Shown here in pieces: positions 1 to 64,000 of a stretch of 64,000 bases of DNA. Source of the stretch: Escherichia phage SUT_E1620. The notes below the pieces were generated by a model. That model was not told the DNA's origin. It saw only the letters and a program-made list of their open reading frames with translations, and made no database searches. The stretch lies in the sequence record OQ939939; one strand, 5' to 3'. Positions within the stretch are counted from its first letter, which is position 1. The number at the start of each line of letters is the position of its first letter. The position numbers were made by a program, and so were the translations under genes.

Positions 1-1
1 T

Positions 2-1054
2 ACTAATGAAACTACTTCAGGTATAGCGGTTTTTAGTAATAGAAATACGGAAGGGACTCAACTTTCCTATTCTAGAATGTACCATGAAATTCAGAGTGGT
101 GTTGGTAAAACTACTATTCAGACTACAAGAGAGGGCGGGGCGACTAACTATTTCCAAATTGATGAGTATGGTAATATTGGGAATATTAACTCAATTATTG
201 CATATGGATATATGGGATTAGGTGCTGCTAATGCTATGGGAAATGCCTCTATTGCGATTGGTGACTCTGACTCTGGGCTAAAATGGAATAGTGATGGTAA
301 CATAAGTACCATAGCAGATGGTGTAAAAATAGCCACATGGACACCTCATGGATTTTATACACATAAAATAATAAGCTCAGATGTTGCTAATACCGAAAGA
401 GGGATGTATGTAAACGGGGTTAGGACTACCGGTGCCTCCGCTCTTGTAGCTGGGGTTGTAGAAGCTGGATCTCATGTTGGTTGGAGAGATAGAGCTTCAG
501 GTATGCTTGTTGAATTGAATACTAGAGGAGCTGCTGCCAATATCTGGAAAGCAACTAGATGGGGTGATCAACATGCTGGTGCATCTGACATCGTTATTTA
601 TGATGATGGATCTCCTTATTATAGAACTCTTGTAGGCGGTGGTGAATTTGGGTTCAATGGCCTTGGACAAGCTACCTGTACTTCTTGGATTAGTACATCT
701 GATATTAGGCTTAAGGCACAGCTAAAAGAGATAGTATCTGCTAAAGATAAGGTAAAATCCCTACAGGGGTACACTTATTTTAAACGTAATAGTTTGGTTG
801 AAGATGAGCATTCTTTTTATTGTGAAGAGGCAGGATTAATCGCACAGGATGTTCAAACTGTACTACCGGAAGCTGTATATAAAATAGCTAACTCAGATCT
901 TCTCGGTGTTAATTACTCTGGTGTTACCGCATTATTGGCTAACGCAGTAAAAGAGATGTTGGCGGATGCGGAGGCTCAGGAAGCTCGTATCAGTAATCTA
1001 GAGGAAGAACTGGCAGAGTTAAAAGCTCTAGTAGCCACTCTGGTAAATAAGTAA
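2..1054 (+). CDS. Tail fibre protein, C-terminal part (5'-truncated by window edge) with C-terminal intramolecular chaperone (peptidase S74-like) domain
   Basis: Frame is open from window position 2 (track ORF 77..1054 is the in-window Met). Gly/Ala-rich fibre-like repeats; C-terminal coiled-coil tail (EEELAELKALVATLVNK) resembling autoproteolytic chaperone domains of L-shaped tail fibres. Confidence 0.7.
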   Translation, partial: TNETTSGIAVFSNRNTEGTQLSYSRMYHEIQSGVGKTTIQTTREGGATNYFQIDEYGNIGNINSIIAYGYMGLGAANAMGNASIAIGDSDSGLKWNSDGNISTIADGVKIATWTPHGFYTHKIISSDVANTERGMYVNGVRTTGASALVAGVVEAGSHVGWRDRASGMLVELNTRGAAANIWKATRWGDQHAGASDIVIYDDGSPYYRTLVGGGEFGFNGLGQATCTSWISTSDIRLKAQLKEIVSAKDKVKSLQGYTYFKRNSLVEDEHSFYCEEAGLIAQDVQTVLPEAVYKIANSDLLGVNYSGVTALLANAVKEMLADAEAQEARISNLEEELAELKALVATLVNK

Positions 1055-1097
1055 GAGTATAGGGGAGTAATTCTCCCCTATTTACTAAGGAAATACT

Positions 1098-3392
1098 ATG
1101 TCACGTAATTTAATGCCTAAATCTGGCGCAATGGCGCCATACATTGTAGTTAATAGAGACGCTGCTGTTGCTGGTGTTTTCTCTATTGACGGAGAAGCTG
1201 GCGCTGTTGTACTTACTTCTAAGTACTTACAAATCTCTAAATATAATTTAGATCAGCAAGCTCTAGCTACTCGTCTTACTGGAATAGATAGCTCTATTCA
1301 AAGTAATACTGAAGCTATTGGAAATATTAATACTGCAATTGGTAGTATTAATAGTAGTCTAAGTGCCAAAGCGGCTAAGGGTGCTAATAATGATATTACA
1401 GAATTAAATGCACTTACTAAGGCTATTACTGTATCTCAAGGTGGTACAGGTGCTACTTCTCCAGATGGAGCACGTTTAGCACTAGAATTAAATCATCTCA
1501 CTAAGTCAACAGATGTCTCATATATGGGATCTCCTGATGGTTCAAAGTTACTTTATATTAGTAATGAGGGGGCTTGGGGAGTTACTGCTGAGGGTGGTGG
1601 CACTAACTATGCACTACCTATTACTCAAGGTGGTACAGGTGCTTTAAGTGCAGCAGAGGCACTAGTTAAGCTAATGGATGGTAAACCATTACCATTAGCT
1701 GCAGATGGGCAAGCTCCTTATGATGCTGTAACTGTAAGGCAACTATCTAATATTTCTGGTGGCGGAAATGCTAGCATGAGTGGAGTTATGAATAACTTCA
1801 TAGGTGCTGTTGAGTGGTTTAATGGTAACCGTACTAAGCTACCTGCCGGCTATATACCAGCAGACGGTCAATTAGAAAGCCGTACCGATCCTAAGACTAG
1901 GGATCTATGGGCGGCAGTTTCAGGTGGATTATTCGTAAGTGTTAGTGATACAGAGTGGATAACTAACTCCTACGGTCAGGATTACCAAAAAACAGGGAAT
2001 AGAGGTGCATATTCTACAGGAGATGGCTCTACTAACTTCCGTGTACCTGATTTAAACGGCGTTAGAAGAAATGGGGATACTATGGATGGAATTCCTTTTG
2101 CAGGATATGATACCCCTTATGCAGCATTCCTTCGTGGTGACGGTGGTGGTAGTATTAATGGAGTATTTGCCTCTGGGGCGCTAAATATGAGTGCTGCCCC
2201 TAATATAATAGGTAACTTTTCTGTAAGAGTACCAAATAACCATGGAATGTACGCTACTGGTATTTTCTCGGGTATAAATCATACAGGATGGCCTGATGCT
2301 CCAGATGCTAGTTATTCTGGAGGAAGTGGAACAGCGGATTTTGTAGATACTCAGAAGTATGGATATTCTCTAAATGCTGCAGCAGGTAGCCCAGTATATG
2401 GAAGAGATGGTACATCAGAGGTACGCCCTACTGCTGTTACTGGTCTTTGGATTATCCGTGCTAACGGTTCTTTTAACGCTGCTGGTTCACAGTATCATGT
2501 TATTAATGGAGACTCTACACGCCCTGCTGATGGAACTACTACTTATGGTGGCTTTGCGTATAGTGACTACAGAATAGGGGAAACAGTTAATCACTCAGCT
2601 TTAATAGTAAGTGCCAAAAGATTTGGTAATCCTTATAGTGTTGCTGTTCTTCAGTCCTATAATGATGAGACAGGGGATCTTGCCAACCTAGAGGTACAAT
2701 CTAATGGTGTTGTTAACTTACCTACTTCGATTAATAATAAATCCTGGATACAAGCTTTTGGTGCCAACGGCCTGCATTTAGATGCTGCTACTACTGCTCA
2801 AGATCTACATACTATGCCTGGTGGAGGTTGTGGTGTATCTCAAGCAGAGAGAAATGCTATCGAGTTGAATAATAACCCAGGTGCTGTAGGTTCTGGTGGT
2901 TATGTTAACTGGCTGCAAGGATGGTGGTATGACGATAGGTTCCAGTTCGGTGCTATTCGTAGTGGTTCTACTGTATTGGATGCTGTAGCCTTATCTACAT
3001 ATTCTAATGCATTGGGGTTAAAACAGTGGTTCTTTAGGGCTAATGATGGTAGGATTGCTTCCACTGCAGGTACTATTGCTATTGAAGGTTCAGATATCAA
3101 ACTTAAGGAGAATATAGTTAGAGCACCAGAAGGGGCCTTAGATAGAATAACTAAAATCACCCCTAGAGAGTTTGACTGGAAAGCTGGAGGTAGGCATGAT
3201 AGAGGATATATTGCTCAGGAATTACGTGATGTAGATCCTACCTATGTATATTCATCAACTGTTGGGGAAGGAGAAGAGGTATTAAACGTTAGTACATCTG
3301 CTTTGATTTCTGACTTAATAGCTGCTGTTACAACTCTTAAACAAGAGTTGGATTCTGCCAAATTAGAAATTAAAAAGCTAAAAGCTAAATAA
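1098..3392 (+). CDS. Tail fibre protein (764 aa) with C-terminal intramolecular chaperone domain
   Basis: RBS AAGGAAA upstream; repeated QGGTGA motifs; C-terminal REFDWKAGGRHDRGYIAQEL plus coiled coil, similar to the end of the upstream ORF; strong terminator follows. Confidence 0.75.
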   Translation: MSRNLMPKSGAMAPYIVVNRDAAVAGVFSIDGEAGAVVLTSKYLQISKYNLDQQALATRLTGIDSSIQSNTEAIGNINTAIGSINSSLSAKAAKGANNDITELNALTKAITVSQGGTGATSPDGARLALELNHLTKSTDVSYMGSPDGSKLLYISNEGAWGVTAEGGGTNYALPITQGGTGALSAAEALVKLMDGKPLPLAADGQAPYDAVTVRQLSNISGGGNASMSGVMNNFIGAVEWFNGNRTKLPAGYIPADGQLESRTDPKTRDLWAAVSGGLFVSVSDTEWITNSYGQDYQKTGNRGAYSTGDGSTNFRVPDLNGVRRNGDTMDGIPFAGYDTPYAAFLRGDGGGSINGVFASGALNMSAAPNIIGNFSVRVPNNHGMYATGIFSGINHTGWPDAPDASYSGGSGTADFVDTQKYGYSLNAAAGSPVYGRDGTSEVRPTAVTGLWIIRANGSFNAAGSQYHVINGDSTRPADGTTTYGGFAYSDYRIGETVNHSALIVSAKRFGNPYSVAVLQSYNDETGDLANLEVQSNGVVNLPTSINNKSWIQAFGANGLHLDAATTAQDLHTMPGGGCGVSQAERNAIELNNNPGAVGSGGYVNWLQGWWYDDRFQFGAIRSGSTVLDAVALSTYSNALGLKQWFFRANDGRIASTAGTIAIEGSDIKLKENIVRAPEGALDRITKITPREFDWKAGGRHDRGYIAQELRDVDPTYVYSSTVGEGEEVLNVSTSALISDLIAAVTTLKQELDSAKLEIKKLKAK

Positions 3393-3396
3393 AATA

Positions 3397-3428
3397 AAAC
3401 CCCAGTGGACAATCCACTGGGGTTTTTT
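3397..3428. terminator. Bidirectional rho-independent terminator
   Basis: CCCCAGTGG-ACAATC-CCACTGGGG hairpin flanked by A-run upstream and TTTTTT downstream; sits between convergent genes. Confidence 0.85.
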
Positions 3429-3429
3429 A

Positions 3430-3702
3430 TTACTCTTTACTGCCTGCGATAATACCTAAGTTATATACGGCAAGCATAGCCCTAAGGGTAGGATCTTGAG
3501 ACTCAGAACACAGTTTAATAAAACCTTCTTCATCCCATTGCTCTACATTGCCAAACATATCCACTTTTAATACTACCTTATCAAGGGTAGGGGGTGCTAC
3601 AATCACATCATAGAAATTCGGGTGTTGATTAACATCAATCTCTATTTGATTAGGATCAGCAAAATTATTTACTTCCTGAGCTTCCAAAGCCGCCTTCTCC
3701 AC
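3430..3702 (-). CDS. Hypothetical protein (90 aa)
   Basis: Six-frame ORF; overlaps start of downstream dUTPase gene in operon-like fashion. Confidence 0.5.
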   Translation of the reverse strand: MEKAALEAQEVNNFADPNQIEIDVNQHPNFYDVIVAPPTLDKVVLKVDMFGNVEQWDEEGFIKLCSESQDPTLRAMLAVYNLGIIAGSKE

Positions 3703-4111
3703 GATTAGTCTCCTCTAGTTCGTCAACGATTTCAAAATGATGAGTTGAGTAGTGTGGTAGTACCACTAACTGACAAAGTCTCTCGAAATTCTCCAGAGTT
3801 TGCATTTCAGAACCATAGTTATAAAGGTTCATCTTAATAGTACCACGGTAGTCTGAGTCGATCACTCCTGCGGTGTTTGCGATCATTAGTTTACGCTTAC
3901 CTAAAGAGCTGCGAGGAACTACCAAACCAAACCAACCTCGCGGAATTTCCACCGCGACACCGGTGTCAATCATAAGGGATTTGCCTGGTGCAATAGCACG
4001 TAAATCTGCCGCAAGGTTAGTACCAAAGAATGCACGCAGATCCATACCTGCGGCATCATCAGAACCAATCCTCGGCATGCAATCTGGATGAGTTAGTTTA
4101 ATTTTAATCAT
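3665..4111 (-). CDS. dut: dUTP pyrophosphatase (dUTPase)
   Basis: 148 aa; dUTPase motifs AGMDLRA, PRSSLG, GVIDSDYRG, RGEGGFGSSG. Confidence 0.9.
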   Translation of the reverse strand: MIKIKLTHPDCMPRIGSDDAAGMDLRAFFGTNLAADLRAIAPGKSLMIDTGVAVEIPRGWFGLVVPRSSLGKRKLMIANTAGVIDSDYRGTIKMNLYNYGSEMQTLENFERLCQLVVLPHYSTHHFEIVDELEETNRGEGGFGSSGSK

Positions 4112-4983
4112 TGTCCTGCGATCTCCAAAATATCTTTCGTAAACTTATCTAATACGTCTTGACCCACAGCAGCAATAGCATCTACACAATAGGTCGGTAA
4201 ATCAACCAGAATCAGATTTCGGAAAAGCAACTCCTCCGATGCGTTCAGATTCTGTATATATTTCTGTTTCCCAGGCAGAGGGAGTTGATCAATAATATCC
4301 AGAACATTACCAAATTCACGGATAATATTATAACCACGTTTTGCACCGATGCCTTCAACACCACGGATGTTATCACCAAGATCTCCCATAATTGCTTTCA
4401 GAGAGATAAACTGATCTACATCGTCAACGTTATGATGTTCATACATATCACGAAGATGGTACTCACGACGTGTGGTGAAGGAGAAGCGAGAAACTCGATC
4501 AGTTAATAGAGTATCCCAGTCACCATCAGTAGAGATCAGCCAAACGTGATCATATAAATGACCAATGAGCTTAACAACATAAGCTGCCATATCGTCTGCT
4601 TCTACACCACGAATAGTGAAAGTTGGGAATGTGGTTTCACACAACTCGAAAGCATCACGAAGATACTCGAAGAACTGTTCATCTAGTGCTTTCTCTTCTT
4701 CTGTACGTTGAGCATACTTTTCATCACGGTTGCCCTTATAATCAGGAAGGTGCTCTAAACGGAATACAGACTTTCCTTTATCACCGAGAACGATTGTAGT
4801 TCTAGCTGAGTAGGATTTTGCGAGAGATTGAATTGTAGAAACATAACTTGAAGCGAAGGGTTTCTTACTATTATTATGTTTGAAGCGGAAGCCTAAGTTA
4901 GTTCCATCAACAATCATTAGGTTGCGACGAGAAGCCAGCTCAGCTTCTTCCTCTTCAATAAATTTTCCCCAGGATTTACTCAT
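4108..4983 (-). CDS. Flap endonuclease / 5'-3' exonuclease (T5 D15-like)
   Basis: 291 aa; PIN-like N-terminal and helix-3-turn-helix region (GIGAKRG); length and position match T5 D15. Confidence 0.85.
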   Translation of the reverse strand: MSKSWGKFIEEEEAELASRRNLMIVDGTNLGFRFKHNNSKKPFASSYVSTIQSLAKSYSARTTIVLGDKGKSVFRLEHLPDYKGNRDEKYAQRTEEEKALDEQFFEYLRDAFELCETTFPTFTIRGVEADDMAAYVVKLIGHLYDHVWLISTDGDWDTLLTDRVSRFSFTTRREYHLRDMYEHHNVDDVDQFISLKAIMGDLGDNIRGVEGIGAKRGYNIIREFGNVLDIIDQLPLPGKQKYIQNLNASEELLFRNLILVDLPTYCVDAIAAVGQDVLDKFTKDILEIAGQ

Positions 4984-5465
4984 TATTTAATTAAGTCCTC
5001 AACAGATGCGTGATGTAACCACGGTTCGAATAACCCGATTACGATTTCTATGTCTTTCTTATTTAACACCATATGGGTACGACTCATTAAGTTGTCGACC
5101 ATAGGGTCTGAGCTATCCAAAGCAATTAACCACTGTCCTCTGTCTTTCTTGAATATTAAGGCTGGTTTGGAGTTCATCTGTTCACCTTCACGGGAACACT
5201 GCTGCCACCACTTCTCTAGAGTGGATTCACCAACGTTAAATAAATTACTTGATATGTTATCATCTTTATACCACTTAACTTCGAAGCAGTATTTACTAAT
5301 GTGTCCGCTTTGTGGTGGAAGGTAGATGTCACCCTTCAGTCCATGGCTCTGGCCAAAAGCACCAGAACCTGGAACACGTTCCCACTCAAGACCTGTACGT
5401 TCACGTAGTATATCTCTTACCTGATATTCCCCACGTTTACCTTTCTCTCTACTATCTACGGCCAT
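4983..5465 (-). CDS. Hypothetical protein (T5 D14-like position)
   Basis: 160 aa ORF, start overlaps stop of upstream gene; synteny with T5 recombination cluster. Confidence 0.55.
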   Translation of the reverse strand: MAVDSREKGKRGEYQVRDILRERTGLEWERVPGSGAFGQSHGLKGDIYLPPQSGHISKYCFEVKWYKDDNISSNLFNVGESTLEKWWQQCSREGEQMNSKPALIFKKDRGQWLIALDSSDPMVDNLMSRTHMVLNKKDIEIVIGLFEPWLHHASVEDLIK

Positions 5466-5468
5466 GTT

Positions 5469-7307
5469 TTATTCTAAGTAGGAAAATCCTTCTGCATCTT
5501 TTTTAACAGTAATCTTATGGGCTAATGGATGCGTATGCCCATGAGAAACAATGATAGAATTCAGACTATCTTCCTCATTTAATAATTCAACGAGAGTATC
5601 AAGTCCTTTCGTATCAATAAAGCTAATAACTTCGTCAAGGAACAGAAGATTAATATTAACTTTACTAATAGATGTTAACAGCATTCGAATAGCTAACAGA
5701 GTTGCTAGGTTAATTCTACTCTGCTGACCAGTAGAGCAGTTCTCCATACTGGTACGGTTTCCATCATTGAAGATTACTACTTGTAATTTAGTTTCATCAA
5801 GCTCAAATCCAAGTGCGAACTTACCACCAGTCATAATAGAAAGATATTTATTAATCAATTCCTCAAATACTTTCACACTATGTTCTAGTTTATATCCTAC
5901 CAGATTTTTCAATGCAGCAATCAGAATATCAAGATCAGCAACAGCTTCTGATACTCCATCCAGTTTGGACGTTATCTCAGACATTTCTGCCTCAGCTTTT
6001 TCAATCTGTTCTAGTTTCGCTTTATACTTTGCATTGGCTAACTCGACATTTGCATTATGCTCTTTGGCAATTGCAACTTTAGAACGTCCATCAGCGATTT
6101 CCTGTTCTAATTGTCGGATTTGCACCTGTAGGATTTGCACATTGAGTTCTTCAAAAGAAGCGTCACTCATTGAATTTTTGAACTCGTCTCTAGCTGCTAC
6201 TGCCTTATCCAAAGCATCCTTAGCTCTAGTATACGCAGTGTACTCGACTTGTTCTTTCTTCAACTGCTCCAATGTAGCTTCAAGAGATTGTTTCTCTTTG
6301 AACAGAGGATCGTATTCTGTTCTAGCCATATCCATTGCTTTTTGAGCAGCAGTTGTATCAAGATGCGTACCACAAGTAGGACATTCAGTATTTGAAGCCT
6401 CTTGCTTAAACTTCTGATAACGTTTCTTGACTTCTCCCGCACGTGAGGTAACAATCGTTAAGTCACGCGTAACACTTGAGATCTCTTCAGATTGGTCAGT
6501 GGGCGCAGGGAAATTTTTGAAAGGCTCGAAAGATTGTTCGGCAACTTGTACAGCTTTGTCCAAATTACGGAGTTTAGTAATATTAGCCTCTTGTGACTTG
6601 GCTAATGCCGCCTTAATTTTCGATTCAGTAAGTTCTTGTGCTAACGGTTCTTCATCAAATTCTGGAACTTCAACTGGCTCCTGTAAACTTCCGAGATTAC
6701 CTTTTCCATTGAGGATCTTCGTAATTACGGCCATCTGGCCTTGCAAGTTACTTAACGTACTTGCCACTTCTTTACGATCAGCCTTAATAGTTTCTGACAT
6801 CTCTTTATACTGTTCCTGATTGAACAGATTAACAAGAAAAGCTTTACGTGTTGCATCAGTTGCTTTGAGGAAGTCTAGATTGGAACCAACAGATTGATAG
6901 ATTAGTTTAGTGAATGTTTGGAAGTCACCACCCATAATCTCTTCAATCATCTTGTACGTTTGAGTTGCTGTGTGTCCACTGATATCTTCTCCATTCTTAA
7001 TCAGTGTAACCTTAGCAGTTGATTTAACTACTTTATGCAATTCATACTCATCTTCATCTTTCGAGAAGTAAGCATGCATATCATACTCTTTCTTCGGAGA
7101 ACCCCAAGAGAATAGGGCGTCCTTCTTGATACCACGTGAGTTCTTGTTATAAAACAATTCCTCAATAACAGTAGCAATAGTGGACTTCCCTAGACCGTTT
7201 CCTCCGATTAACTGAGTAACTGGATTCTTATCGAAATGAATTACGATATCCTTACCGTAAGACATAACGTTGCTGAATTTTAGTGTCTTAATTATAATCT
7301 TTGACAT
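5469..7307 (-). CDS. SbcC/Rad50-like ATPase (recombination nuclease subunit)
   Basis: Walker A GGNGLGKST near N-terminus, long central coiled coil, C-terminal signature/D-loop region (LLFLDEVISFID). Start placed at internal Met (MSKIIIKTLKF) to avoid overlap with SbcD-like gene. Confidence 0.8.
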   Translation of the reverse strand: MSKIIIKTLKFSNVMSYGKDIVIHFDKNPVTQLIGGNGLGKSTIATVIEELFYNKNSRGIKKDALFSWGSPKKEYDMHAYFSKDEDEYELHKVVKSTAKVTLIKNGEDISGHTATQTYKMIEEIMGGDFQTFTKLIYQSVGSNLDFLKATDATRKAFLVNLFNQEQYKEMSETIKADRKEVASTLSNLQGQMAVITKILNGKGNLGSLQEPVEVPEFDEEPLAQELTESKIKAALAKSQEANITKLRNLDKAVQVAEQSFEPFKNFPAPTDQSEEISSVTRDLTIVTSRAGEVKKRYQKFKQEASNTECPTCGTHLDTTAAQKAMDMARTEYDPLFKEKQSLEATLEQLKKEQVEYTAYTRAKDALDKAVAARDEFKNSMSDASFEELNVQILQVQIRQLEQEIADGRSKVAIAKEHNANVELANAKYKAKLEQIEKAEAEMSEITSKLDGVSEAVADLDILIAALKNLVGYKLEHSVKVFEELINKYLSIMTGGKFALGFELDETKLQVVIFNDGNRTSMENCSTGQQSRINLATLLAIRMLLTSISKVNINLLFLDEVISFIDTKGLDTLVELLNEEDSLNSIIVSHGHTHPLAHKITVKKDAEGFSYLE

Positions 7308-8265
7308 ATTTAGCAGCTCTAGCCAAGATTCTATCAATGTCGTCTTGAGACAGCTTTTCAACTTCACGGAAGTAAAGCTCAAGCTCGCCTAACATATCAA
7401 GATCAACAAGATTTAACTTAGCATCTTTAGTAACTCGATGGTTAATCTTTTTATCTAAGAGATCAGAATCTTTAATAGACTTTAACTGAACGACGTCACC
7501 AGTGACTTCATAAATTACACGGTCATAGTCACTAGGCTCCATTTCCTCACCAACTCCGATTGTTTTACGAATCAGTTGTGGTAAGTCACCAAGTTCAATC
7601 CATTCTACTTTTAATGTGTCGGTATCAATGATAAAACAACCATTTGTACCTTTTGTTCGTTCTCTATGGAACGATGTAGTTAATGGAGATCCTGGATAAA
7701 GAAGTCTAGTAGAACCAACAGTTTGACTATTAGTATAAGAATGTAAATCGCCAGCAATTACAGTGTCATAACAGTTATACCTCGTTAGATCAATCTCTGG
7801 TTTTACATGTGGAGGGATTTCACCACGAACATGCGTGAAACATAGTTTTGATTCAGATGGTTTCCACTTTGGTTTGTGGATTTCATCATAAGGGATAATA
7901 TCAAATTCAGGAGAACGATATGGTTTAGTAATGACTTCCCAATTTCCGTTTGTTACTTTATTAATAACTCCTGCATAATGATACAGACATGAAATAGTTT
8001 TAGTTAACATTTCATGGTTCCCAGTGAAGATCTTGCCTGAATGGTCAAGTCTTGACATGAACTGTTCAAGAAGTTCTATTTCTTCCGACGATGGGTCGGC
8101 AACATCAAGAATATCACCACCAGCAATATGCAGATCACAGTTATGATTATGGAATATGTCATTTAACCGTTCTCCTAGCATCAGGAAGCGACGCTTCTGC
8201 CATTCCTTTGGAACTTTATCTTGTCCTAATTTGATATGATGATCAGCACTAAATAGTATTCTCAT
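7288..8265 (-). CDS. SbcD/Mre11-like metallophosphoesterase nuclease
   Basis: Calcineurin-like motifs ADHH, GGDILD, GNHE; adjacent to SbcC-like ATPase. Confidence 0.8.
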   Translation of the reverse strand: MRILFSADHHIKLGQDKVPKEWQKRRFLMLGERLNDIFHNHNCDLHIAGGDILDVADPSSEEIELLEQFMSRLDHSGKIFTGNHEMLTKTISCLYHYAGVINKVTNGNWEVITKPYRSPEFDIIPYDEIHKPKWKPSESKLCFTHVRGEIPPHVKPEIDLTRYNCYDTVIAGDLHSYTNSQTVGSTRLLYPGSPLTTSFHRERTKGTNGCFIIDTDTLKVEWIELGDLPQLIRKTIGVGEEMEPSDYDRVIYEVTGDVVQLKSIKDSDLLDKKINHRVTKDAKLNLVDLDMLGELELYFREVEKLSQDDIDRILARAAKYVKDYN

Positions 8266-8270
8266 AAGTT

Positions 8271-8296
8271 AAAAAGAAAGGGAGCCGTAGCTCCCC
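8271..8296 (-). terminator. Rho-independent terminator (minus strand)
   Basis: GGGAGCCGTAGCTCCC hairpin followed on minus strand by T-run (plus-strand AAAAAGAAA). Confidence 0.7.
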
Positions 8297-8304
8297 TTGG
8301 TTTA

Positions 8305-9078
8305 TTAGTCGTCCAGATCGCTAGCAGCTTCAGCGTCGATGCCTTTCTGAGAACCAGCATCACCACCAGACTTAGCGTCACCGCCGTCTTGCTTCTCACG
8401 ACCTTCCATGAAGGCGAGAATAGCTTCTTTCTGCTCTTCATAGGACGGAACCGGGTAGGTTTCTTCCAGAGAAGGAACTTTTTCGAACTTGATGAACTCA
8501 CCAGTATCATCACACATAGCTTCACCGAGGATATCAACATCAGCGGCGTGCAGTTTAGACTCAGCACTGGTAGGATCTTTCAGTTTCATCTGGAACTGCA
8601 TTGCTGCGATCTGCTGTACATCGTACTCAGTATCGAAGCCTTTACCTTTCTTCTCGATAGAAATATCGATATCGAATGGATCTGCCAGTTCAAGCTGCTT
8701 CATGATAGACTGGATGCCTTTCAGGATAGTAGCTTTAACTTCCATAACTTTCAGTTTGTTATCGGAACGGTCGATAACGAAAGCAATGTAGTTTTTCTTC
8801 GGTTTCAGCGGAACACGATTACCATCTTTGTCCAGCTCTTTCTCGAAGAAGCCCATTTCGTGAATCGGGTCAGCTTTACCGCGAACGAAGCTCTCTTTAG
8901 TACGGTTGAAACGCAGACACTCAAACGGAGCTGCATTACCATCTTTGTTAGTCAGCCAGTAGACATAACGTGGAAGAACACCAGAAACGATACGAACACG
9001 AGTTACACCGTTGTTGAATTTCAGGAAGTCGATTTTATCGTTAGAACCGCCAGTAGTTTCGCCCCAAGACTTAGCCAT
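8305..9078 (-). CDS. Putative abundant DNA-binding protein (possible ssDNA-binding protein), acidic C-terminal tail
   Basis: 257 aa; host-optimal codon usage (CTG, CGT, GGT, ACC) suggesting high expression; acidic C-terminus DAEAASDLDD as in SSB-type proteins. Functional call is inference. Confidence 0.45.
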   Translation of the reverse strand: MAKSWGETTGGSNDKIDFLKFNNGVTRVRIVSGVLPRYVYWLTNKDGNAAPFECLRFNRTKESFVRGKADPIHEMGFFEKELDKDGNRVPLKPKKNYIAFVIDRSDNKLKVMEVKATILKGIQSIMKQLELADPFDIDISIEKKGKGFDTEYDVQQIAAMQFQMKLKDPTSAESKLHAADVDILGEAMCDDTGEFIKFEKVPSLEETYPVPSYEEQKEAILAFMEGREKQDGGDAKSGGDAGSQKGIDAEAASDLDD

Positions 9079-9433
9079 ATTTTATTTCCTCTTTAAAGAT
9101 TATCTTCGATTTATTGATTGCAATTAGTGGGTTAGTGTCGATTACAGAACGTGGTATCCATATGGGGACATATTGCATGTCTAAACTCGGATCGTTTGTA
9201 AACTTATATTCGGCATAATTTCGTAGACTTAGAATTCCTAGATATTCTGCCAGTTGTCTATTAGACAATTTGTAAGGGTTATCAACAATAGTTGATTCAT
9301 TCAAGATGAATGAAGAACCGACCAGTAACTGGTGAGCATCAGGCTCTGCAAGCATTCTATTAAATAGCTTGACAATCAGGTCGGAGTTTCCTCTAGCTAA
9401 GAGGTAAATTCTCTCGTAATCAAAGAATTTCAT
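9071..9433 (-). CDS. Hypothetical protein (120 aa)
   Basis: ORF downstream of two consensus minus-strand promoters. Confidence 0.55.
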   Translation of the reverse strand: MKFFDYERIYLLARGNSDLIVKLFNRMLAEPDAHQLLVGSSFILNESTIVDNPYKLSNRQLAEYLGILSLRNYAEYKFTNDPSLDMQYVPIWIPRSVIDTNPLIAINKSKIIFKEEIKYG

Positions 9434-9449
9434 TTTTGTCTCTCATCAA

Positions 9450-9495
9450 TTTATGTATATATTATACATTAAATAGGGAGGATTTGACAAGTACA
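9450..9495 (-). promoter_or_regulatory. Sigma70-type early promoter (minus strand)
   Basis: Reverse complement reads TTGTCA-N18-TATAAT followed by conserved CATAAATTGATGAGAGA box and start codon. Confidence 0.6.
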
Positions 9496-9554
9496 ATTTT
9501 TATTTTTCTGCTTCGGACTTTCTTATCAATCCGAAACTTTCTCTCTCAAATTTA

Positions 9555-9595
9555 TGTGTATATTATACAATAATTATGAGCAGTTGCCAAATGCA
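9555..9595 (-). promoter_or_regulatory. Sigma70-type promoter embedded in 3' end of helicase gene (minus strand)
   Basis: Reverse complement TTGGCA-N17-TATAAT plus conserved downstream box; -35 lies in last codons of ORF 9574..10926. Confidence 0.55.
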
Positions 9596-10926
9596 ATTTT
9601 AGCTAATTGTACTGCTTTCTCCGGAGTCATAGTAATAGTTTTCCATGCATTATTGCGATACACGGCCATACGTCCAGAAGCCTGTCTTAAACCAGTACCT
9701 CCTTTCATAATTAAATCTACAACAATCGGATCTAGCTTTCCGTCAACAATACGTTGAACGCGGCCTGCTAACTGTTCTATGAGAGATTCATTATTAATGA
9801 GACTTCCCATTATTAAACAAGACAGCTCGTTAAGAGAAATACCTTCTGAGAAGATACTCTGAGCTGCTGCAAGCACACAGGGTCCGCCCTCCGCTACATC
9901 TTTCTGGATTCTCAATCGGTCATCCAAAGGAGTTGCACCTATAATCTCATAGGTTGTAACACCACGTTGAGCGAGAGCTTCTAGTATTGTTTGAATTAGT
10001 TCTGTTCTATCACTTACAAAGAGAACCTTATGCCCCATAGACACATATAAATGTGCTAAGTTTATAATAGTTTCCCGATATTCAGGATGATTATACACAT
10101 CGTTAGCACGTAATGCCCACGGTACGTTCTGGTTTCCTGATAATTCTACAGGCACGGAGTACCTATGGATTGTGGGTGGAACAGTATTATTAACCGGAGG
10201 ACTAAAGATCTTATATCCAAAGAAGTCTTTGAACATAACTTGTAGCCCATCTTTACGTTTTAATGTACCTGATAGACCGATCTTGTAGCGAGCACATGAG
10301 ATCTCTAGGAAATTAGTGAAAGTTGTAGCTACACAGTGGTGAACTTCATCAACTATAACAGTACCGAATACCTTAGAAAGATTATTCGCATGTTTGTTCA
10401 CTGTTTGTATATTACTGACCACGATTGGTGGATCAATGTTATACTTTCCAGAACCTATAATACCCGGCTCGAATCCAAACCATTTACGAACTTCTGCAGC
10501 CCACATTTCACGAATGGATGTGTTAGTGCAGATTACCAGAGTTTTCTGGCCAAACTTATATGCAAGAGCTAGAGCTAGGATAGTTTTACCAAATCCAGGC
10601 TTACCATTGATAATACAAGTATCATCGCACTCTTCATATATAGGAAGCTGATCTTCCTCACGTAGCTTGAACTGAGGTTCTGGTATTTCTACCGGAGCTA
10701 ACGTGCGTTTGTCAACTAATTCGTATTTTACTCCCTTAGCATCTAGTAAATCTAGACGCGTAATGGGAATCCACTTAATCTCTTTAGCAACAACACCACT
10801 ATTCTTATACATAATAGGGTATTTACTAGTCATTGTCTCGATGTGATAAGTGGTTTGTTTACTACAGTAATCCCAGAGTTCATCATCGGGCTTGAAATAG
10901 GCTTTATTAGATATAACAACCTTCAT
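9574..10926 (-). CDS. DNA helicase, superfamily 2 (T5 D10-like)
   Basis: Walker A GKPGFGKT, DEAH-like DEVHH, helicase C-terminal motifs (QLAGRVQR). Confidence 0.85.
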   Translation of the reverse strand: MKVVISNKAYFKPDDELWDYCSKQTTYHIETMTSKYPIMYKNSGVVAKEIKWIPITRLDLLDAKGVKYELVDKRTLAPVEIPEPQFKLREEDQLPIYEECDDTCIINGKPGFGKTILALALAYKFGQKTLVICTNTSIREMWAAEVRKWFGFEPGIIGSGKYNIDPPIVVSNIQTVNKHANNLSKVFGTVIVDEVHHCVATTFTNFLEISCARYKIGLSGTLKRKDGLQVMFKDFFGYKIFSPPVNNTVPPTIHRYSVPVELSGNQNVPWALRANDVYNHPEYRETIINLAHLYVSMGHKVLFVSDRTELIQTILEALAQRGVTTYEIIGATPLDDRLRIQKDVAEGGPCVLAAAQSIFSEGISLNELSCLIMGSLINNESLIEQLAGRVQRIVDGKLDPIVVDLIMKGGTGLRQASGRMAVYRNNAWKTITMTPEKAVQLAKIAFGNCS

Positions 10927-11420
10927 AATTTTATTCTAAGTCTAGGAATTTCAGGCTCCTCTTGATGGACTTGATAAATAACAGGGCTATTATTTACCAG
11001 AATATAGCTTATATAAGCTGGAACATAGGATAGCACGAATGGATACGGGACTTTAGCCACATAGCATTGATACTTTCCATTATAAATTCTTGCAGAATGC
11101 AGAACTTTAGATGTGCTAACATCATAGAACGTAGTTTTCTTCCAGTTAATGAGATTTCCATCAGAATCTATGAACTGGCTACGCTTTGACCCAACTAATT
11201 GGGACAACATTGATATTCTACCACGAATAGGATAGAGCTTATAAGGTAATTCTTTCCGCTTCTCAAATAAGGCTAACCTACGTTGAGAGAATGTGCCAGG
11301 CAACTCCCTGTTATCTAACACATATTTATTATATCTTGTTGTAATTATGGAATAATCACCTTCCTGCTCAATTGATACAAACGCCCGTAAAGCATATACG
11401 GGCAATTTGAAATCAAGCAC
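10923..11420 (-). CDS. Hypothetical protein (165 aa)
   Basis: ORF with start/stop overlaps to flanking replication genes. Confidence 0.55.
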   Translation of the reverse strand: MLDFKLPVYALRAFVSIEQEGDYSIITTRYNKYVLDNRELPGTFSQRRLALFEKRKELPYKLYPIRGRISMLSQLVGSKRSQFIDSDGNLINWKKTTFYDVSTSKVLHSARIYNGKYQCYVAKVPYPFVLSYVPAYISYILVNNSPVIYQVHQEEPEIPRLRIKL

Positions 11421-13980
11421 CTAAAATCCTTTTCACATTATCCAGATCTTTACATACAGCAATAAACTTATCATCCTTGTACTTGCTGTGGTCTGGATGC
11501 TCTTTATCCATTGCAGCTAACTTCTTATACTCGAAATCTGCATCGAGTAATACACCCTTAACATAACGAGTATACTCATCATCATCAATACAAGCGATTG
11601 ATGGGTGCTGTTTCTTCATCTTACCACAAGAGTAGTCACGAGAACCACCTTTCTCAGAATCAGAATCAATACCGATTGGGCAGCCAGGGATACTAATACC
11701 ACGATCCTTCTGGATGTTACGAATCAGAATCTCGTTATACTGATCGATCAGATCTTCACGTACAATGGCAACCACGGAGTCGTGAACCAACATGACGATC
11801 TTCATCTCTTTTCCTAGACCCAGGGACAGGATTTCTTCATCAGCATCAATAGCCCCTAACAGGAGACTATCAGAAGATGCAGACTGAATGATTGCGTTAA
11901 ATCCAGAACGGATTTCTTCACCCTGAACACCACGATCTTCGGAATGGATGTTATGCAGACGACGCTTACGACCAAAGTGACTATAGATGAATCCAAAGTT
12001 CTTGATCTGATCGTGGCACTTATCAATCCAACGCTTAAGCTGAGGGAACTGACCGAAGTAAGTTTCGATATAGTCCTTCGCATCTGCAACGGTACATTCA
12101 ACAAACGGTTCGCCTGTCTTAGCGGCCTGTTCCAGAAGAGCTTCGTTAACAGAGTGAGCGACTTTAGCTGGGCCAGAACCATACAGAATACCGAAGGTAA
12201 TTGCCTTAGCAGCCTGACGCAGAGCTGGGAACAACTTCTTAACATCACGCGGTTCACAGGTCAGTTTAAATACCATGTGTGCGATGTTTGAGTGGAAGTC
12301 AGGATATTTATCAGGTTCATTCTTCATGTTGATAAATACTTGTTGCATATTTCTGTCACCAGACAGAACAGCAGCATAGTAAACTTCCGCAGTTGTTAAG
12401 TCCCATGCAATTACACGATATCCAGGAGGAGCTACTACACAACCCTTGATAATAGATTCATCACGTGGTAACTGTTGTAGGTTCAGCTTACCAGAAGAAC
12501 TCAGACGACCAGAAGTAGTCATATGTTCGTGGAAACCGGTACGAATACAACCATCTGCATCGATGCTCAGAAGAATCTTCTCAACATATGTAGAGATCAG
12601 CTTAGTCAGCTTACGAATCTCTAGCAGAGTTTTAGCAATCGGATGCTGAGTAGCCAATTCATTCAGAGCTTCTGCGTTTGTAGAATCTGCACCTGTATCT
12701 GTCAGTTTACCAGTTGGAGTCAGACCAACATAATCAAACAGAAGAACACGAAGTTGCTTAACAGAGTTCGGGTTAAATGCTTCGTTCTGATCTTTCTCTA
12801 GCTGAACGACTTCTGGATAAGTATACAGCTTTTCACGAGCCTTGTTCAGGTTGTGAGTTAACTGATACTGAGCTTCTTTCAAGCGATCAACAGAAATCGG
12901 TACACCTCGATCTTCAACACGTTGAAGGAATACACAACCAGGCATCAGAACGTCATAGTACAGACTGCAAAGCTTTTCATTCTTCTCAATTTTTGGTAAG
13001 AAGAAGTTATGCAGACGCAGAGTAGCATCGGTATCTTTTGCAGCATATGGCCACATAATATCAAATGGAATCAGATCATAGCTGAAATCCTCTTTTTTGA
13101 TCTTATGTGCCTTGCAATAATCATCCTTGAACTTATCCAGTTCAAAGTCGTAATCGCCCATGTCAGTATACTTCATAGCCAGAGATTTCAGGCCGTGGGT
13201 ACCACGACGTTCATCGAGAACATAGTGTTGTAACATGGTATCGTGAAGTCTACGCTCTTTATGTGCTTTCTCGAAGGAAAGTCCTAGATGATAGGAATAA
13301 AAGTGCATATCGAACTTCAAGTTATGGAAAACGATCTGATGATTCTTGCTATCCAGAATTTTCTGGAGATAATGTACAGCTACTTCGGTGATACTGTCAG
13401 AATCAATATAGACACCCTGATACTCTTGGTGAGACATAGAAACACCAAGTAGATAACCATCACGAGCGTACAGAGCTGAGGTTTCGGAGTCGAATGCGAT
13501 AGGACCGATAACCATGTTATACACCATCTTGATGTATTCTTCAGCTTCATCTGGATCAGTAATAGGACGATAATCACCAGCTTTTGCAATCTTCTCACGA
13601 CCATTAATAATATCGTGAATACTTTCTACAGTTGCATCGAAAACTGGTTTCATTTCAGGTTTAAAGTGTAACTGAGCTGGACTAATACTTGCAATCCAAT
13701 TGGCATAGCCGCCATGCTCTACACGTTTACCAGTATAATCACCGATACCTTTCTTACCTGCGAAATACAGGAAAGGTTCAGCACCAACTAGTACAACAAA
13801 ATCGTAATCGTTCGGATCGAACGGGTTATCTGGAGTTCCGATTGTAATATGCTTTTTCAGCAAACGGCCAGATAACTTCTCGTTACACATATGGAATACA
13901 TCAACTTCCTCACCATAAAGCTGGAAGTGTTTATCATAACGAGTGTTATTTAGAGCTTTATCAACTACTGCAATTTTCAA
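11413..13980 (-). CDS. DNA polymerase, family A, with 3'-5' exonuclease domain
   Basis: 855 aa (same length as T5 DNA polymerase); exo motifs (FDSETSAL), polymerase motifs (RxxxKxxxFGxxYG-like KAITFGILYGSG; VHDS). Confidence 0.9.
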   Translation of the reverse strand: MKIAVVDKALNNTRYDKHFQLYGEEVDVFHMCNEKLSGRLLKKHITIGTPDNPFDPNDYDFVVLVGAEPFLYFAGKKGIGDYTGKRVEHGGYANWIASISPAQLHFKPEMKPVFDATVESIHDIINGREKIAKAGDYRPITDPDEAEEYIKMVYNMVIGPIAFDSETSALYARDGYLLGVSMSHQEYQGVYIDSDSITEVAVHYLQKILDSKNHQIVFHNLKFDMHFYSYHLGLSFEKAHKERRLHDTMLQHYVLDERRGTHGLKSLAMKYTDMGDYDFELDKFKDDYCKAHKIKKEDFSYDLIPFDIMWPYAAKDTDATLRLHNFFLPKIEKNEKLCSLYYDVLMPGCVFLQRVEDRGVPISVDRLKEAQYQLTHNLNKAREKLYTYPEVVQLEKDQNEAFNPNSVKQLRVLLFDYVGLTPTGKLTDTGADSTNAEALNELATQHPIAKTLLEIRKLTKLISTYVEKILLSIDADGCIRTGFHEHMTTSGRLSSSGKLNLQQLPRDESIIKGCVVAPPGYRVIAWDLTTAEVYYAAVLSGDRNMQQVFINMKNEPDKYPDFHSNIAHMVFKLTCEPRDVKKLFPALRQAAKAITFGILYGSGPAKVAHSVNEALLEQAAKTGEPFVECTVADAKDYIETYFGQFPQLKRWIDKCHDQIKNFGFIYSHFGRKRRLHNIHSEDRGVQGEEIRSGFNAIIQSASSDSLLLGAIDADEEILSLGLGKEMKIVMLVHDSVVAIVREDLIDQYNEILIRNIQKDRGISIPGCPIGIDSDSEKGGSRDYSCGKMKKQHPSIACIDDDEYTRYVKGVLLDADFEYKKLAAMDKEHPDHSKYKDDKFIAVCKDLDNVKRILGA

Positions 13981-14034
13981 ATTTAGTCTCCTTTTGGTAA
14001 GTAAGTATAACTTCAGTGTTTCTTCTCTAACTTA

Positions 14035-14080
14035 CCAATATATTATACCAAATCTTTGAGCGATTCGGCAACTAAAATTT
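14035..14080 (-). promoter_or_regulatory. Sigma70-type promoter for DNA polymerase gene (minus strand)
   Basis: Reverse complement TTGCCG-N18-TATAAT; -10 overlaps primase stop codon. Confidence 0.55.
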
Positions 14081-14933
14081 CAATACGTTGAGCCAACATA
14101 TCGATCTCTTCTTTATTTAAGTCACCTGGGTCTTTGCCTTCTGGAAGAAGGAAGTTACCAACTACAGGTGTTAAACGTGTTTTTGTACGAATTAGCTTCG
14201 CTAGTGCTTGGGCAGCTTTATTACCAGAGGCATCATTATCTAGCAAGATAACAACTACTCTTACTCCAGCAATAATGTAAGGACTGAACTTATCAGCAAT
14301 GTTATCAGATGTAAACTGATGTGTACCAAAGCAGCAAGAAGCATAATCCACACCGTTATCTTCTAGATTTAACATATCAAAGATACCTTCAACTAGAACA
14401 AGAACTGGTGTATTATATCGTACAGGGAAAATCGGTGGTGAAACTTGTTTTGGTTTTACTAAGTATTTAGGAGGGGCAGAACTGTTTATAGAACGTCCCA
14501 GAAATAGGATATTGCGTCCAACAGCATCTGTTATTGGGAATACAATTCTGCCTTCCCAGTCTGCTTGATGTTGGAAAGCAAAATATTTCTTCAAGGTCTT
14601 AGAACTGATACCTCGGAAATCACCTTCGAAAAGGTAAGCAGATTCAGGAATTGCAAGATTCGTAGATCCATTCCTAATCTCTGAAATCTTTTTACGTACT
14701 TGTGACAATCTTGGTGACTGTCTGTACTGAGTCTCATTAAAATAATGGTAAATGCTCGGTATTCCTCTACCGAAGCCACAACTCAAGCAGTGCATAATAC
14801 CTGATTCAGGATCAATACGCAAACTTGGGTGTTTATCATCATGATCTGGATTGAGACAACAGATGAGGATGTCCCCACCTGTGTCTTTGTATTCAATGCC
14901 TTTCAGATCAAGTAGTTCTGTTATTCTACTCAT
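14043..14933 (-). CDS. DNA primase (zinc-binding + Toprim domain)
   Basis: CHC2-like zinc motif (CCLNPDHDDKHPS...CLSCGF), Toprim acidic motif (VLVEGIFDMLNLED). Confidence 0.8.
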   Translation of the reverse strand: MSRITELLDLKGIEYKDTGGDILICCLNPDHDDKHPSLRIDPESGIMHCLSCGFGRGIPSIYHYFNETQYRQSPRLSQVRKKISEIRNGSTNLAIPESAYLFEGDFRGISSKTLKKYFAFQHQADWEGRIVFPITDAVGRNILFLGRSINSSAPPKYLVKPKQVSPPIFPVRYNTPVLVLVEGIFDMLNLEDNGVDYASCCFGTHQFTSDNIADKFSPYIIAGVRVVVILLDNDASGNKAAQALAKLIRTKTRLTPVVGNFLLPEGKDPGDLNKEEIDMLAQRIEILVAESLKDLV

Positions 14934-16402
14934 ATATCGCTGGCCTGTTCACCTGTTGAATTTTCAGCTTTGTCTTTCTTAGCACGTTTAGGTTGAGCTG
15001 GTTTATCCTTTTCAATAGGAATAACGAACTCAGCTTCCATTTGCGCAATATCTTCCATTGCTAGGTTGGTAGTGTTATCCATTCGTAGAGTTTCCCAGTT
15101 CATCTTAGGCATAAACTTCACACTATCAGAGGAACGAGTCTTAACGAAGTCAAACATAATAGCACCTTGACCGTTATCAGCTTTTGCAGCATTAAGATTA
15201 GCAGCCATATCTGCGGAATCAAGAATCCCTTTAGACATACGCGTTCTACCATCTTGGTCAATCTGGTAAGGGGCAACACCAGCCACGTTATGTTTCTGGC
15301 AGATAGATTTGAAAGATGAACTAACAACCATCTGTTCTTTCCAGTCATACATATCAATGGTCTTTGAATCTGGAAGTCTTGTTTGGTTAATATAGTCTAG
15401 AAGAGCTACAGTAACCTTATCACCATACTTAGCAACTAGTTTATTTAATTCTACGTCAACCGTCGTAATAGACAGTTCAGGATCGTAAACGATGATCATA
15501 GGAGTGTGAAGCTCATAGCCTTCAAGGAGTTTACTTTCCATATCATAGAAGTCACTCATTTTAGCCATAGTGTATTGCTTAACGAAGTTATCGAAAAGCT
15601 CTTCACCACCATTAAACATCCTAGCCCTAGTTCTGGCTAATCTCAACAGAGCAGCACCTTCAAGAGTGTTGTTACGCATTGCTAATGCAGATACTCCAGC
15701 TAACATAGCCAGATTACGTCTAAACACTTCGTGCTCTTTCATCTCAATTGAGAAATATGGAGCAATGTCTCCATTCAAATATTGCTGAACCTGTATGTTT
15801 GAACAGATAATGGATTTACCAGTACCACGCCAACCACCAAGCAGTAACGTTTCTGTGCGAGCTAAACCAATTTGAGCGTCGAACTCATTACAAATACCAA
15901 GAGCGATCAAGTTCAGTTTGGTATCTTCTTCTCTCTGGAAAATACGCATTGTGTCTGCGTTGAATACCTTTCCAGTATTCGTTACTTTCTCTTCTAATTT
16001 TAAGTGAAGGGAGGCAACTCGGTTGAGAATTTCTCCCTGATCCAGCATTGTTAAATCTTGAAGCACGTCTGTTTCTAGAAGCTTCAGGAATAGATCCTGT
16101 GTATATTCGGCTTCTAGGACTTCAAGCGCCTGTTCCATGCTCACTTCTGGAATTTGAGTGTTAGCTAAGACGACAAGAGCTTGAGAAAGGCGGGCGTTCC
16201 TATTGGCCTCAAGCATCAGTGCGTCAATGGACGGCATTGCGTTATATTTCTTATAATAATTCTGGACGGCTTGGTAAATTGAGGAGAAAGCGTCATTAAA
16301 ATGATCTTTATGCAGTTTTGAGAATGTTTCCAATGCTATTTGCTTCTGTTCAGAAGCGAGAAGCATCTTCAACACTACAGCTTGCACGTTAAACAAGGTC
16401 AT
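14930..16402 (-). CDS. Replicative helicase, DnaB-like (RecA-fold ATPase)
   Basis: Walker A GGWRGTGKS; start set at internal Met preceded by AAGGAG (track ORF extends to 16453). Confidence 0.75.
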   Translation of the reverse strand: MTLFNVQAVVLKMLLASEQKQIALETFSKLHKDHFNDAFSSIYQAVQNYYKKYNAMPSIDALMLEANRNARLSQALVVLANTQIPEVSMEQALEVLEAEYTQDLFLKLLETDVLQDLTMLDQGEILNRVASLHLKLEEKVTNTGKVFNADTMRIFQREEDTKLNLIALGICNEFDAQIGLARTETLLLGGWRGTGKSIICSNIQVQQYLNGDIAPYFSIEMKEHEVFRRNLAMLAGVSALAMRNNTLEGAALLRLARTRARMFNGGEELFDNFVKQYTMAKMSDFYDMESKLLEGYELHTPMIIVYDPELSITTVDVELNKLVAKYGDKVTVALLDYINQTRLPDSKTIDMYDWKEQMVVSSSFKSICQKHNVAGVAPYQIDQDGRTRMSKGILDSADMAANLNAAKADNGQGAIMFDFVKTRSSDSVKFMPKMNWETLRMDNTTNLAMEDIAQMEAEFVIPIEKDKPAQPKRAKKDKAENSTGEQASDI

Positions 16403-16435
16403 TCTCCTTTGCACGCTTTCGTGCCTTCTAAATGC

Positions 16436-16468
16436 AAAAAGGGGAAGGAGCATAGCCCCCTCCCCTTA
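16436..16468 (-). terminator. Rho-independent terminator (minus strand)
   Basis: GC-rich hairpin (GGGGAAGGAGCATAGCCCCCTCCCC) followed on minus strand by T-run. Confidence 0.6.
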
Positions 16469-16484
16469 GGTTTAATTTACCAGA

Positions 16485-17252
16485 TTATTCAGCAGCCGCA
16501 GCTTTTGCATCCAGTTTAGCACGCTTAGCGGCACCATCATAGTCCTTAGCAACCAGACCACGACGAGACAGCATAGATTTAACACCGCGCTCAGACTTAC
16601 CAGTTTTCTCAGCGATCTCAGCAACAGTCATGTTAGCCAGATCCAGACCTTCTAACAGATCTTCACGAGTTTTAGCACTTGAAGTTTCCTGTACCGGCAT
16701 AGCAGCGATACGACCTTCACGAAGCAGACTCAGAGCTTTACCACGGATCTGCTTAATATTGCGACCGAAGTGAGCAGCGATAGCTTCAATAGTAGCACCA
16801 GCAACAACCTGATTAACGAAATCAGTTTCTTCGTCAGGAGTGAAGGAACGAACAGCAGCAGCTTTTTCGGTTGGCTTAACAGAAGCAGTCATTTCCAGAC
16901 TCAGGATCTTACCCTGTACCTGCTTAGCACCGAACTGACCACCAGCTACAGCAGCAGCGATTTCAGCGTAAGTATACTGACCAGCATGAGCGTTCAGGAA
17001 ATCAACCAGTTCAGCTTCCTGCTCAGGAGTCCACGGGGATTTCTGTACTTCGTTTGCTTTCTGTACTTCGAAACCTTCTTTACGCAGCTTAGAGCCAACA
17101 GAGCGAGCGGTAACGTCTTTACCAGTCTCGGTAGCCAGTTCAGCAGCGATAGCAGCTACTTGTTCTTGAGAGATTACAGCAACACCCAGAGCAGTGGCTT
17201 TTGCTTTCAGAGACTCGGTTACACCTTCTACGTTCCAGTTCAGTTTAGACAT
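16485..17252 (-). CDS. Abundant DNA-binding protein (T5 D5-like position), Ala-rich with internal repeats
   Basis: 255 aa; host-optimal codon usage; duplicated GxKxLSL/HTH-like segments; synteny next to ligase genes. Confidence 0.55.
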   Translation of the reverse strand: MSKLNWNVEGVTESLKAKATALGVAVISQEQVAAIAAELATETGKDVTARSVGSKLRKEGFEVQKANEVQKSPWTPEQEAELVDFLNAHAGQYTYAEIAAAVAGGQFGAKQVQGKILSLEMTASVKPTEKAAAVRSFTPDEETDFVNQVVAGATIEAIAAHFGRNIKQIRGKALSLLREGRIAAMPVQETSSAKTREDLLEGLDLANMTVAEIAEKTGKSERGVKSMLSRRGLVAKDYDGAAKRAKLDAKAAAAE

Positions 17253-18027
17253 TATTATTTTTCTCCAATAGTTCTTTAATCGACAGGATTTCTATCCCAT
17301 TCGTTTCGGCTTTCTTATAAGATGAGGAAGAACGTTTTGATTCATCCTCACAGATTAGGTATTTGACGTCTTTGGTAACGGACTTCTTAACCGTATATCC
17401 TAGACTTTCTAAATAGTTTGTTGCATCCGTTCGATTTGCAAAATCTTGCAAAGATCCGGTAATACAGACCGTGATTCCATTTGGCTGGGCAACTAAATCA
17501 TCTGTAATGATGATATCAGCTTTAGCACCTCGAATACCAGTTGAGAATTTCCACGGTAATTCAATAACATCCTTGCCTTGTGGGGAATTTAGCCAGGTTT
17601 TGTAATTTTCTCCAGCCTTGCCGTCAGCCTTCACATCGTGGAAGCTAGTGCAATTTTGGGACAGTTTCTTTGCTGCAACCTCTCCAATAAGAGGAATTCC
17701 TAAAGAACCGAGAACCGAACCAAAGTCAATGTCTCCGCGAACCTTAGTATTTAACTCGCTAATCAACTTAGCGGCAACCTTGCTACCCACAGCTCCGACC
17801 AAATCTTCTTCGGTCAGGTAAAACAGTTCTGAGATCTTAGTCAGTTCCAGCTTCTCAATAGTTTTCGGGCCAAAGCCCTTTAACTTCATTTTTGTGCAGA
17901 AGTTCTCGATTAACTTACTTGATTGCGCTGGACAGTTGGACTTATTCCTACAGAATAATTGCCCGTTGACAAGATCTAGCTTAGAACCACAAGAGGGACA
18001 TTGTGTTGGAATTTCGATTTTCATCAA
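17245..18027 (-). CDS. NAD-dependent DNA ligase, subunit B (Zn-finger/HhH/BRCT part)
   Basis: Cys4 motif CPSCGSKL...CRNKSNC, HhH-like GIGPKT, C-terminal BRCT-like region. Confidence 0.75.
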   Translation of the reverse strand: MMKIEIPTQCPSCGSKLDLVNGQLFCRNKSNCPAQSSKLIENFCTKMKLKGFGPKTIEKLELTKISELFYLTEEDLVGAVGSKVAAKLISELNTKVRGDIDFGSVLGSLGIPLIGEVAAKKLSQNCTSFHDVKADGKAGENYKTWLNSPQGKDVIELPWKFSTGIRGAKADIIITDDLVAQPNGITVCITGSLQDFANRTDATNYLESLGYTVKKSVTKDVKYLICEDESKRSSSSYKKAETNGIEILSIKELLEKNNNV

Positions 18028-18044
18028 ATTTCTTCCTTATCAAT

Positions 18045-18095
18045 TTATATAAATATTATAGCAAGTATTTAAGCATTTAGCAACTACAATTTTAA
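18045..18095 (-). promoter_or_regulatory. Sigma70-type early promoter (minus strand)
   Basis: Reverse complement TTGCTA-N17-TATAAT plus conserved ATAAATTGATAAGG box immediately before ligase B start. Confidence 0.7.
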
Positions 18096-18226
18096 CTAAC
18101 TTTGCTTACCCTCGCCATAACTTTCTATCCCTCAACTGAATGATAATAGTATATACCTAAGCGGCGAAAATGTCAATAACCACTTTATAATTCCGACACG
18201 GTAAACGGGTAGCAAAGGGTTACGAA

Positions 18227-19198
18227 TTAGTCGTATACTCGCTCTACTATACAAGGGATTACACCACCAGCACGAATCACTCGAATCTGGCAACCGATCT
18301 CTAAATCGAGAGCGTTAATATAATCAACGTTATTAAGAGTTGCTTTAACGATTGTGGCATCATCAATAATCACCGGTTCGAAATAACCAACTGGAGTTAC
18401 TTTACCAGAAGCCCCTACTTGCCATTCAACTTTAACAAGTGTGGTAATTTCGCCTTCTTCATCCTCTTTAATAGCAAATGCACCACGAGGAAATTTATTA
18501 GTCCAACCTTCACGGAAGAATTTATTGTTGTCGTTAATACGAACAACTTTACCGTCCGTCGGAATCCATTTAAAAAAGGAACGAACATTAACAACTGTCA
18601 AGAAGTTCTCATTCTCTAGCCAAAGCATATCTTTTAAATAGGCTTCTGTAATACCGACTGTTTCCGCTGAACACTGGATACCATATGCAACGAAGATTAA
18701 ACCACCTTCACCAATACGTTGCATGAAATCATCACTATCTTTCAGGTTAATAGCACCCGAAGCGTAGTTACGTTTGTTCTCTACTTCTTTAGTAATGAGA
18801 ACTTCACCAGTGATTTGAGTTGGTACTTTTTGGGAAATAGTTTTGGGGATGTTTAGCATTTTAACATTATGCGTTACATCATTCCCTAGAATACCGTTAC
18901 CACGAGTTAACGCTTGAACAAATTCACCATTAATGTATAATAGAGAAATCGCACAACCATCTAACTTATCAGTTTCAACCTGACCTAATGGATTAAACGG
19001 AGCTTTATCACCACGATCGTAATAGACTTTCTGTAAAGAATACATACGATACAAATGAGGAATATCACCTTTCGGCCCGATTTCTTCCTCTAGCGGGAAT
19101 CTTTTAATCAGACGATCATATTCTTCATCGGAAATAAGACTCATTCCCTGGTAGTACGCTTCTTGACAACGTTTGATAAAGTCTTTTACATTATTCAT
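18227..19198 (-). CDS. NAD-dependent DNA ligase, subunit A (adenylation/OB part)
   Basis: KxDG adenylation motif (ETDKLDGC), NAD-ligase N-terminal region. Confidence 0.8.
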   Translation of the reverse strand: MNNVKDFIKRCQEAYYQGMSLISDEEYDRLIKRFPLEEEIGPKGDIPHLYRMYSLQKVYYDRGDKAPFNPLGQVETDKLDGCAISLLYINGEFVQALTRGNGILGNDVTHNVKMLNIPKTISQKVPTQITGEVLITKEVENKRNYASGAINLKDSDDFMQRIGEGGLIFVAYGIQCSAETVGITEAYLKDMLWLENENFLTVVNVRSFFKWIPTDGKVVRINDNNKFFREGWTNKFPRGAFAIKEDEEGEITTLVKVEWQVGASGKVTPVGYFEPVIIDDATIVKATLNNVDYINALDLEIGCQIRVIRAGGVIPCIVERVYD

Positions 19199-19409
19199 CG
19201 TCTGCGATTTCCATTTTGAGTTCTTTGTTATACTGAGCAGCCATACCAGCTAAATCAGCAGCTTCTTTCAACCACGCATCTTTGTACGCTTTCTGGTTTG
19301 GAGTGCCGATACTATCCTGGTAATTGATTCTTGCTATGGAGAGCAAATTAAGTTTTGCTTGAATCTTTGGAAGTGTTATTGTCATTGCCATAATTGATCC
19401 TCTCATCAA
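19191..19409 (-). CDS. Hypothetical protein (72 aa)
   Basis: ORF directly downstream of consensus minus-strand promoter. Confidence 0.6.
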   Translation of the reverse strand: MMRGSIMAMTITLPKIQAKLNLLSIARINYQDSIGTPNQKAYKDAWLKEAADLAGMAAQYNKELKMEIADDE

Positions 19410-19460
19410 TTTATATAAATATTATATATGAAAACTGAGTCGAAAGCAAGTACATTTATA
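19410..19460 (-). promoter_or_regulatory. Sigma70-type early promoter (minus strand)
   Basis: Reverse complement TTGCTT-N17-TATAAT plus ATAAATTGATGAGAGG box. Confidence 0.7.
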
Positions 19461-19476
19461 AAGAAAAAGCCAAGAA

Positions 19477-19785
19477 CTAGGCATTCTTGGCTTTGAGTTC
19501 TTCAGCTCGTTTCTGTACTTCATGCAAGACCTCGGATTCACTGAGGATTTGCGTAAAAGCGTAAAATAGCTGTGATGTAGTTTCTAGGGTATAAGGAAAA
19601 GAGAAGCCGGATTTCGTTGGAAACCACTCTCCAGTAATATCTTGGAGCCAGTAACGAATTCCCATGTATAGATTCCCACGAAATTCAGATACGGTTAGTC
19701 TTACTTGTTCCCCCTCCTTCTCCCAAAGCATGATGGACTGGTCGTCAACGTGTCCTTCATAGTTTTGATTTACCTGATCACTCAT
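19477..19785 (-). CDS. Hypothetical protein (102 aa)
   Basis: Six-frame ORF; terminator downstream of preceding gene. Confidence 0.55.
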   Translation of the reverse strand: MSDQVNQNYEGHVDDQSIMLWEKEGEQVRLTVSEFRGNLYMGIRYWLQDITGEWFPTKSGFSFPYTLETTSQLFYAFTQILSESEVLHEVQKRAEELKAKNA

Positions 19786-19794
19786 TTACATATC

Positions 19795-19826
19795 CCAAAT
19801 ACACAAAAAGCCCCATATAGGGGCTA
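19795..19826 (-). terminator. Rho-independent terminator (minus strand)
   Basis: AGCCCCATATAGGGGCT hairpin followed on minus strand by TTTTTGTGT. Confidence 0.7.
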
Positions 19827-19835
19827 ATTGGTTTC

Positions 19836-20132
19836 TTATCGGCCTACTGGAGAAGCACGATCTAACTCTGACTGGAGGCTCGTCACACGGCGAACTTTCG
19901 CAACAGGAATGAAACGGAAGCTATCATTAGTACGAGAGAAAACGAGGATTTCATCTTCTTTCGGCTTACGGATGTGCTCACGTTTAATACGCTCAGCCAG
20001 GTATTTATCCTGAGCTGGATCAAATTCCATCGTACCCTGAAGGTACGTGGTTCCTTTCTGACGAAGTTTTTCGTAATGAAGATAAAACTCACCAAATTTT
20101 TCGCATTGAGCAATAATTTCAGCTTTATTCAT
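19836..20132 (-). CDS. Hypothetical protein (98 aa)
   Basis: Six-frame ORF. Confidence 0.55.
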   Translation of the reverse strand: MNKAEIIAQCEKFGEFYLHYEKLRQKGTTYLQGTMEFDPAQDKYLAERIKREHIRKPKEDEILVFSRTNDSFRFIPVAKVRRVTSLQSELDRASPVGR

Positions 20133-20168
20133 AACTGTATTCCTTGTGTTGGTGGATTTATCTAAGAA

Positions 20169-20579
20169 TTACTTAGTGATAGCTCGGATAGCTTCTGCCA
20201 GATGAGCAGCTGCTTTACCGGTCAGCTTGTCGATGATTGCGTCGTCCAGGAAGTCCGGTGCTAAGCCAGCATCAGAGAATGCAGAGCGAAGATCGGAGTG
20301 AGCCTGAGCTTTGGAAGTACGAGAACCACCAGAAGCTTTTTCTCCAGTAGATACGCTTGATTTAGCAGTAGAGCCAGCAGCTTTCTTGATATACAGACCT
20401 GCTTTGGTCAGCTTCATACGGAAACCGTTCGGAGTTACACCATTTTCCTGAGCAATTTCGCTAACAATTTCCATGCTAACGCCCGGACGCTCATCTTCTG
20501 GGAATTGCTCCATACGAGCAACGTAGTCGGAAGACATTTTTTCGAACAGTTCATCAGTCCACTGAGTTGGAGTAGTCAT
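20169..20579 (-). CDS. Hypothetical protein (136 aa), likely highly expressed
   Basis: ORF after consensus promoter; host-optimal codon usage. Confidence 0.6.
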   Translation of the reverse strand: MTTPTQWTDELFEKMSSDYVARMEQFPEDERPGVSMEIVSEIAQENGVTPNGFRMKLTKAGLYIKKAAGSTAKSSVSTGEKASGGSRTSKAQAHSDLRSAFSDAGLAPDFLDDAIIDKLTGKAAAHLAEAIRAITK

Positions 20580-20629
20580 ATTTTTCGATTTCCTTAATTA
20601 AGAATTAAACAGAATAGTTCTTTCAAACT

Positions 20630-20675
20630 ATGAGAATATTATATCAAGAATTATAGGATTAAGCAACTGAAATTT
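20630..20675 (-). promoter_or_regulatory. Sigma70-type early promoter (minus strand)
   Basis: Reverse complement TTGCTT-N17-TATAAT. Confidence 0.65.
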
Positions 20676-20686
20676 TTCAGTAACTG

Positions 20687-20941
20687 CTACACATCTAGTT
20701 CAACGATCTCCCAATCGTCGGCCAGAGCTTCGTCTAGAGTTAGCTCAGTGGTTTTCCACGATGCATCGTCTAGCGTGAGTTTAGTGCGTCCATCTTTAGA
20801 CCACCACCAAGTAAATTCTATGATGTCATTATTATAAACATCTACTTTGATAATAGTGGTAGAATAGGTATTATTTTCCCAGCTATCTCGCTGGAGATAT
20901 TTTACGTCTCCAGCTTTTAACAGATCAGTTAGTTTACTCAC
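20687..20941 (-). CDS. Hypothetical acidic protein (84 aa)
   Basis: Six-frame ORF, stop overlaps upstream gene. Confidence 0.5.
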   Translation of the reverse strand: MSKLTDLLKAGDVKYLQRDSWENNTYSTTIIKVDVYNNDIIEFTWWWSKDGRTKLTLDDASWKTTELTLDEALADDWEIVELDV

Positions 20942-21638
20942 GGCGTTTTCCTTTCTCTTTATCGAGTTTCAAGGCAGCTTTAACAGCTTCATTAACCAAT
21001 GTGATAACTTCTTCACGACTCCACTTAAAGCCTAGAGCTTTAACATCAACTCCCAGCTTTTCCAGATGTTTAACAGAAGCTAATTCGTAGTGCATATAGT
21101 GAACGTTCTGTTGTTTACCTTCTGATAACAACCAGACACGATAACAACCAACTGGGTTAGTCATTGCTTTCTTGATTTCACCAATACACTGATAGCCAGG
21201 AACCCAAACAAGTTCACCAACTTCAAATTCTTCTGCCATTGCATCATCAGGAATCAACGGAGGATTCAATGGATCAACAATATCGTTTAAACGAAGCAGA
21301 GCACCATAACGTTCCAGAACAGATTTAATCATCGCTACAGAACGATAGTTACGATCAGCAATTTCTTCAAAAGAATCACCAGAAAGATACTGTTCAATTA
21401 CGTTTGCAAGCTCAACACCTTCAATCAGTGTTCCACGCTTCTTCTTTTTCATTTCCGCAACCTGAACCTGACGATCTCTCCATTCTTCAATCATTCGTTC
21501 CATAGTTGGGTTAGAAGAAACACCGAGCATTTCACATGCTGCTTTCTTAGTACCACCATTCTCCAAATGTTCAATAACCTTTTTAAAGGTTTCATCAGGG
21601 ATTTCATGGATAAGTTTCTTTCTACGAGAACCAGCCAT
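20934..21638 (-). CDS. Hypothetical protein (234 aa), possible HTH regulator
   Basis: ORF after consensus promoter; basic C-terminus. Confidence 0.55.
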   Translation of the reverse strand: MAGSRRKKLIHEIPDETFKKVIEHLENGGTKKAACEMLGVSSNPTMERMIEEWRDRQVQVAEMKKKKRGTLIEGVELANVIEQYLSGDSFEEIADRNYRSVAMIKSVLERYGALLRLNDIVDPLNPPLIPDDAMAEEFEVGELVWVPGYQCIGEIKKAMTNPVGCYRVWLLSEGKQQNVHYMHYELASVKHLEKLGVDVKALGFKWSREEVITLVNEAVKAALKLDKEKGKRRE

Positions 21639-21654
21639 ATTTAAACTCCTCTCT

Positions 21655-21710
21655 CAAATTTATGAATCTATTATACAGAAAATTTTTGCATAAAGCAAGA
21701 AAATTTTTAA
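21655..21710 (-). promoter_or_regulatory. Sigma70-type early promoter (minus strand)
   Basis: Reverse complement TTGCTT-N17-TATAAT plus CATAAATTTGAGAGAG box. Confidence 0.7.
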
Positions 21711-22165
21711 ACTGGATACAGTTCAGCTTTGAAAGCGGCTCTAACCTCTATGGCCTCTTCTAGAGAACTGCACTGTTGGTACTTACGAACACCATGCTTC
21801 TGCATCAACACACAGTATTTTTCACCGCGCATGTAGATATTGGGTTCACCTAACTTATTATCTTTCCGCACGTCTATGTTGTGCATTTGATCAGATCTAT
21901 TGGAATCTTCTAGGTTCTCAATAAAATTACAGTCTTTTATTCTATTCTTGTGGTCTATTTCTTCGGGAATATAGCCCTTATGATATAGAAATACTAGCTG
22001 ATGCTCTCCCCAATGACGACGTTTGAATCCAATTCTGATATACCCTTTGTGCTTACCGCCAGCAAATTGACCTATTAGTCTCTTCTGTGTGGTTTTCTTC
22101 CATTTAAGATGTCCGGTTTCAGGATCATACTCAAAGGCTTCTCTAACTTCCTCTTGAGTTATCAT
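21707..22165 (-). CDS. HNH homing endonuclease
   Basis: Motif LVFLYHKGYIPEEIDHKNRIKDCNFIENL shared with other HNH ORFs in the window. Confidence 0.8.
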   Translation of the reverse strand: MITQEEVREAFEYDPETGHLKWKKTTQKRLIGQFAGGKHKGYIRIGFKRRHWGEHQLVFLYHKGYIPEEIDHKNRIKDCNFIENLEDSNRSDQMHNIDVRKDNKLGEPNIYMRGEKYCVLMQKHGVRKYQQCSSLEEAIEVRAAFKAELYPV

Positions 22166-22377
22166 TTTCTTTAATAAGTTCCCCTAATTCTCTATAAACT
22201 TGGTCGAGTTCAAACCCTATTCGTAAGGATATCCGCACCTTCCGTTGTTTTAGTAACCAAATAGACACATTTGGGATACCTGCTAACCTCGGAGGAACTA
22301 CACGACATAGTTTCTCCGCAGTATCGTAAACAGAAGTTTTACGTTCTTTTATGGGAAACTTCCTTGTTTCCCACTTT

Positions 22378-25290
22378 TTATTCTTCACTATCATTTCTAG
22401 CTCCCAATTCAGCAAGAGCTTCCTCATGCATCTGACGTTCTTCGTCTGTCATAAACTTAACTGGAATCGGCATACATTCGATCTTACAGTAAGTTCTGTA
22501 CCAGTCCACAATCTTTTCCGTATCCAGATCTTTACCGATACCCATCATGCCAAGATACATACGAGCATATTTTGGGTTAGCACTCTGACCTGTCTTAAGG
22601 AAGAAATCCTTCTTCTTATTCTTAAGAGCTTCGATAAACGGTTTGATTGTTACATTTGAACACTTCTTAATATCTTCCCAGAACATGTCGTGCATCTTAT
22701 GGAAGAATGCAGCTCTATCGTTTGGTTTATCCTTGATATACTGTTCAACGTGTTCCACTGTTACATCTTTAATAGAATCCAGATGATAATAGCGAACCAG
22801 AAGTAACTTGGCTTCATAGGCATCTGCATGACGTGGTGCGCAATATTCAGGAGTTGAGTGCAAAATAGCTTTGATTCGCTCTTCTGTATACTCTTTGCCT
22901 GCACCTTCGATAGTCCCCCAGCTTTCACTGAAGATATCAATAGTTGCACCTTGATCGAGAAGATAATAACGCAAAGTACTGGTATAGTTTCTAGATTCCA
23001 GCTCACGACGGCGTGCGTACAGTTGCTGAGCTAACTCAATCCAACCCTCGTCAATATTATATTGCTCGGAACCCGCAGAGAATCCACTCGTAGATTTATC
23101 AATAAAATAATAAATGTTCTGAGCACCACGGTCGCGCCTGATTGCTTGAAAACGCATGTTTGGCGCTTGGTTTGAGGTTCTAGTGATTACGAATACGTTA
23201 TCAAAATAGTTAAAGTCAACACCACTCGTTACAGATGGACTACATAACAAACAATCAATCTGTTGATCAATTAGCTCATTAGTTGTATAATCCAGAATAC
23301 GTCGGATATCTACATCAGACGTAGAGTTTGAGTGAATTTCTTTAACTAACGCACCAGTATTACGACGTAATGCCATTCCTTTTTCATTCAGTTCATCCGG
23401 TCCACAGTCAGATACTAGGATTGACTTCTCACCCATCTCTAGAGATGTTTGAAGTGCAACCCAAATACTGGATTCGTCAGGGAATTCATAAGCGTGAGCT
23501 TTCGCCAGCATTTTACGGTGATGATTATAGAATGCAACTGGTTTATCAAAATCAATCAAAGAACCATAGGCTTCAATCGTTTCTGCACTGATATCACCAT
23601 CAGATAAGATAACAGTTTTAGCAGTAATAAGGATATCACGAAGAACCTGAATACATTCACGACGGTTTTTAACAACCGGAGCGAATAACAGATCATTCAT
23701 TACTGCGTCACATTCATCAATAAAGATCGTATCAATCTGACCCACAAAGCTCTTGAACTTATGGATAGAGTGAATAGTTGAAGACATACGATCAATAGCA
23801 CCACGTTTGAAGTTCAGCATATCAACTGACTTATCATACTGGCCAGCACCGAATTTCTTCGCGTTAGAAGATACAAGTGCCCTAGTATTTGTGATTGCAA
23901 TAAAGTTTCCTGGAAGAACACCTGCATCTAGCCACTTAGTTACTGCTGTAGTTTTACCCGTACCAAGACTTGCCTTAACAAATGTTAAATGTCCTTTTGG
24001 GGGTACAATGTTAATCTTCAGGTATGGAACTTCGGGAGGTGAATCTGTATCCAGACGTTTTAATGGTACGCCTTTTAAGTTGGGCGGAATCTCACGTTTG
24101 GAGTTATTTACAAATGCTTTGAGAGCCTGCTTACGACCGTTATTAAAGTAATCTTGAATATTACGACTATTATCTTTAGTTGCAATATATTCAGATAAAG
24201 CTGGTTTAATCTCACGTTCTAACCACGTAAAGTCAACACCATCTTCTAACGCTCTGTGATAAAGTTTTGGGATAATACGCAGGTACACTCCATCCTCAGC
24301 TTCTTCTAGCTCGCTGATGGTTTCTTCCACTTTATCAGATGCAGCCTTCTTGCCTTTAATTTGGTCAAGTAAGGAGTAGAATTCTTCTTTGAACTCACCT
24401 CTAGTTGTTTCAAAGTCAACTAGGTTATTAGGTAGATTCACCTTCGAACCCTTAACATACACAAGACGTGGTTTATTCTCCGCTTTAAACGGATCGACTA
24501 TACCATCATCAAATAGGGGATCTGCAAAATAGTGAAGCTGAACAGAAGAATAATAAGCTAAGTCAGCAATATCAAAGCCATACTTTTGCTTACTACTGTC
24601 ATTTATAGATGTAAATAAGAACTTTAACTGTCCCTGCGTTACCTTGACATTAGATTCTAGCATTAAGTGCATTCGGATACCTGGTTTTAATCCAGCCGAA
24701 GACGATGCATGGGCAATAAACCCTGCATCAAGAGGAAACATATCCTCACTAATACTATTCAACATCTTAATAATATGACGTGCCATGCCAACAAGATTAA
24801 ACTTGTCATAGCCCCCAGTATCTACAATACCATCCACGTCCATAGCAATAATATGACTAGGATTGGATACGTTAAAGTTTCCTCTGGTACGACGCACATT
24901 ATCTTTTGGAGCTAAACATTTACCACGAATAGCTACAATATGCGGGTCTTTGGTAAGACGACGCATGATAGGTAACATTTCAGCAAGGTTTTGCGGGTCA
25001 AGTTCTTCAAGTACATCAAATTTGAAGGGCATGGAAGCTGGTTTACCTTCTGGATGCTCTTTAGAGAATCGCTTTGCAAAGGTGTAATCTTCCACTTTGA
25101 TCTCTTTCCAGATGCCAGTGGCTTTATCTCTGGAAAATCCTGCGTGACCTTGTAGGATTGAGAACACAACAATACTCCTATGTTGGTTATTCGGATATCT
25201 TTCTTTAGGACTATTCAAAAGAATAGAACAACTATTACTACCATTTACACAAACATTAATCATCATCAAGCAGTATGAATAAGTTATCAT
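22378..25290 (-). CDS. Replication-origin-binding-protein-like ATPase/helicase (large, ~900+ aa); true start uncertain
   Basis: Walker A LGTGKTT, Walker B-like FIDECDA; large size and position as in T5. The first ~60 codons of the track ORF look non-coding. Confidence 0.6.
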   Translation of the reverse strand: MITYSYCLMMINVCVNGSNSCSILLNSPKERYPNNQHRSIVVFSILQGHAGFSRDKATGIWKEIKVEDYTFAKRFSKEHPEGKPASMPFKFDVLEELDPQNLAEMLPIMRRLTKDPHIVAIRGKCLAPKDNVRRTRGNFNVSNPSHIIAMDVDGIVDTGGYDKFNLVGMARHIIKMLNSISEDMFPLDAGFIAHASSSAGLKPGIRMHLMLESNVKVTQGQLKFLFTSINDSSKQKYGFDIADLAYYSSVQLHYFADPLFDDGIVDPFKAENKPRLVYVKGSKVNLPNNLVDFETTRGEFKEEFYSLLDQIKGKKAASDKVEETISELEEAEDGVYLRIIPKLYHRALEDGVDFTWLEREIKPALSEYIATKDNSRNIQDYFNNGRKQALKAFVNNSKREIPPNLKGVPLKRLDTDSPPEVPYLKINIVPPKGHLTFVKASLGTGKTTAVTKWLDAGVLPGNFIAITNTRALVSSNAKKFGAGQYDKSVDMLNFKRGAIDRMSSTIHSIHKFKSFVGQIDTIFIDECDAVMNDLLFAPVVKNRRECIQVLRDILITAKTVILSDGDISAETIEAYGSLIDFDKPVAFYNHHRKMLAKAHAYEFPDESSIWVALQTSLEMGEKSILVSDCGPDELNEKGMALRRNTGALVKEIHSNSTSDVDIRRILDYTTNELIDQQIDCLLCSPSVTSGVDFNYFDNVFVITRTSNQAPNMRFQAIRRDRGAQNIYYFIDKSTSGFSAGSEQYNIDEGWIELAQQLYARRRELESRNYTSTLRYYLLDQGATIDIFSESWGTIEGAGKEYTEERIKAILHSTPEYCAPRHADAYEAKLLLVRYYHLDSIKDVTVEHVEQYIKDKPNDRAAFFHKMHDMFWEDIKKCSNVTIKPFIEALKNKKKDFFLKTGQSANPKYARMYLGMMGIGKDLDTEKIVDWYRTYCKIECMPIPVKFMTDEERQMHEEALAELGARNDSEE

Positions 25291-25654
25291 ACCTCAGTGC
25301 TGCGCTCTCTTAACTCTTATCCAGATCAGAACCTAGGTCATTGGCCGCTAAGCCGATTCTGATTGCCCTCACTATCCTATTGGTAGGTGGCTACTGGACG
25401 TGTCACCATTCGCTGCTCTTTTCGTTCGCACCCCCATATAAAGCTCTGCCTATATAACGAGCTAAATATGCACGGTTTGGATTTACCTTTCCGAATTCAG
25501 GGTACGCAGATCACTTAATTGATAATTAACTAATGCAGTATAAACACTAGTAATAGTTAAAACAACCCTTAATGGGGCAGCCTAACTGTTCCGTATTGCG
25601 GATTGTAAACAAGAAAAATTAGCAAAATCAATTTTTACTAATGTCTCTCATTTA

Positions 25655-25700
25655 TGGGAATATTATACTATAAAATAATACTCCCTTGCAAATGAAATTT
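25655..25700 (-). promoter_or_regulatory. Sigma70-type promoter (minus strand) with ~350-nt leader before origin-binding-protein gene
   Basis: Reverse complement TTGCAA-N17-TATAAT plus CCCATAAATGAGAGA box. Confidence 0.6.
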
Positions 25701-26152
25701 TACTGGATTGATTCCCTACCGTATAATTGACCTCTAAACATCTTGGCCATAGAACATGCAACCTCATAGTTGTCATATGTTCCTTTAACTATACGTTTAC
25801 GGTTAATAGTAAATACTACTTGCCAATTCTTACTACCAGAAGGGTAAACATGCATTCCTTTCTTATATTTGATATTTCTTAGATTACCGGATACTGTTTG
25901 CTCTCTAAGATTTTCAATACGATCATCACCTTTTATAGTATTCACATGATCTACTAAATCAGGTAAGTATCCATGATGCATTAAAAATATTGCTCTATGC
26001 CGAAGCATAGTCCTATTCCCTAGAGATATACGATAATATCCGTTACCCGTAGAAACACAACATTCTTTCCCTGCATTTCTTCCTGTAGTTCTAAATAACT
26101 TACCATCTTCATATCGGAAGTTATCTAAAAGTTCTTGCTGTGTGAATGACAT
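25700..26152 (-). CDS. HNH homing endonuclease
   Basis: Motif HRAIFLMHHGYLPDLVDHVNTIKGDDRIENL; start set at internal Met MSFTQQ. Confidence 0.75.
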   Translation of the reverse strand: MSFTQQELLDNFRYEDGKLFRTTGRNAGKECCVSTGNGYYRISLGNRTMLRHRAIFLMHHGYLPDLVDHVNTIKGDDRIENLREQTVSGNLRNIKYKKGMHVYPSGSKNWQVVFTINRKRIVKGTYDNYEVACSMAKMFRGQLYGRESIQ

Positions 26153-26291
26153 CCTCACCTCCAATACATATATTATTACATAATCCATCCAAATTGTCAA
26201 CGACAATTTATTTTGACTGTCAATCGACTGGAAAGATTACGTAATAATCCGAGCACTAATAGCCCGGATTACAAATTTCAGCTAATAAAAA

Positions 26292-26687
26292 TCATTCATC
26301 ATTTAAGCCCGAAACATAAATCCCAACACGATTTAATTGTTCTTTAGCTTCTGCGAGAATATTTGGAGTGTACTCCCAAATATCATCTTCCACCTGTAAA
26401 AGATGGGGCGAACAACCGTCATCAGGCACACGACATATGGCCAAACCACGTGGATGGAATATAGAGAAGTTTAGGGCAACAATCAAGCCCATGCTGGACA
26501 ATTCATTCCAGTCAGCTTCCCAACCATCATCTTCATTTTCGTCCACAAAGACACCTACACTAGGGTCTGTTACAGAAGTAAACGGAAATGTTACACTAAC
26601 CTTGTCAACCCCCCACCAACGTGCAAGGAGCCCCTCAGCACGCTCTACCAAACTAGGATCTATCTGACGCCAAAATACTTGTTCCAT
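26292..26687 (-). CDS. Hypothetical acidic protein, paralog A of tandem pair
   Basis: Shares DWxELxxMGLxxALNxxxFxP and C-terminal WxYxP...LxRxG motifs with adjacent ORF. Confidence 0.6.
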   Translation of the reverse strand: MEQVFWRQIDPSLVERAEGLLARWWGVDKVSVTFPFTSVTDPSVGVFVDENEDDGWEADWNELSSMGLIVALNFSIFHPRGLAICRVPDDGCSPHLLQVEDDIWEYTPNILAEAKEQLNRVGIYVSGLNDE

Positions 26688-26696
26688 TCTGCCTCC

Positions 26697-27125
26697 TTAA
26701 GCAGTTAAACCTGGGATCATATACCCGAAACGACGAAGTTTCTGAATTCCCTCATTTACTTCCTCGGGCGAATATGACCAGCCCTCACGTTCATTTACCT
26801 GGAAAGCAGGAGCTTCACCAGTGCGATAATTTACAATAAGACGGTGATTTGCAGGCATAAACAGCTTATGGTTCAAGGCAAAAACCAGACCCATTTCATC
26901 GAGTTCTTTCCAGTCTACAATCTCTTCTACTCCCTCCCCTAAATCCACGCTAACTCCAATACACGGAGCTTCCTCTAGCGGGCCTTTAAAGGATAAGAAG
27001 ATATCGTTATTCTCACACCAAATCTTGAGCAGATTGATGGTTTCATTATACATACCATTAGGGAGAGAGCGCCAGAAGTTGAGAAGCATAGGATTTACCT
27101 CTTTCATGAAAATATTATTGAACAT
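26697..27125 (-). CDS. Hypothetical protein, paralog B of tandem pair
   Basis: See paralog A; tandem duplication. Confidence 0.6.
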   Translation of the reverse strand: MFNNIFMKEVNPMLLNFWRSLPNGMYNETINLLKIWCENNDIFLSFKGPLEEAPCIGVSVDLGEGVEEIVDWKELDEMGLVFALNHKLFMPANHRLIVNYRTGEAPAFQVNEREGWSYSPEEVNEGIQKLRRFGYMIPGLTA

Positions 27126-27127
27126 GC

Positions 27128-27667
27128 TTATACCTTAAGTTTCTGAAGAGCCTTACACATTTCAAGATCTGGACTAAATTCCAGCATATAGCTGATAGCA
27201 TTTAAATCTTGAAGGTTTATTCCAGTCCTACCATTTACAATAACAGTAGGAAATTGGTACATCATAGCACCAGCATCATCTAGGACGCACCAATGCTTGA
27301 GCTTATGTTTTTCTACGAAACGTAAGACAGAATTACCTCGAGATAAACCACCTCCAGTAAAATCTGTTGTACCAAGGAAACGATCGATCAAACCGAGCCC
27401 GGTCATAATCTGAACGTTCTCCATCTCGTTTCGTACAGAAAACCATGAAGATACCCCAACAATCATTATTGGAGAAGGTTTAAGGAAGTTCTGAAAAGCC
27501 TGGAGTAATGGCTTATAAACCCAATCACTACCAAAGAATAGCTTTTCACTATCTGGAGCATGATGGTGAGAGATGCTCGAATTGAGCACCCCATCAATAT
27601 CCAGGAAAATTATAGGAGTATTACTTATTTCCACCAGTAGCATCCCACGTCCAGACTTTAACTTCAT
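27128..27667 (-). CDS. HAD-superfamily hydrolase (phosphatase/nucleotidase-like)
   Basis: N-terminal FLDIDGVLN matches HAD motif I (DxDGxx); 179 aa. Confidence 0.65.
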   Translation of the reverse strand: MKLKSGRGMLLVEISNTPIIFLDIDGVLNSSISHHHAPDSEKLFFGSDWVYKPLLQAFQNFLKPSPIMIVGVSSWFSVRNEMENVQIMTGLGLIDRFLGTTDFTGGGLSRGNSVLRFVEKHKLKHWCVLDDAGAMMYQFPTVIVNGRTGINLQDLNAISYMLEFSPDLEMCKALQKLKV

Positions 27668-27806
27668 CAGTAAAAGGAACTGGAACCTTCAGCTCACCTT
27701 TACCCCACATAACAGATAGGAACAGAGAATAAATGGTAATCATACCGATTAGGTTGACAAACCATACTAGACCTTTCCAGATACCCTTAAAAATCTTCTT
27801 TATCAT
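27621..27806 (-). CDS. Small membrane protein (61 aa)
   Basis: Hydrophobic helix WKGLVWFVNLIGMITIYSLFLSVMW; overlaps neighbours in operon fashion. Confidence 0.45.
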   Translation of the reverse strand: MIKKIFKGIWKGLVWFVNLIGMITIYSLFLSVMWGKGELKVPVPFTDEVKVWTWDATGGNK

Positions 27807-28018
27807 TCGTTCTCCTCTAGGAACGCTTTATGTTCCGGTGTGTCGATATAGATTACACAGAAATCATCTGACATATAATCCATTTCCCACAACTCTTCAC
27901 GATAGCACCATGTTTTATCTGGCCATACAATTATATCATCAGGGTGTCTTTTAGGTGATTTGTAAAATCGGGGATCTGATCCCATATCTCCCATTTTACC
28001 CTTATTAGGATGCGACAT
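27803..28018 (-). CDS. Hypothetical protein (71 aa)
   Basis: Six-frame ORF in operon. Confidence 0.45.
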   Translation of the reverse strand: MSHPNKGKMGDMGSDPRFYKSPKRHPDDIIVWPDKTWCYREELWEMDYMSDDFCVIYIDTPEHKAFLEENE

Positions 28019-28847
28019 AAATAGTTCCTTCCATAAAGGCTTCTACTTGACCAATGAAATGCTTGTTACCAAAAACTTCGGCAGCTCCAGCACGCCATAC
28101 AGTAACACCACGTTTCTCATACTCAAGCTGTTCGTCATAACGAACTTGTGGGTTAACAACCATCATCTTAGTTCCACGACATACAGCAGGAAATAGCTCC
28201 CAGTTGAAGTCGATTACTTGGTTGCTACAACCTACTACAATAACCATATCATTGCTAGTAAGTGTATCAAACAGGTTAATCTGACCCATATACCACGGAG
28301 CCGTCTCACCAAAGAATGTTACGTTTGGTTTTACCCATTCGTAATCCTCAGGGGCAATCGCAGTATACCCAACATCTTCGATGATTTGGTTGCGACCCTG
28401 ACGATAGATCACCTCTTTCAAGTACCCGTGAGCGTGAATGATTTCATCACGAGGGATACCAGCACGTTCCAGAAGGTCATCAACGTTAGTAGTGAAGTTC
28501 TTCACGCTATCCGCACCATAACGCTGGAACCATTCTGCAATTCGCAGATGGGCAATGTTAGGCTCAACAGTCTGTAATTCCTGACGACGCATATTGTAGA
28601 ACTCATGAGTCTTGAGATACAGATCGTTACCATCTTCATCAATGCCATGGAAACGAGCACTGAAGTAGTTAGGGTCATCTTCACCACAGAAGCGACGGAA
28701 GCCAGCTTCAAAGTTAGGCAAGCTACATACTTCCTCTAGATCGTACTCATCCCACAAGGATTTCCCACTAGCAGTATCAGTACGGAAAGCACGAACACCA
28801 CTATCTACACTCAAACCTGCACCACTAACAACGATTAGTCTACGCAT
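28005..28847 (-). CDS. Sir2-like (sirtuin-fold) NAD-binding protein lacking the zinc-ribbon module
   Basis: GAGxSxxSGxxxFR (VSGAGLSVDSGVRAFR), TTNVD (cf. TQNID), catalytic-type HG (HAHGY), VVVGCS (cf. VVVGTS); no CxxC pairs. Confidence 0.7.
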   Translation of the reverse strand: MRRLIVVSGAGLSVDSGVRAFRTDTASGKSLWDEYDLEEVCSLPNFEAGFRRFCGEDDPNYFSARFHGIDEDGNDLYLKTHEFYNMRRQELQTVEPNIAHLRIAEWFQRYGADSVKNFTTNVDDLLERAGIPRDEIIHAHGYLKEVIYRQGRNQIIEDVGYTAIAPEDYEWVKPNVTFFGETAPWYMGQINLFDTLTSNDMVIVVGCSNQVIDFNWELFPAVCRGTKMMVVNPQVRYDEQLEYEKRGVTVWRAGAAEVFGNKHFIGQVEAFMEGTIYVAS

Positions 28848-29041
28848 TATACGATTCCTTGCTTGAATCCTTCGATGATATTTTGGAGCAGAATTGCTTC
28901 TTCTGGGCGAACCTTCTCTTGCTTAATAAGCATATCCAAACCAGCAATACAAGTAGCTACCCCAGCATTATATCCAGCATTCCACTGCTCCATGAGCATA
29001 TTTTCTAAATTACTTTTTAGATTCTGATTCAAGAAGTCCAT
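28847..29041 (-). CDS. Hypothetical protein (64 aa)
   Basis: Start at internal ATG (MDFLNQ) preceded by GGAGG. Confidence 0.45.
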   Translation of the reverse strand: MDFLNQNLKSNLENMLMEQWNAGYNAGVATCIAGLDMLIKQEKVRPEEAILLQNIIEGFKQGIV

Positions 29042-29214
29042 AAAGTTTTTCCTCCAATTCCATAATACGATTTTCGTAAGAAGCACGCAGCTTCTCGATG
29101 GACAAAGCACGAACTGTAACTTCATCTGAATTGATCGCTAGCTGAGCTAGATCTTCTGTTTCCATACGTCCGTTGTAAATTAAGCGATACTTAAGATGTT
29201 TTACGTTTTTCATA
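29010..29214 (-). CDS. Hypothetical protein (68 aa)
   Basis: ATG (MKNVKH) preceded by GAGAGGAG directly downstream of promoter. Confidence 0.5.
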
Positions 29215-29229
29215 TTTTCTCCTCTCAAA

Positions 29230-29280
29230 TTTATGAGAATATAATATCAAATAAAAGCGATATAAGCAAGTACTTTATTT
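29230..29280 (-). promoter_or_regulatory. Sigma70-type early promoter (minus strand) for accessory operon
   Basis: Reverse complement TTGCTT-N17-TATTAT plus CATAAATTTGAGAGG box. Confidence 0.65.
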
Positions 29281-29965
29281 ATTTTTCTACCTTCACACAC
29301 CCATTATTAATTAAATACTCTTCCGCGACTGTAGCAGATATATCGAAGAATTCAGTACATCCAGCAAATCCTGTATACTTTAACCTATATCCTGAAAAGT
29401 ATTCATGAGCCTGCTTCTCAATAGCTCTACTTTTAGACTTGGTACCTATATCTACTGAATAGACACCAAAAATATACAAATCCATTATATTGGAACTTTT
29501 AACTATCTCTTTCCTTCGTCTTTCAGGAGAGACACTAATTCCTATTTTAGTTCCCATATTACTACACATAATGTATATAAAACCAGGAACACTCCAATCA
29601 GTATCACATACAGGACATCCAGAATTCTTATTCTTTACATTACCTACTGTAGCTTCCCACGTATGCCCATACTCACATTCAAAAAGGGTTTTAGTAGCAT
29701 TATTTTTATACTCTCCAATAAGGGTTATACCTCTGCCACGTAACTCTTCGTTCACCGAATCTTTGGTAAGCTTTAAAGTACCTGAGCATATTGGACAGCC
29801 AGATTTGCTGTTCCTTACATTATTAACCGTAGCTTCCCACGTATGACCTATATTACATCTGAACGTACCCTTACTAAGGATTCCTGAATACTCGCTTACT
29901 AGCTTAATTCTTCTAGGCTCTAAATCTTTATTGATAGTATCTTTATCTAACTTCCTTCGTACCAT
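29279..29965 (-). CDS. Duplicated zinc-ribbon protein with C-terminal T5orf172-like (GIY-YIG-related) domain
   Basis: Two repeats of GHTWEATVxNVxNxxSGCPxC; C-terminal GFIYIMCSNMGTKIGIS resembles T5orf172 domain core. Confidence 0.6.
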   Translation of the reverse strand: MVRRKLDKDTINKDLEPRRIKLVSEYSGILSKGTFRCNIGHTWEATVNNVRNSKSGCPICSGTLKLTKDSVNEELRGRGITLIGEYKNNATKTLFECEYGHTWEATVGNVKNKNSGCPVCDTDWSVPGFIYIMCSNMGTKIGISVSPERRRKEIVKSSNIMDLYIFGVYSVDIGTKSKSRAIEKQAHEYFSGYRLKYTGFAGCTEFFDISATVAEEYLINNGCVKVEK

Positions 29966-29974
29966 TTAGTCCTC

Positions 29975-30020
29975 CTTATACTATTATACACAAATTTTTA
30001 GCTCGAAAGCAAATAAAATA
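29975..30020 (-). promoter_or_regulatory. Sigma70-type promoter (minus strand)
   Basis: Reverse complement TTGCTT-N18-TATAAT. Confidence 0.55.
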
Positions 30021-30047
30021 AAAGCCAGGTCGACTAGCAACCTGGCT
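30011..30047 (-). terminator. Rho-independent terminator after nrdD (minus strand)
   Basis: GCCAGGT...ACCTGGC hairpin followed on minus strand by TTTTATTTTATTT. Confidence 0.75.
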
Positions 30048-30053
30048 GATTCA

Positions 30054-31928
30054 TTATTTAGCGCGAATGTCCTGATGTTTCACTCGACCCATAACCTCAT
30101 GTTGTTTACCTGGGTTAAACGGACGAGCACCTGGATTTCCAAGATATCCACAAACTCGACGAGTTACCTCAAGAGTCTCAGGATCATGATTGCCACAAAT
30201 TGGGCATTTGAAACCATCCTCAGAAGCTATAGTTTCACCCAAGAACCCACATTCCCCACAAGAGTCTACTGGAGTATTAATACCGAAGTAATGAACTTTA
30301 CTTGCAGCATAGTTAATAACCCATTCCAGTGCATCAGGGAATCGTTTCATATCCGGTAATTCCACATAGGAAATGCACCCACCAGAAGCAATAGGAGTAA
30401 AGTTAGACTCATAATCAAACTTCACATTTGGAGCAACCTTACGTTCTACATCAAGGTGATGGGAATTAGTGTAATATCCTTTAGCCAGAATATCTTCATG
30501 CTCTGGGAAATACTCACGGTCTAGGCGACAGAAGCGATCACATAGAGATTCAGATGGTGTAGCATACAGACTATACCCTAATTGAGTCTCTTCCTTCTTC
30601 TGATCAGCACGATCACGCATGTATTGTAGCACACGTTGAACGAACTTGATACAAGACTCAGACATTGTATCTACATCTTTACCAAACATGAGTTGCAACA
30701 TTTCGTGGCAGCCAATATATCCTAGGGATACAGAAGCACGCTTGTAGAAATGATCAAATACATATTCATCTGGCCCCAGACGTAATCCAAAGGCTCCTGA
30801 CATATAGAGGATGGGCGCAGCTTTAGCTTGAATGTATTTTAAGCGATCAACCCTCCACTCCAATGCTTTTAACGCGGTATCCACACGCAGCTCAAGCAGA
30901 TCGAAGAATAGATCAATATTTCCTTCCGCTTCGATAGCGATTCGAGGAAGGTTTACGGAAACAACGCCTAAGTTGTTACGACCAGAAGTTTCACCATCTT
31001 CCGCAGCAGCCAGGAATGAACGACAGCCCATAGAGACTTTGTAGTCCCCCGTAACTTCTACAACCTTATCATAACTGATGTAGTCAGGATACATACGTTC
31101 AGCAGTACATTTCATAGCTAACTTCTTGATATCATAGTTAACATCACCAGGTTTCATGTTTACGCCCTCACGCAAAACAAATACCAGTTTAGGGAAGATA
31201 GCTGTACGTTTATTGATACCCAAACCATCCATACGTACTTCTAGTATTGCTTTCTGTACAAGACGTGCTTCCCAAGAAGTTCCTAGACCAAAACCAAAGG
31301 TAATAAACGGACTTTGACCATTAGAGTTGAACATCGTATTGATTTCATACTCCAGGCCCTGACAGGCATCGTAAACTTCTTTCTCAGTCATTTCCGTAGC
31401 CATTACAGATGCTTTAGCTTCATCCTTAGTCCAACGCTTTGCAAACGCATGATTCTTATCATAAGACTTACGAACATAAGGAGCCAATACTTCATCTAAT
31501 CGGTCTACAGAAGTACCCCCATATTGATGTGAACTAACCTGAGTGATAATCTGAGCTGTGATAGCAGCCGCAGTAGTAATAGAGTTTGGTGTACTGATTT
31601 CAGCATTACCAACCTTCATACCATTCTTCAACATATCTTCCAAAGCAACCAGGCAACAGTTAGTCATACCTAACGCAGCGTAATCAGCATCATGGAAGTG
31701 AATATCACCAATCATGTGAGCATTTCGAATCTGGATTGGCATTTCTTCCAGAATCAGATATTTACTCAATTCCCCTGCAAGCATATCCCTTTGTGTAGGG
31801 AAACGTTCTGAGGGCTTATTGGCATTATTAAACAGCAGCTCTTCATCTGCTGAACCTTCGATAATTTCTTTGCAGTTTCGAATCAAGGACTGCATTCCTT
31901 TATACTTTAGTTCTTCATTGCGATTCAT
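30054..31928 (-). CDS. nrdD: Anaerobic ribonucleoside-triphosphate reductase (class III RNR)
   Basis: 624 aa; C-terminal zinc site CGECGF...CPICG and glycyl-radical motif RVCGYLG. Confidence 0.9.
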   Translation of the reverse strand: MNRNEELKYKGMQSLIRNCKEIIEGSADEELLFNNANKPSERFPTQRDMLAGELSKYLILEEMPIQIRNAHMIGDIHFHDADYAALGMTNCCLVALEDMLKNGMKVGNAEISTPNSITTAAAITAQIITQVSSHQYGGTSVDRLDEVLAPYVRKSYDKNHAFAKRWTKDEAKASVMATEMTEKEVYDACQGLEYEINTMFNSNGQSPFITFGFGLGTSWEARLVQKAILEVRMDGLGINKRTAIFPKLVFVLREGVNMKPGDVNYDIKKLAMKCTAERMYPDYISYDKVVEVTGDYKVSMGCRSFLAAAEDGETSGRNNLGVVSVNLPRIAIEAEGNIDLFFDLLELRVDTALKALEWRVDRLKYIQAKAAPILYMSGAFGLRLGPDEYVFDHFYKRASVSLGYIGCHEMLQLMFGKDVDTMSESCIKFVQRVLQYMRDRADQKKEETQLGYSLYATPSESLCDRFCRLDREYFPEHEDILAKGYYTNSHHLDVERKVAPNVKFDYESNFTPIASGGCISYVELPDMKRFPDALEWVINYAASKVHYFGINTPVDSCGECGFLGETIASEDGFKCPICGNHDPETLEVTRRVCGYLGNPGARPFNPGKQHEVMGRVKHQDIRAK

Positions 31929-31949
31929 TATACCCTCCTTCTCTAACTA

Positions 31950-31995
31950 AGACTACTATTATAACTCATTCGAAGGCGGATGTCAACAATATTTT
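31950..31995 (-). promoter_or_regulatory. Sigma70-type promoter for nrdD (minus strand)
   Basis: Reverse complement TTGACA-N17-TATAAT. Confidence 0.6.
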
Positions 31996-32169
31996 ACTAT
32001 AAAGTTCTGTAACATGATCTGAGTCAAAAAATTTTATTTGCCAACCTCTACTAAAAATAGTATAATCACGCATCCGTGTACGCGATATAAAATGATTATC
32101 TAGTACCATACATCTCCCAATAAAAGCAAGCAAATTTTTTATTTAAATGCAATATCATAGGCTTATTTA

Positions 32170-32215
32170 AAATTGTAGTTGCTTTCTCCCGTATATATTG
32201 GTATAATATATTTGT
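32170..32215 (+). promoter_or_regulatory. Sigma70-type early promoter
   Basis: TTGCTT (32179-32184), 17-bp spacer, TATAAT (32202-32207); second TTGCCA-N17-TATAAT at ~32040-32069. Confidence 0.65.
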
Positions 32216-32280
32216 AAGTTGATAAACAAGATCTTTTTGTTGATCCTCTGTTAGCGAAGTACACTATAGGAGTGTTATTT

Positions 32281-33033
32281 ATGGGAAAAGCACGTCAAAA
32301 AAGAGAGAACCGCAATGGTTCAAGAAAGCGTGGCAACAAGTATGAGAGTAACGTAATTCAAGCAGATTTCTCTGGTGATTACGCCAATCCAGTTGCTAAA
32401 TCCCTAGTTGGTAAAAACCGTGAGCAAAAATCATATATCAATATGATCAAGAACAACACAGTGACTGTGGGTATTGGTGAACCAGGTACTGGTAAAACCT
32501 TTATTCCGTCCGTTCTTGCAGCTCAGGAACTCGTAGACATTCACTCAGATATTGAGCAAGTGATCCTCGTGCGTCCGAACGAACCTCTAGGTAAATCTCT
32601 TGGTATGCTCCCAGGTGATCTGGCAGAAAAGCTAGAGCCTTGGTTGGAACCAATAGCCGATGGCATGAAATGGGCAATCGGTGATCACGCCTACAAAGGA
32701 TATGTCGAACGTCAGAAAATTAAATTCCTGGCTATCGAACATGCCCGTGGCCGAACTTTCAACAACTCCTATGTAATTGTCGATGAAGCTCAGAATATCT
32801 CCGTTGAAGCAATGATCTGTCTTTTGACTCGTGTAGGACAAGATTGTCGTTTAATTATCTGTGGAGATATAGCTCAGAAAGACATCAAGGGTGATTCAGG
32901 TCTAGCACTTCTTATGGAAGTCTATGAGAAGTACGAAAACTCTCCTTTCTCTATGATCGAACTGATCGACAACGTTCGCTCACCAGAGTCTAAAGCATTC
33001 TACGATATCTTTAAGGATATGGGGAAGGTGTAA
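32281..33033 (+). CDS. phoH: PhoH-like ATPase
   Basis: Walker A GEPGTGKT, Walker B VIVDEAQ; ATG at 32281 preceded by AGGAG (track ORF uses upstream GTG). Confidence 0.85.
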   Translation: MGKARQKRENRNGSRKRGNKYESNVIQADFSGDYANPVAKSLVGKNREQKSYINMIKNNTVTVGIGEPGTGKTFIPSVLAAQELVDIHSDIEQVILVRPNEPLGKSLGMLPGDLAEKLEPWLEPIADGMKWAIGDHAYKGYVERQKIKFLAIEHARGRTFNNSYVIVDEAQNISVEAMICLLTRVGQDCRLIICGDIAQKDIKGDSGLALLMEVYEKYENSPFSMIELIDNVRSPESKAFYDIFKDMGKV

Positions 33034-33034
33034 T

Positions 33035-33277
33035 ATGGGAAACGTCGTACATCTGCACCGCAAAACTAAGATCCACCGTACTTCATTGAGTGCTGCTAAT
33101 ATGATTACACGTAAGGAAGGGGAAGAAAGTCCTAAGACTACCCTAGCGTGGAAAATTGTAGCCTCTAATCCAAATCGGCCTTTCAACTATAATGAACTGA
33201 GTACTTCTATAGACATTCTTATGGCTAAGGAAATACGACAGAAACTAACTGATATGACCGATAAACTTAAATGGTAA
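33035..33277 (+). CDS. Hypothetical protein (80 aa)
   Basis: ORF overlapping phoH stop; terminator follows. Confidence 0.5.
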   Translation: MGNVVHLHRKTKIHRTSLSAANMITRKEGEESPKTTLAWKIVASNPNRPFNYNELSTSIDILMAKEIRQKLTDMTDKLKW

Positions 33278-33285
33278 GACAGACG

Positions 33286-33318
33286 AGCCTGGGTATGAAA
33301 ATATCCGGGCTCTTTTTA
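33286..33318 (+). terminator. Rho-independent terminator
   Basis: GAGCCTGG...CCGGGCTC hairpin followed by TTTTT. Confidence 0.7.
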
Positions 33319-33400
33319 TCTGTAAAATTGTACTTGCAAAATGACTCAAAACAAAGTAGAATATCTCCTAAATCCTGATAACTACAAAAAGGAAAGCCAA

Positions 33401-35731
33401 ATGAGCCATCGTATAGAAAAAGTAATTAAACGTGACGGTACTGTTCAGGACTTTGCTCCTGAAAAACTCAATGATTGGGCTGCATGGGCATGTAAAGATA
33501 CTGACGTAAGTTGGTCTGCCGTAGTTATGGCTGCCCTGAAAAATCTACCCAAAGGTGTTGTAGACTCCGATACACTCCAAGATGTGTTAATTAAAGCCGC
33601 TGAAGGTCTTATCAAAGACAACCCAGCATATGATACTGTAGCAAAGGAATTACGTCTTGCGCAGATGCGTAAACGCCTATACGATTCCTTTGAACCTCCT
33701 TCTCTGCGTTTCTTCCACGATCATATGGTTCGTGTTGGCGCCTGGGAAGACATGAGTGCATGGATTAGCGATGATCAGTTTGATGCTCTGAATCAAGTTA
33801 TTGATCATGATCGCGATCGTTTATTCACCAGTGGTGGGCTGAAACAGTTCTTCGACAAGTATTCCCGTCGTAATATTGCAACTGGTGAAATTTATGAAAC
33901 CCCGCAGTTTGCTTACATGGGTATGGCAATGGCGATGTTATCTCAACCTAACTGGACAATTCTAGATGCAATCGACCTCTACAATGCAATGTCGCTCCAC
34001 AAAATCAACGTTCCTACGCCGCCACTGGTTGGCCTGCGCTCTAGTGACCGTGGATTTGCTAGTTGCTGTCTCGTGGATTCCACTGACACGCTGGATTCAA
34101 TCGACACAGCCGAGCACATCGTCTTCAAAATGGTCGCAGCCAGAGCGGGAATCGGGTATCATCTTGAAAGCCGATCAATTGCTGATCCGGTGCGAAATGG
34201 GGCATTCCCGCATTCCGGAAAACTGCCATATTATCGACACATTGACCGATCAGTAAAAGCTAACACTCAGCAAACCCGTGGCGGTTCTGCTACTGTGTCT
34301 TATCCATACTTCGATCCTGAAATCATTCAGTTGATGCAGGTTAAGCAGCAACGTGCTACAGACGAGAATAAAATCGATAAGATGGATTACTCTCTGAGCT
34401 TTAACAACCTTCTATTAAAACGTTACCTGAAAAACGAAGATATTACGCTAATGTCCTACTTCTACGCACCAGAAGTTCATGAAGCGTTTTATGGCGAAGA
34501 TGAGGCTAAGTTTGAAGAAATCTACGTGGCAGCGGAGAAACGTGTGGCTTCTCTTACAAAGATCGACCACGAAGGAAAAACAATTCCAGCAGCTCCTAGA
34601 ATCTCTGCAAAAGAAATCCTAGATACTTGGTTACGTATCCGTATGGAAACAGGGCGTATGTATGCTCATCACATTGGTGAATCTAACCGTCATGGTAACT
34701 TCCTTGACCCGATTCGTATGACCAACCTTTGTGTTGAAATTACTCAGCCAACCCGTCCATTCCATCACATTACGGAGCTGTATAAGACCCAAGATCAGTT
34801 AGACGATATGCGTCCAGAAGATATTGGTGAAGTATCTCTGTGTAACTTAGGTGGTGTTGTACTAGGTCGTATGGAATCTCTGGCTGAATGGGAGAAAACT
34901 TGCTACATTCTTCTGAAATTCGTTGATACAATCATCGAGATTCAGGATTACCCATTCCCAACTATGGAGTACACGGCTAAGAAACGTCGTAACGTTGGTA
35001 TTGGTCTGATGAACGCAGCAGGTGCAATGGCAGCAGAAGGTTTGGCTTACGAAGGTGTTGAAGCCCGTAACTGGATTCACCGTGAAGCTGAAAAGCTGTC
35101 CTACTTCCTACATAAAGCCTCTGTACGTCTGGCTAAAGAACAAGGTGCATGTGACTGGTTTAATCGTACTAAGCCTTCGCAAGGAACTCTGGTAATCGAC
35201 ACGTACAAGAAAACTGTTGATGAACTGGTAACTGTAGGTCTAGAAATGGATTGGGAATCTCTGCGTGCAGATATTCTGAAATATGGTATGCGCAACTCTG
35301 TTCTTACTGCTCAGATGCCAGGTGAAAGTTCCTCTGTACTGCTAGGTGTTACTAACTCTATCGAACCGCCCCGTAAGATCGTATCTATCAAGGGTAGTGC
35401 AGTGAATAAAGTAATTGCAATTGCTCCAGGTGCAACTGATTGGGATACATTAATGAGCTATAAACTGGCTTATGATGTAGATCGTATCGAGTGGATCAAA
35501 TGGGTAGCAACCATGCAGAAATTCTTCAGCCAGTCTATCAGTACGAATATGTACTATGACTACACCAAGTTCGAGAATGAAATCATTCCCGGCCCAGTAG
35601 TAGTTCGTGACTTTATGACTGCTGTTAAGTACGGTTGGAAAACTTGGTACTACGCTAACTTCAACACTGAAAATGGTGGTGGAGCTGGTGAAGAAGCAGC
35701 AGGTTGTGCATCAGGTGGTTGTAACCTATAA
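33401..35731 (+). CDS. nrdA: Ribonucleoside-diphosphate reductase large subunit (class Ia)
   Basis: ATP-cone N-terminus (VIKRDGT), active-site NLCVEI, C-terminal Cys pair; start at MSHRIEK with RBS AAGGAAA (track start 33341 lies in promoter). Confidence 0.9.
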   Translation: MSHRIEKVIKRDGTVQDFAPEKLNDWAAWACKDTDVSWSAVVMAALKNLPKGVVDSDTLQDVLIKAAEGLIKDNPAYDTVAKELRLAQMRKRLYDSFEPPSLRFFHDHMVRVGAWEDMSAWISDDQFDALNQVIDHDRDRLFTSGGLKQFFDKYSRRNIATGEIYETPQFAYMGMAMAMLSQPNWTILDAIDLYNAMSLHKINVPTPPLVGLRSSDRGFASCCLVDSTDTLDSIDTAEHIVFKMVAARAGIGYHLESRSIADPVRNGAFPHSGKLPYYRHIDRSVKANTQQTRGGSATVSYPYFDPEIIQLMQVKQQRATDENKIDKMDYSLSFNNLLLKRYLKNEDITLMSYFYAPEVHEAFYGEDEAKFEEIYVAAEKRVASLTKIDHEGKTIPAAPRISAKEILDTWLRIRMETGRMYAHHIGESNRHGNFLDPIRMTNLCVEITQPTRPFHHITELYKTQDQLDDMRPEDIGEVSLCNLGGVVLGRMESLAEWEKTCYILLKFVDTIIEIQDYPFPTMEYTAKKRRNVGIGLMNAAGAMAAEGLAYEGVEARNWIHREAEKLSYFLHKASVRLAKEQGACDWFNRTKPSQGTLVIDTYKKTVDELVTVGLEMDWESLRADILKYGMRNSVLTAQMPGESSSVLLGVTNSIEPPRKIVSIKGSAVNKVIAIAPGATDWDTLMSYKLAYDVDRIEWIKWVATMQKFFSQSISTNMYYDYTKFENEIIPGPVVVRDFMTAVKYGWKTWYYANFNTENGGGAGEEAAGCASGGCNL

Positions 35732-35740
35732 TAAAAACAA

Positions 35741-35768
35741 GGAGATCTTCGGGTCTCCTTTTTTCTTT
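35741..35768 (+). terminator. Rho-independent terminator
   Basis: GGAGATC-TTCG-GGTCTCC hairpin + TTTTTTCT. Confidence 0.8.
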
Positions 35769-35771
35769 GAA

Positions 35772-35815
35772 ATTTTACTTGCTAATCGCTACCAGATTTG
35801 CTATAATATTCCTGA
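35772..35815 (+). promoter_or_regulatory. Sigma70-type early promoter
   Basis: TTGCTA (35779-35784), N18, TATAAT (35803-35808). Confidence 0.65.
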
Positions 35816-35838
35816 AATAGTGAGAAAGAGGAAAATCA

Positions 35839-36984
35839 ATGACTACTTTACTAAACCTGAATTGGGATCATACTAACGCTGACCTTTTCCTGGGCGATTC
35901 TCTTGGTATCGCAGATTACGTTCGTGTAGCACATCCTGAACTTGAGCGTCTAGCACTTCTGCAACGTTCTCAATTTTGGACTGAAACTGAAATCAGTCTG
36001 GAAGCCGATAAGAAACAATGGCCAAACCTTCCGCGTGATATTCAGGAAATTACTCTCCTGAACTTAGCATGGCAGACCCAAACAGATTCTTTCATTAGCC
36101 GTGCTCCTGAAGCAGCTATTATGCCGCTTGTAAGCCGTCCTGAATTGGAGGGTATGCTCAAGCAGTGGAGCTACTTCGAAGATCTGCACAGCCGTGCGTA
36201 TAGTAATATTATTCGTAACGTTCTGACTGATCCAGCAGAATTTATTGATTCTGTAACTAAAAACCAAGAAGCATTTGCACGTATCGCAGATTCTGTTGAA
36301 CTGTTTGATGAATTGTATCTGTTAGGTCAGTATTTCCTTGCAGTACGTAATCATCGTGGTGATAATACTTATCCAGAAACTGAGTTCCCTGAAGTTAAAC
36401 GTGAAACTCAGGCTAAGCTGTTAGATGCTTACTTTGCAATCTACGGTCTGGAAGCAATGCAGTTCTACGCATCCTTTGCATGTACCTTTGCTCTAGCAGA
36501 GAACGATATTCTGCAAGGTATTGCTAAGAACCTGCAATTAATCGCTAAAGATGAAGCTCTACATACTCAAATGTCTAAAGCTATCATCCAGATTATGTTC
36601 CAGCAGTTTGATAAAGATCTGGTAGACGAAGCATTAGCTAAAGCACCAGCACAACTCCTAAAAACTCTGAAAACTGAGATTGAATGGGGCCACTTTATCT
36701 TTAAAGGCCGCAGTCTGATTGGTTTGAACGCAGAATTGCTTGAAGAATACCTTTACTTTGTAGGACGTAACGCATTTATGCACATTGGTGTAGAATGGCC
36801 AAACCACTTACCTGTAATTACTAAGAATCCGATTCCGTGGATCATGAACTGGTTGGATACTACTTCTCTACAACCTGCTCCGCAAGAGATTCAGATTGGT
36901 GCAGCCTACCGCGTAGGTCAAGTCACAGAAACCTCTGCTGATACTCTGAAAGATCTTGGCAACGAATTTGAGGGTATGTTCTAA
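35839..36984 (+). CDS. nrdB: Ribonucleoside-diphosphate reductase small subunit
   Basis: 381 aa; di-iron ligand motifs (ExxH pairs), directly downstream of nrdA. Confidence 0.85.
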   Translation: MTTLLNLNWDHTNADLFLGDSLGIADYVRVAHPELERLALLQRSQFWTETEISLEADKKQWPNLPRDIQEITLLNLAWQTQTDSFISRAPEAAIMPLVSRPELEGMLKQWSYFEDLHSRAYSNIIRNVLTDPAEFIDSVTKNQEAFARIADSVELFDELYLLGQYFLAVRNHRGDNTYPETEFPEVKRETQAKLLDAYFAIYGLEAMQFYASFACTFALAENDILQGIAKNLQLIAKDEALHTQMSKAIIQIMFQQFDKDLVDEALAKAPAQLLKTLKTEIEWGHFIFKGRSLIGLNAELLEEYLYFVGRNAFMHIGVEWPNHLPVITKNPIPWIMNWLDTTSLQPAPQEIQIGAAYRVGQVTETSADTLKDLGNEFEGMF

Positions 36985-37514
36985 TGATAGCAGCAATCTA
37001 TGCAACTGGGCCGAATGGGGAGTTCGGCCTCAATGGTAAACTCCCTTGGGGTTCTTTCAAAGAAGAACTAAATACTTTTTATGCTACTTTGGATTCTCTA
37101 GCACCTGATAATATTATTGTAGGAGCAGGAACTTGGTTAGCCTTCCCTGAGACTCTGCAAAAAAGAATACTAGGAGATTCTGACCTATTTATTTATGCAA
37201 ATAGACCACTACCTAACTCTGTAGGATCAGCTACACGCATAAGCAACATTGGATACCGTCTGCCTGATTTTCTCAAGGAAGAGGTAACTGTAGTATTAGG
37301 GGGAGCAACTCTGCTTCTTGAAATGTATGTCAAAAATCATCTAGATATGGCGTATATCTCTACTATTACTTCAGCCACACCATTATCTGCTGATGTACAT
37401 CTACATCATCATATTACTTTAACTAATTCAATGGCAACTAGAATGGACTATGTGGCAGGACAGAATGCAGATAAAACGCTTTCATTCTTACAAGAATTGG
37501 TGATATTTAAATGA
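36984..37514 (+). CDS. Dihydrofolate reductase
   Basis: 176 aa; N-terminal IAAIxxxGxxG...LPW motif; precedes thymidylate synthase. Confidence 0.75.
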
Positions 37515-38365
37515 AGCAATATATTGAAACTGGAAAACGTATTCTTGAAGAGGGTGTATGGGTAACGAATCCTAGAACAGGGGTTCGTTGCCTAACCATT
37601 ATTGATGCAGACTTTACCTTTAACGTAGGAGCAGGAGAACTGCCGCTAGTAACTACTCGTAAAGCATTTGCTAAACAAGCAATAATGGAAATGATCGGAT
37701 ATCTCCGTGGGTACGACTCAGCAGCACAATTCCGCGCTATTGGTGTTAATACATGGAATGCTAATGCAAATGAAAATATTGCTTGGCTAGGTAATCCATT
37801 CCGTAAAGGCGAGGATGATATGGGACGAGTCTATGGTGTTCAAGGACGTCATTGGACTAATTCTGATGGTATGGTATTTGATCAGTTAGCCAAAGTCTAT
37901 CATAATTTGAAAAGAGGGATTGACGATCGTGGAGAAATTTTAACTTTTTGGAACCCTGGGGAATTTCGTAAAGGATGCCTACGTCCGTGTATGCATACCC
38001 ATCAATTCTCTATTTTAGGTGATACACTATACCTAAACTCTTTCCAGAGGTCTAATGATTTCTTGCTGGGCCAAGTATTTAATATGGTGCAATGCTATGC
38101 ACTTCTAGCTATTATGGCACAGATTACAGGTCTTAAGCCAGGTATTGCTCGTCAAAAGATTATTAATCTTCATATCTATGAAGATCAGTATAATGTTCTG
38201 ATGGAGCACAAGCAATTCGATCGTGAACCTTTTGCATCTCCTACTTTAGAAATCAATCCAAATATTAGAACTTTGGATGATGTATTAACGTGGGTAAGTA
38301 AGGATGATTTTACTGTTCGTGGCTATGAACACCATCCTGCTATTGCATATCCATTTACGGTGTAA
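37511..38365 (+). CDS. thyA: Thymidylate synthase
   Basis: 284 aa; catalytic-Cys region [10 protein letters not shown], conserved N-terminal region. Confidence 0.85.
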
Positions 38366-38368
38366 CAT

Positions 38369-38722
38369 ATGTTAATTATACTATTATTTGTCATATTCTT
38401 TCTAAAACATTTTATGGCCGATTATCCACTCCAAACACCATATATGCTAGGAAAGACGCATAAAATAGGGTGGAAACTTCCATTATTAACCCATTCGCTA
38501 GTACATGCTGGATTAACATTTGCAATTCTAATCCTATTCACATCACCAGGAATGTCTATAGCTTTAGCTATTATGGAATTAATTCTACACTTTATTATAG
38601 ATTATTGGAAAGCACAACGCTGCAAATACGCTATAAGCGATGCTAAGTTTTGGATAGCTTTAGGATTTGATCAGTTACTGCATTATCTGACATACGCCCT
38701 AATAATCTTGATTATAATCTAA
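38369..38722 (+). CDS. Small integral membrane protein (117 aa)
   Basis: Multiple hydrophobic helices; terminator follows. Confidence 0.55.
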   Translation: MLIILLFVIFFLKHFMADYPLQTPYMLGKTHKIGWKLPLLTHSLVHAGLTFAILILFTSPGMSIALAIMELILHFIIDYWKAQRCKYAISDAKFWIALGFDQLLHYLTYALIILIII

Positions 38723-38726
38723 TTCA

Positions 38727-38755
38727 AATAGCCCTTCGGGGCTATTATATTTAAA
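38727..38755 (+). terminator. Rho-independent terminator
   Basis: TAGCCC-TTCG-GGGCTA hairpin followed by TTATATTT. Confidence 0.7.
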
Positions 38756-38800
38756 TTTCATTTGCTTACTGAGTGAAATTCAAATATAATATACTTCTAA
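38755..38800 (+). promoter_or_regulatory. Sigma70-type early promoter
   Basis: TTGCTT (38762-38767), N17, TATAAT (38785-38790). Confidence 0.7.
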
Positions 38801-38820
38801 TTTGACAGAAGGATTTAATA

Positions 38821-39399
38821 ATGACAGCCATAGTAGCATTTAAATATAAAGATAAAGTATACTTAGCTGGTGATCGTATGGGTTCTAATGGCTATACGAA
38901 ACTGCTGGTTAAAAATCCGAAAGTATTCAAAATCTCTGATGATTTGTACTTCGGATACACTAGTTCCTTCTACATGGGACAATTACTAGAGCATAGCTTT
39001 ACTGTACCACCACGTTTAGCAGATATTTCCGATGATAAATATTTATATACGGAAATAGTACCTAAATTACGTGATATGTTTAACCAGAAAGATTTTGGCG
39101 AAAAGAAAAATGAAAAATATGCTGAACCTAATCTGGGACAATTTATTATGCTCTACAAAGGAAGAATCTTTATTTTCCAATCTAATGCTTCTATTCTAGA
39201 AGTTGAACATGCCGGTGTAGGCTGTGGAGGAGAAGATGTACTTTCCAGTATTCGTACAGGTTTAGCTATTGCGGATTGTCGAGCCACAGATTTAGATGTA
39301 GATGATATATTTGAAATCATTGATCTGGCTTTTACGCATTGTGCAGATTATATGTGTGGTGTATCTTCTCAACATGATGTTTTAGTAATTGGAGAATAA
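38821..39399 (+). CDS. Putative Ntn-hydrolase (HslV/proteasome beta-subunit-like peptidase)
   Basis: N-terminus MTAIVAFKYKDKVYLAGDRMGSNG parallels HslV [24 protein letters not shown] (Thr after initiator Met, AGD motif). Confidence 0.5.
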   Translation: MTAIVAFKYKDKVYLAGDRMGSNGYTKLLVKNPKVFKISDDLYFGYTSSFYMGQLLEHSFTVPPRLADISDDKYLYTEIVPKLRDMFNQKDFGEKKNEKYAEPNLGQFIMLYKGRIFIFQSNASILEVEHAGVGCGGEDVLSSIRTGLAIADCRATDLDVDDIFEIIDLAFTHCADYMCGVSSQHDVLVIGE

Positions 39400-39401
39400 A
39401 T

Positions 39402-39671
39402 ATGTCTATTCTTTTATCTGCTTTAGAAGCAAAACAAAATACTATTGCTAGCATTAAAAAGGAAGTAATTGACCTAGAATCACTTATTGCCGTAGAGATT
39501 GACAAAGCTATTAAAGATAAAGAATTTAATTGTCACATCCAGGGATTAACTGAATACTCAGAAAACGCTAGAAATAGCGTCATGCAAAAACTTAGCAAAC
39601 TAGGTTATGTTGTAGAAGCTAAGTATGAACAGCGTGAAGGTTTTTGGCTTGAAATTGATTGGAGCAAATAA
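39402..39671 (+). CDS. Hypothetical protein (89 aa)
   Basis: ORF tightly packed between neighbours. Confidence 0.5.
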   Translation: MSILLSALEAKQNTIASIKKEVIDLESLIAVEIDKAIKDKEFNCHIQGLTEYSENARNSVMQKLSKLGYVVEAKYEQREGFWLEIDWSK

Positions 39672-40147
39672 TGTCGGTTTTCCACATATATACAGATGGT
39701 GCATGTAAAGGCAATCCTGGTTTAGGTGCGTGGGGATTCGTTGTCTATAATGATAATGATGATCGTATTGGCTCTAAATCTGGCTTCAGCCCTAAAACTA
39801 CTAATAACGAAATGGAACTTACTGCAATTGTAGAAGTTCTTCGTTGGTCTACTAAGAAAGATAATCGTCCAGTAATTATCTACACTGATTCTGCTTACTG
39901 CAAAAATGGTATGGAAAGCTGGATGTGGTCTTGGCAGAAGAAAGGCTGGAAGAAGGGAGATGGTGAAACTCCTCTTAATCTAGAACTCTGGCAAGAAGCA
40001 TTTAAACTAACTCAACAGTATATTAACTTCCATGATACCAATCCAACCTTTGTTAAGGTTAAAGGTCACTCAGGTATTCGTGGTAATGAAGAAGTTGATG
40101 CTCTATGCAATACTGTAATTACTGAGCAAGAACTTGCTGAGATGTAA
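39659..40147 (+). CDS. Ribonuclease H
   Basis: HIYTDGACKGNPG, MELTAIVEVL, IYTDSAY and C-terminal GNEEVDAL motifs of RNase HI. Confidence 0.85.
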   Translation: MEQIMSVFHIYTDGACKGNPGLGAWGFVVYNDNDDRIGSKSGFSPKTTNNEMELTAIVEVLRWSTKKDNRPVIIYTDSAYCKNGMESWMWSWQKKGWKKGDGETPLNLELWQEAFKLTQQYINFHDTNPTFVKVKGHSGIRGNEEVDALCNTVITEQELAEM

Positions 40148-40157
40148 TAAATAATTT

Positions 40158-40205
40158 AAAAATTCACTTGCTTAAAGCCCTCGAATTTAGTATAATATTC
40201 GTATT
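40158..40205 (+). promoter_or_regulatory. Sigma70-type early promoter
   Basis: AAAAATTCACTTGCTT (-35 at 40168-40173), N17, TATAAT (40191-40196). Confidence 0.75.
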
Positions 40206-40223
40206 GAAAGTGAGGAGGGCTTT

Positions 40224-40502
40224 ATGCGAATTTACAACTCAAATTCATTAGGATTTAAACCTTTGAGAAAACGCGCACAATCTCCGCGTCAGATCAGAAA
40301 GGCAAATATTGGTGAGCCAGAAACTAGGCTTCCACCACCTCCGGAGCAGCGTCTAGTTTATCTAGATGAAGAATTAGCCGAAAGGGAACGCAAAGCTCAA
40401 GAAGAAATTGAGCGCAAGAAACTGTGTACTGCTCCTGCATATAACAAGGGTGGTTATCAGTACGTTTCCAGTGAGGAACAAGCTAAGATGATCGGCAGAT
40501 AA
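40224..40502 (+). CDS. Hypothetical protein (92 aa)
   Basis: ORF after consensus promoter and GAGGAGGG RBS. Confidence 0.6.
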   Translation: MRIYNSNSLGFKPLRKRAQSPRQIRKANIGEPETRLPPPPEQRLVYLDEELAERERKAQEEIERKKLCTAPAYNKGGYQYVSSEEQAKMIGR

Positions 40503-40509
40503 TTTTTAA

Positions 40510-40560
40510 AAAATTCATTTGCTAAACGCTTCAAAATTTCGTATAATATATCTCATAAAT
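40510..40560 (+). promoter_or_regulatory. Sigma70-type early promoter
   Basis: TTGCTA (40519-40524), N17, TATAAT (40542-40547), downstream CATAAATTGATCAAC box. Confidence 0.75.
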
Positions 40561-40585
40561 TGATCAACAAAAAGGAAAACAAATA

Positions 40586-41101
40586 ATGGCTAAGCAGAAA
40601 AACGCAAAAACTCAGGCAGCTCCGGCAGTTAAAACTTTCGCTCAGACCGAAGCCAATCGTAAGGCTCGTCTGGAACGTCATCTGCGTAAGCATCCTACTG
40701 ATGCTCAGGCTCAGACTGCCCTGAAGTCTGCGGCTCCGGTTCGCCAGAAGCCGAAGGCCAAGAACTCTACTCGCGCAACTGCTAAGCAGGTTGTGTTCAT
40801 CAAGGGTGAAGGTCATAAGTCTGTACCGGTAACTCTGAGCTTTAACGGCGGTGCTGAGATGTTCGCCCGCAACGGTATGGCTCTGAAAGACTACGAAAAA
40901 GCAGTCAATCAGAAGCGTAAGCCAATGGCTGACGTAATGCGTGAATCCCGTGGACAGTTTGGCTCCGTTAAACCGAATATCTTCGGTGTAGAGTACAGCC
41001 GTGACAACGTTCGCGCTCTGTGCTATGGTATCGGTATTAAGTTTACTGGTGCTTCTGATCGTAAATCCGCTAAACCTGCTCGTAAGCGTAAAGCGAAGTA
41101 A
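40586..41101 (+). CDS. Lysine/alanine-rich basic protein, likely highly expressed (unknown function)
   Basis: 171 aa; strong RBS AAAGGAAAAC; host-optimal codons; the 190-aa minus-strand ORF over the same DNA is judged antisense artefact. Confidence 0.65.
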   Translation: MAKQKNAKTQAAPAVKTFAQTEANRKARLERHLRKHPTDAQAQTALKSAAPVRQKPKAKNSTRATAKQVVFIKGEGHKSVPVTLSFNGGAEMFARNGMALKDYEKAVNQKRKPMADVMRESRGQFGSVKPNIFGVEYSRDNVRALCYGIGIKFTGASDRKSAKPARKRKAK

Positions 41102-41107
41102 TGATTG

Positions 41108-41125
41108 ATGGGGCGAAAGCCCCAT
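41108..41125 (+). terminator. GNRA-tetraloop hairpin (weak terminator or processing site)
   Basis: TGGGGC-GAAA-GCCCCA hairpin, weak T-tract; motif recurs at ~41388 and ~43337. Confidence 0.4.
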
Positions 41126-41162
41126 ATATTAACTCTTTCTCTGACTAATTAAGGATATTTTT

Positions 41163-41378
41163 ATGTTCTCTAAGAAACCACGTTCCGTTACTGAAATCGT
41201 TGCTTCCTTTACCACTATTACTGATGAACTTCAAGCTCGTATTGAAGCTGACCAGAAAACTGCTGCTGATATTCAGAAACAGCAAGAAGAACTCGCTCTG
41301 AAACTGGCTGAAACCAATAAGAGTGAAAAATCTGCTCAAACTATTAAGGAAAATATCCTTAAACTGCTGGGCAAGTAA
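41163..41378 (+). CDS. Hypothetical protein (71 aa)
   Basis: ORF with host-optimal codons. Confidence 0.55.
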   Translation: MFSKKPRSVTEIVASFTTITDELQARIEADQKTAADIQKQQEELALKLAETNKSEKSAQTIKENILKLLGK

Positions 41379-41419
41379 TTTAAATCAGGGGGCGAAAGCC
41401 ACTCTTATTTGGAGAAACT

Positions 41420-41632
41420 ATGCGTAACTTCGTTGCAAAGAATGATTTTAACCGTGCTAGCACTCACAAGTCTGCTAGAGACTACACTCGTCTTTCTAAA
41501 CATGAGCTTCTAGAAGAAATCATGGAAGAAAACTGGGATGTTAGTGAAAATGGAACAGACCTGTTTGAAGAAGAGGAACTTCCTCTGAAAGACCCCAAAC
41601 AGTGGGAGTCTATTAAAGAGACAGCTCTTTAA
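41420..41632 (+). CDS. Hypothetical acidic protein (70 aa)
   Basis: ORF with RBS GGAGAAA. Confidence 0.55.
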   Translation: MRNFVAKNDFNRASTHKSARDYTRLSKHELLEEIMEENWDVSENGTDLFEEEELPLKDPKQWESIKETAL

Positions 41633-41662
41633 TAGTTTTCTACAACAATAAAGGACATAATT

Positions 41663-42364
41663 ATGAAATTCAAGCCCTTTGGTATGCTGGACATTGAATC
41701 TCTAGGTACTCCAGGAAATTGCGGTACTACTCATATTGCAATGCCTTCTTTCGCTTTTGTAGCGATGCACGGAATTGATAAAGATCCTGATCTGGTATTC
41801 GTTACTCTAGACGTTCAAGATCAGCTTAATGCGGGTGCTAAGGTAACTGCCTCTACTATTGCATTCTGGATGGATCAAGCTAAAAACAGTCCATCTGCGC
41901 TCCATATTATGGAGGCTCTAAATGGTCGTAATCCTAAACTGATTGCCTTCCGTGATGGTAAGCATCACTGCACTAATGACGTAGGCTCTAATTATGCTGC
42001 CTTCTCTATGGCTCAGAACATTATGGAATTGTCTCTAGGAGATAATGCTCTGTATTACGGCAATGGCCCAGAGTTTGATATGACAATCTACTCTGCAAAT
42101 ACGTTCCATGCCGGAACCAATGAAGAAATAGTTCCGTGGAAATTCTGGAACTTAGGTAACGTTCGATCTTTCCGTAATCAGTGGATGCAAGCTGGTTATA
42201 GCTATAAAGATCTAGAAGCCGAAGGTGCTAGCTGGGCAAAAGCTAAAATGGAAAAAATGGACACCATTCGTTATGGAATCTACCCTGTGAAGCATGATCC
42301 AGCATTCGATGCTTTAGTTGAAAGTTATTGTGTAGCCGTCATGATCGAAAAAATCAAAATTTGA
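41663..42364 (+). CDS. Putative DEDDh-type 3'-5' exonuclease
   Basis: N-terminal MLDIESLG (exo motif I-like DxE), C-terminal HDPAFDAL (motif III-like H...D); weak, by eye. Confidence 0.4.
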   Translation: MKFKPFGMLDIESLGTPGNCGTTHIAMPSFAFVAMHGIDKDPDLVFVTLDVQDQLNAGAKVTASTIAFWMDQAKNSPSALHIMEALNGRNPKLIAFRDGKHHCTNDVGSNYAAFSMAQNIMELSLGDNALYYGNGPEFDMTIYSANTFHAGTNEEIVPWKFWNLGNVRSFRNQWMQAGYSYKDLEAEGASWAKAKMEKMDTIRYGIYPVKHDPAFDALVESYCVAVMIEKIKI

Positions 42365-42410
42365 TTTGCTTTCAGCTCCAAAATTCTGTATAATATATTC
42401 ATAAATTTGA
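42360..42410 (+). promoter_or_regulatory. Sigma70-type early promoter
   Basis: TTGCTT (42366-42371), N17, TATAAT (42389-42394), CATAAATTTGAGAGAAC box. Confidence 0.75.
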
Positions 42411-42434
42411 GAGAACAACAAAAGGAAAACAATT

Positions 42435-42617
42435 ATGCCAGTATCTAAAAACGTCCGTAAAAATGGTAAAGTAGCAAAACGTAACCTGGGTCTACGTCGT
42501 ATGGCTGAACGTCAGTCCGGCATCCAGAAAATCTTTAACGTACTGAATCGCGCCAATCCGAATATTGATAACAGTTCTGATACTGTTCTGCGCACTCTGC
42601 TCGCAATCGGTCTGTAA
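42435..42617 (+). CDS. Hypothetical basic protein (60 aa)
   Basis: ORF after promoter with RBS AAAGGAAAAC. Confidence 0.55.
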   Translation: MPVSKNVRKNGKVAKRNLGLRRMAERQSGIQKIFNVLNRANPNIDNSSDTVLRTLLAIGL

Positions 42618-42668
42618 TAGACCGTTTTTAAAACAAATTCAAATCTCAAACTTCATATAAGGAAGCAA

Positions 42669-43310
42669 ATGATGACTACTCGTATCTCTAAAACTCGTGC
42701 TCTGGCAACTATCAAGTCTCTGGAAGCTAAAATCCGTAAAGCTACTGAACAACAGCTTTTGATTGCTGTTGGTGAAGGTAAAGACAAGAATCAAGTTGTC
42801 GTTGGTGCTGCAATCGAAGTAGATGCTCTGTCTACTCGTATTAAAACTGATTTCCAGTCTCTGCTGGATATGATGACCCAGCGTGATCATCTGAAAGCAG
42901 CGCTGATCAAGAGCAATGCTGAAACTGTTGTAGAGATCGGTTCCCGCTCTATGACTGTTGCGGAAGCAATCGAAGCTAAGCGTTCTATGGAACTCAAAGC
43001 TCAGTTGCTGGCTAACATGCGTAAGCAGTTCCATGCTGCTACTGTTAAGTTTAACACTCAGAAGGCTCAGTTTGATGCCAAGTATGAGCGTTTGCAGGAT
43101 ACCATGGCTACCCGCGATAAGAAGACTTCCGAGGATGAAGTTAAGATGCAGCTTAACCTGCTGGAACTCAAGAACACTCCGTTCCTGATCGATCCGCTGG
43201 AGCTGGAAAAGCTGATCAAGCAACACGACGAAGAATACCAGGACTTTGCAACCAACGTTGACTTTGTTCTGTCTGAGTCCAACGCCTCTACTTTTATCGA
43301 AGTAGAGTAA
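42669..43310 (+). CDS. Hypothetical coiled-coil protein (213 aa), likely highly expressed
   Basis: Host-optimal codon usage; overlapping minus-strand ORFs judged antisense artefacts. Confidence 0.6.
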   Translation: MMTTRISKTRALATIKSLEAKIRKATEQQLLIAVGEGKDKNQVVVGAAIEVDALSTRIKTDFQSLLDMMTQRDHLKAALIKSNAETVVEIGSRSMTVAEAIEAKRSMELKAQLLANMRKQFHAATVKFNTQKAQFDAKYERLQDTMATRDKKTSEDEVKMQLNLLELKNTPFLIDPLELEKLIKQHDEEYQDFATNVDFVLSESNASTFIEVE

Positions 43311-43684
43311 TAATTTAAAAGACTAGTAAATCGGTAGACGAAAGCCCAAGCATCTTACCTCGCAGCAGCGGTTGAAATACGAGGTTAAATAAGACCGCTG
43401 ACCATACTATAAGGTATAATCTATTGGAGATTATGTTTATTACATCAGACATTTAATCTGACACGTAAAAACAAAAGGTCGTTGGTAGTACCAACACAAC
43501 TTCAAAGATCAACGCTCAAGTATGAAAGCTGAAAAGTTAAAAGCACTCAAACTTCTAACCTTCTAAAGCTAAAAGATGCAAAGTATTCGTTGATGATTCA
43601 AACCCTAGATCAAAGGTACATGGCTCATAAGATATGGCCTGTGGCGCCTCTAGGCTGTTTATCGGTTTACTAGTCTCTCAATTT

Positions 43685-43730
43685 AAAAATGTATTTGCTA
43701 ATTAGTTTAGTTTTCTGTATAATATATTTT
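43685..43730 (+). promoter_or_regulatory. Sigma70-type early promoter
   Basis: TTGCTA (43695-43700), N17, TATAAT (43718-43723). Confidence 0.7.
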
Positions 43731-43753
43731 TAAATTGATGAGACGAGGCTCCT

Positions 43754-44071
43754 ATGACTTTACATATTTTGTTTGATGATGTACGTGACTTAAATGGAAT
43801 GGATATCATCATCAGAAACCCTGATGTAGCGTACGAAATGCTCTATCAGTTACAACTCCAGGGTAATTATCTTTATTTAGATAATGACATGGGTAGTAAA
43901 GTAGAAGGCCACCATTTGTTAAGTCGTATCCTAGAAGATAAAGATTTGTACCCTAAAAAGGTGGTTTTAGTCACCAGCAATTCTGTTGCTGCAGAAAATA
44001 TGCGCCAACAGTTAAAAACAGCTGGTTATCAAGAAAACCCCAATCGTATTGAGTACGATTGGCAGGAGTAA
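43754..44071 (+). CDS. Hypothetical protein (105 aa)
   Basis: ORF after consensus promoter. Confidence 0.55.
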   Translation: MTLHILFDDVRDLNGMDIIIRNPDVAYEMLYQLQLQGNYLYLDNDMGSKVEGHHLLSRILEDKDLYPKKVVLVTSNSVAAENMRQQLKTAGYQENPNRIEYDWQE

Positions 44072-44075
44072 ATAA

Positions 44076-44600
44076 ATGGAAATAACCCAGGAAAACCTAT
44101 TATCCTTATTTCACTACAATAGTGAGGAAGGTAGATTGTACTGGAAAGCTAATCCCAATAAAGCCCCTGCATGGAATGCCAAATGGGCGGATAAGCCTGC
44201 TGGGGCTAAAGATGGGAAATCAATAGTAGTGTCCATTGATAATAAATCATACAGACACCATAGATTAGTATTTTTATATCATAAAGGATACTTACCAGTA
44301 CAAGTTGATCATAAAGATAGGACTAGGCATGACACTAATCCTTTCTGCGATAAAATAGAAAATCTCAGAGACGCCACTCATTCACAAAATAATGCTAATA
44401 AAGATATTGGGAAGGCCAATACTTCTGGCTATAAAAATGTGTATAAAACACATCAAGGGTGGAGGGTTATTGTAAAGAAAGATAAAAAGCCTATAGAGGG
44501 CGGAACCTTTCTTAGTCTAAAAGAAGCGGTAGATGTAGCAAATGATTTAAGGTTTGACCTATTCGGTGAATTTGCACTATACCAGCCGTATAAGGAGTGA
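44076..44600 (+). CDS. HNH homing endonuclease
   Basis: Motif HRLVFLYHKGYLPVQVDHKDRTRHDTNPFCDKIENL. Confidence 0.8.
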   Translation: MEITQENLLSLFHYNSEEGRLYWKANPNKAPAWNAKWADKPAGAKDGKSIVVSIDNKSYRHHRLVFLYHKGYLPVQVDHKDRTRHDTNPFCDKIENLRDATHSQNNANKDIGKANTSGYKNVYKTHQGWRVIVKKDKKPIEGGTFLSLKEAVDVANDLRFDLFGEFALYQPYKE

Positions 44601-44604
44601 TACT

Positions 44605-45054
44605 ATGTTGAAAGTATTACTCCTGCTGGCCACTACTATAAGTAGCTTACCTGCTTATGCCACACATGATGCTAAAGAGATAGACTGTATTGCAAAAAAC
44701 ATCTATTTTGAGAGTCGTGGTGAGGGCACTAAAGGAATGATCGCAGTTGCACAGGTTACTAAAAACCGTGTTAACTCTGGTACTTTTCCTGATTCTTACT
44801 GTAAAGTAGTATATCAGTCTAACCAGTTCTCTTGGGTGGCCAAGAGACCAAAAGTTGATAAAACCGATGAGGCTTGGCAAGTTGCTAAGAATTTAGCTAG
44901 AGTGATATACTACGTTGATTTACCACAAGATCCAACACATGGAGCGTTATACTTCCATAGTGGTAAAGATAAACCGTACTGGACAAAGAAGTTTAAGAAA
45001 ACAACGAAGATTCAAGGCCATACGTTCTACAAGCCTGTGGTTAAGAAAACTTAA
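44605..45054 (+). CDS. Secreted cell-wall hydrolase (SleB-like)
   Basis: Signal peptide MLKVLLLLATTISSLPAYA; motif NIYFESRGEGTKGMIAVAQVTKNRV; start set at internal ATG after AAGGAG. Confidence 0.7.
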   Translation: MLKVLLLLATTISSLPAYATHDAKEIDCIAKNIYFESRGEGTKGMIAVAQVTKNRVNSGTFPDSYCKVVYQSNQFSWVAKRPKVDKTDEAWQVAKNLARVIYYVDLPQDPTHGALYFHSGKDKPYWTKKFKKTTKIQGHTFYKPVVKKT

Positions 45055-45100
45055 AAATTCGATTGCTTAAAGCCTTAAATTTCTGTATAATACTTTCATA
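45055..45100 (+). promoter_or_regulatory. Sigma70-type early promoter
   Basis: TTGCTT (45063-45068), N17, TATAAT (45086-45091). Confidence 0.7.
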
Positions 45101-45122
45101 AATTAATGAGAGGAAGCGAAAT

Positions 45123-45293
45123 ATGAAATCAGTTGTAATTATTGGTGTTAATACTCGTGGTATCCGTACTACGAAAACAGTTAAAACTACTAACGTTGCT
45201 GAAATTACTACAAACCCTAAGAAGTTTGATTTCGCTAAAGTCTCGGCAGTTATGACAGAACAATCTTTTAACCAAGCACTGGGAATTAAATAA
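45123..45293 (+). CDS. Small hypothetical protein (~56 aa)
   Basis: ATG after GAGAGGAAG RBS downstream of promoter; below track size cut-off. Confidence 0.35.
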   Translation: MKSVVIIGVNTRGIRTTKTVKTTNVAEITTNPKKFDFAKVSAVMTEQSFNQALGIK

Positions 45294-45736
45294 TGGAAGA
45301 GAATATTCTAGATGTTTTGCGTAGGGCTTTGCAGGAATCTAAGGTTGATGGTTCTGATAAAGAAGTAGCTAAAAGCTACCAGACCATAATCGGAGATCTT
45401 CAGCGTGTTGATAAAGACTTCATTACTTCTGAACAGTTTGTATCTTATCTAAAAGCTCAACTGAAAAGCATTAATCAGACGAAAGCTAAACTTCACGGTC
45501 AAGACCTTGATAATTATAGCTTGCAGTCTGCTCAGTATGAGTATATACTGAACAAATGGCTACAACAGTATCTGCCGCCTCAGTTATCTGATTCTGAGAT
45601 TCGCAAATACTTTGCAGAATTAGTTAAGTTGAACCCTGGGATTACAAAAGGTATGCTGATGAAAGCGATTAAGGAAGAGTTTCCTGGTCGTTACGACGGT
45701 GGCATTGCTGCTCAGGTTGCTGGCGAATTTAATTAA
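45293..45736 (+). CDS. GatB/YqeY-domain protein
   Basis: 147 aa; pattern YLPxQLSxxEI...GITKGMLMKAIKEEFPGRYDGGIAAQVAGE parallels YqeY C-terminal region. Confidence 0.55.
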   Translation: MEENILDVLRRALQESKVDGSDKEVAKSYQTIIGDLQRVDKDFITSEQFVSYLKAQLKSINQTKAKLHGQDLDNYSLQSAQYEYILNKWLQQYLPPQLSDSEIRKYFAELVKLNPGITKGMLMKAIKEEFPGRYDGGIAAQVAGEFN

Positions 45737-45780
45737 AAATTGATTTGCTAAACGCCTCAAAATTCTGTATAATAGATTCA
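45733..45780 (+). promoter_or_regulatory. Sigma70-type early promoter driving ORF-free tract
   Basis: TTGCTA (45745-45750), N17, TATAAT (45768-45773), CATAAATTAGAGAAC box; no ORF for ~830 nt downstream. Confidence 0.7.
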
Positions 45781-46621
45781 TAAATTAGAGAACAGCGAGC
45801 CGATTACGCTGAGTGAGTTTAGTGATTCCTACTAGGATAGCTATTCCACTGAATAGAGTCGGTGAGTTGGAGACTAGTAAGTACTCTGAGAGAGGCTACG
45901 AGCTAACGCTTATTGCTATTGATAGGGAACTGAAAATCTGCGGAAAACTCGGGAGCTGTCCCGAAATCTCGTAAACTCTTCTCTAGTTTATGTTAGTGGG
46001 GTGTCGAACTGACTTATGTGATAACACTGCCGTCCTAGTATAAACGGTAATATCAAACCGTAACTGGTGGAAGATGCAGGTTCGAATCCTGCGGTCGGAA
46101 AGAATCAGATAACTCGGGCTTATACCGGATAAGCATTCGCTGCTGGAGTACATACTATGACGGTTCAGGAGGTACGCCGCCTGATCAGTATTAGGTTAGA
46201 ATCGAAACAGCTAAACCACGAGGAAACCTGACGGCCTCAACCAAACTCGGAACTCGGGATCACTGCCTAGTGTGTGCCCCGTTTAACATAGAGACTAGGC
46301 ATCGAAAATCGGAGGTGTGATTCTACCAGACCGCGTGAATATGAGAGTGGGAAATGCTGGCATGAGAGATGTCACTAATGGTGCCCAATAGTACAGGTAA
46401 TTCGCGATAATTCCTGTTGAGTGGCAGCAGTAGGCTGGGAGTCATGACCTAAGCCTAACCGAGTTCTTCACATACGGAGAACATAACCACAAAGTCACCC
46501 TGACTTAAACTGGAGGATATTGTCTGACGGAAGGGCTGCAGAGCTTAATCTGAGGGGGCTGACCCTACCTACCGTCGGGTATCTTTAAGAGCTTTTATAA
46601 GAGTTCTTAAAAATACCTAAA

Positions 46622-46693
46622 CGGGGTGTAGTCTAAGGGATAGGCAGGAGTCTTCTAAATTCCTTTATGCAGGTTCGAATCCTGTCACCTCGG
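46622..46693 (+). tRNA. tRNA-Arg (anticodon TCT)
   Basis: Hand-folded cloverleaf: acceptor CGGGGTG/CACCTCG, anticodon loop CTTCTAA, T-loop GGTTCGAATCC, 3' GCCA. Confidence 0.75.
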
Positions 46694-46722
46694 CCAATTT
46701 TATTAACTGTTAGGAAAATAAA

Positions 46723-46923
46723 ATGAAAACACGATATATAGTAAAAGTAGTAGGTGAACATTCACAAGTAAATACCACCGATGTTACAGCACTAGCATTT
46801 GAGGTAATCTCCGGTATAGTCATATTTCATAATGGAGATATCAAAGCTCCTGAATTTGCTGTGGATGCTAGCCTGTTTATTTCTGCAACTAAAGTAACTG
46901 TAGTAGCTAACTCTTCTAAATAA
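46723..46923 (+). CDS. Hypothetical protein (66 aa)
   Basis: ORF with RBS AGGAAAA. Confidence 0.5.
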   Translation: MKTRYIVKVVGEHSQVNTTDVTALAFEVISGIVIFHNGDIKAPEFAVDASLFISATKVTVVANSSK

Positions 46924-46934
46924 TAAGGAAATAT

Positions 46935-47879
46935 ATGTTTACTAAAAACACTAAAGAACTGACTTCCGATCAAAAAGTAATTCGTACTATTAAACGTTGG
47001 GGTGTTGGTGCTGTAGTTGGTCTTGGCGCTCTTATTCTGGCTCTCAATTCCTATACAGTTGTTCAGGACGGTACGGTTAAAACTCAGACTTTCCTGGGTA
47101 AAGTTAGTCCTAATCCTGTATTGCCGGGGTTCCATATTGTTAACCCATTTGCTTCTTTTGATACTTTTAGTACGAAAGATATTTCCATGAAACTGGATAA
47201 ACTTCAGGTTCCTAGCCAGGATAAGTTTAAGTCTACTGTTGACATTACCGTTATGTTGCAGTTTGATGGTGCTAAAGCTCCTATGAACCGTGTTAACGCA
47301 GGTACTCAGGATCAAGCTCTGAACAAGTACGTTGAAGAGAAGATGCTGTCTACGATTCGTGAGTTTGGTAAGTCTGTACCAAAAGCACAAGATCTGTTCG
47401 ACGCTAAGATTCAGGCTCAACTGCAAACCGCTATTCAGCAAGAAGTAGAAGAGTACGCGCGCCCTTATGGTTACACCGTTAAGCAAGTATTCCTTCAGGA
47501 TATTACTCTGCCACCGGTAATTATGGAACAGGTACAGAACACCAAAGTTCGTGAAGAACAAGTTAACGCTGCAAAAGCTGAACTGGCTCGTGTTGAACAA
47601 GAAGCACAGCAGAAAGTTAAGCAAGCTGAGGCAGATCGTTCCGCTCGTGAAAATATGGCAGTAGCTAACGAACGTGACGCAGATGCTAAACTGTACGCAG
47701 CTAAGAAAGAAGCTGAAGCTAACGCCGCTCTGCAACGTACCATTACTCCTGAAATGATTCGTTGGAAGCAGCTGGAAGTTGAAATGCTTCGTGCTGAAAA
47801 ATACCAAGGTGGTGTACCGCAGACTGTTGTCGGTACTGGCTACGATGGTCAAATGATCATGGATATGCGTAACAAGTAA
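46935..47879 (+). CDS. SPFH/band-7 (prohibitin-like) membrane protein
   Basis: N-terminal TM helix (WGVGAVVGLGALILAL), SPFH-like core, C-terminal coiled coil; 341-aa minus-strand ORF here judged antisense artefact. Confidence 0.7.
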   Translation: MFTKNTKELTSDQKVIRTIKRWGVGAVVGLGALILALNSYTVVQDGTVKTQTFLGKVSPNPVLPGFHIVNPFASFDTFSTKDISMKLDKLQVPSQDKFKSTVDITVMLQFDGAKAPMNRVNAGTQDQALNKYVEEKMLSTIREFGKSVPKAQDLFDAKIQAQLQTAIQQEVEEYARPYGYTVKQVFLQDITLPPVIMEQVQNTKVREEQVNAAKAELARVEQEAQQKVKQAEADRSARENMAVANERDADAKLYAAKKEAEANAALQRTITPEMIRWKQLEVEMLRAEKYQGGVPQTVVGTGYDGQMIMDMRNK

Positions 47880-47902
47880 TAGTTACACGTAATCTTCGAA
47901 CC

Positions 47903-47938
47903 AAGCCCGCGTTTCCTCCGAGAGCGCGGGCTTTTCTG
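47903..47938 (+). terminator. Rho-independent terminator (first of tandem pair)
   Basis: AAGCCCGCG...CGCGGGCTT hairpin followed by TTCTG. Confidence 0.75.
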
Positions 47939-47954
47939 TATTTAAGGCAAAAGA

Positions 47955-47992
47955 AAAAGCCCCTTACCTTTCGGCAGGGGCTTTTGTTTTTT
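47955..47992 (+). terminator. Rho-independent terminator (second of tandem pair)
   Basis: AAAAGCCCCT...AGGGGCTTTT hairpin followed by GTTTTTT. Confidence 0.8.
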
Positions 47993-48053
47993 GGTTTAGA
48001 ACCATACTCTTGGTGTACAGCAACCACCCATACGGGAGAGAGAGGAATCAAAC

Positions 48054-48350
48054 ATGAAACGCATTGTACTTGCATTGACTCTAGTATCTACTTCTGTATT
48101 TGCTGCTCCGCAACAGGAACTTTGTCAAGTTCAGGTTTGTAATAAGTTAGAACGATTTACTTTGGATATTTGGTCACACATTAAAGATAATATGGGTGAA
48201 CAGTGTTTTGATATTGTTCTGCCAAAAGAGCAGGCTGTTCCTGGTGCTGTTCTTAGCTCAGAGTCACGTTGGTGGCAGGGTTCTTCTATCAACCCAACTA
48301 AGAAGTCAGTGACACGTATCAAACAAGTATATCAGTGCAACGTTCAGTAA
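48054..48350 (+). CDS. Secreted small protein (signal peptide)
   Basis: 98 aa; N-terminal MKRIVLALTLVSTSVFAAPQ signal-peptide-like; RBS GAGAGAGG. Confidence 0.6.
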   Translation: MKRIVLALTLVSTSVFAAPQQELCQVQVCNKLERFTLDIWSHIKDNMGEQCFDIVLPKEQAVPGAVLSSESRWWQGSSINPTKKSVTRIKQVYQCNVQ

Positions 48351-48351
48351 A

Positions 48352-48398
48352 ATTTCACTTGCTTAATGCCGAAATTTTCTGTATAATATATTCATAAA
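48352..48398 (+). promoter_or_regulatory. Sigma70-type early promoter directly upstream of tRNA-Ser
   Basis: TTGCTT (48359-48364), N17, TATAAT (48382-48387); tRNA starts ~15 nt after -10. Confidence 0.75.
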
Positions 48399-48401
48399 TT
48401 T

Positions 48402-48492
48402 GGAAGATTAACCCTAAAGGTAAGGGAGCTGTTTGCTAAACAGCCAGTAGCTGTGGAGACACGGTGTGCCAGTTCGAATCTGGCATCTTCCT
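48402..48492 (+). tRNA. tRNA-Ser (anticodon GCT), long variable arm
   Basis: Acceptor GGAAGAT/ATCTTCC, anticodon stem-loop GCTGT-TTGCTAA-ACAGC, T-loop GCCAGTTCGAATCTGGC, CCA encoded. Confidence 0.75.
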
Positions 48493-48500
48493 CCAAATTT

Positions 48501-48575
48501 GGTTCTCAAGCTCATTTGGTATGAGCCGTCGCCTCATAAGCGAAAGGTAGGTAGGTTCGAATCCTCCGGGAGCCA
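48501..48575 (+). tRNA. tRNA with CAT anticodon (Met, fMet or Ile-lysidine)
   Basis: Acceptor GGTTCTC/GGGAGCC, anticodon loop CTCATAA, T-loop TTCGAAT, CCA encoded. Confidence 0.7.
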
Positions 48576-48595
48576 CCAATTAACTAGGAGACTAT

Positions 48596-48781
48596 ATGTC
48601 TAGATTCTATGAAATGAAGAAAGCATTAGAAGAATGTCGGTGTAAGGATTGTCATGGTGGTGGTAGGCAGGATGATGCAGAACCTGGGGATATTTTCTAT
48701 AGAGAATGGGAATGTCCTACATGTAAAGGTACTGGTATCAACCCTGAATATGCAATTTGTCTAGACATTGAGCGAGGCTAA
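48596..48781 (+). CDS. Small zinc-ribbon protein (61 aa)
   Basis: CxCxxC...CPTC cysteine pairs; RBS AGGAG. Confidence 0.5.
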   Translation: MSRFYEMKKALEECRCKDCHGGGRQDDAEPGDIFYREWECPTCKGTGINPEYAICLDIERG

Positions 48782-48782
48782 G

Positions 48783-49121
48783 ATGGATATTTTTACTACT
48801 CCGGCAATAAACCTTTTAGGTGTTGGCTTGTTCCAAGCTACGGTGTATCGTACTGATGATTCTACTGATGTGGTAACGTTCATCGTACCTGAGTTCTTCC
48901 TAGAAAAGTTCTTTGAAGAGTTTGAGCAGTTCCGTGAAGAACACAATGCTCATTCCGATATGGAAGATCTAGCAGCTATGTTCCCTGCGGTTTACGGCTA
49001 TATCTTTGAAGGTAATGGCCTAGATCTTAATAAATCTGAACTCGTTGAACTTAACTGGGGCATCAATTTTGAAGTTGGCTCTCCATTCCCTCGATATTTC
49101 CAGGGTTTAGAGATTCGCTAA
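48783..49121 (+). CDS. Hypothetical acidic protein (~112 aa)
   Basis: ATG (MDIFTT) immediately after upstream stop; acidic composition. Confidence 0.55.
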   Translation: MDIFTTPAINLLGVGLFQATVYRTDDSTDVVTFIVPEFFLEKFFEEFEQFREEHNAHSDMEDLAAMFPAVYGYIFEGNGLDLNKSELVELNWGINFEVGSPFPRYFQGLEIR

Positions 49122-49129
49122 GATTACAT

Positions 49130-49203
49130 GGGGGTGTAATCGAATTGGCATAGGTACTGGACTTAAAATTCAGGTTTTGTGGGTTCGAATCCCACCACCC
49201 CTA
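49130..49203 (+). tRNA. tRNA with TAA anticodon (Leu-type decoding UUA) but short variable loop
   Basis: Acceptor GGGGGTG/CACCCCT, anticodon stem-loop CTGGA-CTTAAAA-TTCAG, T-loop GTGGGTTCGAATCCCAC, A73, CCA. Confidence 0.6.
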
Positions 49204-49357
49204 CCAAATTAAGGAAATAAAATGAAAGCTATTAAGAAAGCACTACGTAAATTTATGTACTGTCGTTTTCATAGCATCAAGGCTTCAACTAATGGTACGA
49301 CTTACGATCGCTATGATCCTAAGTTTGGCTTACATTCTAAATAACTGGAGATAATAA

Positions 49358-49564
49358 ATGGCTAATCCTGAAATTACGGCACAACGCTTTATGCTGAAAG
49401 GAATTATTGCTGAAGCAGGCATGACAGAAGAAGTTGCAGATTTTCAAAAGCAGTTCCTAAATATTCTCACTCAAGCCAAAGAGCTAGGAGAGAAAGAACA
49501 TGGCGCGGCTATTATGGCAATCACATTGGTTGGGCTTGATCTGGCAGAAGAATCAGGAGTTTAA
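49358..49564 (+). CDS. Hypothetical protein (68 aa)
   Basis: Six-frame ORF with RBS GGAGATAA. Confidence 0.5.
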   Translation: MANPEITAQRFMLKGIIAEAGMTEEVADFQKQFLNILTQAKELGEKEHGAAIMAITLVGLDLAEESGV

Positions 49565-49577
49565 CTCCTCCAAGCAG

Positions 49578-49625
49578 AAATTTTAAAAATGTACTTGCTT
49601 TTTACTTAAGATTTCTGCTATAATA
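49578..49625 (+). promoter_or_regulatory. Sigma70-type early promoter
   Basis: TTGCTT (49595-49600), N18, TATAAT (49619-49624). Confidence 0.65.
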
Positions 49626-49654
49626 GTTATATAAATTGATGAAGGAGTTAACGA

Positions 49655-49930
49655 ATGTCAAAACGTGTTACTGCAACTGGTGTTGAAAGTGCTGTTTGTA
49701 AATCCTGGGGTGGCTGGGAAGGTGAGATTGAATGGCTTTATTTCTACGATGTAGAACTTCTGCCGGAAGTCAAAGCTAAATGTGTGGAAGCTGGTATGGC
49801 TCCTGATGCAAAGGCTGATATCGAAATCACCATGACTAAGCTAGAAGGTCGTGTAATTACGCTCAATGATGATTATGAAGAAGTGTTCGAGCTTCCATTC
49901 AAACTGAGTGTCACTCCTAGCTTCGAGTAA
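49655..49930 (+). CDS. Hypothetical acidic protein (91 aa)
   Basis: ORF after promoter with RBS GAAGGAG. Confidence 0.55.
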   Translation: MSKRVTATGVESAVCKSWGGWEGEIEWLYFYDVELLPEVKAKCVEAGMAPDAKADIEITMTKLEGRVITLNDDYEEVFELPFKLSVTPSFE

Positions 49931-49957
49931 CTGATATAGCACTGAGCAAGTTCTTTA

Positions 49958-50000
49958 AAATTTGACTTGCTCAGTCCTTCAAAACTTGATATAATATTTA
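49958..50000 (+). promoter_or_regulatory. Sigma70-type early promoter upstream of tRNA cluster
   Basis: TTGCTC (49967-49972), N17, TATAAT (49990-49995). Confidence 0.65.
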
Positions 50001-50118
50001 TCTAATTTGGAAACATATCTGAATGAGAAGTAATTAAGCGAGTTGCTTTTAGGGGTAAAGTCAGGAAATCCTGAAATATTCCACCTTGAGTTTAACCGAC
50101 TTACTTTTCATTCAAATA

Positions 50119-50196
50119 TGGGGGATTGGCTCAGTGGCGACGGCGCCTGGCTGTAGACCGGGTATATCACGCGGAGGTTCGAGTCCTCCATCCCCC
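50119..50196 (+). tRNA. tRNA-Tyr (anticodon GTA)
   Basis: Acceptor GGGGGAT/ATCCCCC, anticodon stem-loop CCTGG-CTGTAGA-CCGGG, extended variable region, T-loop GGAGGTTCGAGTCCTCC, CCA. Confidence 0.7.
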
Positions 50197-50207
50197 ACCA
50201 AATTTAA

Positions 50208-50279
50208 TGCACCTATCGTCTAATGGTTAGGACATCAGGATTTCAATCTGAGAATCGGAGTTCAATTCTCCGTGGGTGT
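50208..50279 (+). tRNA. tRNA-Glu (anticodon TTC), isotype tentative
   Basis: Acceptor GCACCTA/TGGGTGT, anticodon stem-loop TCAGG-ATTTCAA-TCTGA, T-loop CGGAGTTCAATTCTCCG, GCCA end. Confidence 0.6.
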
Positions 50280-50291
50280 GCCAATTAATAA

Positions 50292-50359
50292 TTGGGGTAC
50301 GCATAGGTTGCTAGTGGGCCTCCAAAACCCATGAAAAGGTTTCGAATACCTTTACCCCT
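50292..50359 (+). tRNA. tRNA-Trp (anticodon CCA), 5' boundary uncertain
   Basis: Anticodon loop CTCCAAA, T-arm AAGGTTTCGAATACCTT, 3' TACCCCT-G-CCA; short D-arm, position-1 mismatch. Confidence 0.5.
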
Positions 50360-50377
50360 GCCAGATAAGAAAATAGT

Positions 50378-50941
50378 ATGTTTAAGACAATACCTGAATT
50401 TCCTATGTATAAAATTTCTGAAACAGGCAAAGTTTACTCATTGCATGTTAACAGAGAAATAGCTACTTATCTTAACAATAAAGGTTATCCATGTGTTAAG
50501 CTAAGTAAAAATGGTGTTGAGCATACTCTTTTAATATCTAGACTATTATGCAGAGTATTTAAAGATTTAGAAGATCTTTATTCCTCTAAAGAAGTAGACC
50601 ATAAAGATAGAAATCCGGCAAATTTTGAACTAAGCAACCTACAAGTTCTTAGTAAAGAAGAGCACGTAATAAAAACATGTTCTGATAACAATATTAGTAG
50701 AAGAACGGATGTTTGTCCTATTTGTGGTGATACTAAGCATAAATCCTCAAAAGCCTGCTTAAAGTGTACTGCTTCGGCTAGGATTAAGAGTAGAGATATT
50801 ACAAAAGAAGATATAGAGTATTGGGTACGAAACTTCTCCTGGGCTAGAGCTTCAAGAGAACTTGGACTATCTGATAATGGACTCCGAAAGAGATATAAGG
50901 CTCTTGGGGGAGACCCTAAAAATATTTGCACCTTTAGCTGA
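50378..50941 (+). CDS. HNH homing endonuclease with C-terminal DNA-binding module
   Basis: HNH core (EVDHKDRNPANFELSNL), Cys cluster, C-terminal LSDNGLRKRYKALGG shared with ORF 52201..52782. Confidence 0.75.
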   Translation: MFKTIPEFPMYKISETGKVYSLHVNREIATYLNNKGYPCVKLSKNGVEHTLLISRLLCRVFKDLEDLYSSKEVDHKDRNPANFELSNLQVLSKEEHVIKTCSDNNISRRTDVCPICGDTKHKSSKACLKCTASARIKSRDITKEDIEYWVRNFSWARASRELGLSDNGLRKRYKALGGDPKNICTFS

Positions 50942-50999
50942 GATGGATTAGCGCTTGCCTGAAGAGCTTGAGAGGTTGGATCGTTACCAACGGGGTGCA
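50928..50999 (+). tRNA. Candidate tRNA-Phe (anticodon GAA) with non-canonical T-loop and weak anticodon stem
   Basis: 7/7 acceptor pairing GCACCTT/GGGGTGC, D-stem GCTG/TAGC, anticodon loop CTGAAGA, T-stem GTTGG/CCAAC with loop ATCGTTA (54/58 swapped), A73-CCA; anticodon stem has two U-U mismatches. Confidence 0.45.
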
Positions 51000-51019
51000 C
51001 CAATTTGAAGGAGATGCTG

Positions 51020-51292
51020 ATGCATCCTGAAAACTTCTTTATTTACTGTGCGGATAAGTCGCTGAAACGTAGAATTAACAAAGTCTATCATTATCGTGCC
51101 AGTCAACAGCCTTATGTTTACGCTTTTGACGGAGATCACATTCCACTAGATCAATTAGCGTGTGATTACATGGTATTGAAGAACTTTGATGAGACAAAGA
51201 TCTCAAGCGTTCATAATCGACAGAATCCACTAACGTGGAAGTATAAGAAGAAAAAGAAAGGCATCATATTTCTGAAAAATGTAGTTGCTTAA
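51020..51292 (+). CDS. Hypothetical protein (~90 aa)
   Basis: ATG after AAGGAG RBS (track ORF starts at upstream TTG). Confidence 0.5.
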   Translation: MHPENFFIYCADKSLKRRINKVYHYRASQQPYVYAFDGDHIPLDQLACDYMVLKNFDETKISSVHNRQNPLTWKYKKKKKGIIFLKNVVA

Positions 51293-51320
51293 CCGCTTAA
51301 AGTTCTGTATAATTATTACA
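51280..51320 (+). promoter_or_regulatory. Sigma70-type early promoter
   Basis: TTGCTT (51285-51290), N16, TATAAT (51307-51312). Confidence 0.6.
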
Positions 51321-51342
51321 TAAATTGAACTGGAGAAGCAAC

Positions 51343-51567
51343 ATGACTGAACAAGAACTGAAAGAACGTAAGCTGGTAATGCTTCGTTTACTAAACATTT
51401 TCTCTGGTATGGATGGTGGAATTGACTTCATTAATCTACGTTGCTTTGTAGAAGAAGCAGAAGGCGAATCTATCACTAAAATTCTTAAACATATGGGATT
51501 ACTTTTAGATGCTGCTGGTGTAGCTACTGAATATAAACTAGAAGATTTGCCGGAGCGTGTTAAATGA
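51343..51567 (+). CDS. Hypothetical protein (~74 aa)
   Basis: ATG (MTEQELK) after GGAGAAG RBS; track start 51325 lies at the transcription start. Confidence 0.5.
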   Translation: MTEQELKERKLVMLRLLNIFSGMDGGIDFINLRCFVEEAEGESITKILKHMGLLLDAAGVATEYKLEDLPERVK

Positions 51568-51755
51568 AAAAGTTAGTCAAATTTAAGTGTTGTGGTTCTG
51601 AACATATCTTCACACGTTTGCGTGAATTTAAAATGTGTAAGTGTGGTAAATCAGGCTATGATGCTGGAGACGGTTATTACTCCCGTACTCTAGGAGATTT
51701 CAACGATTTAGAATTCGTTGATCTCGAAAAACAAGATAAATCGACCGTTGGCTGA
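51564..51755 (+). CDS. Small Cys-rich protein (63 aa)
   Basis: CCGSEH...CKCGKSG zinc-ribbon-like; 3' end overlaps tRNA-Cys. Confidence 0.5.
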   Translation: MKKLVKFKCCGSEHIFTRLREFKMCKCGKSGYDAGDGYYSRTLGDFNDLEFVDLEKQDKSTVG

Positions 51756-51814
51756 ATGGCTTAGGCGGAGGCCTGCAAAACCTCCTTATGTGAGTTCGAA
51801 TCTCATGCGGTCGT
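51742..51814 (+). tRNA. tRNA-Cys (anticodon GCA)
   Basis: Acceptor CGACCGT/GCGGTCG, anticodon stem-loop GAGGC-CTGCAAA-ACCTC, T-loop GTGAGTTCGAATCTCAT, T73, CCA. Confidence 0.7.
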
Positions 51815-51825
51815 CCAAATTTTTA

Positions 51826-51905
51826 GGGTCGTTAGCCAAGCGGTTTGGCGGTGGACTGTTAATCCATGTCGAAAGACAACGTAGGTTCGAATCCTACACG
51901 GCCCG
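51826..51905 (+). tRNA. tRNA with GTT (Asn) anticodon and a 13-nt hairpin variable arm
   Basis: Acceptor GGGTCGT/ACGGCCC, D-stem GCCA/TGGC, anticodon stem-loop GTGGA-CTGTTAA-TCCAT, variable arm GTCGAAAGACAAC, T-loop GTAGGTTCGAATCCTAC, G73, CCA. Confidence 0.6.
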
Positions 51906-52011
51906 CCATATTCTGTGTAGAGTTAAGTAAACCGGTAGCCAACCAGTTATCATTGCTGATATCGAATTCAGTCACAGATACCATTTTTCATTAACAACTG
52001 AGGAAATAGAT

Positions 52012-52197
52012 ATGACAACTCGTGCAATTGCTCGACTAGAAGCTGATCGTGATAGTCTGATTAATAATATTAAGGTTCGTGATAATATTATTAAGGCTCT
52101 GAAAGCTGAACTTCTTGAAGAACTTCAAGGTCAAGTAGAGCGTCGTGAAGCTCTAAAAGAGGTTGAGGAAGCTATCGAAAAACTCAAAGCTGAGTAA
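52012..52197 (+). CDS. Small coiled-coil protein (61 aa)
   Basis: ORF with RBS GAGGAAATAG. Confidence 0.5.
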   Translation: MTTRAIARLEADRDSLINNIKVRDNIIKALKAELLEELQGQVERREALKEVEEAIEKLKAE

Positions 52198-52200
52198 ATT

Positions 52201-52782
52201 ATGCACGGAATATCCTTACCCATTCCAGGGTTTGAGGAGTACTTAGTAAGTTTGGATGGGTTAGTATTTAGTATCAAATCAAACAAAATACTAACCCCAA
52301 TAACCAGTAATTACGGATACTTATCTATACGTCTCCATAAAAATGGTCAACAGAGAAATACCGGTGTACATAGGATTTTAGCATGTGCATTTAAGAAATT
52401 ACCAAGTCTAGACTCTGAACTAGAAGTTGACCATATTAACACAGACATTACTTATTGGGGTCTTAATAACTTACAAGTGCTCACAAAAGAGCAGCATCTA
52501 GAAAAGACTTTAAAAGATAAAGGATTTAGTAAACTAAACCATGATAATTGTTGTAAGGATTGTGGTAAAGCTATTTCTTTAAAAGCTGAAAAATGTCAGG
52601 AGTGCTCTTCACATAAACCAAAAGATATCTCTATAACTAAAGAAATAATCGAGGTTACAGTAAGAGAGCTAGGCTGGTCAGGTGCAGGGAGAAAGTTAAG
52701 TTATTCAGATAATGGGTTGCGTAAAAGATACACTTCTTTAGGAGGCAATCCTAAAGAACTTAAAAAGTTAAAGGTACTATAG
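52201..52782 (+). CDS. HNH homing endonuclease (paralog of 50378..50941)
   Basis: HNH core (EVDHINTDITYWGLNNL), Cys cluster, C-terminal LSYSDNGLRKRYTSLGG. Confidence 0.75.
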   Translation: MHGISLPIPGFEEYLVSLDGLVFSIKSNKILTPITSNYGYLSIRLHKNGQQRNTGVHRILACAFKKLPSLDSELEVDHINTDITYWGLNNLQVLTKEQHLEKTLKDKGFSKLNHDNCCKDCGKAISLKAEKCQECSSHKPKDISITKEIIEVTVRELGWSGAGRKLSYSDNGLRKRYTSLGGNPKELKKLKVL

Positions 52783-52844
52783 TCTAACGGTTAGGATACT
52801 CCCCTGTCACGGGAGAGGTAGGGTTTCGATTACCCTTAGTACCG
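52773..52844 (+). tRNA. tRNA-Asp (anticodon GTC)
   Basis: Acceptor GGTACTA/TAGTACC, anticodon stem-loop CTCCC-CTGTCAC-GGGAG, T-loop AGGGTTTCGATTACCCT, G73, CCA; first 10 nt overlap HNH gene stop. Confidence 0.75.
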
Positions 52845-52853
52845 CCAAATTAT

Positions 52854-52926
52854 ACATCCATAGCTCAATGGTTAGAGCTACCGCCTCTTAAGCGGAGGGT
52901 TCTAGGTTCAAGTCCTAGTGGGTGTA
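52854..52926 (+). tRNA. tRNA-Lys (anticodon CTT)
   Basis: Acceptor ACATCCA/TGGGTGT, D-stem GCTC/GAGC, anticodon loop CTCTTAA, T-loop CTAGGTTCAAGTCCTAG, A73, CCA. Confidence 0.65.
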
Positions 52927-53141
52927 CCAAACATCAGAGCAGCGTGATGTACTGCAAAGACCCAAAGTCCGGGGGGACTTCTTGATTCAAAGGAGCAGGC
53001 ATTAATTATCATTCTAGCGTGGTGGAGAGGGGACACCAGCTTGCCGAGGGTAGAAGCTCGTTCGATTCGAGTGAAAGAATGGTTCTCGTAAATCCGCACA
53101 AGTGATAGCAGGTTCAAGTCCTGCCTAGATTGACTTATTAT

Positions 53142-53212
53142 GCGTTCGTAGTTAAAAGGTATAATTTTTGGTTGCCAACCAGAAGTTGAGGGTTCGATTC
53201 CCTCCGACCGCA
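53142..53212 (+). tRNA. tRNA-Gly (anticodon GCC)
   Basis: Acceptor GCGTTCG/CGACCGC (one mismatch), anticodon stem-loop TTTGG-TTGCCAA-CCAGA, 4-nt variable loop, T-loop GAGGGTTCGATTCCCTC, A73, CCA. Confidence 0.65.
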
Positions 53213-53459
53213 CCAAATTTAGGTTTCTGCTTCCTAGAGAACGGACTCCTAGATAAACAAGGCGATGAGTTTCCGGCCGGTTCTAGTCGCTGAAAATCCT
53301 CCCGACCAGGTAGGTGTAGGTAAACGAAAGTTTACTTATTGAGTAGGTTCCGATAGATCGGCGGATCTATTCTGGCATTTAAGAGAAGTCTCGCAAACTT
53401 CTTTGTCAGCAGAGCGTTTGAAGCGTGAGGTGGCCTACACAATAAGTAAATTTATTAAA

Positions 53460-53505
53460 AACTCATTTGCTATTTCACTTAATTCTCTGTATAATATATC
53501 TTATA
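53460..53505 (+). promoter_or_regulatory. Sigma70-type early promoter upstream of tRNA-Pro
   Basis: TTGCTA (53466-53471), N18, TATAAT (53490-53495). Confidence 0.7.
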
Positions 53506-53527
53506 AAGTGAGTTAACAAAGAATATT

Positions 53528-53602
53528 CTCCGTGTAGCTCAGTTTGGCCAGAGCGTTCCGTTTGGGGCGGTAGGGTCGGGGGTTCAAATCCTCCCACGGA
53601 GA
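53528..53602 (+). tRNA. tRNA-Pro (anticodon TGG)
   Basis: Acceptor CTCCGTG/CACGGAG, D-stem GCTC/GAGC, anticodon loop TTTGGGG, T-loop GGGGGTTCAAATCCTCC, A73, CCA. Confidence 0.75.
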
Positions 53603-53611
53603 CCAAACAAT

Positions 53612-53686
53612 TGCGGGTTAGATCTCTGGTAGAGATCGCTAGTCTCATAAGCTAGAAAGAGGTAGGTTCGATTCCTACACCCGCTT
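53612..53686 (+). tRNA. tRNA with CAT anticodon (Met, fMet or Ile-lysidine)
   Basis: Anticodon stem-loop CTAGT-CTCATAA-GCTAG, T-loop GTAGGTTCGATTCCTAC, 3' ACCCGCT-T-CCA; 1:72 U-U mismatch. Confidence 0.65.
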
Positions 53687-53710
53687 CCAATTTAATAGAA
53701 GGATTTCGAA

Positions 53711-53874
53711 ATGAAATTATTTCGTTTAAAAGTAAGTGACCTGCGATCTAGCAAAGATCGTAAGAAGTATCCACTAGCCCATTACGGTAAAGATGAAAAC
53801 GAAGTGATGGCGGAATTTGGTATTAATCATCCTTACTTGAAAGTCTACTCTATTAAGGAAGTCTATGCTAATTA
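53711..53874 (+). CDS. Small hypothetical protein (~54 aa)
   Basis: ATG after AAGGA RBS; below track size cut-off; stop overlaps next ORF start. Confidence 0.35.
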
Positions 53875-54338
53875 ATAAAGTTTTAGCTGCCTTAAACCTT
53901 CCTGATAACTTCATTATAGATGATAAGCTCATAAGAGCTTATATGAGCAAATATAACGAAATTTCGGGTAAAGAAGGTAAGTTAAAAACTTCAGAGTTTA
54001 GATTCTGTTATCGAATGGCAGCCTTAAATCTCTTAAAGTATAAAAGGGAGCATAAAATACCTATAACGGAAGGTTTTGTATATGTAATTGGTAATCCAGC
54101 ATGGCCAGGCATGTATAAAATAGGTATGACTATAGATGTGAATGAGAGGTTAGCAAGTTATCAAACTTATTCACCTAATAGAGACTACAAGCTATACCAT
54201 TTCAGATTTTCGTCGGATAAAAGACGTACAGAGAAAGAATTACATAATCTTCTTAAAGATTATAGAGTATCTGGAGAGTGGTTTGAAGTACCTATACTAG
54301 ATGCTTTTAAATTATTAGTAGAAAAATTGGATTGCTAG
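53865..54338 (+). CDS. T5orf172-domain (GIY-YIG-related) protein
   Basis: Core GFVYVIGNPAWPGMYKIGMTIDVNERL; 3' end overlaps tRNA-Lys. Confidence 0.6.
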   Translation: MLINKVLAALNLPDNFIIDDKLIRAYMSKYNEISGKEGKLKTSEFRFCYRMAALNLLKYKREHKIPITEGFVYVIGNPAWPGMYKIGMTIDVNERLASYQTYSPNRDYKLYHFRFSSDKRRTEKELHNLLKDYRVSGEWFEVPILDAFKLLVEKLDC

Positions 54339-54403
54339 CTCAACTGGATAAGAGTAGCGGACCTTTAATCCGTCAGTTCTGGGTTCGAATCCCAGGCAAT
54401 CCA
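54329..54403 (+). tRNA. tRNA-Lys (anticodon TTT)
   Basis: Acceptor GGATTGC/GCAATCC, anticodon stem-loop GCGGA-CCTTTAA-TCCGT, T-loop CTGGGTTCGAATCCCAG, A73, CCA; first 10 nt overlap upstream ORF end. Confidence 0.7.
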
Positions 54404-54410
54404 CCAAACT

Positions 54411-54481
54411 GCTCGGTTAGTTTAATGGGAGAACCCCGTCTTTACACGGCGGTTGCGATAGTTCGATTCTATCACCGAGTA
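54411..54481 (+). tRNA. tRNA-Val (anticodon TAC)
   Basis: Acceptor GCTCGGT/ACCGAGT, D-stem GTTT/GAAC, anticodon stem-loop CCGTC-TTTACAC-GGCGG, T-loop GATAGTTCGATTCTATC, A73, CCA. Confidence 0.7.
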
Positions 54482-54503
54482 CCAATTAACTCAAAATAAG
54501 GAA

Positions 54504-54866
54504 TTGCAAATGCAATTATCAAGCAAGGTTCAAGGCTATTTCGGTCATGTAACAATGGAGTTCGCTATCTCTAAAGGTTGGGATTTCGAGCAAGATCTAG
54601 CTGAGTTCTACAAAGATATTGATCTGAACGTACCATACATGGGACTCTCCACTGGTCAAGTGATCACAGAAGGCGATGTGTTCAAGGCAAGTCAAGGTGA
54701 GGTAACACCTAGTTTTGCCAAGTTCTGGTTAGGACTTACTTTGAAGGAAGATGCACCAGAGGATGGTGTGGTTATACAGAGTATGCACTCTGGAAGCTCT
54801 GATTACTACCTTTTCGTTAGCGACGTTAAGGAACTACAAGAAATCGCTAAAAATGTACTTGCTTGA
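54504..54866 (+). CDS. Hypothetical protein (120 aa)
   Basis: ORF with RBS AAGGAATTG. Confidence 0.55.
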   Translation: MQMQLSSKVQGYFGHVTMEFAISKGWDFEQDLAEFYKDIDLNVPYMGLSTGQVITEGDVFKASQGEVTPSFAKFWLGLTLKEDAPEDGVVIQSMHSGSSDYYLFVSDVKELQEIAKNVLA

Positions 54867-54900
54867 TGCTTAATTTCTTGTTATAATATTTATATAAATT
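54855..54900 (+). promoter_or_regulatory. Sigma70-type early promoter (overlaps 3' end of upstream ORF)
   Basis: TTGCTT (54859-54864), N17, TATAAT (54882-54887), ATAAATTGATGAGGAG box; ~250-nt untranslated leader before tRNA-Ala. Confidence 0.7.
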
Positions 54901-55149
54901 GATGAGGAGAAATCCTCATCAAAGTTCACTAAGGTATTAGCTCGACCTAGGACTGGCTGCCAAAAAGCACAATTGCAATTAGACCCCTAATGGCGGGGGA
55001 TACTTTGCAATAAGTTCTAGATTAGTCCACTAGATTCAGCGGCAACTGAATAGTGTATCGGGTTTGTGAAGAGCGGTTATCCTCTACTGGCTAATGTCTG
55101 AGGGTAATACGCACACCGAGCTAATAGCCTTAGTAAACTTAAAGATTTT

Positions 55150-55220
55150 GGGGATATAGTTTAATGGTAGAACATCTGCTTTGCACGCAGAAGACGAGGG
55201 TTCAACTCCCTCTTTCTCCA
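55150..55220 (+). tRNA. tRNA-Ala (anticodon TGC)
   Basis: Acceptor GGGGATA/TTTCTCC with G3-U70 pair, anticodon stem-loop TCTGC-TTTGCAC-GCAGA, T-loop GAGGGTTCAACTCCCTC, A73, CCA. Confidence 0.7.
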
Positions 55221-55228
55221 CCAAATTC

Positions 55229-55301
55229 GGGGTCATAGGTTATTTGGTTAAACTTACTGCCTTGCAAGCAGTGGAACTCAGTTCAATTCTGAGTGGCTCC
55301 A
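55229..55301 (+). tRNA. tRNA with TGC anticodon (second Ala-type; isotype tentative)
   Basis: Acceptor GGGGTCA/TGGCTCC (G3-U70 present), anticodon stem-loop ACTGC-CTTGCAA-GCAGT, T-loop CTCAGTTCAATTCTGAG, A73, CCA. Confidence 0.55.
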
Positions 55302-55323
55302 CCAAACAAATTAAGGAAATAAT

Positions 55324-55542
55324 ATGGTATTCTTAGCAACCTCTGTAGTTCTTGCAGCTTTAGCACTAGCTATCTATTTTAGAACTGCTAAAGATTTAGC
55401 TAAAGAAAAGAAAACTTTCTTTACTGATTATTCTTGGGGCGCTCCATATACTGTCCGCTTTATCAGCTTAGAAGCTATGCTGATAATGGTATTCAGTGGC
55501 GTAGGTTCCATTGTTGCGGGATTATTATTTATTTCTAACTAA
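55324..55542 (+). CDS. Small membrane protein (72 aa)
   Basis: Two hydrophobic helices; RBS AAGGAAATAA. Confidence 0.55.
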   Translation: MVFLATSVVLAALALAIYFRTAKDLAKEKKTFFTDYSWGAPYTVRFISLEAMLIMVFSGVGSIVAGLLFISN

Positions 55543-55549
55543 ATAAAAT

Positions 55550-55627
55550 GGGGATGTGGCGAAATTGGCAGACGCGCTAGATTTAGGTTCTAGTCTTCGG
55601 GTGTGGGTTCGAGTCCCTCCATCCCTA
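55550..55627 (+). tRNA. tRNA-Leu (anticodon TAG)
   Basis: Acceptor GGGGATG/CATCCCT, anticodon stem-loop CTAGA-TTTAGGT-TCTAG, extended variable region, T-loop GTGGGTTCGAGTCCCTC, A73, CCA. Confidence 0.7.
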
Positions 55628-55646
55628 CCAAACATTGGATTAACTC

Positions 55647-55859
55647 ATGATGAAAACTCCTATAACTGATATCTGGTTAGCTGTTAATACATTAACTAAA
55701 GAGTATGTGTTTATAGAGTATGGTCAGAGGTATGACCAAAAGATGTATAATCTCATACTTCCAGTATCCGCTAATGAAGTTTATGATTTAATCCTGAGAT
55801 CTACGGAAGAGCAAATCGACTTGGTGACGAAAACCGCTTGGAAAGTGGCTGACTTGTGA
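55647..55859 (+). CDS. Hypothetical protein (70 aa); 3' third overlaps tRNA-Ser
   Basis: Six-frame ORF; last ~55 nt coincide with tRNA-Ser(GGA), so coding status uncertain. Confidence 0.4.
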   Translation: MMKTPITDIWLAVNTLTKEYVFIEYGQRYDQKMYNLILPVSANEVYDLILRSTEEQIDLVTKTAWKVADL

Positions 55860-55894
55860 AAGCAGGCTTGAGAGTTCGAATCTCTCTTCTTCCG
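55805..55894 (+). tRNA. tRNA-Ser (anticodon GGA), long variable arm
   Basis: Acceptor GGAAGAG/TTCTTCC, anticodon loop TTGGAAA, ~20-nt variable arm, T-loop GAGAGTTCGAATCTCTC, G73, CCA. Confidence 0.65.
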
Positions 55895-55904
55895 CCAAAC
55901 AACT

Positions 55905-55991
55905 GGAAGGTAGGACATAGTGGTATGTAACAGGTCTTGAAAACCTGCCCGCTGTAGCGATATGGTGATGGTTCGACTCCATTACCTTCTG
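55905..55991 (+). tRNA. tRNA-Ser (anticodon TGA), long variable arm
   Basis: Acceptor GGAAGGT/ACCTTCT, anticodon stem-loop CAGGT-CTTGAAA-ACCTG, ~19-nt variable arm, T-loop GATGGTTCGACTCCATT, G73, CCA. Confidence 0.7.
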
Positions 55992-56359
55992 CCAAATCTT
56001 GAAGTATGCCGGAATCGGTAGACGGGGCTTCCTAAAGGGCGTAAGGGGAACATCCACTCCTCATAAGATACCCGAAAACGAGGCTGAGATAAATGGTCTA
56101 TCTCGTGAAGGTTCAAGTCCTTCTGCTTCTTGATATTCAATGGCTCAAAGAGTAACGGTGCTATTTGATGCTCTTAGTAAGACTTTCCCGACATGCGTTC
56201 GGGAGTAAGCTGCTAAGGCTAGAGTAGAAGAGTTTCGGAGAGCCGCCACAATTGAAAATTCGTACTCGTCTTGAGCTGCGTGCAATAGGAGATAACTTGA
56301 TTAGTATTCTAGAAAATGCTATTTGAGGATGGTTTCGCTAATCCTGCGAGTTTTCAATT

Positions 56360-56433
56360 GTGGCTATATCATAATTGGTTAATGATCCTGATTGTGAATC
56401 AGGCCTATGTGGATTCGAATTCCACTAGCCACC
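56360..56433 (+). tRNA. tRNA-His (anticodon GTG)
   Basis: Acceptor GTGGCTA/TAGCCAC, D-stem TCAT/ATGA, anticodon stem-loop CCTGA-TTGTGAA-TCAGG, T-loop GTGGATTCGAATTCCAC, C73, CCA. Confidence 0.75.
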
Positions 56434-56442
56434 CCAAATATT

Positions 56443-56514
56443 GCGTCCTTATTTCAATGGAAAGAATGTAAAGCTACGAACTTTACGATCGGGGTTCGAT
56501 TCCCTGAGGATGCA
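56443..56514 (+). tRNA. tRNA-Arg (anticodon ACG)
   Basis: Acceptor GCGTCCT/AGGATGC, anticodon stem-loop TAAAG-CTACGAA-CTTTA, T-loop CGGGGTTCGATTCCCTG, A73, CCA. Confidence 0.7.
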
Positions 56515-56541
56515 CCAATTAACTTATATAGGAACTAAAAT

Positions 56542-56742
56542 ATGGCTGATTTCTGCAAAGAATGCTCTATCGATATGTGGGGCAAAGATACTGGTGATCT
56601 TTCTGGTCTGATTACAGAAGCCGAAGTTAAAGAAGGCTATGGTGCTGTTGTAATCTGTGAAGGTTGTGGTATTATTCGTGTTGATCATAATGGTAAACGT
56701 CTAGAAGAACCAGATCCAATTGCCACGGTTCCTGTAGAATAA
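56542..56742 (+). CDS. Small zinc-ribbon protein (66 aa)
   Basis: CKEC...CEGC cysteine pairs; RBS TAGGAACT. Confidence 0.5.
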   Translation: MADFCKECSIDMWGKDTGDLSGLITEAEVKEGYGAVVICEGCGIIRVDHNGKRLEEPDPIATVPVE

Positions 56743-56749
56743 AAATTAT

Positions 56750-56822
56750 CGGGATGTAGATCAATTGGCAGATCGTCGGCCTCTGACTCCGAAGGTTCCA
56801 CGTTCGATCCGTGGCATCCCAG
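56750..56822 (+). tRNA. tRNA-Gln (anticodon CTG)
   Basis: Acceptor CGGGATG/CATCCCA (C1-A72 mismatch), D-stem GATC/GATC, anticodon loop CTCTGAC, T-loop CCACGTTCGATCCGTGG, G73, CCA. Confidence 0.7.
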
Positions 56823-56831
56823 CCAAACAAT

Positions 56832-56904
56832 TGGAGAGTAGTGTAACGGTTAGCACAACGGCCTTTGACTCCGTTAATGGTAGGTTCGATTCCTCCTTCT
56901 CCAG
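56832..56904 (+). tRNA. tRNA-Gln (anticodon TTG)
   Basis: Acceptor TGGAGAG/TTCTCCA (U1-A72), anticodon loop CTTTGAC, T-loop GTAGGTTCGATTCCTCC, G73, CCA. Confidence 0.7.
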
Positions 56905-56913
56905 CCAATTTAT

Positions 56914-56985
56914 GCGTGATTAGTTCAGTGGCTAGAATAACTGGCTTCCAACCAGTAGACACGAGTTCGACTCTCGTATCCCGCA
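56914..56985 (+). tRNA. tRNA-Gly (anticodon TCC)
   Basis: Acceptor GCGTGAT/ATCCCGC (one mismatch), anticodon stem-loop ACTGG-CTTCCAA-CCAGT, 4-nt variable loop, T-loop ACGAGTTCGACTCTCGT, A73, CCA. Confidence 0.7.
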
Positions 56986-57004
56986 CCAAATATAAGGAAA
57001 CGTT

Positions 57005-57226
57005 ATGGACGTTTTTGAGTTTCGTAATAAAAACCCCAATAGACGAGTTTTAATTATTGGTGAAACATATCGAGCTTATGAGCAAGAAGATGGTTCGGTT
57101 TTATTAAATGATGAAAAACAAGGCTATAGCTTTCATCCAGAAGAAACATATGAAGAATTTCGTACTAAGTTTCTTTTACCAGACTGGCTAGCAATAGCTG
57201 AGCAAAGAGAATCCGAAGATGGCTGA
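57005..57226 (+). CDS. Hypothetical acidic protein (73 aa)
   Basis: ORF with RBS AAGGAAACG. Confidence 0.5.
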   Translation: MDVFEFRNKNPNRRVLIIGETYRAYEQEDGSVLLNDEKQGYSFHPEETYEEFRTKFLLPDWLAIAEQRESEDG

Positions 57227-57383
57227 TAATCTAAAGCTAAAAGTAGATAAACGAATGAAGTGCGTTGAGGTTGAGTTAGGAGAAGAACGTTTAAAACTCT
57301 CATTCGAATTTCTACAGCAGTTGGCTATGACAGTAATGTCTGATAAGTCCCCTATATTTGAAAAAGAAATCCCGTTGAAATAA
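57219..57383 (+). CDS. Small hypothetical protein (~54 aa)
   Basis: ATG overlapping upstream stop; below track cut-off; coordinates approximate. Confidence 0.3.
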   Translation: MADNLKLKVDKRMKCVEVELGEERLKLSFEFLQQLAMTVMSDKSPIFEKEIPLK

Positions 57384-57392
57384 TGGGTTTAT

Positions 57393-57464
57393 TGCTCCTA
57401 AAGCATTGCTGGCGATGCAGTTGCCTTGTAAGCATCTGAACCGGGTTCGATTCCTGGTGGGAGC
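57393..57464 (+). tRNA. tRNA-Thr (anticodon TGT)
   Basis: Acceptor GCTCCTA/TGGGAGC, D-stem GCAT/ATGC, anticodon loop CTTGTAA, T-loop CCGGGTTCGATTCCTGG, A73, CCA. Confidence 0.7.
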
Positions 57465-57474
57465 ACCAAATTTA

Positions 57475-57525
57475 AAAAATTCATTTGCCTTCTCTCTTAT
57501 TTCTTGTTATAATATTTATATAAAT
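57475..57525 (+). promoter_or_regulatory. Sigma70-type early promoter
   Basis: TTGCCT (57484-57489), N17, TATAAT (57507-57512), ATAAATTAATGAGAGGG box. Confidence 0.7.
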
Positions 57526-57543
57526 TAATGAGAGGGAAACCAA

Positions 57544-57837
57544 ATGAAACGTTATCTTTCTGTCGTGTTCCAAACTGGTGGTCAACGCTACACTTATGAA
57601 TTTCCTGAGTCCTGGAAAATTAAAGAAGGTGATCAAGTTGTTGTATTAACACCTCGTGAAGGCTTCAAAGTAGTAACGGTTAAACAAGTATTTCCAAAAG
57701 ATCACGAACCATCTAAGTCTATTCAGTACAAGATGATTCATGGTCTAGTTCGTAAAGTACCACGAACTGAGGTAGAAGTAGATAAGACTGGTGAAGCTAA
57801 ATACCAGTATACTTCTTACTTAGATGAAATGATGTAA
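57544..57837 (+). CDS. Hypothetical protein (97 aa)
   Basis: ORF after consensus promoter, RBS GAGGGAAAC. Confidence 0.6.
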   Translation: MKRYLSVVFQTGGQRYTYEFPESWKIKEGDQVVVLTPREGFKVVTVKQVFPKDHEPSKSIQYKMIHGLVRKVPRTEVEVDKTGEAKYQYTSYLDEMM

Positions 57838-57838
57838 T

Positions 57839-57911
57839 GCTCTGATAGTTCAACAGGTTAGAACAGGCGACCGATAATCGTCAAATCTTGGTTCGATCCC
57901 AAGTCGGAGTA
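57839..57911 (+). tRNA. tRNA-Ile (anticodon GAT)
   Basis: Acceptor GCTCTGA/TCGGAGT, D-stem GTTC/GAAC, anticodon stem-loop GGCGA-CCGATAA-TCGTC, T-loop CTTGGTTCGATCCCAAG, A73, CCA; begins 2 nt after upstream stop. Confidence 0.7.
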
Positions 57912-57920
57912 CCAAATTAT

Positions 57921-57993
57921 AGTTAGTTGGCAGAGTGGTTATGCACCTCCTTCATACGGAGCGACTACAGTGGTTCAAATCCACTACTAACTA
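57921..57993 (+). tRNA. tRNA with CAT anticodon (third CAT tRNA)
   Basis: Acceptor AGTTAGT/ACTAACT, anticodon loop TTCATAC, T-loop AGTGGTTCAAATCCACT, A73, CCA. Confidence 0.7.
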
Positions 57994-58033
57994 CCATTAA
58001 AAGAGCTAGAGATAGCTAAATATAGGAGCAGTT

Positions 58034-58228
58034 ATGTTAACAGTTAAAGTAATGGCCACTAATGGTGGTGAAGAAATTCATGATGGTACTAGTGTAGGAT
58101 TTAATCCCAAAAATAAAAGTATTCATATTTCAGGGTTAGATCAACCAATTTTCTTAAAGGAGAATGAAGTCGCCTACGTTATGAACCAAAACGGTAAAAC
58201 TGTTTCCGTTTACCACGGAAAGCAGTAA
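58034..58228 (+). CDS. Hypothetical protein (64 aa)
   Basis: ORF with RBS TAGGAGCAG. Confidence 0.5.
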   Translation: MLTVKVMATNGGEEIHDGTSVGFNPKNKSIHISGLDQPIFLKENEVAYVMNQNGKTVSVYHGKQ

Positions 58229-58599
58229 AGAACAGAGGATTAGGTCTTTGCACCAGATCCTGCTGAGAAGAGAGCCCACATTCTATAAATGGCCGGGCGT
58301 GACAGCAGGAAGTAGACTGCAACTCCATGCTATCCAGGAGTATAAATGTAGAAGCTAAGACTTTAGATAGCCATTGTCTTAGCGTGAGCAATCACGTAGT
58401 TGCAACAGACCTGGAAGATCGCAACGTTAAAATCAAAGTTCCAGTGCTTATTTATCTAATCGAGACCATCAATCTCACCGGAATGCTAGCACCCCAACAG
58501 TAGCTAGTGATTAGATAGTAAGCAAGCCTGCCTTCCAGTTTTTATCTTGCTTCTGGGTTAACAAAAAGCTGAGCCAAATTCTAACATCAGGGAGATCTA

Positions 58600-58968
58600 A
58601 TGAAAGCATATCAAAGTCTTAAGTCTGGCGTAATTAACATTGTTCATAACAATCAGATCATTCAACTATATTCTAAAGATGGTGAACTTAAACAGAAAGT
58701 TCTAGTCGAAGATCTAGAAGGTATCACACCTCACTTTGACCCTGAGGCCTTTCGCATTGTAGATGTGGAAGTGGTTCCTCAAGTCGAGGGTGGTCAGCAC
58801 CTAAATGTCAATGTGTTAAGCCGTGATCAGCTTTTGGATGCACAGAAACATCCTGAAAAATATCCTCAGTTGACCATCCGTGTCTCTGGCTATGCTGTTC
58901 GATTTAACGCATTGACGCGTGAACAACAGAACGACGTTATTAGTCGTACATTTACTCAGGCGATATAA
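58600..58968 (+). CDS. grcA: Autonomous glycyl-radical cofactor (GrcA/YfiD-like) protein
   Basis: C-terminal ~70 aa ([12 protein letters not shown]...[23 protein letters not shown]...RTFTQ) closely matches GrcA/PFL C-terminus as I recall it, including RVSGYAV glycyl-radical motif. Confidence 0.75.
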
Positions 58969-59049
58969 TGGGGTTTGGATACGATTTCTCCCAGCTACGC
59001 AAGGTAGTCGAGCAAACTCCATTTATCTCCCAAGTTTTAGGAGAAATGT

Positions 59050-59343
59050 GTGGATCGAGCATTAAGACGCCATCACCGGCAACGTGTGAAAAACAATCGC
59101 AAAAAGTATTGGACAGTCTTCCCACATGAAGAAAGCCCTAAGCGGTTAGGCATTATCACTACCACTCCTTGCATCTGTTCTTGTTGGATGTGTGGGAATC
59201 CTCGCAAATACTATAAGAATAGTAAAGCAGGCATGAAAATCTCGGAGATTAAAAAGATGGATGCAATGATCTTAGGTATCGGATACGGCGAAGGTATTTC
59301 AAATGATGAATTTGATGGCTTCGTAGGTTTCGGTAAAGGTTAA
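59050..59343 (+). CDS. Basic Cys-cluster protein (97 aa)
   Basis: Motif PCICSCWMCGNP (CxCxCxxC), basic N-terminus; function unknown. Confidence 0.5.
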   Translation: MDRALRRHHRQRVKNNRKKYWTVFPHEESPKRLGIITTTPCICSCWMCGNPRKYYKNSKAGMKISEIKKMDAMILGIGYGEGISNDEFDGFVGFGKG

Positions 59344-59352
59344 TTAATAATA

Positions 59353-59388
59353 AACCCCAGCTATTGAATAAGTAGTCTGGGGTTTTCT
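59353..59388 (+). terminator. Rho-independent terminator
   Basis: AACCCCAG...CTGGGGTT hairpin (large loop) followed by TTTCTTG. Confidence 0.6.
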
Positions 59389-59407
59389 TGTATATAGGAT
59401 TTTCGAA

Positions 59408-59593
59408 ATGAAAATTTTTAAAGTGAACTATAGCGGCCTGTGGTTAAGTGGTACAGCTATTGTTGTTGCGGAAACTGCGGAAGAAGCAATCGAACTGGCT
59501 AGAAATCATAGAAGTTCTATAGAATTCGAGAATGTGACAGTAGAAGAACTCCCTAGCAGTGGGGTAGTATACAACGACAACGGAGATTACTAA
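59408..59593 (+). CDS. Hypothetical protein (61 aa)
   Basis: Six-frame ORF. Confidence 0.45.
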   Translation: MKIFKVNYSGLWLSGTAIVVAETAEEAIELARNHRSSIEFENVTVEELPSSGVVYNDNGDY

Positions 59594-59651
59594 TGTTATA
59601 TTTTGAAGTTCGTCCACATTAAGTTAATTTAAAAGACTTAATGGAGGTAAT

Positions 59652-59999
59652 ATGAGCCGTACATATCGTAAACAATCTGGTGATCAGTGGTGGAAATCTA
59701 AAGCTAAGTATATTCAGGAGTACACGTTCCTTAAAGGGAGTGGCTACTGGATTCGGGTTACTTACGCTAAATCCTGGGATGAAATAGAGCAGGAAATGAA
59801 GGAAGCAACTATCCACAACGAGAAAAAGGATGGTTACAACTGGGATTCTGTTAGCAAGAATGTTAAGTGGCATTCTAACAAAATGGTTCGTCAGGGAAAC
59901 CGTCGTGAGCTTCACCGTGTGATGAAAGATCCAGAAAATTACGACTATAATCGCGATCATGACCTGCGTAAGCGTGGGTTGTGGTGGTGCTACGACTAA
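59652..59999 (+). CDS. Hypothetical basic protein (115 aa)
   Basis: ORF with RBS GGAGGTAA. Confidence 0.55.
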   Translation: MSRTYRKQSGDQWWKSKAKYIQEYTFLKGSGYWIRVTYAKSWDEIEQEMKEATIHNEKKDGYNWDSVSKNVKWHSNKMVRQGNRRELHRVMKDPENYDYNRDHDLRKRGLWWCYD

Positions 60000-60005
60000 G
60001 GAAAT

Positions 60006-60503
60006 ATGGAAACCTGGAAAGACATAACAGGTTTTGAGGGTAAATACCAGATATCTAATAATGGGAATGTCTCTAGTTATTTATCTGGTAAAATTCTCAA
60101 ACCCCAAGTAAATAGACAAGGGTATCTTGTCGTCAACCTATATTATGAAGTAGGTAAAGCTAGAAAATTTAGGATACACAGACTTGTAGCTGAGCACTTT
60201 ATACCTAATCCAGATAATAAACCCTTCGTTAATCATCTGGATGGTGATAAGTCAAATAATGACGAGGATAACCTAGAATGGAGCACCTCGGAAGAGAATA
60301 ATAGACATGCCCGTGAAAATGGTTTAGCTAATTGGGCGAAAGGGGAACAGCATGGTAGGTGTAAACTATCTGATGCAGATATCTTTTGGATAAGAAGTCA
60401 TTATCAGCCAAGAAACCGAGAATTTGGTCAAGCTGCTTTAGCTAGGATGTTCGGTGTAAGTCAACCTCACATATCGTATATAATTAACGGGCATAAAAGG
60501 TAA
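60006..60503 (+). CDS. HNH homing endonuclease with C-terminal HTH
   Basis: N-terminal ITGFEGKYQISNNGNV motif, HNH-like HRLVAEHFIPN...NHLDGDKSNN, C-terminal HTH-like segment. Confidence 0.7.
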   Translation: METWKDITGFEGKYQISNNGNVSSYLSGKILKPQVNRQGYLVVNLYYEVGKARKFRIHRLVAEHFIPNPDNKPFVNHLDGDKSNNDEDNLEWSTSEENNRHARENGLANWAKGEQHGRCKLSDADIFWIRSHYQPRNREFGQAALARMFGVSQPHISYIINGHKR

Positions 60504-60509
60504 AAATGA

Positions 60510-60560
60510 AATAATTCATTTGCTAAAGAACCTCTTTATTGATATAATATTTATATAAAT
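60510..60560 (+). promoter_or_regulatory. Sigma70-type early promoter
   Basis: TTGCTA (60519-60524), N18, TATAAT (60543-60548), ATAAATTGATAGAGAGGG box. Confidence 0.7.
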
Positions 60561-60579
60561 TGATAGAGAGGGCTTTGAA

Positions 60580-60861
60580 ATGAAAACTCGCCTAGACTGT
60601 GCTGTTCATGTACTTGAGCATGATATTATTGGGACTTGTATGTCCTATCATGAAGCAGGCAGAATGATTGTTAAACGTGTTGCTGATGTTTGTAGTTTGA
60701 AAATCACAGAAGATGAAGCAGACGAACTGCTTGGACAGGCAATAGAGAAAACAGAAATTTTCTTATGTGATTCTTGTTCTTGGTGGTGTGAAGCTCACGA
60801 ACATTCTTTCAATGATTATGACATATGCCGTGACTGTAAAGAGGACGATGAAGATGAATAA
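60580..60861 (+). CDS. Hypothetical Cys-rich acidic protein (93 aa)
   Basis: ORF after consensus promoter; CDSCSWWC...CRDC motifs. Confidence 0.55.
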   Translation: MKTRLDCAVHVLEHDIIGTCMSYHEAGRMIVKRVADVCSLKITEDEADELLGQAIEKTEIFLCDSCSWWCEAHEHSFNDYDICRDCKEDDEDE

Positions 60862-61150
60862 GTTTATTATTGCTCTAGTAATTTCAGCAGTTAGTTTCGG
60901 TTCTCTGGCATCTACCAAAGTTTCTATGAAAAATAATAATGTTAGAGTTCAGCAGAACGGTATTACCACTGAATACGGTAAAGTTAGGTCGGTAAAGGAA
61001 CGTAATGGTAATATAGAAATTATGACCAATAAAAATTTCTCAACGCCAGCAGTAACTATTCACCGTAATGGTAATATTACTACTCAACGTTCTAATAACT
61101 CCGATTCCTTCACTTGTCGTTACGACTGTGATGTTGAGATGGAAGAATGA
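60848..61150 (+). CDS. Secreted small protein (signal peptide)
   Basis: Start at MKMNKFIIALVISAVSFGSLAS after AAGAGG RBS (track ORF starts further upstream in overlap). Confidence 0.55.
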   Translation: MKMNKFIIALVISAVSFGSLASTKVSMKNNNVRVQQNGITTEYGKVRSVKERNGNIEIMTNKNFSTPAVTIHRNGNITTQRSNNSDSFTCRYDCDVEMEE

Positions 61151-61671
61151 TTACCCAGGAAAGATTAAAAGAATTACTGATATATGATCCGGAAACAGGA
61201 TTATTCTATAGACGCCTAAAAAGCGGTAGAATAAAACCCATAAATAATAAACCTAATAACTATGGGTATATTCAGATTAGGGTTGGGAATGGATATAGGG
61301 AATTAGCACATAGATTAGCCTTCTTATACATGGAAGGGTATATTCCTGAATTTGTTGATCATATCAATAGAATTAGAGATGATAATCGATGGAGTAACCT
61401 TAGGGATAGTTCTAGACAGGAAAATAACAGGAATAGAGCTGCTACTAGCAACTCAGGATACTTAGGAGTATCTTGGGATATTCACCTCCAGAAATGGAGG
61501 GTTTATACTAATAATGATGAGGGTGCAAGAGTTTATGGTGGTCTCTTCAATCATGAAGACTTAGAATCTGCGGTATACAAAGCCAATGGGCTGCGTCTAG
61601 AACTGCACGGTACTCTCGCAGTTATTGAAGAATTTACAGGCTTTCCAAAAGAAATGGAGAGAAGAACGTGA
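61147..61671 (+). CDS. HNH homing endonuclease
   Basis: Motif HRLAFLYMEGYIPEFVDHINRIRDDNRWSNL and AP2-like segment (YLGVSWD...KWRV). Confidence 0.8.
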   Translation: MITQERLKELLIYDPETGLFYRRLKSGRIKPINNKPNNYGYIQIRVGNGYRELAHRLAFLYMEGYIPEFVDHINRIRDDNRWSNLRDSSRQENNRNRAATSNSGYLGVSWDIHLQKWRVYTNNDEGARVYGGLFNHEDLESAVYKANGLRLELHGTLAVIEEFTGFPKEMERRT

Positions 61672-61961
61672 AAGAGCTAAATCTCAACAGTCTAGTACAG
61701 ATTCCAGCAACTGATGCTGTACTAGAATATCTTAGAAAGGATCATGTTAAATTCTGGACTGATTATAGCTACGAGCATAACTCAGATTTAGCTACTGATT
61801 TTGCAAATAAACGAATAGCTGAGTATACAGATCCTAGAGTTAAGAATGGTGTGATTACTTTACCACTTTGGGATGTGATGGAAAAGTTTGGTAAAGATTT
61901 GTGCCCAGGTTGTGTACCATTGTTTGTTACTATTCTAATTGATGAAAAGGATCTTAAATGA
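61668..61961 (+). CDS. Hypothetical protein (97 aa)
   Basis: ORF overlapping neighbours by 4 nt. Confidence 0.5.
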   Translation: MKELNLNSLVQIPATDAVLEYLRKDHVKFWTDYSYEHNSDLATDFANKRIAEYTDPRVKNGVITLPLWDVMEKFGKDLCPGCVPLFVTILIDEKDLK

Positions 61962-62242
61962 TTATCTCTCCATTTGCTTTGTGGTTTGTTATTGGTGCAG
62001 TTGTCGCGATTTACAGCCTGATTGATGATCTGTATATCTCTAAAAATAAAGATGTTATTCTTTATGTAATAAATAAATATCGTCCGCCAGAGTTAGCAGA
62101 ATTTGATGATGAAAAGATGTTCAAATTCATCATGTCTGGCATGCTTATTATGGACACCTTGTTCGGGCCGGTAGCTACTTATTTCTTCTTCCGTAAAACT
62201 CGTAAGATGAAAAAGTTTCGTGCTGAAATGCAGAGCAAGTAA
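61958..62242 (+). CDS. Small membrane protein (94 aa)
   Basis: Two hydrophobic helices. Confidence 0.5.
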   Translation: MIISPFALWFVIGAVVAIYSLIDDLYISKNKDVILYVINKYRPPELAEFDDEKMFKFIMSGMLIMDTLFGPVATYFFFRKTRKMKKFRAEMQSK

Positions 62243-62358
62243 AGAACTCGCGTAGGACCGAGTTGCGTCACCTGCAACTGTTACGGATAAGGGAGTCGTG
62301 CCCCTTAATGCGGTAAGTGGTGAGTTGGTCGCTGACCTCAACTTTAACTGGAGATATC

Positions 62359-62706
62359 ATGAGCTTTATTTTATTCTTTGTAGCAGCATGGTTTATTATT
62401 GGTTTAGGCTATGCTATTGCAGTTATTCGTCATCTGGATGAATATTCTGCTGAATGGTTTATTAAGTACCTACGTTTAGACGATCAAGAACACGAGTTCG
62501 ACAGTGCTGAGGAAAGACAGGCTGTCCAGTCAATGACTCCCAAAGAATGCTTGCTTTACATGCGTGTAATTGGTTTCTTTGGACTGTTGGTAGCGGGGCC
62601 GCTAGGTCTTACTATTGCTCCCTACAAAGAAGTTGTTGACGACATTAAACTATGGAGAACTGCTGGATCGCTACGTCGTGCTAGAGAATTAAGTAAACAA
62701 GAGTGA
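62359..62706 (+). CDS. Small membrane protein (~115 aa)
   Basis: Start at MSFILFF after GGAGAT RBS; hydrophobic helices. Confidence 0.5.
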   Translation: MSFILFFVAAWFIIGLGYAIAVIRHLDEYSAEWFIKYLRLDDQEHEFDSAEERQAVQSMTPKECLLYMRVIGFFGLLVAGPLGLTIAPYKEVVDDIKLWRTAGSLRRARELSKQE

Positions 62707-62740
62707 TGATAATCACCTCCTAGCAAGAATAATAATGACA

Positions 62741-62777
62741 AAGCCCAGCCTGCAATTTTGCGACTGGGCTATTTTTG
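62741..62777 (+). terminator. Rho-independent terminator
   Basis: AAGCCCAG...CTGGGCT hairpin followed by ATTTTTG. Confidence 0.7.
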
Positions 62778-62784
62778 TAATAAA

Positions 62785-62830
62785 ATTTCAGTTGCTCAGA
62801 TGCCACAAGTATTGTATAATATGTTTATAG
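62785..62830 (+). promoter_or_regulatory. Sigma70-type early promoter
   Basis: TTGCTC (62792-62797), N17, TATAAT (62815-62820). Confidence 0.7.
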
Positions 62831-62851
62831 ATTGAGGCAAAAGGATAATTT

Positions 62852-63550
62852 ATGAGAATCATTTCAAAGTTCAATGATGTATACGATTTGCAGAATAGTT
62901 TATTTGATCCAGATCGTGTCTGGGAGCGTAAAACTGAAGAGCTGCTAGTAAAAGTAACCGACGATGTAGAAAAGAATATTGTTCATAATCGTCAGGTGTT
63001 TCGTGAAGGTTCCTTATCCTTCCGTGGTGATTTCGAATACTCAGTAAATCCGCTGTTTATTGCAGGTGAAGTTTACTGGTTACATGAGCTGTCCTGCTGG
63101 CATCCGGCATTCAGTTTCAAAACGTTCAACATCGATGCTGTATTTGATAAAATGGAAGAAATGGGATTACATGCCCGTTCTTACTTACTAGACAAGAATC
63201 GTGGTGATGTTCGTGAAACCATGCGAGATATGTTGGTTGAAGCAAAACCTAAAGCAGAACGTATCTTATCTGAACTGCGCGTACCAATTGCATATGTGAA
63301 AGGTATTAAGAAGAACGATAACGATGATGTTCGTAACTTCGTAATTCAGACAAACATTCGTTTCCACCAGTCAGGTATTCCGTGGCAGGAAATTGAAAGT
63401 AACTTATACCGTTTACACCAAGTTCTCGAACAGTATATCTTCGGTGTACTAGGAACTGGTGAGCCTGATATGATTACCGTATCAGATAAAGACAGGTTAG
63501 CAGCACATGGATTTGATACAAAAACTTCTTTCAGGAATATGGCAAGGTAA
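62852..63550 (+). CDS. Hypothetical protein (232 aa)
   Basis: ORF after consensus promoter, RBS AAAGGATAA. Confidence 0.6.
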   Translation: MRIISKFNDVYDLQNSLFDPDRVWERKTEELLVKVTDDVEKNIVHNRQVFREGSLSFRGDFEYSVNPLFIAGEVYWLHELSCWHPAFSFKTFNIDAVFDKMEEMGLHARSYLLDKNRGDVRETMRDMLVEAKPKAERILSELRVPIAYVKGIKKNDNDDVRNFVIQTNIRFHQSGIPWQEIESNLYRLHQVLEQYIFGVLGTGEPDMITVSDKDRLAAHGFDTKTSFRNMAR

Positions 63551-63956
63551 GTGGTATATCCTGGGAGCAGGTCTAGCGATAGGCATCGGATTCGGTGCTT
63601 ATCACTTAGTAAATAAGGTTGAGACTCTAGCAGGTGATCTTGCAGTAGCTACTAAAAAGATTACGTCCCTAGAGACTTCCCTTAATAATGTGAAAGCTGA
63701 GAGTGAACTTCGTGAAACTCGTATGAATCAGTATTTCACAATGAATAATGTTTCCCAAGCAGATCTAGACAAGAAAATTAGTCAGCTTGATAAAGCACTT
63801 AGTCGTCAAGACATTATAGCTGCAAAGCCTGGATTGGTTACATTAATTGCTAAAAAGCAGAGTAAGGAGTTCGAGGAAAGATTAGCATGTTTAACTGGAA
63901 ACTTGGAGTACTGCTCGCAGCCGCAATCACAATCACAGGCTGTGCAGAAGAAATAA
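63507..63956 (+). CDS. Hypothetical membrane-anchored coiled-coil protein (149 aa)
   Basis: N-terminal hydrophobic segment then coiled coil; start uncertain (overlaps upstream ORF by 44 nt). Confidence 0.45.
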   Translation: MDLIQKLLSGIWQGKWYILGAGLAIGIGFGAYHLVNKVETLAGDLAVATKKITSLETSLNNVKAESELRETRMNQYFTMNNVSQADLDKKISQLDKALSRQDIIAAKPGLVTLIAKKQSKEFEERLACLTGNLEYCSQPQSQSQAVQKK

Positions 63957-64000
63957 AACCAGAGCCTTCACATGAGTTAAAGCAAGCCCATGTTGACTGG

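What the first reader, a model, noticed from the sequence alone, without database searches (positions are those of the whole stretch)
25291..25655. Long ORF-free leader upstream of the origin-binding-protein-like gene
The consensus promoter at ~25655-25700 is ~350 nt upstream of the first in-frame ATG of the 970-aa ATPase ORF, and the first ~60 codons of that ORF look non-coding, so the real leader may be longer. The interval has GC-rich patches (25320-25440) unlike the AT-rich spacers elsewhere. Adjacency to an origin-binding-type protein makes a cis-acting replication element a reasonable guess.
Basis: inference. Interest (0 to 1): 0.45.

Follow-up and report, generated by a model that had tools for sequence, protein, structure and literature searches.

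The report
Structured leader RNA before T5 replication helicase
The long gene-free stretch in front of the replication helicase gene of this T5-like phage is a roughly 490-base RNA leader with a conserved, elaborate fold that matches no catalogued RNA family, and its function has not been tested.

Summary
The window is a T5-like phage. The "970-aa ATPase" is the D2/T5.108 bipolar helicase. Its real start is GTG 25167, not ATG 25290, so a T5-type early promoter (-10 at 25667-25662, start near 25655) is followed by a 488-nt untranslated leader on the minus strand.

The leader keeps its length (471-497 nt) in six lineages of T5-like phages. It has no conserved ORF, iterons, tandem repeats or DnaA boxes. 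It does have a conserved secondary structure with strong compensatory covariation: 44 of 77 pairs against 11-17 in slid controls, and 91% of cells paired against 42-46%.

The fold has these parts:
- a 5' hairpin;
- a conserved bulged hairpin;
- a stalk of about 45 bp;
- a multi-branched core with an invariant CU-UAGC-GG hairpin;
- a hairpin ahead of the ribosome-binding site.

G.U pairs outnumber A.C cells 100 to 8, which points to RNA in the sense orientation. The roughly 260-nt core exists as two unalignable cassettes that share the same architecture.

Rfam 15 has no match, and I found no description in the searchable literature. I think it most likely acts in cis on processing and expression of D2 mRNA. 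An R-loop or primer role at a replication origin, or a released trans-acting RNA, remain open.

The parts
25662..25691 (-). Sigma-70 T5-type early promoter (-35 TTGCAA 25691-25686, 18-nt spacer, -10 TATAAT 25667-25662).
   Evidence: Consensus scan. The homologous promoter is annotated in T5 and AKFV33.
25645..25655 (-). Inferred transcription start (A at 25655) and T5-type initial transcribed sequence AUAAAUGAGAG.
   Evidence: TATAAT-N-CATAAAT(T)TGAGAG occurs 4 times in the window against 0.13 expected. The start position is inferred by analogy with the T5 PN25 promoter (my own knowledge, not checked here).
25607..25653 (-). P1: 5' hairpin. GAGAGA pairs with UUUUCU at the base, and AUUAGUAAAA pairs with UUUUGCUAAU above it.
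   Evidence: Helix 1 in alignments A2 and A4, with compensatory changes in 6-7 pairs. Annotated as a 'terminator' in phage Shivani. Coordinates.
25562..25606 (-). P2: bulged hairpin holding the near-invariant string AUACGGAACAGUUAGGCUGCCCCAU (25596-25572). Types A and B extend it with an outer stem, ACAAUCC pairing with GGGUUGU.
   Evidence: Helix 2 of A4 is 100% paired, with 5 of 9 pairs showing compensatory change. Helix 2 of A6. Covariance model R1 finds exactly one copy in the window.
25504..25559 (-). 5' strand of the long-range stalk (about 45 bp in all; helices 3-5 of alignment A6).
   Evidence: Inverted repeat I1. Helices 3 and 4 of A2 and A4 carry AU/GC/UA swaps. Helices 3-5 of A6 hold 45 pairs, 99.6-100% paired.
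25306..25503 (-). Multi-branched core, including the GC-rich patch. It exists as two unalignable cassettes (type A here and in T5; type B in DT57C, SP15 and others) with the same architecture.
   Evidence: Alignment of 13 phages. Sliding identity falls to about 40% in the core while the flanks stay at 90-97%. Compensatory changes occur within type A and across lineages B-F.
25325..25363 (-). Island stem-loop. A covarying stem encloses the invariant hairpin GGCU-UAGC-GGCC (25354-25343) and a 3' internal loop.
   Evidence: CUUAGCGG is invariant in all 11 sequences of A2. The flanking stem has 7 of 8 pairs with compensatory change. The motif is also present in the Providencia/Proteus-type leaders.
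25229..25305 (-). 3' strand of the long-range stalk, interrupted by a branch hairpin (25293-25272). That hairpin contains the spurious ATG 25290.
   Evidence: Same evidence as for the 5' strand. The branch hairpin is helix 17 of A6, with two compensatory pairs.
25211..25226 (-). Last hairpin, CUAUUC-UUUU-GAAUAG, about 35 nt upstream of the ribosome-binding site. No U-tract follows it.
   Evidence: Helix 18 of A6. The equivalent hairpins in other lineages have different sequences: CUUUCC/GGAAAG in DU_PP_V and CUAUC/GAUAG in Sugarland (read). No terminator was called.
25165..25179 (-). Ribosome-binding site AGGAG (25179-25175) and the true start codon GTG (25167-25165) of D2.
   Evidence: Annotated start in relatives. 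ATG at the aligned column in lineages C-F. Upstream in-frame stops in other lineages.
22378..25167 (-). D2/T5.108 helicase gene (929 aa), the 'replication origin binding protein' of database annotations.
   Evidence: phrog_3712 full-length match. Pfam Herpes_ori_bp at 22 bits over residues 391-533 only. Biochemistry in PMC3632103.
25700..26152 (-). Free-standing HNH homing endonuclease gene immediately upstream. It is context, not part of the RNA, and is absent from T5 itself.
   Evidence: Pfam HNH_3, E = 2e-11. Annotated in relatives. Absent at this place in T5.

Best explanation
The interval is the 488-nt 5' untranslated leader of the mRNA for the D2 (T5.108) replication helicase. It is made from a strong T5-type early promoter. 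It acts as a folded RNA, not as a DNA site.

Shown here:
- The leader adopts a conserved architecture: 5' hairpin P1; bulged hairpin P2 with a near-invariant sequence; a long-range duplex stalk of about 45 bp; a multi-branched core of roughly 200 nt closed by that stalk; an invariant CU-UAGC-GG hairpin inside a covarying stem; and a final hairpin ahead of an accessible ribosome-binding site.
- Helices are kept by compensatory changes across six phage lineages, even though the core sequence is unalignable between cassette types.

Inferred:
- No terminator or second promoter separates the fold from D2, so every D2 message must carry it. I therefore think it acts in cis on D2 expression.
- The most likely route is processing. 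The long duplex stalk is the kind of substrate that double-strand-specific RNase III cuts in phage early mRNAs and in rRNA precursors.
- A cut there would detach a stable structured RNA and leave D2 mRNA with a new, hairpin-protected 5' end. That would set the amount and timing of the initiator helicase.
- The invariant loops would be protein contact sites, with D2 itself or another early protein as candidates.
For: Promoter and start. True start codon, and hence leader length.

No conserved ORF. Length conserved at 471-497 nt while identity between lineages is 43-64%, against 65-95% for the D2 protein.

Structure:
- The minus strand folds with z = -5.0, the plus strand with z = -2.2.
- A2 (11 sequences): 62 pairs, 93.5% of cells paired against 40-52% with slid partners, 31 pairs and 77 cells with double changes against 10-15 and 11-20, 0 of 500 shuffles as high on four of five measures and 5 of 500 on further pair types.
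- A4 (lineages B-F): 77 pairs in 12 helices, 90.9% against 42-46%, 44 pairs with double changes against 11-17.
- A6 (16 type A leaders including the window): 152 pairs, 99.8% paired, 13 compensatory pairs against 0-1.

Strand: 100 G.U cells against 8 A.C cells.

No terminator between the fold and D2. One copy per genome region searched. Found only in T5-like phages.
Against: The function is not shown. No transcript, cleavage or binding data were available.

The leader does not consistently sequester the D2 ribosome-binding site. Mean unpaired probability of the SD-to-start region is 0.20-0.49 with the whole leader and 0.31-0.54 with local sequence only, and the pairing partners differ between lineages. 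Simple translational occlusion is therefore unsupported.

A 490-nt fold with 12 or more helices is much more than a nuclease site or an operator needs. The wholesale exchange of the core between near-identical phages fits a module with a function of its own at least as well as it fits a D2 regulator.

The structures were predicted on the sense strand, which favours G.U over A.C to some degree. The sequences are related, so the shuffle controls overstate significance. The slid-partner controls are the fairer test.
Confidence: 0.45

Rival explanations
1. Origin transcript. The promoter fires into this region and the folded RNA forms a persistent RNA-DNA hybrid (R-loop). The hybrid primes leading-strand synthesis, exposes single-stranded DNA on which D2 loads, or both. 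This would resemble ColE1 RNA II or the promoter-plus-unwinding-element origins of T4 and T7. The conserved fold would steer hybrid formation.
For: - The element lies next to the initiator-like helicase D2, whose amber mutants make no DNA (PMC3632103).
- A strong promoter is followed by a very AT-rich first ~50 nt (GC 0.24 at 25600-25699).
- Size and degree of structure resemble RNA II.
- The T5 origin has never been mapped at sequence level.
- The locus sits near the middle of the T5 genome (59.1-59.5 kb of 121.75 kb). As I recall, electron microscopy placed a first-round origin there, but I could not retrieve that paper.
Against: - There is no direct evidence.
- The GC-skew minimum is about 7 kb away.
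- No antisense regulator promoter lies inside the interval.
- Recombitron editing of T5 shows a strand bias. Its authors read this as dominant unidirectional replication from one genome end (PMC10055335).
- T4- and T7-type origins need no elaborate RNA fold.
Confidence: 0.2
2. Trans-acting structured RNA. The stalk is a processing stem that releases the ~200-300-nt core as a stable non-coding RNA with its own job, such as host takeover, counter-defence or a catalytic or scaffold role. D2 merely shares the promoter.
For: - The architecture is a long duplex closing a compact multi-helix core, as in rRNA precursors.
- The core is exchanged as a cassette between otherwise 90-97% identical phages, a pattern typical of arms-race loci.
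- The fold is too complex for a simple operator.
- The D2 ribosome-binding site is not controlled by it.
Against: - No terminator or independent transcription unit is present.
- The position directly upstream of D2 is fixed in all six lineages.
- Core type tracks the D2 clade. This is equally expected from linkage.
- No target or partner is known.
Confidence: 0.2
3. Classical double-stranded DNA origin. D2 or another initiator binds repeated DNA sites here and melts an adjacent AT-rich element.
For: - The element is adjacent to the 'origin-binding protein' gene.
- There is one exact CGTTCGCAC at 25423-25431, which as I recall matches the core of the HSV UL9 box I.
- AT-rich flanks.
Against: - No iterons, tandem repeats or DnaA-box matches in the interval.
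- The CGTTCGCAC string is single and absent from type B and the other lineages.
- D2 resembles UL9 only in the helicase motifs, not in the DNA-binding domain.
- Conservation is of pairing rather than sequence, and it is strand-specific.
Confidence: 0.05
4. No function. The stretch is a decayed gene or recombination scar next to a homing endonuclease, and its apparent structure is fortuitous.
For: Mosaic junctions, an adjacent HNH endonuclease gene, a ~97-nt insertion and a local duplication in some relatives.
Against: - Length and architecture are kept across six lineages whose core sequences are unalignable between cassette types.
- 44 of 77 pairs show compensatory change.
- 99.8% of cells are paired within type A.
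- No remnant ORF is present.
- The element is present whether or not the endonuclease gene is there.
Confidence: 0.03

Closest known systems
Leader of the phage lambda N gene (nutL region with an RNase III-processed stem)
   Same: A long structured untranslated leader follows an early promoter. It sits in front of a key early gene and includes a long duplex that could be an RNase III site affecting expression.
   Different: As I recall, the lambda leader is about 220 nt with defined boxA/boxB elements and a known protein partner. This leader is about 490 nt with 12 or more helices, has no nut-like motif detected (Rfam), and cleavage is untested.
ColE1 RNA II replication primer
   Same: A structured transcript of about 500 nt from a dedicated promoter, lying next to replication functions. 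The fold could determine R-loop formation.
   Different: No antisense RNA I-type promoter lies inside the interval. No origin is mapped here. No sequence similarity to any plasmid was found. The transcript continues into a protein gene.
Large structured non-coding RNAs associated with phages (ROOL, GOLLD)
   Same: Large size, many covarying helices, phage context, unknown biochemical function.
   Different: No match to those or to any other Rfam 15 model, even at E up to 10 for the window interval and up to 1 for ten related loci. Here the RNA is the leader of a specific mRNA and is confined to T5-like phages.
RNase III processing stalks of rRNA operons and T7 early mRNAs
   Same: Distant complementary segments form a long duplex of about 45 bp that encloses a structured RNA.
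   Different: Cleavage is not shown. The stalk is AU-rich and irregular, and it carries a side hairpin.
HSV-1 oriS with the UL9 origin-binding protein
   Same: The neighbouring protein shares SF2 helicase motifs with UL9. One CGTTCGCAC string is present.
   Different: There is no palindromic arrangement of boxes around an AT spacer. The string is not conserved between cassette types. No similarity to the UL9 DNA-binding domain was found.

Membership tests
Iteron- or DnaA-type DNA replication origin | Several direct repeats (iterons) that bind the initiator. | tested here: not met
   Only one weak 15-nt two-copy repeat, which overlaps the promoter. There is no tandem array in 25168-25699.
Iteron- or DnaA-type DNA replication origin | DnaA boxes. 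| tested here: not met
   TTWTNCACA gives 7 matches in the 64-kb window against 7.6 expected, and none lies in the interval.
Iteron- or DnaA-type DNA replication origin | AT-rich unwinding element. | tested here: inconclusive
   GC is 0.24-0.29 at 25600-25699 and 25200-25299. Such values are common at T5 promoters and spacers.
Iteron- or DnaA-type DNA replication origin | Compositional skew inflection at the origin. | tested here: not met
   The cumulative GC-skew minimum is at about 32-33 kb, where gene orientation switches.
Iteron- or DnaA-type DNA replication origin | Initiation of DNA synthesis mapped at the site. | not testable with these tools
   The T5 origins are not mapped at sequence level.
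HSV oriS-type origin (UL9 boxes) | Inverted UL9 recognition boxes flanking an AT-rich spacer, conserved among relatives. | tested here: not met
   A single CGTTCGCAC at 25423-25431, with no partner box. It is absent from type B cores.
Any Rfam 15 RNA family (riboswitches, ribozymes, group I/II introns, 6S, RNase P, ROOL, GOLLD and others) | Score at or above the family's gathering threshold. | tested here: not met
   Only tRNAs elsewhere in the window pass. At E up to 10 the interval gives only chance-level hits of 9-20 bits. Ten related loci give nothing relevant at E up to 1.
Conserved structured RNA (general criterion) | Base pairs maintained by compensatory substitutions beyond the controls. 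| tested here: met
   A4: 44 of 77 pairs against 11-17 when partners are slid, and 90.9% paired against 42-46%. A2 and A6 agree.
Conserved structured RNA (general criterion) | Strand specificity (G.U tolerated, A.C avoided). | tested here: met
   100 G.U cells against 8 A.C cells. Pairing falls to 75.7% on the complementary strand. Fold z is -5.0 against -2.2. Caveat: the structure was predicted on the sense strand.
Conserved structured RNA (general criterion) | Transcription of the element. | not testable with these tools
   Inferred from the promoter and from the lack of any other promoter for D2. No RNA data were available.
Translational operator or riboswitch-type leader that occludes the ribosome-binding site | Conserved pairing of the SD or start codon with leader sequence. 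| tested here: not met
   Accessibility is similar with and without the leader, and the partners differ between lineages. No consensus pairs involve the last ~60 nt.
Intrinsic terminator or attenuator (P1) | Stable hairpin followed by a U-tract, conserved. | tested here: not met
   The scan calls no terminator. The U-run after P1 is present in types A-D but is replaced by CCUCUCAUUC or UCUCUUAUUC in Sugarland and Eos, where it pairs with GAGAG.
RNase III processing stalk | Duplex of about 20 bp or more formed by distant segments. | tested here: met
   Helices 3-5 of A6 form 45 pairs between 25559-25504 and 25305-25229. Long-range helices are conserved by covariation in all lineages.
RNase III processing stalk | Cleavage by RNase III. 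| not testable with these tools
   Needs RNA-end mapping in rnc+ and rnc- hosts.
ColE1 RNA II-type primer | Antisense regulatory RNA promoter within the primer region. | tested here: not met
   No plus-strand promoter-like site lies inside 25168-25655. The nearest (25699-25727) lies just outside and reads into the endonuclease gene, away from the leader.
ColE1 RNA II-type primer | Persistent RNA-DNA hybrid and RNase H-made 3' end used by a DNA polymerase. | not testable with these tools
   Needs DRIP-type and primer-mapping experiments.

The most novel reading that the evidence does not exclude
The folded leader is the RNA component of the never-mapped T5 replication origin. In this reading, transcription from this early promoter yields a structured RNA that forms an R-loop and primes or licenses D2-dependent initiation, which would be a ColE1-like RNA-guided origin in a large lytic phage. 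The exchangeable core cassettes would then be origin-specificity modules that travel with their D2 allele.
Probability: 0.18. Interest if true: 0.85.

Novelty: new variant of a known kind. Interest (0 to 1): 0.6.

Why it matters
T5 is a classic model phage, yet how its replication starts and how its initiator helicase D2 is controlled are unknown. This work defines a large RNA of about 490 nt, with 12 or more helices supported by covariation, at exactly that locus. It gives coordinates, conserved loops and natural cassette variants that can be mutated directly.

Large structured bacterial and phage RNAs of unknown function are rare, and several have turned out to have unusual biochemistry. This one is absent from Rfam 15 and occurs in hundreds of sequenced T5-like phages, including therapeutic candidates.

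There is also a practical point. Many database records start the D2 gene too early or annotate small spurious ORFs inside the leader.

Tried and rejected
- Known RNA families. Rfam at gathering threshold and at E up to 10 on the interval, and at E up to 1 on ten related loci, gave nothing. tRNA and tmRNA scans found nothing in the interval.
- Coding potential. No conserved ORF on either strand. The 41-codon N-terminal extension of the ORF is not conserved.
- Iterons, tandem repeats and DnaA boxes: none.
- GC skew as an origin marker. The minimum is elsewhere.
- HSV box I-like CGTTCGCAC. Single copy, type A only, so treated as chance.
- Rad anti-retron element of T5. It lies in the tRNA-region deletion, not here.
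- Resemblance to RNase P RNA. Shared 7-8-mers noticed by eye were rejected. About 3 shared 8-mers are expected by chance between sequences of these lengths, and no Rfam RNase P model scored.
- Occlusion of the ribosome-binding site by the leader: not supported.
- P1 as a conserved terminator: rejected, because the U-tract is not conserved.
- Wider distribution. A two-motif pattern scan of metagenomes found only T5-like contigs plus 5 unrelated chance hits. No similarity was found in plasmids or E. coli genomes. Covariance model R1 (P1+P2) found no copy in the Providencia, Proteus, Vibrio or Aeromonas T5-like loci. The upstream regions of the Vibrio and Aeromonas phages have unremarkable folding z-scores.
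- Structure-aware alignment. mafft-qinsi was unavailable. A home-made alignment using pairing probabilities was no better than MAFFT. A MAFFT alignment of the isolated island hairpin was out of register and was not used for a model.
- Literature. Seven searches found no description of this leader. The 1976 electron-microscopy origin paper could not be retrieved.

Full report
**What the window is.** The interval and its surroundings match 441 T5-like phage records, 258 of them over at least 80% of the query. The best match is Salmonella phage bobsandoy at 99.8%. All features of interest lie on the minus strand.

The 970-aa ORF (22378-25290) is the homologue of T5.108. Databases call it "replication origin binding protein". 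Wong, Sayers and Sanders characterised it as the D2 bipolar SF2 helicase. Its amber mutants make no DNA, and the authors proposed a role in initiation (PMC3632103).

The "origin-binding" label rests on weak similarity. Pfam Herpes_ori_bp scores 22 bits over residues 391-533, the helicase motifs. The solved UL9 structures match at E = 0.007 over the same stretch.

The ORF immediately upstream (25700-26152) is an HNH homing endonuclease. It is absent at this place in T5 itself.

**Checking the observation.** A promoter TTGCAA-18-TATAAT lies at 25691..25662. It is followed by CATAAATGAGAG, and the string TATAAT-N-CATAAAT(T)TGAGAG occurs four times in the window against 0.13 expected. As I recall, this is the conserved initial transcribed region of strong T5 early promoters such as PN25, which puts the start at A 25655. 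T5 and AKFV33 annotate a promoter at the homologous place.

The ORF's first ATG (25290) is not the start, for four reasons:
- Relatives annotate a 929-aa protein that begins at the GTG equivalent to 25167, behind AGGAG.
- More distant lineages have ATG in that alignment column.
- In T5 an in-frame stop lies 27 codons upstream with no start codon between.
- In four other lineages a stop lies 1-14 codons upstream.

The untranslated leader is therefore 25655-25168, 488 nt. The GC-rich patch is real: 0.50-0.51 at 25300-25449 against 0.24-0.37 around it. No ORF in the leader is conserved between lineages.

**Conservation pattern.** I collected leaders from GenBank phages, IMG/VR and metagenomes. 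From the promoter to the D2 start they measure 471-497 nt in six lineages:
- type A: this window, T5, AKFV33, Shivani;
- type B: DT57C, SP15 and others;
- Pectobacterium phage DU_PP_V;
- Pectobacterium phage My1;
- Klebsiella Sugarland-like phages;
- phage Eos.

Leaders of different lineages are only 43-64% identical, while D2 proteins are 65-95% identical.

Between T5 and a type B Tequintavirus the flanks are 90-97% identical. A sharply bounded core of about 260 nt drops to about 40%, which is unalignable. So the core exists as exchangeable cassettes.

A few strings survive everywhere or nearly so: AUACGGAAC...GGCUGCCCCA near the 5' end, and CUUAGCGG in the core. The 8-mer also occurs in the longer (~615 nt) leaders of Providencia/Proteus-type relatives, inside a comparable stem.

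**Structure.** The minus-strand transcript folds with z = -5.0 and the plus strand with z = -2.2.

| Alignment | Sequences | Pairs | Cells paired | Cells paired, partners slid 1-3 columns | Pairs with compensatory change | Same, slid controls |
|---|---|---|---|---|---|---|
| A2 | 11, all lineages except Eos | 62 | 93.5% | 40-52% | 31 | 10-15 |
| A4 | 8, lineages B-F | 77 in 12 helices | 90.9% | 42-46% | 44 | 11-17 |
| A6 | 16, type A including the window | 152 | 99.8% | 36-51% | 13 | 0-1 |

In A2, 77 cells carry double changes against 11-20 in the slid controls. No shuffle of 500 reaches the observed value on four of the five measures, and 5 of 500 do for further pair types. In A4, 83 cells carry double changes against 15-25. 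The sequences are related, so the shuffle control is generous. The slid-partner control keeps relatedness and is still clearly exceeded.

G.U cells outnumber A.C cells 100 to 8 in A4. The same pairs read on the other strand are only 75.7% paired. This points to an RNA in the sense orientation rather than a DNA hairpin or cruciform. The caveat is that the prediction was made on that strand.

**Anatomy in window coordinates**:
- P1, the 5' hairpin: 25653-25607.
- P2, a bulged hairpin with the near-invariant sequence: 25606-25562.
- A long-range stalk of about 45 pairs between 25559-25504 and 25305-25229, with a side hairpin at 25293-25272. That hairpin contains the spurious ATG.
- A multi-branched core: 25503-25306.
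- The island stem-loop at 25363-25325, with the invariant GGCU-UAGC-GGCC hairpin at 25354-25343.
- A last hairpin: 25226-25211.
- About 30 nt of little structure, then AGGAG (25179-25175) and GTG (25167).

**What it is not.**
- It matches no Rfam 15 family.
- It has no iterons or tandem repeats, and no DnaA-box pattern falls in the interval.
- The GC-skew minimum of the window lies at 32-33 kb, where gene orientation flips.
- The single CGTTCGCAC, which as I recall is the core of the HSV UL9 box I, at 25423-25431 is confined to type A. I treat it as chance.
- P1 was annotated as a terminator in Shivani. However, the U-run is not conserved in the Sugarland and Eos lineages, where the same positions pair with GAGAG, and the scan finds no terminator anywhere between promoter and D2.
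- The leader does not systematically hide the D2 ribosome-binding site.
- The element is single-copy. It was not found in plasmids or E. coli genomes, and in metagenomes it appears only on T5-like contigs.
- The literature searches turned up no description of it. The T5 Rad anti-retron locus is elsewhere in the genome.

**How it most likely works.** Three things are shown: a promoter, an obligatory 488-nt leader, and a conserved sense-strand fold. The rest is inference.

No terminator or second promoter intervenes, so every D2 mRNA carries the fold, and a cis role in D2 expression is the default reading. The feature most suggestive of a mechanism is the long duplex that closes the core. This is the architecture that RNase III cuts in rRNA precursors, in T7 early mRNAs and in the lambda N leader.

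Cleavage would release a compact structured RNA. It would leave D2 mRNA starting shortly before the last hairpin, which would set stability and yield. The invariant loops (the P2 bulges and the UAGC hairpin) look like protein or tertiary contact sites. I give this reading about 0.45.

Two rivals remain serious. First, the transcript could be the RNA part of an origin, as an R-loop or primer. That would fit the neighbour D2, the AT-rich promoter-proximal DNA and the mid-genome position. [quoted passage not shown] I give this about 0.2.

Second, the excised core could be a trans-acting RNA with its own function. That would best explain why the core is swapped as a cassette between near-identical phages. 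I give this about 0.2.

A classical DNA origin (0.05) and a functionless scar (0.03) are poorly supported.

**Novelty and verdict.** The interpretation as a replication element is only partly supported. What is there is a large, previously uncatalogued structured leader RNA, conserved in the T5-like phages sampled from Escherichia, Salmonella, Klebsiella and Pectobacterium hosts. In kind it belongs with structured phage mRNA leaders and large non-coding RNAs. Its size, its cassette-like core and its position before the initiator helicase make it a distinct variant. Interest is 0.6.

Noticed in passing
window 25168-25290 (-): The mechanical 970-aa ORF over-extends D2 by 41 codons. Several GenBank records also start the gene too early or annotate small 'hypothetical proteins' inside the leader (for example SP15, NBSal003 and Sugarland-like phages).
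   Followed up: yes
L010 (DT57C), L026, L033, L040: just after P1, equivalent to window ~25607: A ~97-nt insertion flanked by the direct repeat TTTTTCTT sits in the leader of some phages with type B cores and one with a type A core. No other copy occurs in the fetched loci. It may be a small mobile element.
   Followed up: partly
L002 (Shivani) 2010-2190; window 25600-25700: Where the HNH endonuclease gene is present, the promoter region differs from T5's. Shivani carries both versions as a ~120-bp duplication of promoter plus P1, which looks like a footprint of endonuclease-gene insertion.
   Followed up: partly
L003 (oselot) 1049-1079: ATTTTGCTA is repeated three times in the 3' arm of P1. 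The record annotates it as a repeat_region.
   Followed up: no
window 9543-9567 (-), 21651-21675 (-), 42389-42413 (+): Three further promoters carry the same TATAAT-N-CATAAATTTGAGAG initial transcribed motif. The one at 21651-21675 looks like the PN25 homologue.
   Followed up: partly
window 46029-46100 (+) and 50928-50999 (+): Two tRNA-like Rfam hits (29.3 and 33.4 bits) in the tRNA cluster are not called by ARAGORN. They may be degenerate or unusual tRNAs.
   Followed up: no
L066/L051 (Aeromonas phage TS3, record 59956-61545); L049 331-1431 (Vibrio phage JSF10): Distant T5-like phages also have very large ORF-poor regions upstream of the D2/obp gene: 1.59 kb between divergent obp and nrdD in TS3, and 1.1 kb in JSF10. 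TS3 has two CUUAGCGG strings and a P2-like ACGGAAC...GUUAGGCU. The P1+P2 covariance model did not hit it, and the folding z-scores are unremarkable.
   Followed up: partly
window 25423-25431 (+): A single exact CGTTCGCAC, which as I recall is the core of the HSV-1 UL9 box I. It is present only in type A cores, so it is probably coincidence.
   Followed up: yes
D2 gene, about nt 1025-1100 from the start (window ~24070-24140): There is a second local drop in nucleotide identity (about 65%) between type A and type B phages inside D2. Core type also tracks the D2 clade: at least 94% protein identity to the window's D2 for type A against at most 92% for type B. This could reflect co-inherited modules.
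   Followed up: partly
window 16523-16532 (+): A second exact GCTTAGCGGC lies elsewhere in the window. It is within the chance expectation for this 10-mer when one mismatch is allowed.
   Followed up: no

Follow-up and report, generated by a model that had tools for sequence, protein, structure and literature searches.

The Sir2-like gene and the HAD phosphatase gene of the window analysed here, a 64-kb stretch of DNA from a T5-like phage (Demerecviridae), constitute a conserved but dispensable early-gene module adjoining genes of nucleotide metabolism and replication. For its function, ADP-ribosyl transfer to a phosphate acceptor with clean-up by the HAD enzyme is tentatively favoured over plain lysine deacylation, at a probability of roughly 0.4. 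The locus is a rediscovery and no new system, as the gene was already annotated and a hypothesis on it published: the label "Sir2-like" dates back to the T5 genome paper, and the neighbourhood of Sir2 and a "Swiss-army-knife" HAD in T5-like phages has been described in section 3.7.3 of an earlier survey (Iyer, Burroughs, Anantharaman and Aravind 2022, Viruses 14:1977, PMC9503650). A literature search for experimental work on phage sirtuins or members of this clade returned none, only genome descriptions and two surveys of the Aravind group. New in the present analysis are the clade-wide derived loss of cysteines in the sirtuin, joint deletions of Sir2 and HAD, and the occurrence of HAD homologues beside NARP1 or Nudix-type NAD/ADPR genes. 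The features of the cluster are listed here in window coordinates, from high to low.

29241..29269, minus strand: weak sigma-70-like promoter candidate (TTGCTT-17-TATTAT), read from the sequence, preceding the first cluster gene
29010..29213, minus strand: small ORF of 67 aa (phrog_5236), with the RBS GAGAGGAG ahead of the ATG at 29213
28847..29041, minus strand: small ORF of 64 aa (phrog_5827), whose stop overlaps the Sir2 start codon (TAATG)
28005..28847, minus strand: Sir2-like sirtuin of 280 aa, CobB/SIRT5-like (class III) without zinc-ligand Cys (Pfam, PDB sequence search, AF2 model, Foldseek); key residues G9-A-G11, S16, F21-R22, Y84, R87, N121, D123, H140 and F178-F179-x-E181
27803..28018, minus strand: small acidic ORF of 71 aa (phrog_5116), at a position that varies among relatives
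27621..27806, minus strand: small ORF61 of 61 aa (phrog_11166), with one transmembrane helix predicted by hydropathy
27128..27667, minus strand: capless HAD-superfamily phosphatase, HAD_SAK_2 (Pfam and motifs), with a possible alternative start at 27643; motifs I (D-I-D), II (S-S), III (R) and IV (D-D), all four intact
26697..27125, minus strand: DUF7415 protein of 142 aa (Pfam PF24187, 9e-37), 2 nt after HAD
26292..26687, minus strand: second DUF7415 protein of 131 aa (Pfam PF24187, 4.5e-25), a paralogue of the 142-aa protein with about 30% identity (tblastn)

The first-pass annotation had proposed a Sir2-like, NAD-using ORF at 28005..28847, which was confirmed by Pfam (SIR2, PF02146, E = 6.3e-22; 78.8 bits, cutoff 24), by an AF2 model (pLDDT 90) and by Foldseek, where about 50 sirtuin structures matched this model with a probability of 1.00. 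CobB (1s5p) came first in the fold search with a target-normalised TM-score of 0.83, followed by Af-Sir2 and SIRT5, and was also best in a PDB sequence search (E = 1.6e-16). The ORF matches phrog_2162 'Sir2' (4e-107) and is the same gene as the T5-type protein listed in GenBank as 'Sir2-like protein / NAD-dependent deacetylase of SIR2 family'. Among the motifs originally named, GAG/SG/FR, TTNVD and HG are present, while the supposed VVVGCS actually reads IVVGCS, a trivial difference; the motifs found are GAGLSVDSGVRAFR, TTNVD, HAHG and IVVGCS. With E. coli CobB (1s5p, 6rx*) and human or zebrafish SIRT5, the ORF has GAGxS, SGxxxFR, (T/Q)N(I/V)D, the catalytic His, FGE, GxS and Tyr-x-x-Arg in common, whereas it is only 26–27% identical to these enzymes, has all zinc-ligand Cys replaced, is encoded by a phage and is linked to a phosphatase; about 26 residues of its helical subdomain (about 48–76) are, moreover, unmatched by CobB in a pairwise alignment. 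Across 56 diverse homologues, G9-A-G11, S16, F21-R22, N121, D123, H140, G206 and S208 are invariant, as is the class III dyad of Y84 and R87, which aligns to the CobB dyad in FYNARR. Among cluster representatives at 50% identity, His140 occurs in 139/139, Tyr84 in 131/139 and Arg87 in 101/139. In SIRT5 and CobB, the Tyr-x-x-Arg dyad binds succinyl or malonyl carboxylates. The ORF descends from CobB/SIRT5-type (class III) enzymes and keeps the whole NAD+-binding and nicotinamide-cleavage apparatus together with the catalytic His and the dyad. Orthology to CobB itself was rejected, as the best CobB equivalog scores of 71–72 bits lie far under the NCBIfam cutoffs of 318–320.

The protein had also been called zinc-ribbon-less, which is right for the Cys4 ligands but not, in the model, for the ribbon sheet. 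A structural zinc site of the type CxxC...CxxC is absent: the only cysteines are C41, C54, C207 and C223, with none from the catalytic His140 to FFGE178-181, and the four zinc-ligand columns are occupied by Y, G, gap and gap. The three-stranded zinc-ribbon sheet, however, is kept in the AF2 model (strands 141–150, 153–158 and 172–176, pLDDT about 93–95). Among the 120 matches listed, the module from His-Gly to FFG could be delimited in 106 homologues, being free of Cys in 77 and containing one Cys in 29. At the level of 50%-identity cluster representatives, 21 of the nearest 25 lack Cys in all four ligand columns and 85 of the next 114 have at least three ligand Cys, while sister sequences within the same subfamily still have CxxC...CxxC. 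The loss of the four zinc-binding Cys is clade-wide and derived, the small beta-sheet module remaining in the model. Together with the retained sheet and the CxxC...CxxC sisters, the nearest relatives (CobB, Af-Sir2 and SIRT5) leave the suggested resemblance to stripped-down Sir2 domains acting as NADases or ADP-ribosyltransferases unsupported. The defence SIR2 NADases (ThsA, DSR1/2, SIR2-HerA, KomC; SIR2_2, PF13289) share with the ORF the Sir2 superfamily fold, NAD+ cleavage and the absent Cys4 site, whereas the ORF keeps the zinc-module sheet and a deacylase-type acceptor site and is phage- instead of host-encoded. Neither the PADLOC defence models (E <= 0.01) nor PF13289 (Pfam scan, E <= 0.1) matched the ORF and, with deacylases as nearest folds, a defence-type SIR2/NADase identity was discarded.

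The HAD-type phosphatase annotated at 27128..27667 was likewise upheld, with a match to PF18143 (HAD_SAK_2) at E = 4.6e-19 (69.6 bits, cutoff 27.5). FLDIDGVLN, GVSSWF, R and DD are (nearly) invariant across 26 HAD homologues, and the enzyme is predicted to be catalytically intact. HAD_SAK was reportedly defined by Burroughs and Aravind in 2016. Fold searches confirmed the HAD fold, with the capless phosphoprotein phosphatases MDP-1 and Scp1 as nearest solved folds, while a PDB sequence search with the HAD profile gave no match. The ORF shares the HAD core, with at most a small flap for a cap, with the capless HAD phosphatases (MDP-1, Scp1/CTD phosphatases and the phosphatase domains of T4 and mammalian PNKP), a similarity which is generic for capless HAD proteins and gives no substrate specificity. 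HAD homologues also occur in the T4-like phages Morganella Rgz1 and Aeromonas Aes012, in gene contexts that gave no clue to function.

The Sir2-like gene is present in about 980 phage records, the carriers including T5-like, rV5/phAPEC8-like, Klebsiella, Vibrio and jumbo phages, and it lies between nrdD and the primase/origin-binding gene in the window as well as in T5 and relatives. Sir2 is found directly upstream of HAD in 19/19 T5-like IMG/VR loci, Pectobacterium phage My1 has the order nrdD-x-x-Sir2-x-HAD, and in two metagenomic T5-like contigs, where HAD is only 40–45% identical, the arrangement is HAD-x-Sir2. The linkage is kept across Demerecviridae, in three lineages, despite divergence and change of gene order. 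Two viable phages carry natural deletions taking Sir2 and HAD together; the module is therefore dispensable, and these deletions, running through the Sir2-like gene, bear out the accessory nature previously ascribed to it. The Sir2-like protein is 96–99% identical in many Epseptimavirus-type phages (e.g. GreteKellenberger, Stitch and TrudiRoth), and its counterpart in phAPEC8/rV5-like myoviruses is about 58–60% identical. Its identity to the allele of T5-proper-type phages is about 51%, compared to about 90% for the adjoining HAD in the same genomes (e.g. L6jm), and hence the sirtuin gene has been exchanged as a cassette.

In the part of their survey dealing with this clade, Iyer et al. (2022) propose a Tpt1/KptA-like removal of RNA 2'-phosphates and distinguish three neighbourhood types, the third of which (Escherichia phage SP15) combines a T5-like sirtuin with a HAD_SAK phosphatase; the window locus has this combination and nothing materially different. 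Clade members named there (Serratia phage BF, rV5-type) were recovered as homologues of the window sirtuin, while the same passages do not discuss the zinc-ligand loss and leave NARP1-adjacent HAD homologues unmentioned. The model favoured here is theirs, to which are added the HAD contexts connecting this family of phosphatases with the recycling of ADP-ribose and NAD. The sirtuin would pass ADP-ribose from NAD+ to an anionic phosphate acceptor in place of acyl-lysine, this acceptor being the 2'-phosphate that anticodon nucleases or metal-independent nucleases of the host leave when they cleave RNA (tRNA). A phosphate oxygen would attack C1'' with departure of nicotinamide, and the ribose 2''-OH, activated by His140, would then attack phosphorus, yielding RNA with a 2'-OH and ADP-ribose 1'',2''-cyclic phosphate; both steps would correspond one-to-one to normal sirtuin chemistry and to Tpt1/KptA. 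The HAD enzyme would act either beforehand, healing the phosphorylated RNA end, or afterwards, taking the phosphate off the ADP-ribose phosphate by-product so that plain ADP-ribose results. The likeness to Tpt1/KptA would be one of reaction only, by analogy: an RNA 2'-phosphate is proposed to be removed at the expense of NAD+ and released as ADP-ribose 1'',2''-cyclic phosphate; the Tpt1/KptA fold is of the ART type and unrelated to the sirtuin fold.

Lysine deacylation makes no phosphate-bearing product. A phosphomonoesterase partner is sensible only with a phosphate-bearing substrate or product and, as deacylation has none, the pairing with HAD points to a phosphate acceptor. Heavy phage investment in tRNA (27 tRNA genes in the window) was counted for such an acceptor. 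Counted against it were the retention of all lysine-deacylase features (FFGE, GxS loop, His140, Tyr-x-x-Arg), with the sequence alone favouring a deacylase, and the acidity of the clade, which is unusual for an RNA-binding enzyme (pI 4.8 for the window protein; clade median 4.95 in 120 homologues). When the 64-kb window was searched by tblastn with representatives, no NARP1, NARP2 or NARP3 (taken as Adps+Namat, NadV+NMNAT and NadR-like+PnuC-like genes), 2H or Nudix-cREC gene and neither of two RNA-ligase types was found; given the missing homologues of the RNA ligase, 2H and Nudix-cREC queries, a complete heal-and-seal pathway is not visible in the phage. RNA ligase, kinase and MazG, the published type-2 context, were not recovered at Pfam level around the sirtuins of one phAPEC8-like contig and phage ukendt, whose loci perhaps do not represent the prototype genus; a calcineurin-like phosphoesterase and an Acb2/Tad1-like gene are all that is recognisable there within 6–10 kb of the sirtuin. 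SirTM-type two-gene systems (Macro-linked ADP-ribosylating sirtuins) differ from the window locus in their adjacent Macro gene: the Pfam scan of eight neighbouring cluster ORFs (26292..29228) gave no Macro match, and an adjacent Macro gene is also absent for the sirtuin clade according to the section cited above (Iyer et al. 2022).

Gene contexts in other phages connect both genes to NAD and ADPR. In the Serratia jumbo phage BF, Sir2 stands in a row with NMNAT-Nudix, NadV, a 2H phosphoesterase and Nudix-cREC ('cyclic-phosphate processing'). In Serratia phage ChuuTotoro and one metagenomic Vequintavirinae-like contig, the gene immediately preceding Adps-Namat (NARP1) encodes a HAD homologue, and a DNA-level search gave only three records with the HAD-Adps-Namat triple at a coverage of at least 80%; with only two distinct loci, this adjacency is a lead and no pattern. 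In three IMG/VR loci, the gene right after a HAD homologue is of the Nudix-cREC or NMNAT-Nudix type, and in six loci RNA ligases lie within about 3–5 kb of a HAD homologue, a raw proximity count. Adpp and RyDEP are NARP1-adjacent genes turning ADPR derivatives into ADPR, and ADPR-PP decays to ADPR-cyclic phosphate. The place which Adpp, a Macro-domain ADPR-1''-phosphate phosphatase, holds in extended NARP1 operons (Osterman et al. 2026, preprint) is taken beside Adps-Namat by a homologue of the window HAD, although HAD and Macro folds are unrelated and the window has no NARP1. Because relatives of both genes adjoin phage NAD-salvage or NAD-reconstitution genes, an NAD-centred role of the module is reasonable. 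In the most far-reaching version, which is unlikely, the zinc-less sirtuin would be a sirtuin-fold Tpt1 analogue ADP-ribosylating an RNA 2'-phosphate or other phospho-acceptor, and HAD_SAK_2 an unrecognised ADP-ribose-phosphate phosphatase, the non-homologous counterpart of Adpp, cleaning up in T5-like phages and feeding ADPR into NARP1 in Vequintavirinae-like phages.

An ordinary lysine deacylase is a possible, if doubtful, alternative. Here, the sirtuin would serve as the phage's CobB-like deacetylase or desuccinylase and strip host or phage proteins early (e.g. RNA polymerase, metabolic enzymes, replication proteins), with HAD as a mere neighbour or, as a phosphoprotein phosphatase, a further enzyme removing protein modifications. 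The best sequence and fold matches (CobB, Af-Sir2, SIRT5) and the NCBIfam matches, all of them 'NAD-dependent protein deacylase' models, argue for this explanation, as do the invariance of catalytic His, FFGE and Tyr84/Arg87 in the 56 homologues, an acidic pI that fits a protein-directed enzyme, the nearest HAD folds MDP-1 and Scp1, and the many phages having the sirtuin without HAD, such as the phAPEC8-like loci. It leaves the Sir2-HAD linkage through three Demerecviridae lineages unexplained, however, since no phosphomonoester is formed, and CobB is already present in the host, of which the ORF, at 71 versus 320 bits for the equivalog, is no orthologue. Neighbours elsewhere are, furthermore, NAD/ADPR- or cyclic-phosphate-processing enzymes and not protein-modification genes.

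The same neighbours could speak for a small-molecule counter-defence, in which Sir2 and HAD would process or help recycle immune NAD metabolites (ADPR-1''-phosphate from aRES-type systems, ADPR-based signals) instead of repairing RNA. HAD homologues head NARP1 operons in the place held elsewhere by the ADPR-1''P phosphatase Adpp, the sirtuin of BF has NadV/NMNAT (NARP2-type), an Acb1-like 2H enzyme and Nudix-cREC around it, phAPEC8-like phages have an Acb2/Tad1-hairpin gene 4 kb from the sirtuin, and NARP3 occurs in closely related phages, its syntenic site being empty in the window. This explanation is nevertheless distinctly unlikely: sirtuins are not known to break down ADPR signals or to remake NAD+ from free ADPR, no NARP1, NARP2 or NARP3 genes are there in the window to take the HAD product, and closeness to anti-defence genes may only mirror shared early accessory regions. 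A free NADase or generic ADP-ribosyltransferase lowering host NAD+ like the defence SIR2 effectors, as the absent zinc ligands and the intact nicotinamide-cleavage pocket might suggest, is highly improbable given the lack of similarity to defence SIR2 models (none among the 50 listed fold matches), the strict conservation of the catalytic His and acceptor-side residues, needless for a simple hydrolase, the phage's own split NAD-dependent DNA ligase (17248..19198), which needs NAD+, and the investment of related phages in rebuilding NAD+.

NAD+ is a central battleground between phages and bacteria, where NAD-depleting defences face NARP1-3, Adpp and RyDEP; a phage enzyme spending this contested NAD+ must therefore buy something valuable. 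That the module counters NAD-depleting defences or manipulates NAD pools, as suggested initially, is pure speculation. If phosphate acceptors are used, sirtuin chemistry would be wider and phage counter-defence would gain an RNA-repair or metabolite-recycling arm; a Tpt1 analogue paired with HAD_SAK_2 as ADP-ribose-phosphate phosphatase would connect the NAD+ arms race with RNA repair by phages, and if the enzyme is a plain deacylase, it would be a clear-cut example of viral remodelling of the bacterial acyl-proteome. This sirtuin is found in about a thousand sequenced enterobacterial phages.

One promoter-driven minus-strand operon, as assumed for the cluster, is plausible: the genes are co-directional and packed, overlapping or abutting, with Shine-Dalgarno sites, but ahead of the first gene nothing promoter-like is seen except the weak candidate at 29269..29241, which matches 3/6 (-35) and 5/6 positions and stays under the threshold of a consensus scan. 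Upstream of it, a strong terminator follows nrdD at 30047..30023. The DUF7415 gene at 26697..27125 is probably in one transcription unit with HAD and is intact in phages without Sir2/HAD. From the small membrane or unknown ORFs described at first, a predicted membrane segment stands for ORF61 (Kyte-Doolittle 19-residue mean of 1.93, residues 14–32), whereas the remaining three are non-hydrophobic. The 67-aa ORF is 87–100% identical in T5-like relatives, the Sir2/HAD-deletion phages included. For the 71-aa ORF, identity reaches 100% in SIY1lw; in TrudiRoth just a portion aligns, at 59%, and in KKP_3831 the ORF is broken up.

The 280-aa product of the ORF at 28005..28847 on the minus strand is a sirtuin, matching Pfam SIR2 at 6.3e-22 and the phage family phrog_2162 ('Sir2') at 4e-107. 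The Rossmann NAD-binding motifs listed for it in the first-pass annotation are present as quoted, save that the last reads IVVGCS, not VVVGCS. The solved proteins most similar in sequence are E. coli CobB (1s5p, 1.6e-16), two Archaeoglobus Sir2 proteins, SIRT5 and a Thermotoga Sir2, and an AlphaFold model based on an alignment of 56 diverse homologues (mean pLDDT 90) fits CobB (target-normalised TM-score 0.83), Af-Sir2 and SIRT5 most closely; profile search and structure comparison thus both uphold the Sir2 fold. All NCBIfam matches are to 'NAD-dependent protein deacylase' models, which score 71-88 bits vs cutoffs of 221-395. Hence, the protein is a relative of CobB and not an orthologue. Invariant across the 56 homologues are G9-A-G11, S16 and F21-R22 of the NAD-binding loop, N121 and D123 of the nicotinamide pocket, the catalytic His140, FFxE178-181 and G206/S208, as are Y84 and R87, which in pairwise alignment correspond to the CobB Tyr-x-x-Arg dyad. 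The role of this dyad in SIRT5 and CobB is to hold the distal carboxylate of succinyl- or malonyl-lysine.

The absence of a Cys4 zinc site, also reported earlier, is borne out. The only cysteines are C41, C54, C207 and C223, and none lies in H140...F178, the place of the sirtuin CxxC...CxxC. Of the 120 closest database homologues, 106 allowed the zinc module to be delimited; it contains no Cys in 77 of these and a single one in 29. Searching 1.84 billion cluster representatives exhaustively yielded 1609 matches at E<=0.001, the best 139 of suitable length being aligned for the ligand columns; among these, all four columns lack Cys in 21 of the 25 nearest representatives, and three or four Cys are found in 85 of the next 114. 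Many Cys-bearing representatives share the 'IGY...KPNVVFFGE' signature of the phage protein, and in the model the zinc module retains its three-stranded sheet (pLDDT about 93-95), which together argues for a zinc ribbon without ligands instead of a domain without the insert. The protein is therefore a class-III-like sirtuin that has lost its zinc-ribbon ligands. This loss is derived and belongs to a single phage-dominated clade, and its clade-wide, derived character is a small addition of the present analysis. The observation is thus real and its reading as an accessory NAD-using module broadly right, but the structural analogy to stripped-down Sir2 domains acting as NADases or ADP-ribosyltransferases was wrong: deacylases are nearest, the 50 listed fold matches include no SIR2 structure of defence type, the PADLOC defence models give no match, and the zinc-module sheet persists.

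The assignment of a HAD-type phosphatase to 27128..27667 (minus strand) holds as well, with PF18143 (HAD_SAK_2) matched at 4.6e-19 and all four HAD motifs kept. Its model (pLDDT 95.5) consists of the HAD core with just a small hairpin at the cap position of capped HADs. Capless HADs favour large substrates, e.g. proteins or nucleic-acid ends. No sequence match was found in the PDB, and structural likeness is too weak for substrate assignment. Between both genes, ORF61 (27621..27806, minus strand) encodes one predicted transmembrane helix.

Of the 467 phage records matched by the 4 kb around this module, the best are Salmonella and Escherichia T5-like phages (Demerecviridae, Epseptimavirus type) with 93-97% identity. 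The genes are arranged as in the T5 early region, the primase/origin-binding gene being followed by two DUF7415 genes, HAD, small ORFs, Sir2, further small ORFs and nrdD, with PhoH and nrdAB beyond nrdD on the opposite strand and 27 tRNA genes in one block farther along the window. Features around the module are:

31986..31958, minus strand, perfect promoter TTGACA-17-TATAAT (consensus scan), one of two signals flanking nrdD
30047..30023, minus strand, terminator with 10-bp stem, the other signal flanking nrdD
29279..29965, minus strand, homing-endonuclease-like gene (T5orf172-type) between nrdD terminator and Sir2 cluster
29269..29241, minus strand, weak promoter-like site TTGCTT-17-TATTAT, the sole one ahead of the first small ORF
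26292..27125, minus strand, two tandem DUF7415 paralogues after HAD, acidic and ~30% identical
26200..26172, minus strand, near-consensus promoter TTGACA-17-AATAAT within the annotated 5' end of the HNH_3 ORF
25700..26206, minus strand, HNH_3 endonuclease ORF between the second DUF7415 gene and the primase/origin-binding gene

All cluster genes run in one direction, overlap or abut and carry a Shine-Dalgarno site each, while the only upstream promoter-like site is weak; as judged from sequence, the single promoter-driven operon proposed earlier is plausible. The homing-endonuclease-like gene combines DUF4379 treble-clef zinc fingers, CapR homology and T5orf172/MUG113, and has its own TATAAT box. 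It also occurs in phage KKP_3831, whereas relatives such as TrudiRoth lack it, TrudiRoth having the small gene bas30_0057 at that place. At the position of the HNH_3 ORF, several close relatives lack an annotated gene. The DUF7415 pair is kept in phages missing Sir2/HAD as well as in Pectobacterium phage My1.

By tblastn, the sirtuin is found in 980 phage records, comprising T5-like phages, rV5/phAPEC8-like myoviruses, Klebsiella phages, Vibrio schizoT4-like phages and jumbo phages such as Serratia BF and 121Q, and HAD in 498, for the most part T5-like. T5-like phages possess two sirtuin alleles, ~51% identical, while the adjacent HAD in the same genomes (e.g. phage L6jm and loci L026-L041) is ~90% identical, which suggests that the sirtuin was swapped as a cassette. 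Such exchange between T5-like lineages is probable on these comparisons. The mosaic boundary is sharp, the two identity levels lying a few hundred bases apart. The window's allele is nearer the myovirus copies (58-60%) than the T5-proper-type allele (~51%).

Natural deletions confirm the accessory nature of the module. The Tequintavirus isolates SelmaRatti and DT57C carry two different and independent, in-frame-looking deletions, each joining part of the sirtuin to the C-terminus of HAD:

L020 (SelmaRatti locus) 2501..2950, fusion of Sir2 1-130 and HAD 128-179
L019 (DT57C locus) 2468..2740, fusion of Sir2 197-250 and HAD 139-179

Both catalytic centres are gone in either fusion. Hence, Sir2 and HAD were lost as a unit in these two viable phages, which represent natural knockouts usable as ready-made controls. 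In several RefSeq T5-like genomes (e.g. NC_048867, NC_048781, NC_027297), the HAD gene carries the label 'Sir2 (NAD-dependent deacetylase)', and the 92-aa family phrog_18062, annotated 'Sir2', really matches the HAD C-terminal half (E=1.6e-54). This label is a propagating mis-annotation that likely originated from the Sir2-HAD deletion chimeras of phages like DT57C and SelmaRatti.

The sirtuin lies directly upstream of HAD in 19/19 T5-like IMG/VR loci. Pectobacterium phage My1, of another subfamily, shows the order nrdD-x-x-Sir2-x-HAD, and two metagenomic T5-like contigs the reversed HAD-x-Sir2 with HAD just 40-45% identical; the linkage thus outlasts deep divergence. The two genes are nevertheless separable, as phAPEC8-like loci have the sirtuin without HAD and the 147-kb genome of Serratia phage ChuuTotoro has HAD and no sirtuin anywhere. 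In ChuuTotoro and one metagenomic Vequintavirinae-like contig, a HAD_SAK_2 homologue (37-40% identical to the window's HAD, adjoining the phage's tRNA block) lies directly upstream of Prs-like and NAPRTase-family genes:

L004 5001..8217 and L013 35888..39104 (ChuuTotoro), HAD-Adps-Namat region
L005 5001..8569, HAD-Adps-Namat region

These two genes are Adps-Namat (NARP1), a pair that reconstitutes NAD+ out of ADPR plus nicotinamide. The same NARP1-adjacent position can be taken by the Macro phosphatase Adpp, converting ADPR-1''P into ADPR for NARP1, or by a RyR-domain glycosidase doing so from cADPR isomers. A HAD partner of NARP1 was not mentioned in the literature searched, and linking HAD_SAK_2 with NARP1-type NAD recycling is a small addition of the present analysis. 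Among 60 more distant HAD-like loci from IMG/VR, for which neighbour counts are raw and without background rate, a Nudix-cREC or NMNAT-Nudix gene follows immediately downstream in 3, NadV/NMNAT lies within 5 kb in 3, and an RNA ligase within 5 kb in 4, two of them shared with the NadV/NMNAT loci; by the same raw count, two further HAD contigs have an RNA ligase 3 kb off.

Overall, the Sir2/HAD feature is a rediscovery, being annotated in hundreds of genomes with a functional hypothesis published. For a Sir2/CobB gene in T5, the source cited is the T5 genome paper (Wang et al. 2005). Iyer et al. 2022 (PMC9503650) propose that the sirtuin removes RNA 2'-phosphates like KptA/Tpt1 and that associated enzymes handle either the RNA end or the resulting ADPR cyclic phosphate. 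The literature searched contained no experimental test of a clade member, and the remaining interest lies in the biochemistry of sirtuin and HAD.

By analogy to Tpt1, a phosphate-acceptor model is tentatively preferred here (probability roughly 0.4). Nicotinamide would be cleaved from NAD+, a phosphate oxyanion would attack C1'', and His-assisted attack by the ribose 2''-OH would yield ADPR 1'',2''-cyclic phosphate. This reaction is compatible with the protein, as it needs exactly the residues conserved in the sirtuin. In the NARP1 paper, a decay product of ADPR-PP was tentatively identified as ADPR cyclic phosphate and may be the same compound, which, as we infer, would give one rationale for HAD beside both sirtuin and NARP1. 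The sole robust contextual fact is the conserved partnership of the sirtuin with a phosphomonoesterase, and both partners recurrently adjoin enzymes for ADPR, ADPR phosphates or cyclic phosphates. A plain lysine deacylase, which is possible and to which sequence and fold alone point, would leave partnership and neighbours both unexplained, since deacylation yields O-acyl-ADPR and no phosphate ester. The acidic pI (4.8; clade median 4.95), however, suits a protein-directed better than an RNA-binding enzyme and is a weak point of the phosphate-acceptor model, as is the lack of any RNA ligase, 2H or kinase recognisable in the 64-kb window with the queries used.

In jumbo phage BF, the genes lined up with the sirtuin are NMNAT-Nudix, NadV, a 2H phosphoesterase and a Nudt16-like Nudix with a fused cREC ('cyclic-phosphate processing receiver domain'):

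L021 (Serratia phage BF) 4281..4727, 148-aa 2H phosphoesterase annotated 'RNA ligase', best Pfam match the anti-CBASS nuclease Acb1 (3.6e-15)

This Acb1-like neighbour blurs the published RNA-repair reading of this neighbourhood by mixing an immune-signal-degrading one into it. A counter-defence role on small-molecule NAD/ADPR species is unlikely. A free NADase is highly improbable, being at odds with the phage's own NAD-dependent DNA ligase and with relatives bearing the NAD-restoring NARP3 pair. The ligase is encoded by:

17248..18024 and 18230..19198, minus strand, two subunit genes, 98-99% identical to the TrudiRoth A and B subunits

Owing to this ligase, phage replication depends directly on the NAD+ pool spent by its own sirtuin. 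TrudiRoth carries the NARP3 pair, NadR-like Bas30_86 and PnuC-like Bas30_87, between bas30_0085 and bas30_0088. At 46935..48350 on the plus strand of the window, the pair is absent and the flanking genes, 100% identical to those of TrudiRoth, are ~175 nt apart, so that this site appears to be cleanly polymorphic for the presence or absence of an NAD+-restoring anti-defence cassette.

Follow-up and report, generated by a model that had tools for sequence, protein, structure and literature searches.

A proteasome/HslV-type Ntn hydrolase gene in the thyA–rnh interval of a T5-like Escherichia phage

Escherichia phage SUT_E1620 (record OQ939939), a T5-like phage of the genus Epseptimavirus (Demerecviridae), encodes a protein that, by sequence comparison and structure prediction, is a proteasome/HslV-type Ntn hydrolase. 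Its gene lies in a 64,000-nt stretch of DNA that was analysed as a whole (hereafter the window). The 192-aa product begins with MTAIVAFKYKDKVYLAGD, in agreement with an earlier reading of this DNA, and is identical to GenBank WKV24362.1, annotated in the same phage. As judged from alignments of its relatives, the gene is functional, under strong purifying selection and with its catalytic residues intact. The reading we favour, with somewhat better than even confidence, is that the product is a catalytically competent, compact group I Thr peptidase subunit, most probably of the AAH family, which would be made early, assemble with itself and operate without a dedicated unfoldase. Databases already carry an annotation for the gene, its family has been catalogued before, and such a gene is ordinary for large lytic phages.

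Fold and catalytic residues

A preliminary description of the window, made from the letters alone, had called the product an HslV/proteasome-like Ntn hydrolase. Profile and structure searches, which could have assigned a different fold, came out for the proteasome-like one. Pfam PF00227 matches essentially the full length of the protein (36.2 bits against a gathering cut-off of 22.4; residues 2–189 on profile positions 5–188 of 189), and PHROG 1040, "peptidase HslV family", matches with an E-value of 1e-20. Because a PDB search with the single sequence was weak (20S β7, E 0.013, N-terminal 80 residues only), profiles built from homologues were needed to reach solved structures; these matched HslV from E. 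coli (E 1.2e-9) and T. maritima (1.4e-9), actinobacterial 20S β (9e-7) and BPH, the β-proteobacteria proteasome homologue (1.4e-5). An AlphaFold2 model based on 18 homologues (pLDDT 90.8, pTM 0.88) predicts the α-β-β-α sandwich of the Ntn hydrolases with both helix pairs, H1/H2 and H3/H4, in the order S-S-S-S-S-S-H1-H2-S-S-S-S-H3-H4-S and with no H5. The helices are placed at residues 50–59 (H1), 71–89 (H2, pLDDT above 90), 137–153 (H3) and 160–177 (H4), and an 18-residue loop of lower confidence follows H2 until the next strand begins at residue 108. In a Foldseek search of the PDB with this model, HslV and BPH come first (probability 1.0).

The profile alignment matches Thr2 with Thr1 of the mature chains of HslV and Mycobacterium PrcB, Lys34 with HslV Lys33, and Gly134-Cys135-Gly136 with the G-S-G of HslV; in proteasomes this motif holds Ser129, which supports Thr1. 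Numbered from the initiator Met, Thr2, Asp18 and Lys34 correspond to Thr1, Asp17 and Lys33 of HslV and the 20S β-subunits, and by alignment Gly45 is the oxyanion-hole position. The parallel drawn earlier with the HslV N-terminus (a Thr directly after the initiator Met, and an AGD motif) is borne out, as Thr2 and the Asp18 of AGD lie on Thr1 and Asp17 and are invariant in the family. Loss of the catalytic Thr was looked for in 168 aligned members representing 50%-identity clusters: Thr2 is present in every one, as are Asp18, Lys34, Gly45, Gly106 and Gly134, and Ser49 and Gly136 are conserved in 99%. Since 160 of the 167 retrieved relatives begin with Met-Thr (mostly MTCIV), the protein would have no propeptide. 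Compared with the orthologues of phages phiR2-01 and S124, dN/dS is 0.03–0.07 at a dS of about 0.6.

Two features set the family apart. The position equivalent to Ser129 holds Cys in 62% of members and Ser in 32%; here it is Cys135, which, as far as the alignment goes, is a departure from canonical proteasomes. In addition, a near-invariant, family-specific motif, G-Y-T-S-S-F-(R/Y)-M-G-Q-L-L, covers the oxyanion-hole Gly and the first part of H1. Both bear on the possibility that the protein is a non-degradative Ntn enzyme, i.e. a specific processing protease, a transpeptidase or ligase (compare connectase) or an amidase, with a single target in the phage or the host. Connectase illustrates that the same fold can support a non-degradative reaction, and the motif, which lies beside the active site and is absent from HslV, could form a specific substrate pocket. 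However, the model contains both of the helix pairs that make ring contacts and does not contain the connectase insertion between S3 and S4, and we regard a non-degradative role as unlikely.

Promoter and gene neighbourhood

The peptidase gene belongs to a series of genes and signals on the same strand of the window:

35839–36984, plus strand: nrdB-like gene
36984–37514, plus strand: DHFR gene
37511–38365, plus strand: thymidylate synthase gene (thyA)
38369–38722, plus strand: DUF3307 membrane-protein gene, directly 5′ of the peptidase gene and before the probable terminator
38727–38746, plus strand: stem-loop with an 8-bp stem and a UUCG loop, followed by a U-rich tract; conserved in T5
38762–38790, plus strand: putative sigma-70-type promoter, with −35 TTGCTT (38762–38767), a 17-nt spacer and −10 TATAAT (38785–38790)
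38809–38813, plus strand: Shine-Dalgarno sequence AAGGA, read from the sequence, 7 nt 5′ of the peptidase ATG
38821–39399, plus strand: peptidase gene, ATG start, 192 aa; T1-type, group I, AAH-like Ntn hydrolase
39402–39671, plus strand: 89-aa ORF (phrog_13270), starting 3 nt past the peptidase stop
39659–40147, plus strand: RNase H gene (rnh), listed from a TTG at 39659; RefSeq relatives start at the ATG at 39671

The preliminary description had put the peptidase gene between thymidylate synthase and RNase H, behind its own consensus promoter. The gene does lie inside the thyA–rnh interval, although neither of the two flanks it directly, as the DUF3307 gene and the 89-aa ORF intervene. The promoter likewise appears to be a real, T5-type one with a perfect −10 and a 17-nt spacer, but it is not consensus throughout: the −35 matches at 3 of 6 positions, which explains why a generic promoter scan did not list it. 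That promoter and terminator scan listed neither the promoter nor the hairpin, and both were recovered by reading, folding and alignment with T5. The 100 bp 5′ of the peptidase gene align at 79% identity with the thy–rnh intergenic region of T5, with the hairpin, the −35 TTGCTT and the −10 TATAAT all kept, and the T5 annotation carries a promoter feature in that same gap (46937–47011). On the strength of this alignment, the peptidase promoter is homologous to the annotated T5 thy–rnh promoter. The hairpin (fold energy −12.2 kcal/mol, z −3.5) probably terminates the transcript of the thyA and DUF3307 genes that precede it. Transcription from the T5-type promoter would be early, with the peptidase gene as the first of a unit that continues into the 89-aa ORF and RNase H. 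The ribosome-binding site of the peptidase gene is good and the gaps within this unit are tiny or overlapping; the 89-aa ORF is probably co-transcribed with the peptidase gene, and rnh is the probable last gene of the unit.

Some starts and ORFs in the neighbourhood can be read in more than one way. The TTG at 39659 would place the start of RNase H within the 89-aa ORF, while the ATG used by its relatives (39671, MSVFHIY...) overlaps the stop codon of that ORF, an arrangement that in sequence is consistent with translational coupling. The DUF3307 ORF measures 117 aa from its first ATG and is annotated with 102 aa (309 nt) in RefSeq relatives, so that its true start is uncertain. Further downstream, a 190-aa ORF on the minus strand (40553–41125) is antisense to a DUF7022 gene on the plus strand (40586–41101); it is probably spurious, because both Pfam and PHROG strongly support the DUF7022 gene.

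Over 1.4 kb, the region matches Salmonella phages bastian and Sepoy and Escherichia phage IrmaTschudi at 99.7% identity. T5 itself has thy, the hairpin, the annotated promoter and rnh, with nothing else between them. The thy–rnh gap (38366–39671 in the window; 4880–5030 in the T5 locus stretch) is an accessory-gene hot spot in T5-like phages. Here, the DUF3307 insert precedes the hairpin, and those of the peptidase gene and the 89-aa ORF follow the promoter. Among T5-like records, about 125 carry the peptidase gene (at least 90% identity), about 218 the 89-aa ORF and about 153 the DUF3307 gene, and in Yersinia phage phiR2-01 and Salmonella phage S124 the peptidase gene stands alone between thy and rnh. 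DUF3307 is absent from T5, phiR2-01 and S124, and the 89-aa ORF from phiR2-01 and S124; the three genes are independent inserts. Both neighbours were considered as partners of the peptidase and dropped, as their distributions differ and both are missing in phiR2-01 and S124; the 89-aa ORF is not an obligate partner.

The peptidase gene is accessory: T5 lacks it, as do roughly two thirds of T5-like records, and it would therefore be dispensable for the basic lytic cycle. An accessory gene could be one in decay, or could encode a catalytically irrelevant subunit or decoy that co-assembles with host HslV or sequesters HslU. We consider this highly improbable. None of the 168 members departs from the catalytic Thr, Asp and Lys or from the oxyanion Gly, the dN/dS given above is low, an N-terminal extension of the kind found in α-subunits is absent, and the family also occurs in bacteria without HslV (PMC8665760, Table 1).

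Looking further afield, Erwinia phage KEY has a homologue at the same place with different small neighbours; what it shares with the window (an orthologous RNase H and a 92/95-aa ORF) is shared through T5-like synteny only. When the neighbours in KEY, Aeromonas phage 4L372XY, Vibrio phage 2.058.O and coliphage 121Q were compared, no other neighbour was shared. Within the 64-kb window, a search of 366 six-frame ORFs with the family HMM and a paralogue from Aeromonas (gp206) revealed no second proteasome-like ORF, and for phage bastian the annotation of the 41 kb examined around the orthologue includes no unfoldase or AAA+ gene.

Other phages offer several arrangements of their own. Some myophages have two adjacent proteasome-like genes, a family member (183 aa) followed by a different paralogue. 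In Aeromonas phage 4L372XY (locus stretch 4001–5397) the paralogue is gp206, of 275 aa, which starts V-TTIAYKNG with Thr at position 2, and in Vibrio phage R16F (locus stretch 2501–3489) the adjacent gene encodes a 114-aa "nucleophile aminohydrolase"; these sequences hint at hetero-oligomeric particles in two-gene lineages. In Vibrio phage 2.058.O (locus stretch 2498–4531), a peptide deformylase is encoded three genes 5′ of the proteasome-like gene. Deformylation precedes the removal of Met, which would expose Thr1, and this proximity may be coincidence. Jumbo phage 121Q (3065–5572 of the locus stretch) encodes in a row a ClpP-like protease, an 86-aa predicted membrane protein, the proteasome-like protein and a Sir2-like protein, and genes for Sir2-like and PhoH-like proteins are also found nearby in T5-like phages.

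Family distribution and possible modes of action

An exhaustive profile search puts the family at a minimum of 6699 50%-identity clusters at E ≤ 1e-3; of these representatives, 832 match at E ≤ 1e-30, nearly all of them aligned from residue 1. A word-indexed search returned 19 relatives only. Scanning one genome per bacterial species for the family motif gave 391 loci, with Streptomyces contributing the most. The best 80 of the 391 are mostly from Streptomyces and other Actinobacteria, α-proteobacteria (Azospirillum, Mesorhizobium, Rhizobium, Devosia, Skermanella, Ensifer), Polyangiaceae and other Myxococcota, and Paraburkholderia, with a few Bacilli. All 80 encode proteins of about 180 aa with M-T-[CVA]-[IV] at the predicted start. 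At NCBI, these bacterial relatives are mostly "hypothetical". Clustering the ORFs within 4 kb of the same 80 loci revealed genus-level synteny only; the sole neighbour found across phyla, a hybrid histidine kinase, belongs to a promiscuous family and was rejected as coincidence.

Phage homologues at 30–42% identity come from Aeromonas, Vibrio, Psychrobacter, Xanthomonas and Salicola phages and from Asteriusvirus jumbo phages; these more distant homologues often lie among nucleotide-metabolism, PhoH, Sir2 or ClpP-like genes, but have no neighbour in common. At E ≤ 1e-3, 28 viral cluster representatives in the BFVD have this fold. Within the 90% cluster of the protein itself, RefSeq uses the name "peptidase HslV family" and UniRef "Proteasome subunit"; "proteasome subunit-like protein", "putative proteasome" and "protease" also occur. 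Moreover, Fuchs, Alva and Lupas (Bioinformatics 2021, PMC8665760) have described phage-borne proteasome homologues, placing HslV, BPH, AAH, CPH, PPH and others in a group I that is found in bacteria and bacteriophages. With its cluster already named in RefSeq, UniRef and GenBank, with that survey and with the 28 BFVD representatives, the gene does not fit the earlier remark that a phage-encoded peptidase of this kind would be unusual. Beyond the 2021 survey, our literature search found annotation-level mentions, such as the "Proteasome-like" gene merely listed in the Alteromonas phage V22 paper, and no functional study of a phage member; nor did the searchable literature yield biochemical or genetic data on this protein or on any protein of the AAH family.

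C-terminal extensions of 60–200 residues occur in some metagenomic and phage members and consist of an acidic linker and then a short helical motif, approximately (K/F)(Y/F)PHNIG..KL. These extensions match nothing in Pfam and resemble no ORF of the window, and were dropped as a fusion clue.

How might such a protein act during infection? Met-Thr N-termini are substrates of methionine aminopeptidase, and E. coli HslV also starts with Met-Thr and matures without a propeptide. Host methionine aminopeptidase would thus strip Met1 from the phage protein and leave Thr as the N-terminal nucleophile, with no propeptide to be removed. Thr1, serving as nucleophile and general base, would work with Asp17 and Lys33, the invariant Gly supplying a backbone oxyanion hole. 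Since all structurally close relatives form a stacked ring, the subunits would be expected to assemble into a stacked homo-oligomeric ring like that of HslV or BPH, sequestering the active sites. In the course of infection, the resulting particle may cleave peptides, or proteins that are unfolded or loosely folded, with no dedicated phage unfoldase. The early timing of transcription, the removal of Met, ring assembly, peptidase activity and independence from an unfoldase are all steps that we infer.

The E. coli and Salmonella hosts possess HslU, and the preliminary description had suggested that the peptidase could pair with host HslU or ClpX-type unfoldases. As a surrogate of HslV, its ring would dock on host HslU (or ClpX) and give a phage-redirected ATP-dependent protease. 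Of the solved structures, E. coli HslV gives the best sequence-profile match, HslV is among the top structural matches, and the start with Met-Thr and no propeptide is that of E. coli HslV; all of this agrees with such a role. The protein is nevertheless not an HslV orthologue: a scan of the NCBIfam models at E ≤ 1 returned no HslV model, the single match being TIGR03690 (20S_bact_beta; E 0.038, 13.7 bits against a cut-off of 191.9). A very short pore loop after H2 has been linked to gating by HslU, and a longer one to the unfoldase-independent BPH (PMC8665760). In the phage protein H2 ends at residue 89 and the next strand begins at 108; the pore loop between them is about 15 residues longer than that of HslV, and the segment comprising H1, H2 and the pore loop about 11–15 residues longer (47–104 in the family against 49–95). 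Furthermore, the bacterial relatives are commonest in Streptomyces, whereas no HslV is listed for Actinobacteria in Table 1 of PMC8665760, and that survey saw no AAA+ interactor co-occurring with these families. Phe54 and Phe57 of E. coli HslV form part of the pocket for the HslU tail (PMC6429459); the family has near-invariant Gly53 and Leu56 at these positions, by an ungapped extrapolation that makes this weak evidence. The family's presence in Actinobacteria, its lack of a conserved AAA+ neighbour and its longer pore loop leave the proposed pairing unsupported, and we consider it improbable.

A further reading, which we put forward as speculative and rather doubtful, is a stand-alone early phage protease that selectively destroys certain host proteins, for instance defence, stress-response or regulatory factors, with no ATPase partner. 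In sum, the fold call made earlier was correct and is not new, and the family is a large one, widespread in lytic phages and also present in Streptomyces, rhizobia and myxobacteria. Because some close relatives naturally carry the gene and others do not, and T5-like coliphages are easy to manipulate, it offers a practical way into two questions: how a virus benefits from having a proteasome-type peptidase of its own, and whether particles of this kind can do without an unfoldase. Phages TrudiRoth and IrmaTschudi, both Epseptimavirus that grow on E. coli K-12, carry the same gene, and if the stand-alone protease reading is true, such K-12-growing phages would be the first tractable genetic system in which to assign a biological function to the uncharacterised AAH branch.

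Comparison with known proteasome homologues

Among the group I families of Fuchs et al. (PMC8665760), AAH is the one to which we assign the protein with good confidence, based on its architecture and taxonomic distribution. The AlphaFold2 model has the compact group I architecture described there, with H1–H4, no insertions and no S12/H5, around the Thr1/Asp17/Lys33/Gly core. Like AAH, the family is centred on Actinobacteria (here Streptomyces) and α-proteobacteria, with some Bacilli and many phages, a distribution from which AAH takes its name (PMC8665760). It also shares with AAH the lack of a conserved gene context and of an AAA+ partner, in keeping with the report that gene context is uninformative and that no AAA+ partner co-occurs (PMC8665760). 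A difference is that Myxococcota (Polyangiaceae) and Paraburkholderia are also prominent here. The likeness to AAH is one of description: the published representative is WP_035979212, and an accession look-up of the bacterial relatives did not include it.

Two other families were rejected on architecture. PPH, termed "the first true viral member", has about 140 residues and no H2 (PMC8665760), whereas the protein described here has 192 residues and a confidently predicted H2 at 71–89. Connectase lacks H1/H2 and has a two-helix insertion between S3 and S4 over the active site (PMC8665760); the model has H1/H2 and no such insertion.

BPH (PDB 5ovs, 5ovu) resembles the phage protein in being a compact group I member with a longer pore loop, and it has no known unfoldase partner (PMC8665760, PMC5777263). 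Structurally, the phage protein is as near to BPH and 20S β as to HslV, while its sequence-profile match to BPH is weak. The BPH pore loop is described as highly acidic, whereas the one here is of mixed charge with a net charge of about 0 (KDFGEKKNEKYAEPNLGQ; family median −1). Heptameric double rings are a feature of BPH; the phage protein is known from its sequence and a monomer model. Compared with the 20S β-subunits (Pfam PF00227, MEROPS T1), it has no propeptide, no H5/S12 and no α-subunit partner, and it is encoded by a single gene.

HslV (ClpQ) is alike in its Ntn fold, its length of about 175–190 aa, its Met-Thr start without a propeptide, and in having Thr1, Asp17 and Lys33 at identical numbering together with a G-x-G motif. 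An HslV orthologue was nonetheless ruled out by the missing NCBIfam match, the identity of 15–19% and the longer pore-loop segment. Unlike HslV, the phage protein has no linked hslU gene, carries Cys instead of Ser in G-S-G, and has GYTSSF(R/Y)MGQLL in place of the AGFAGGTADAF of HslV.
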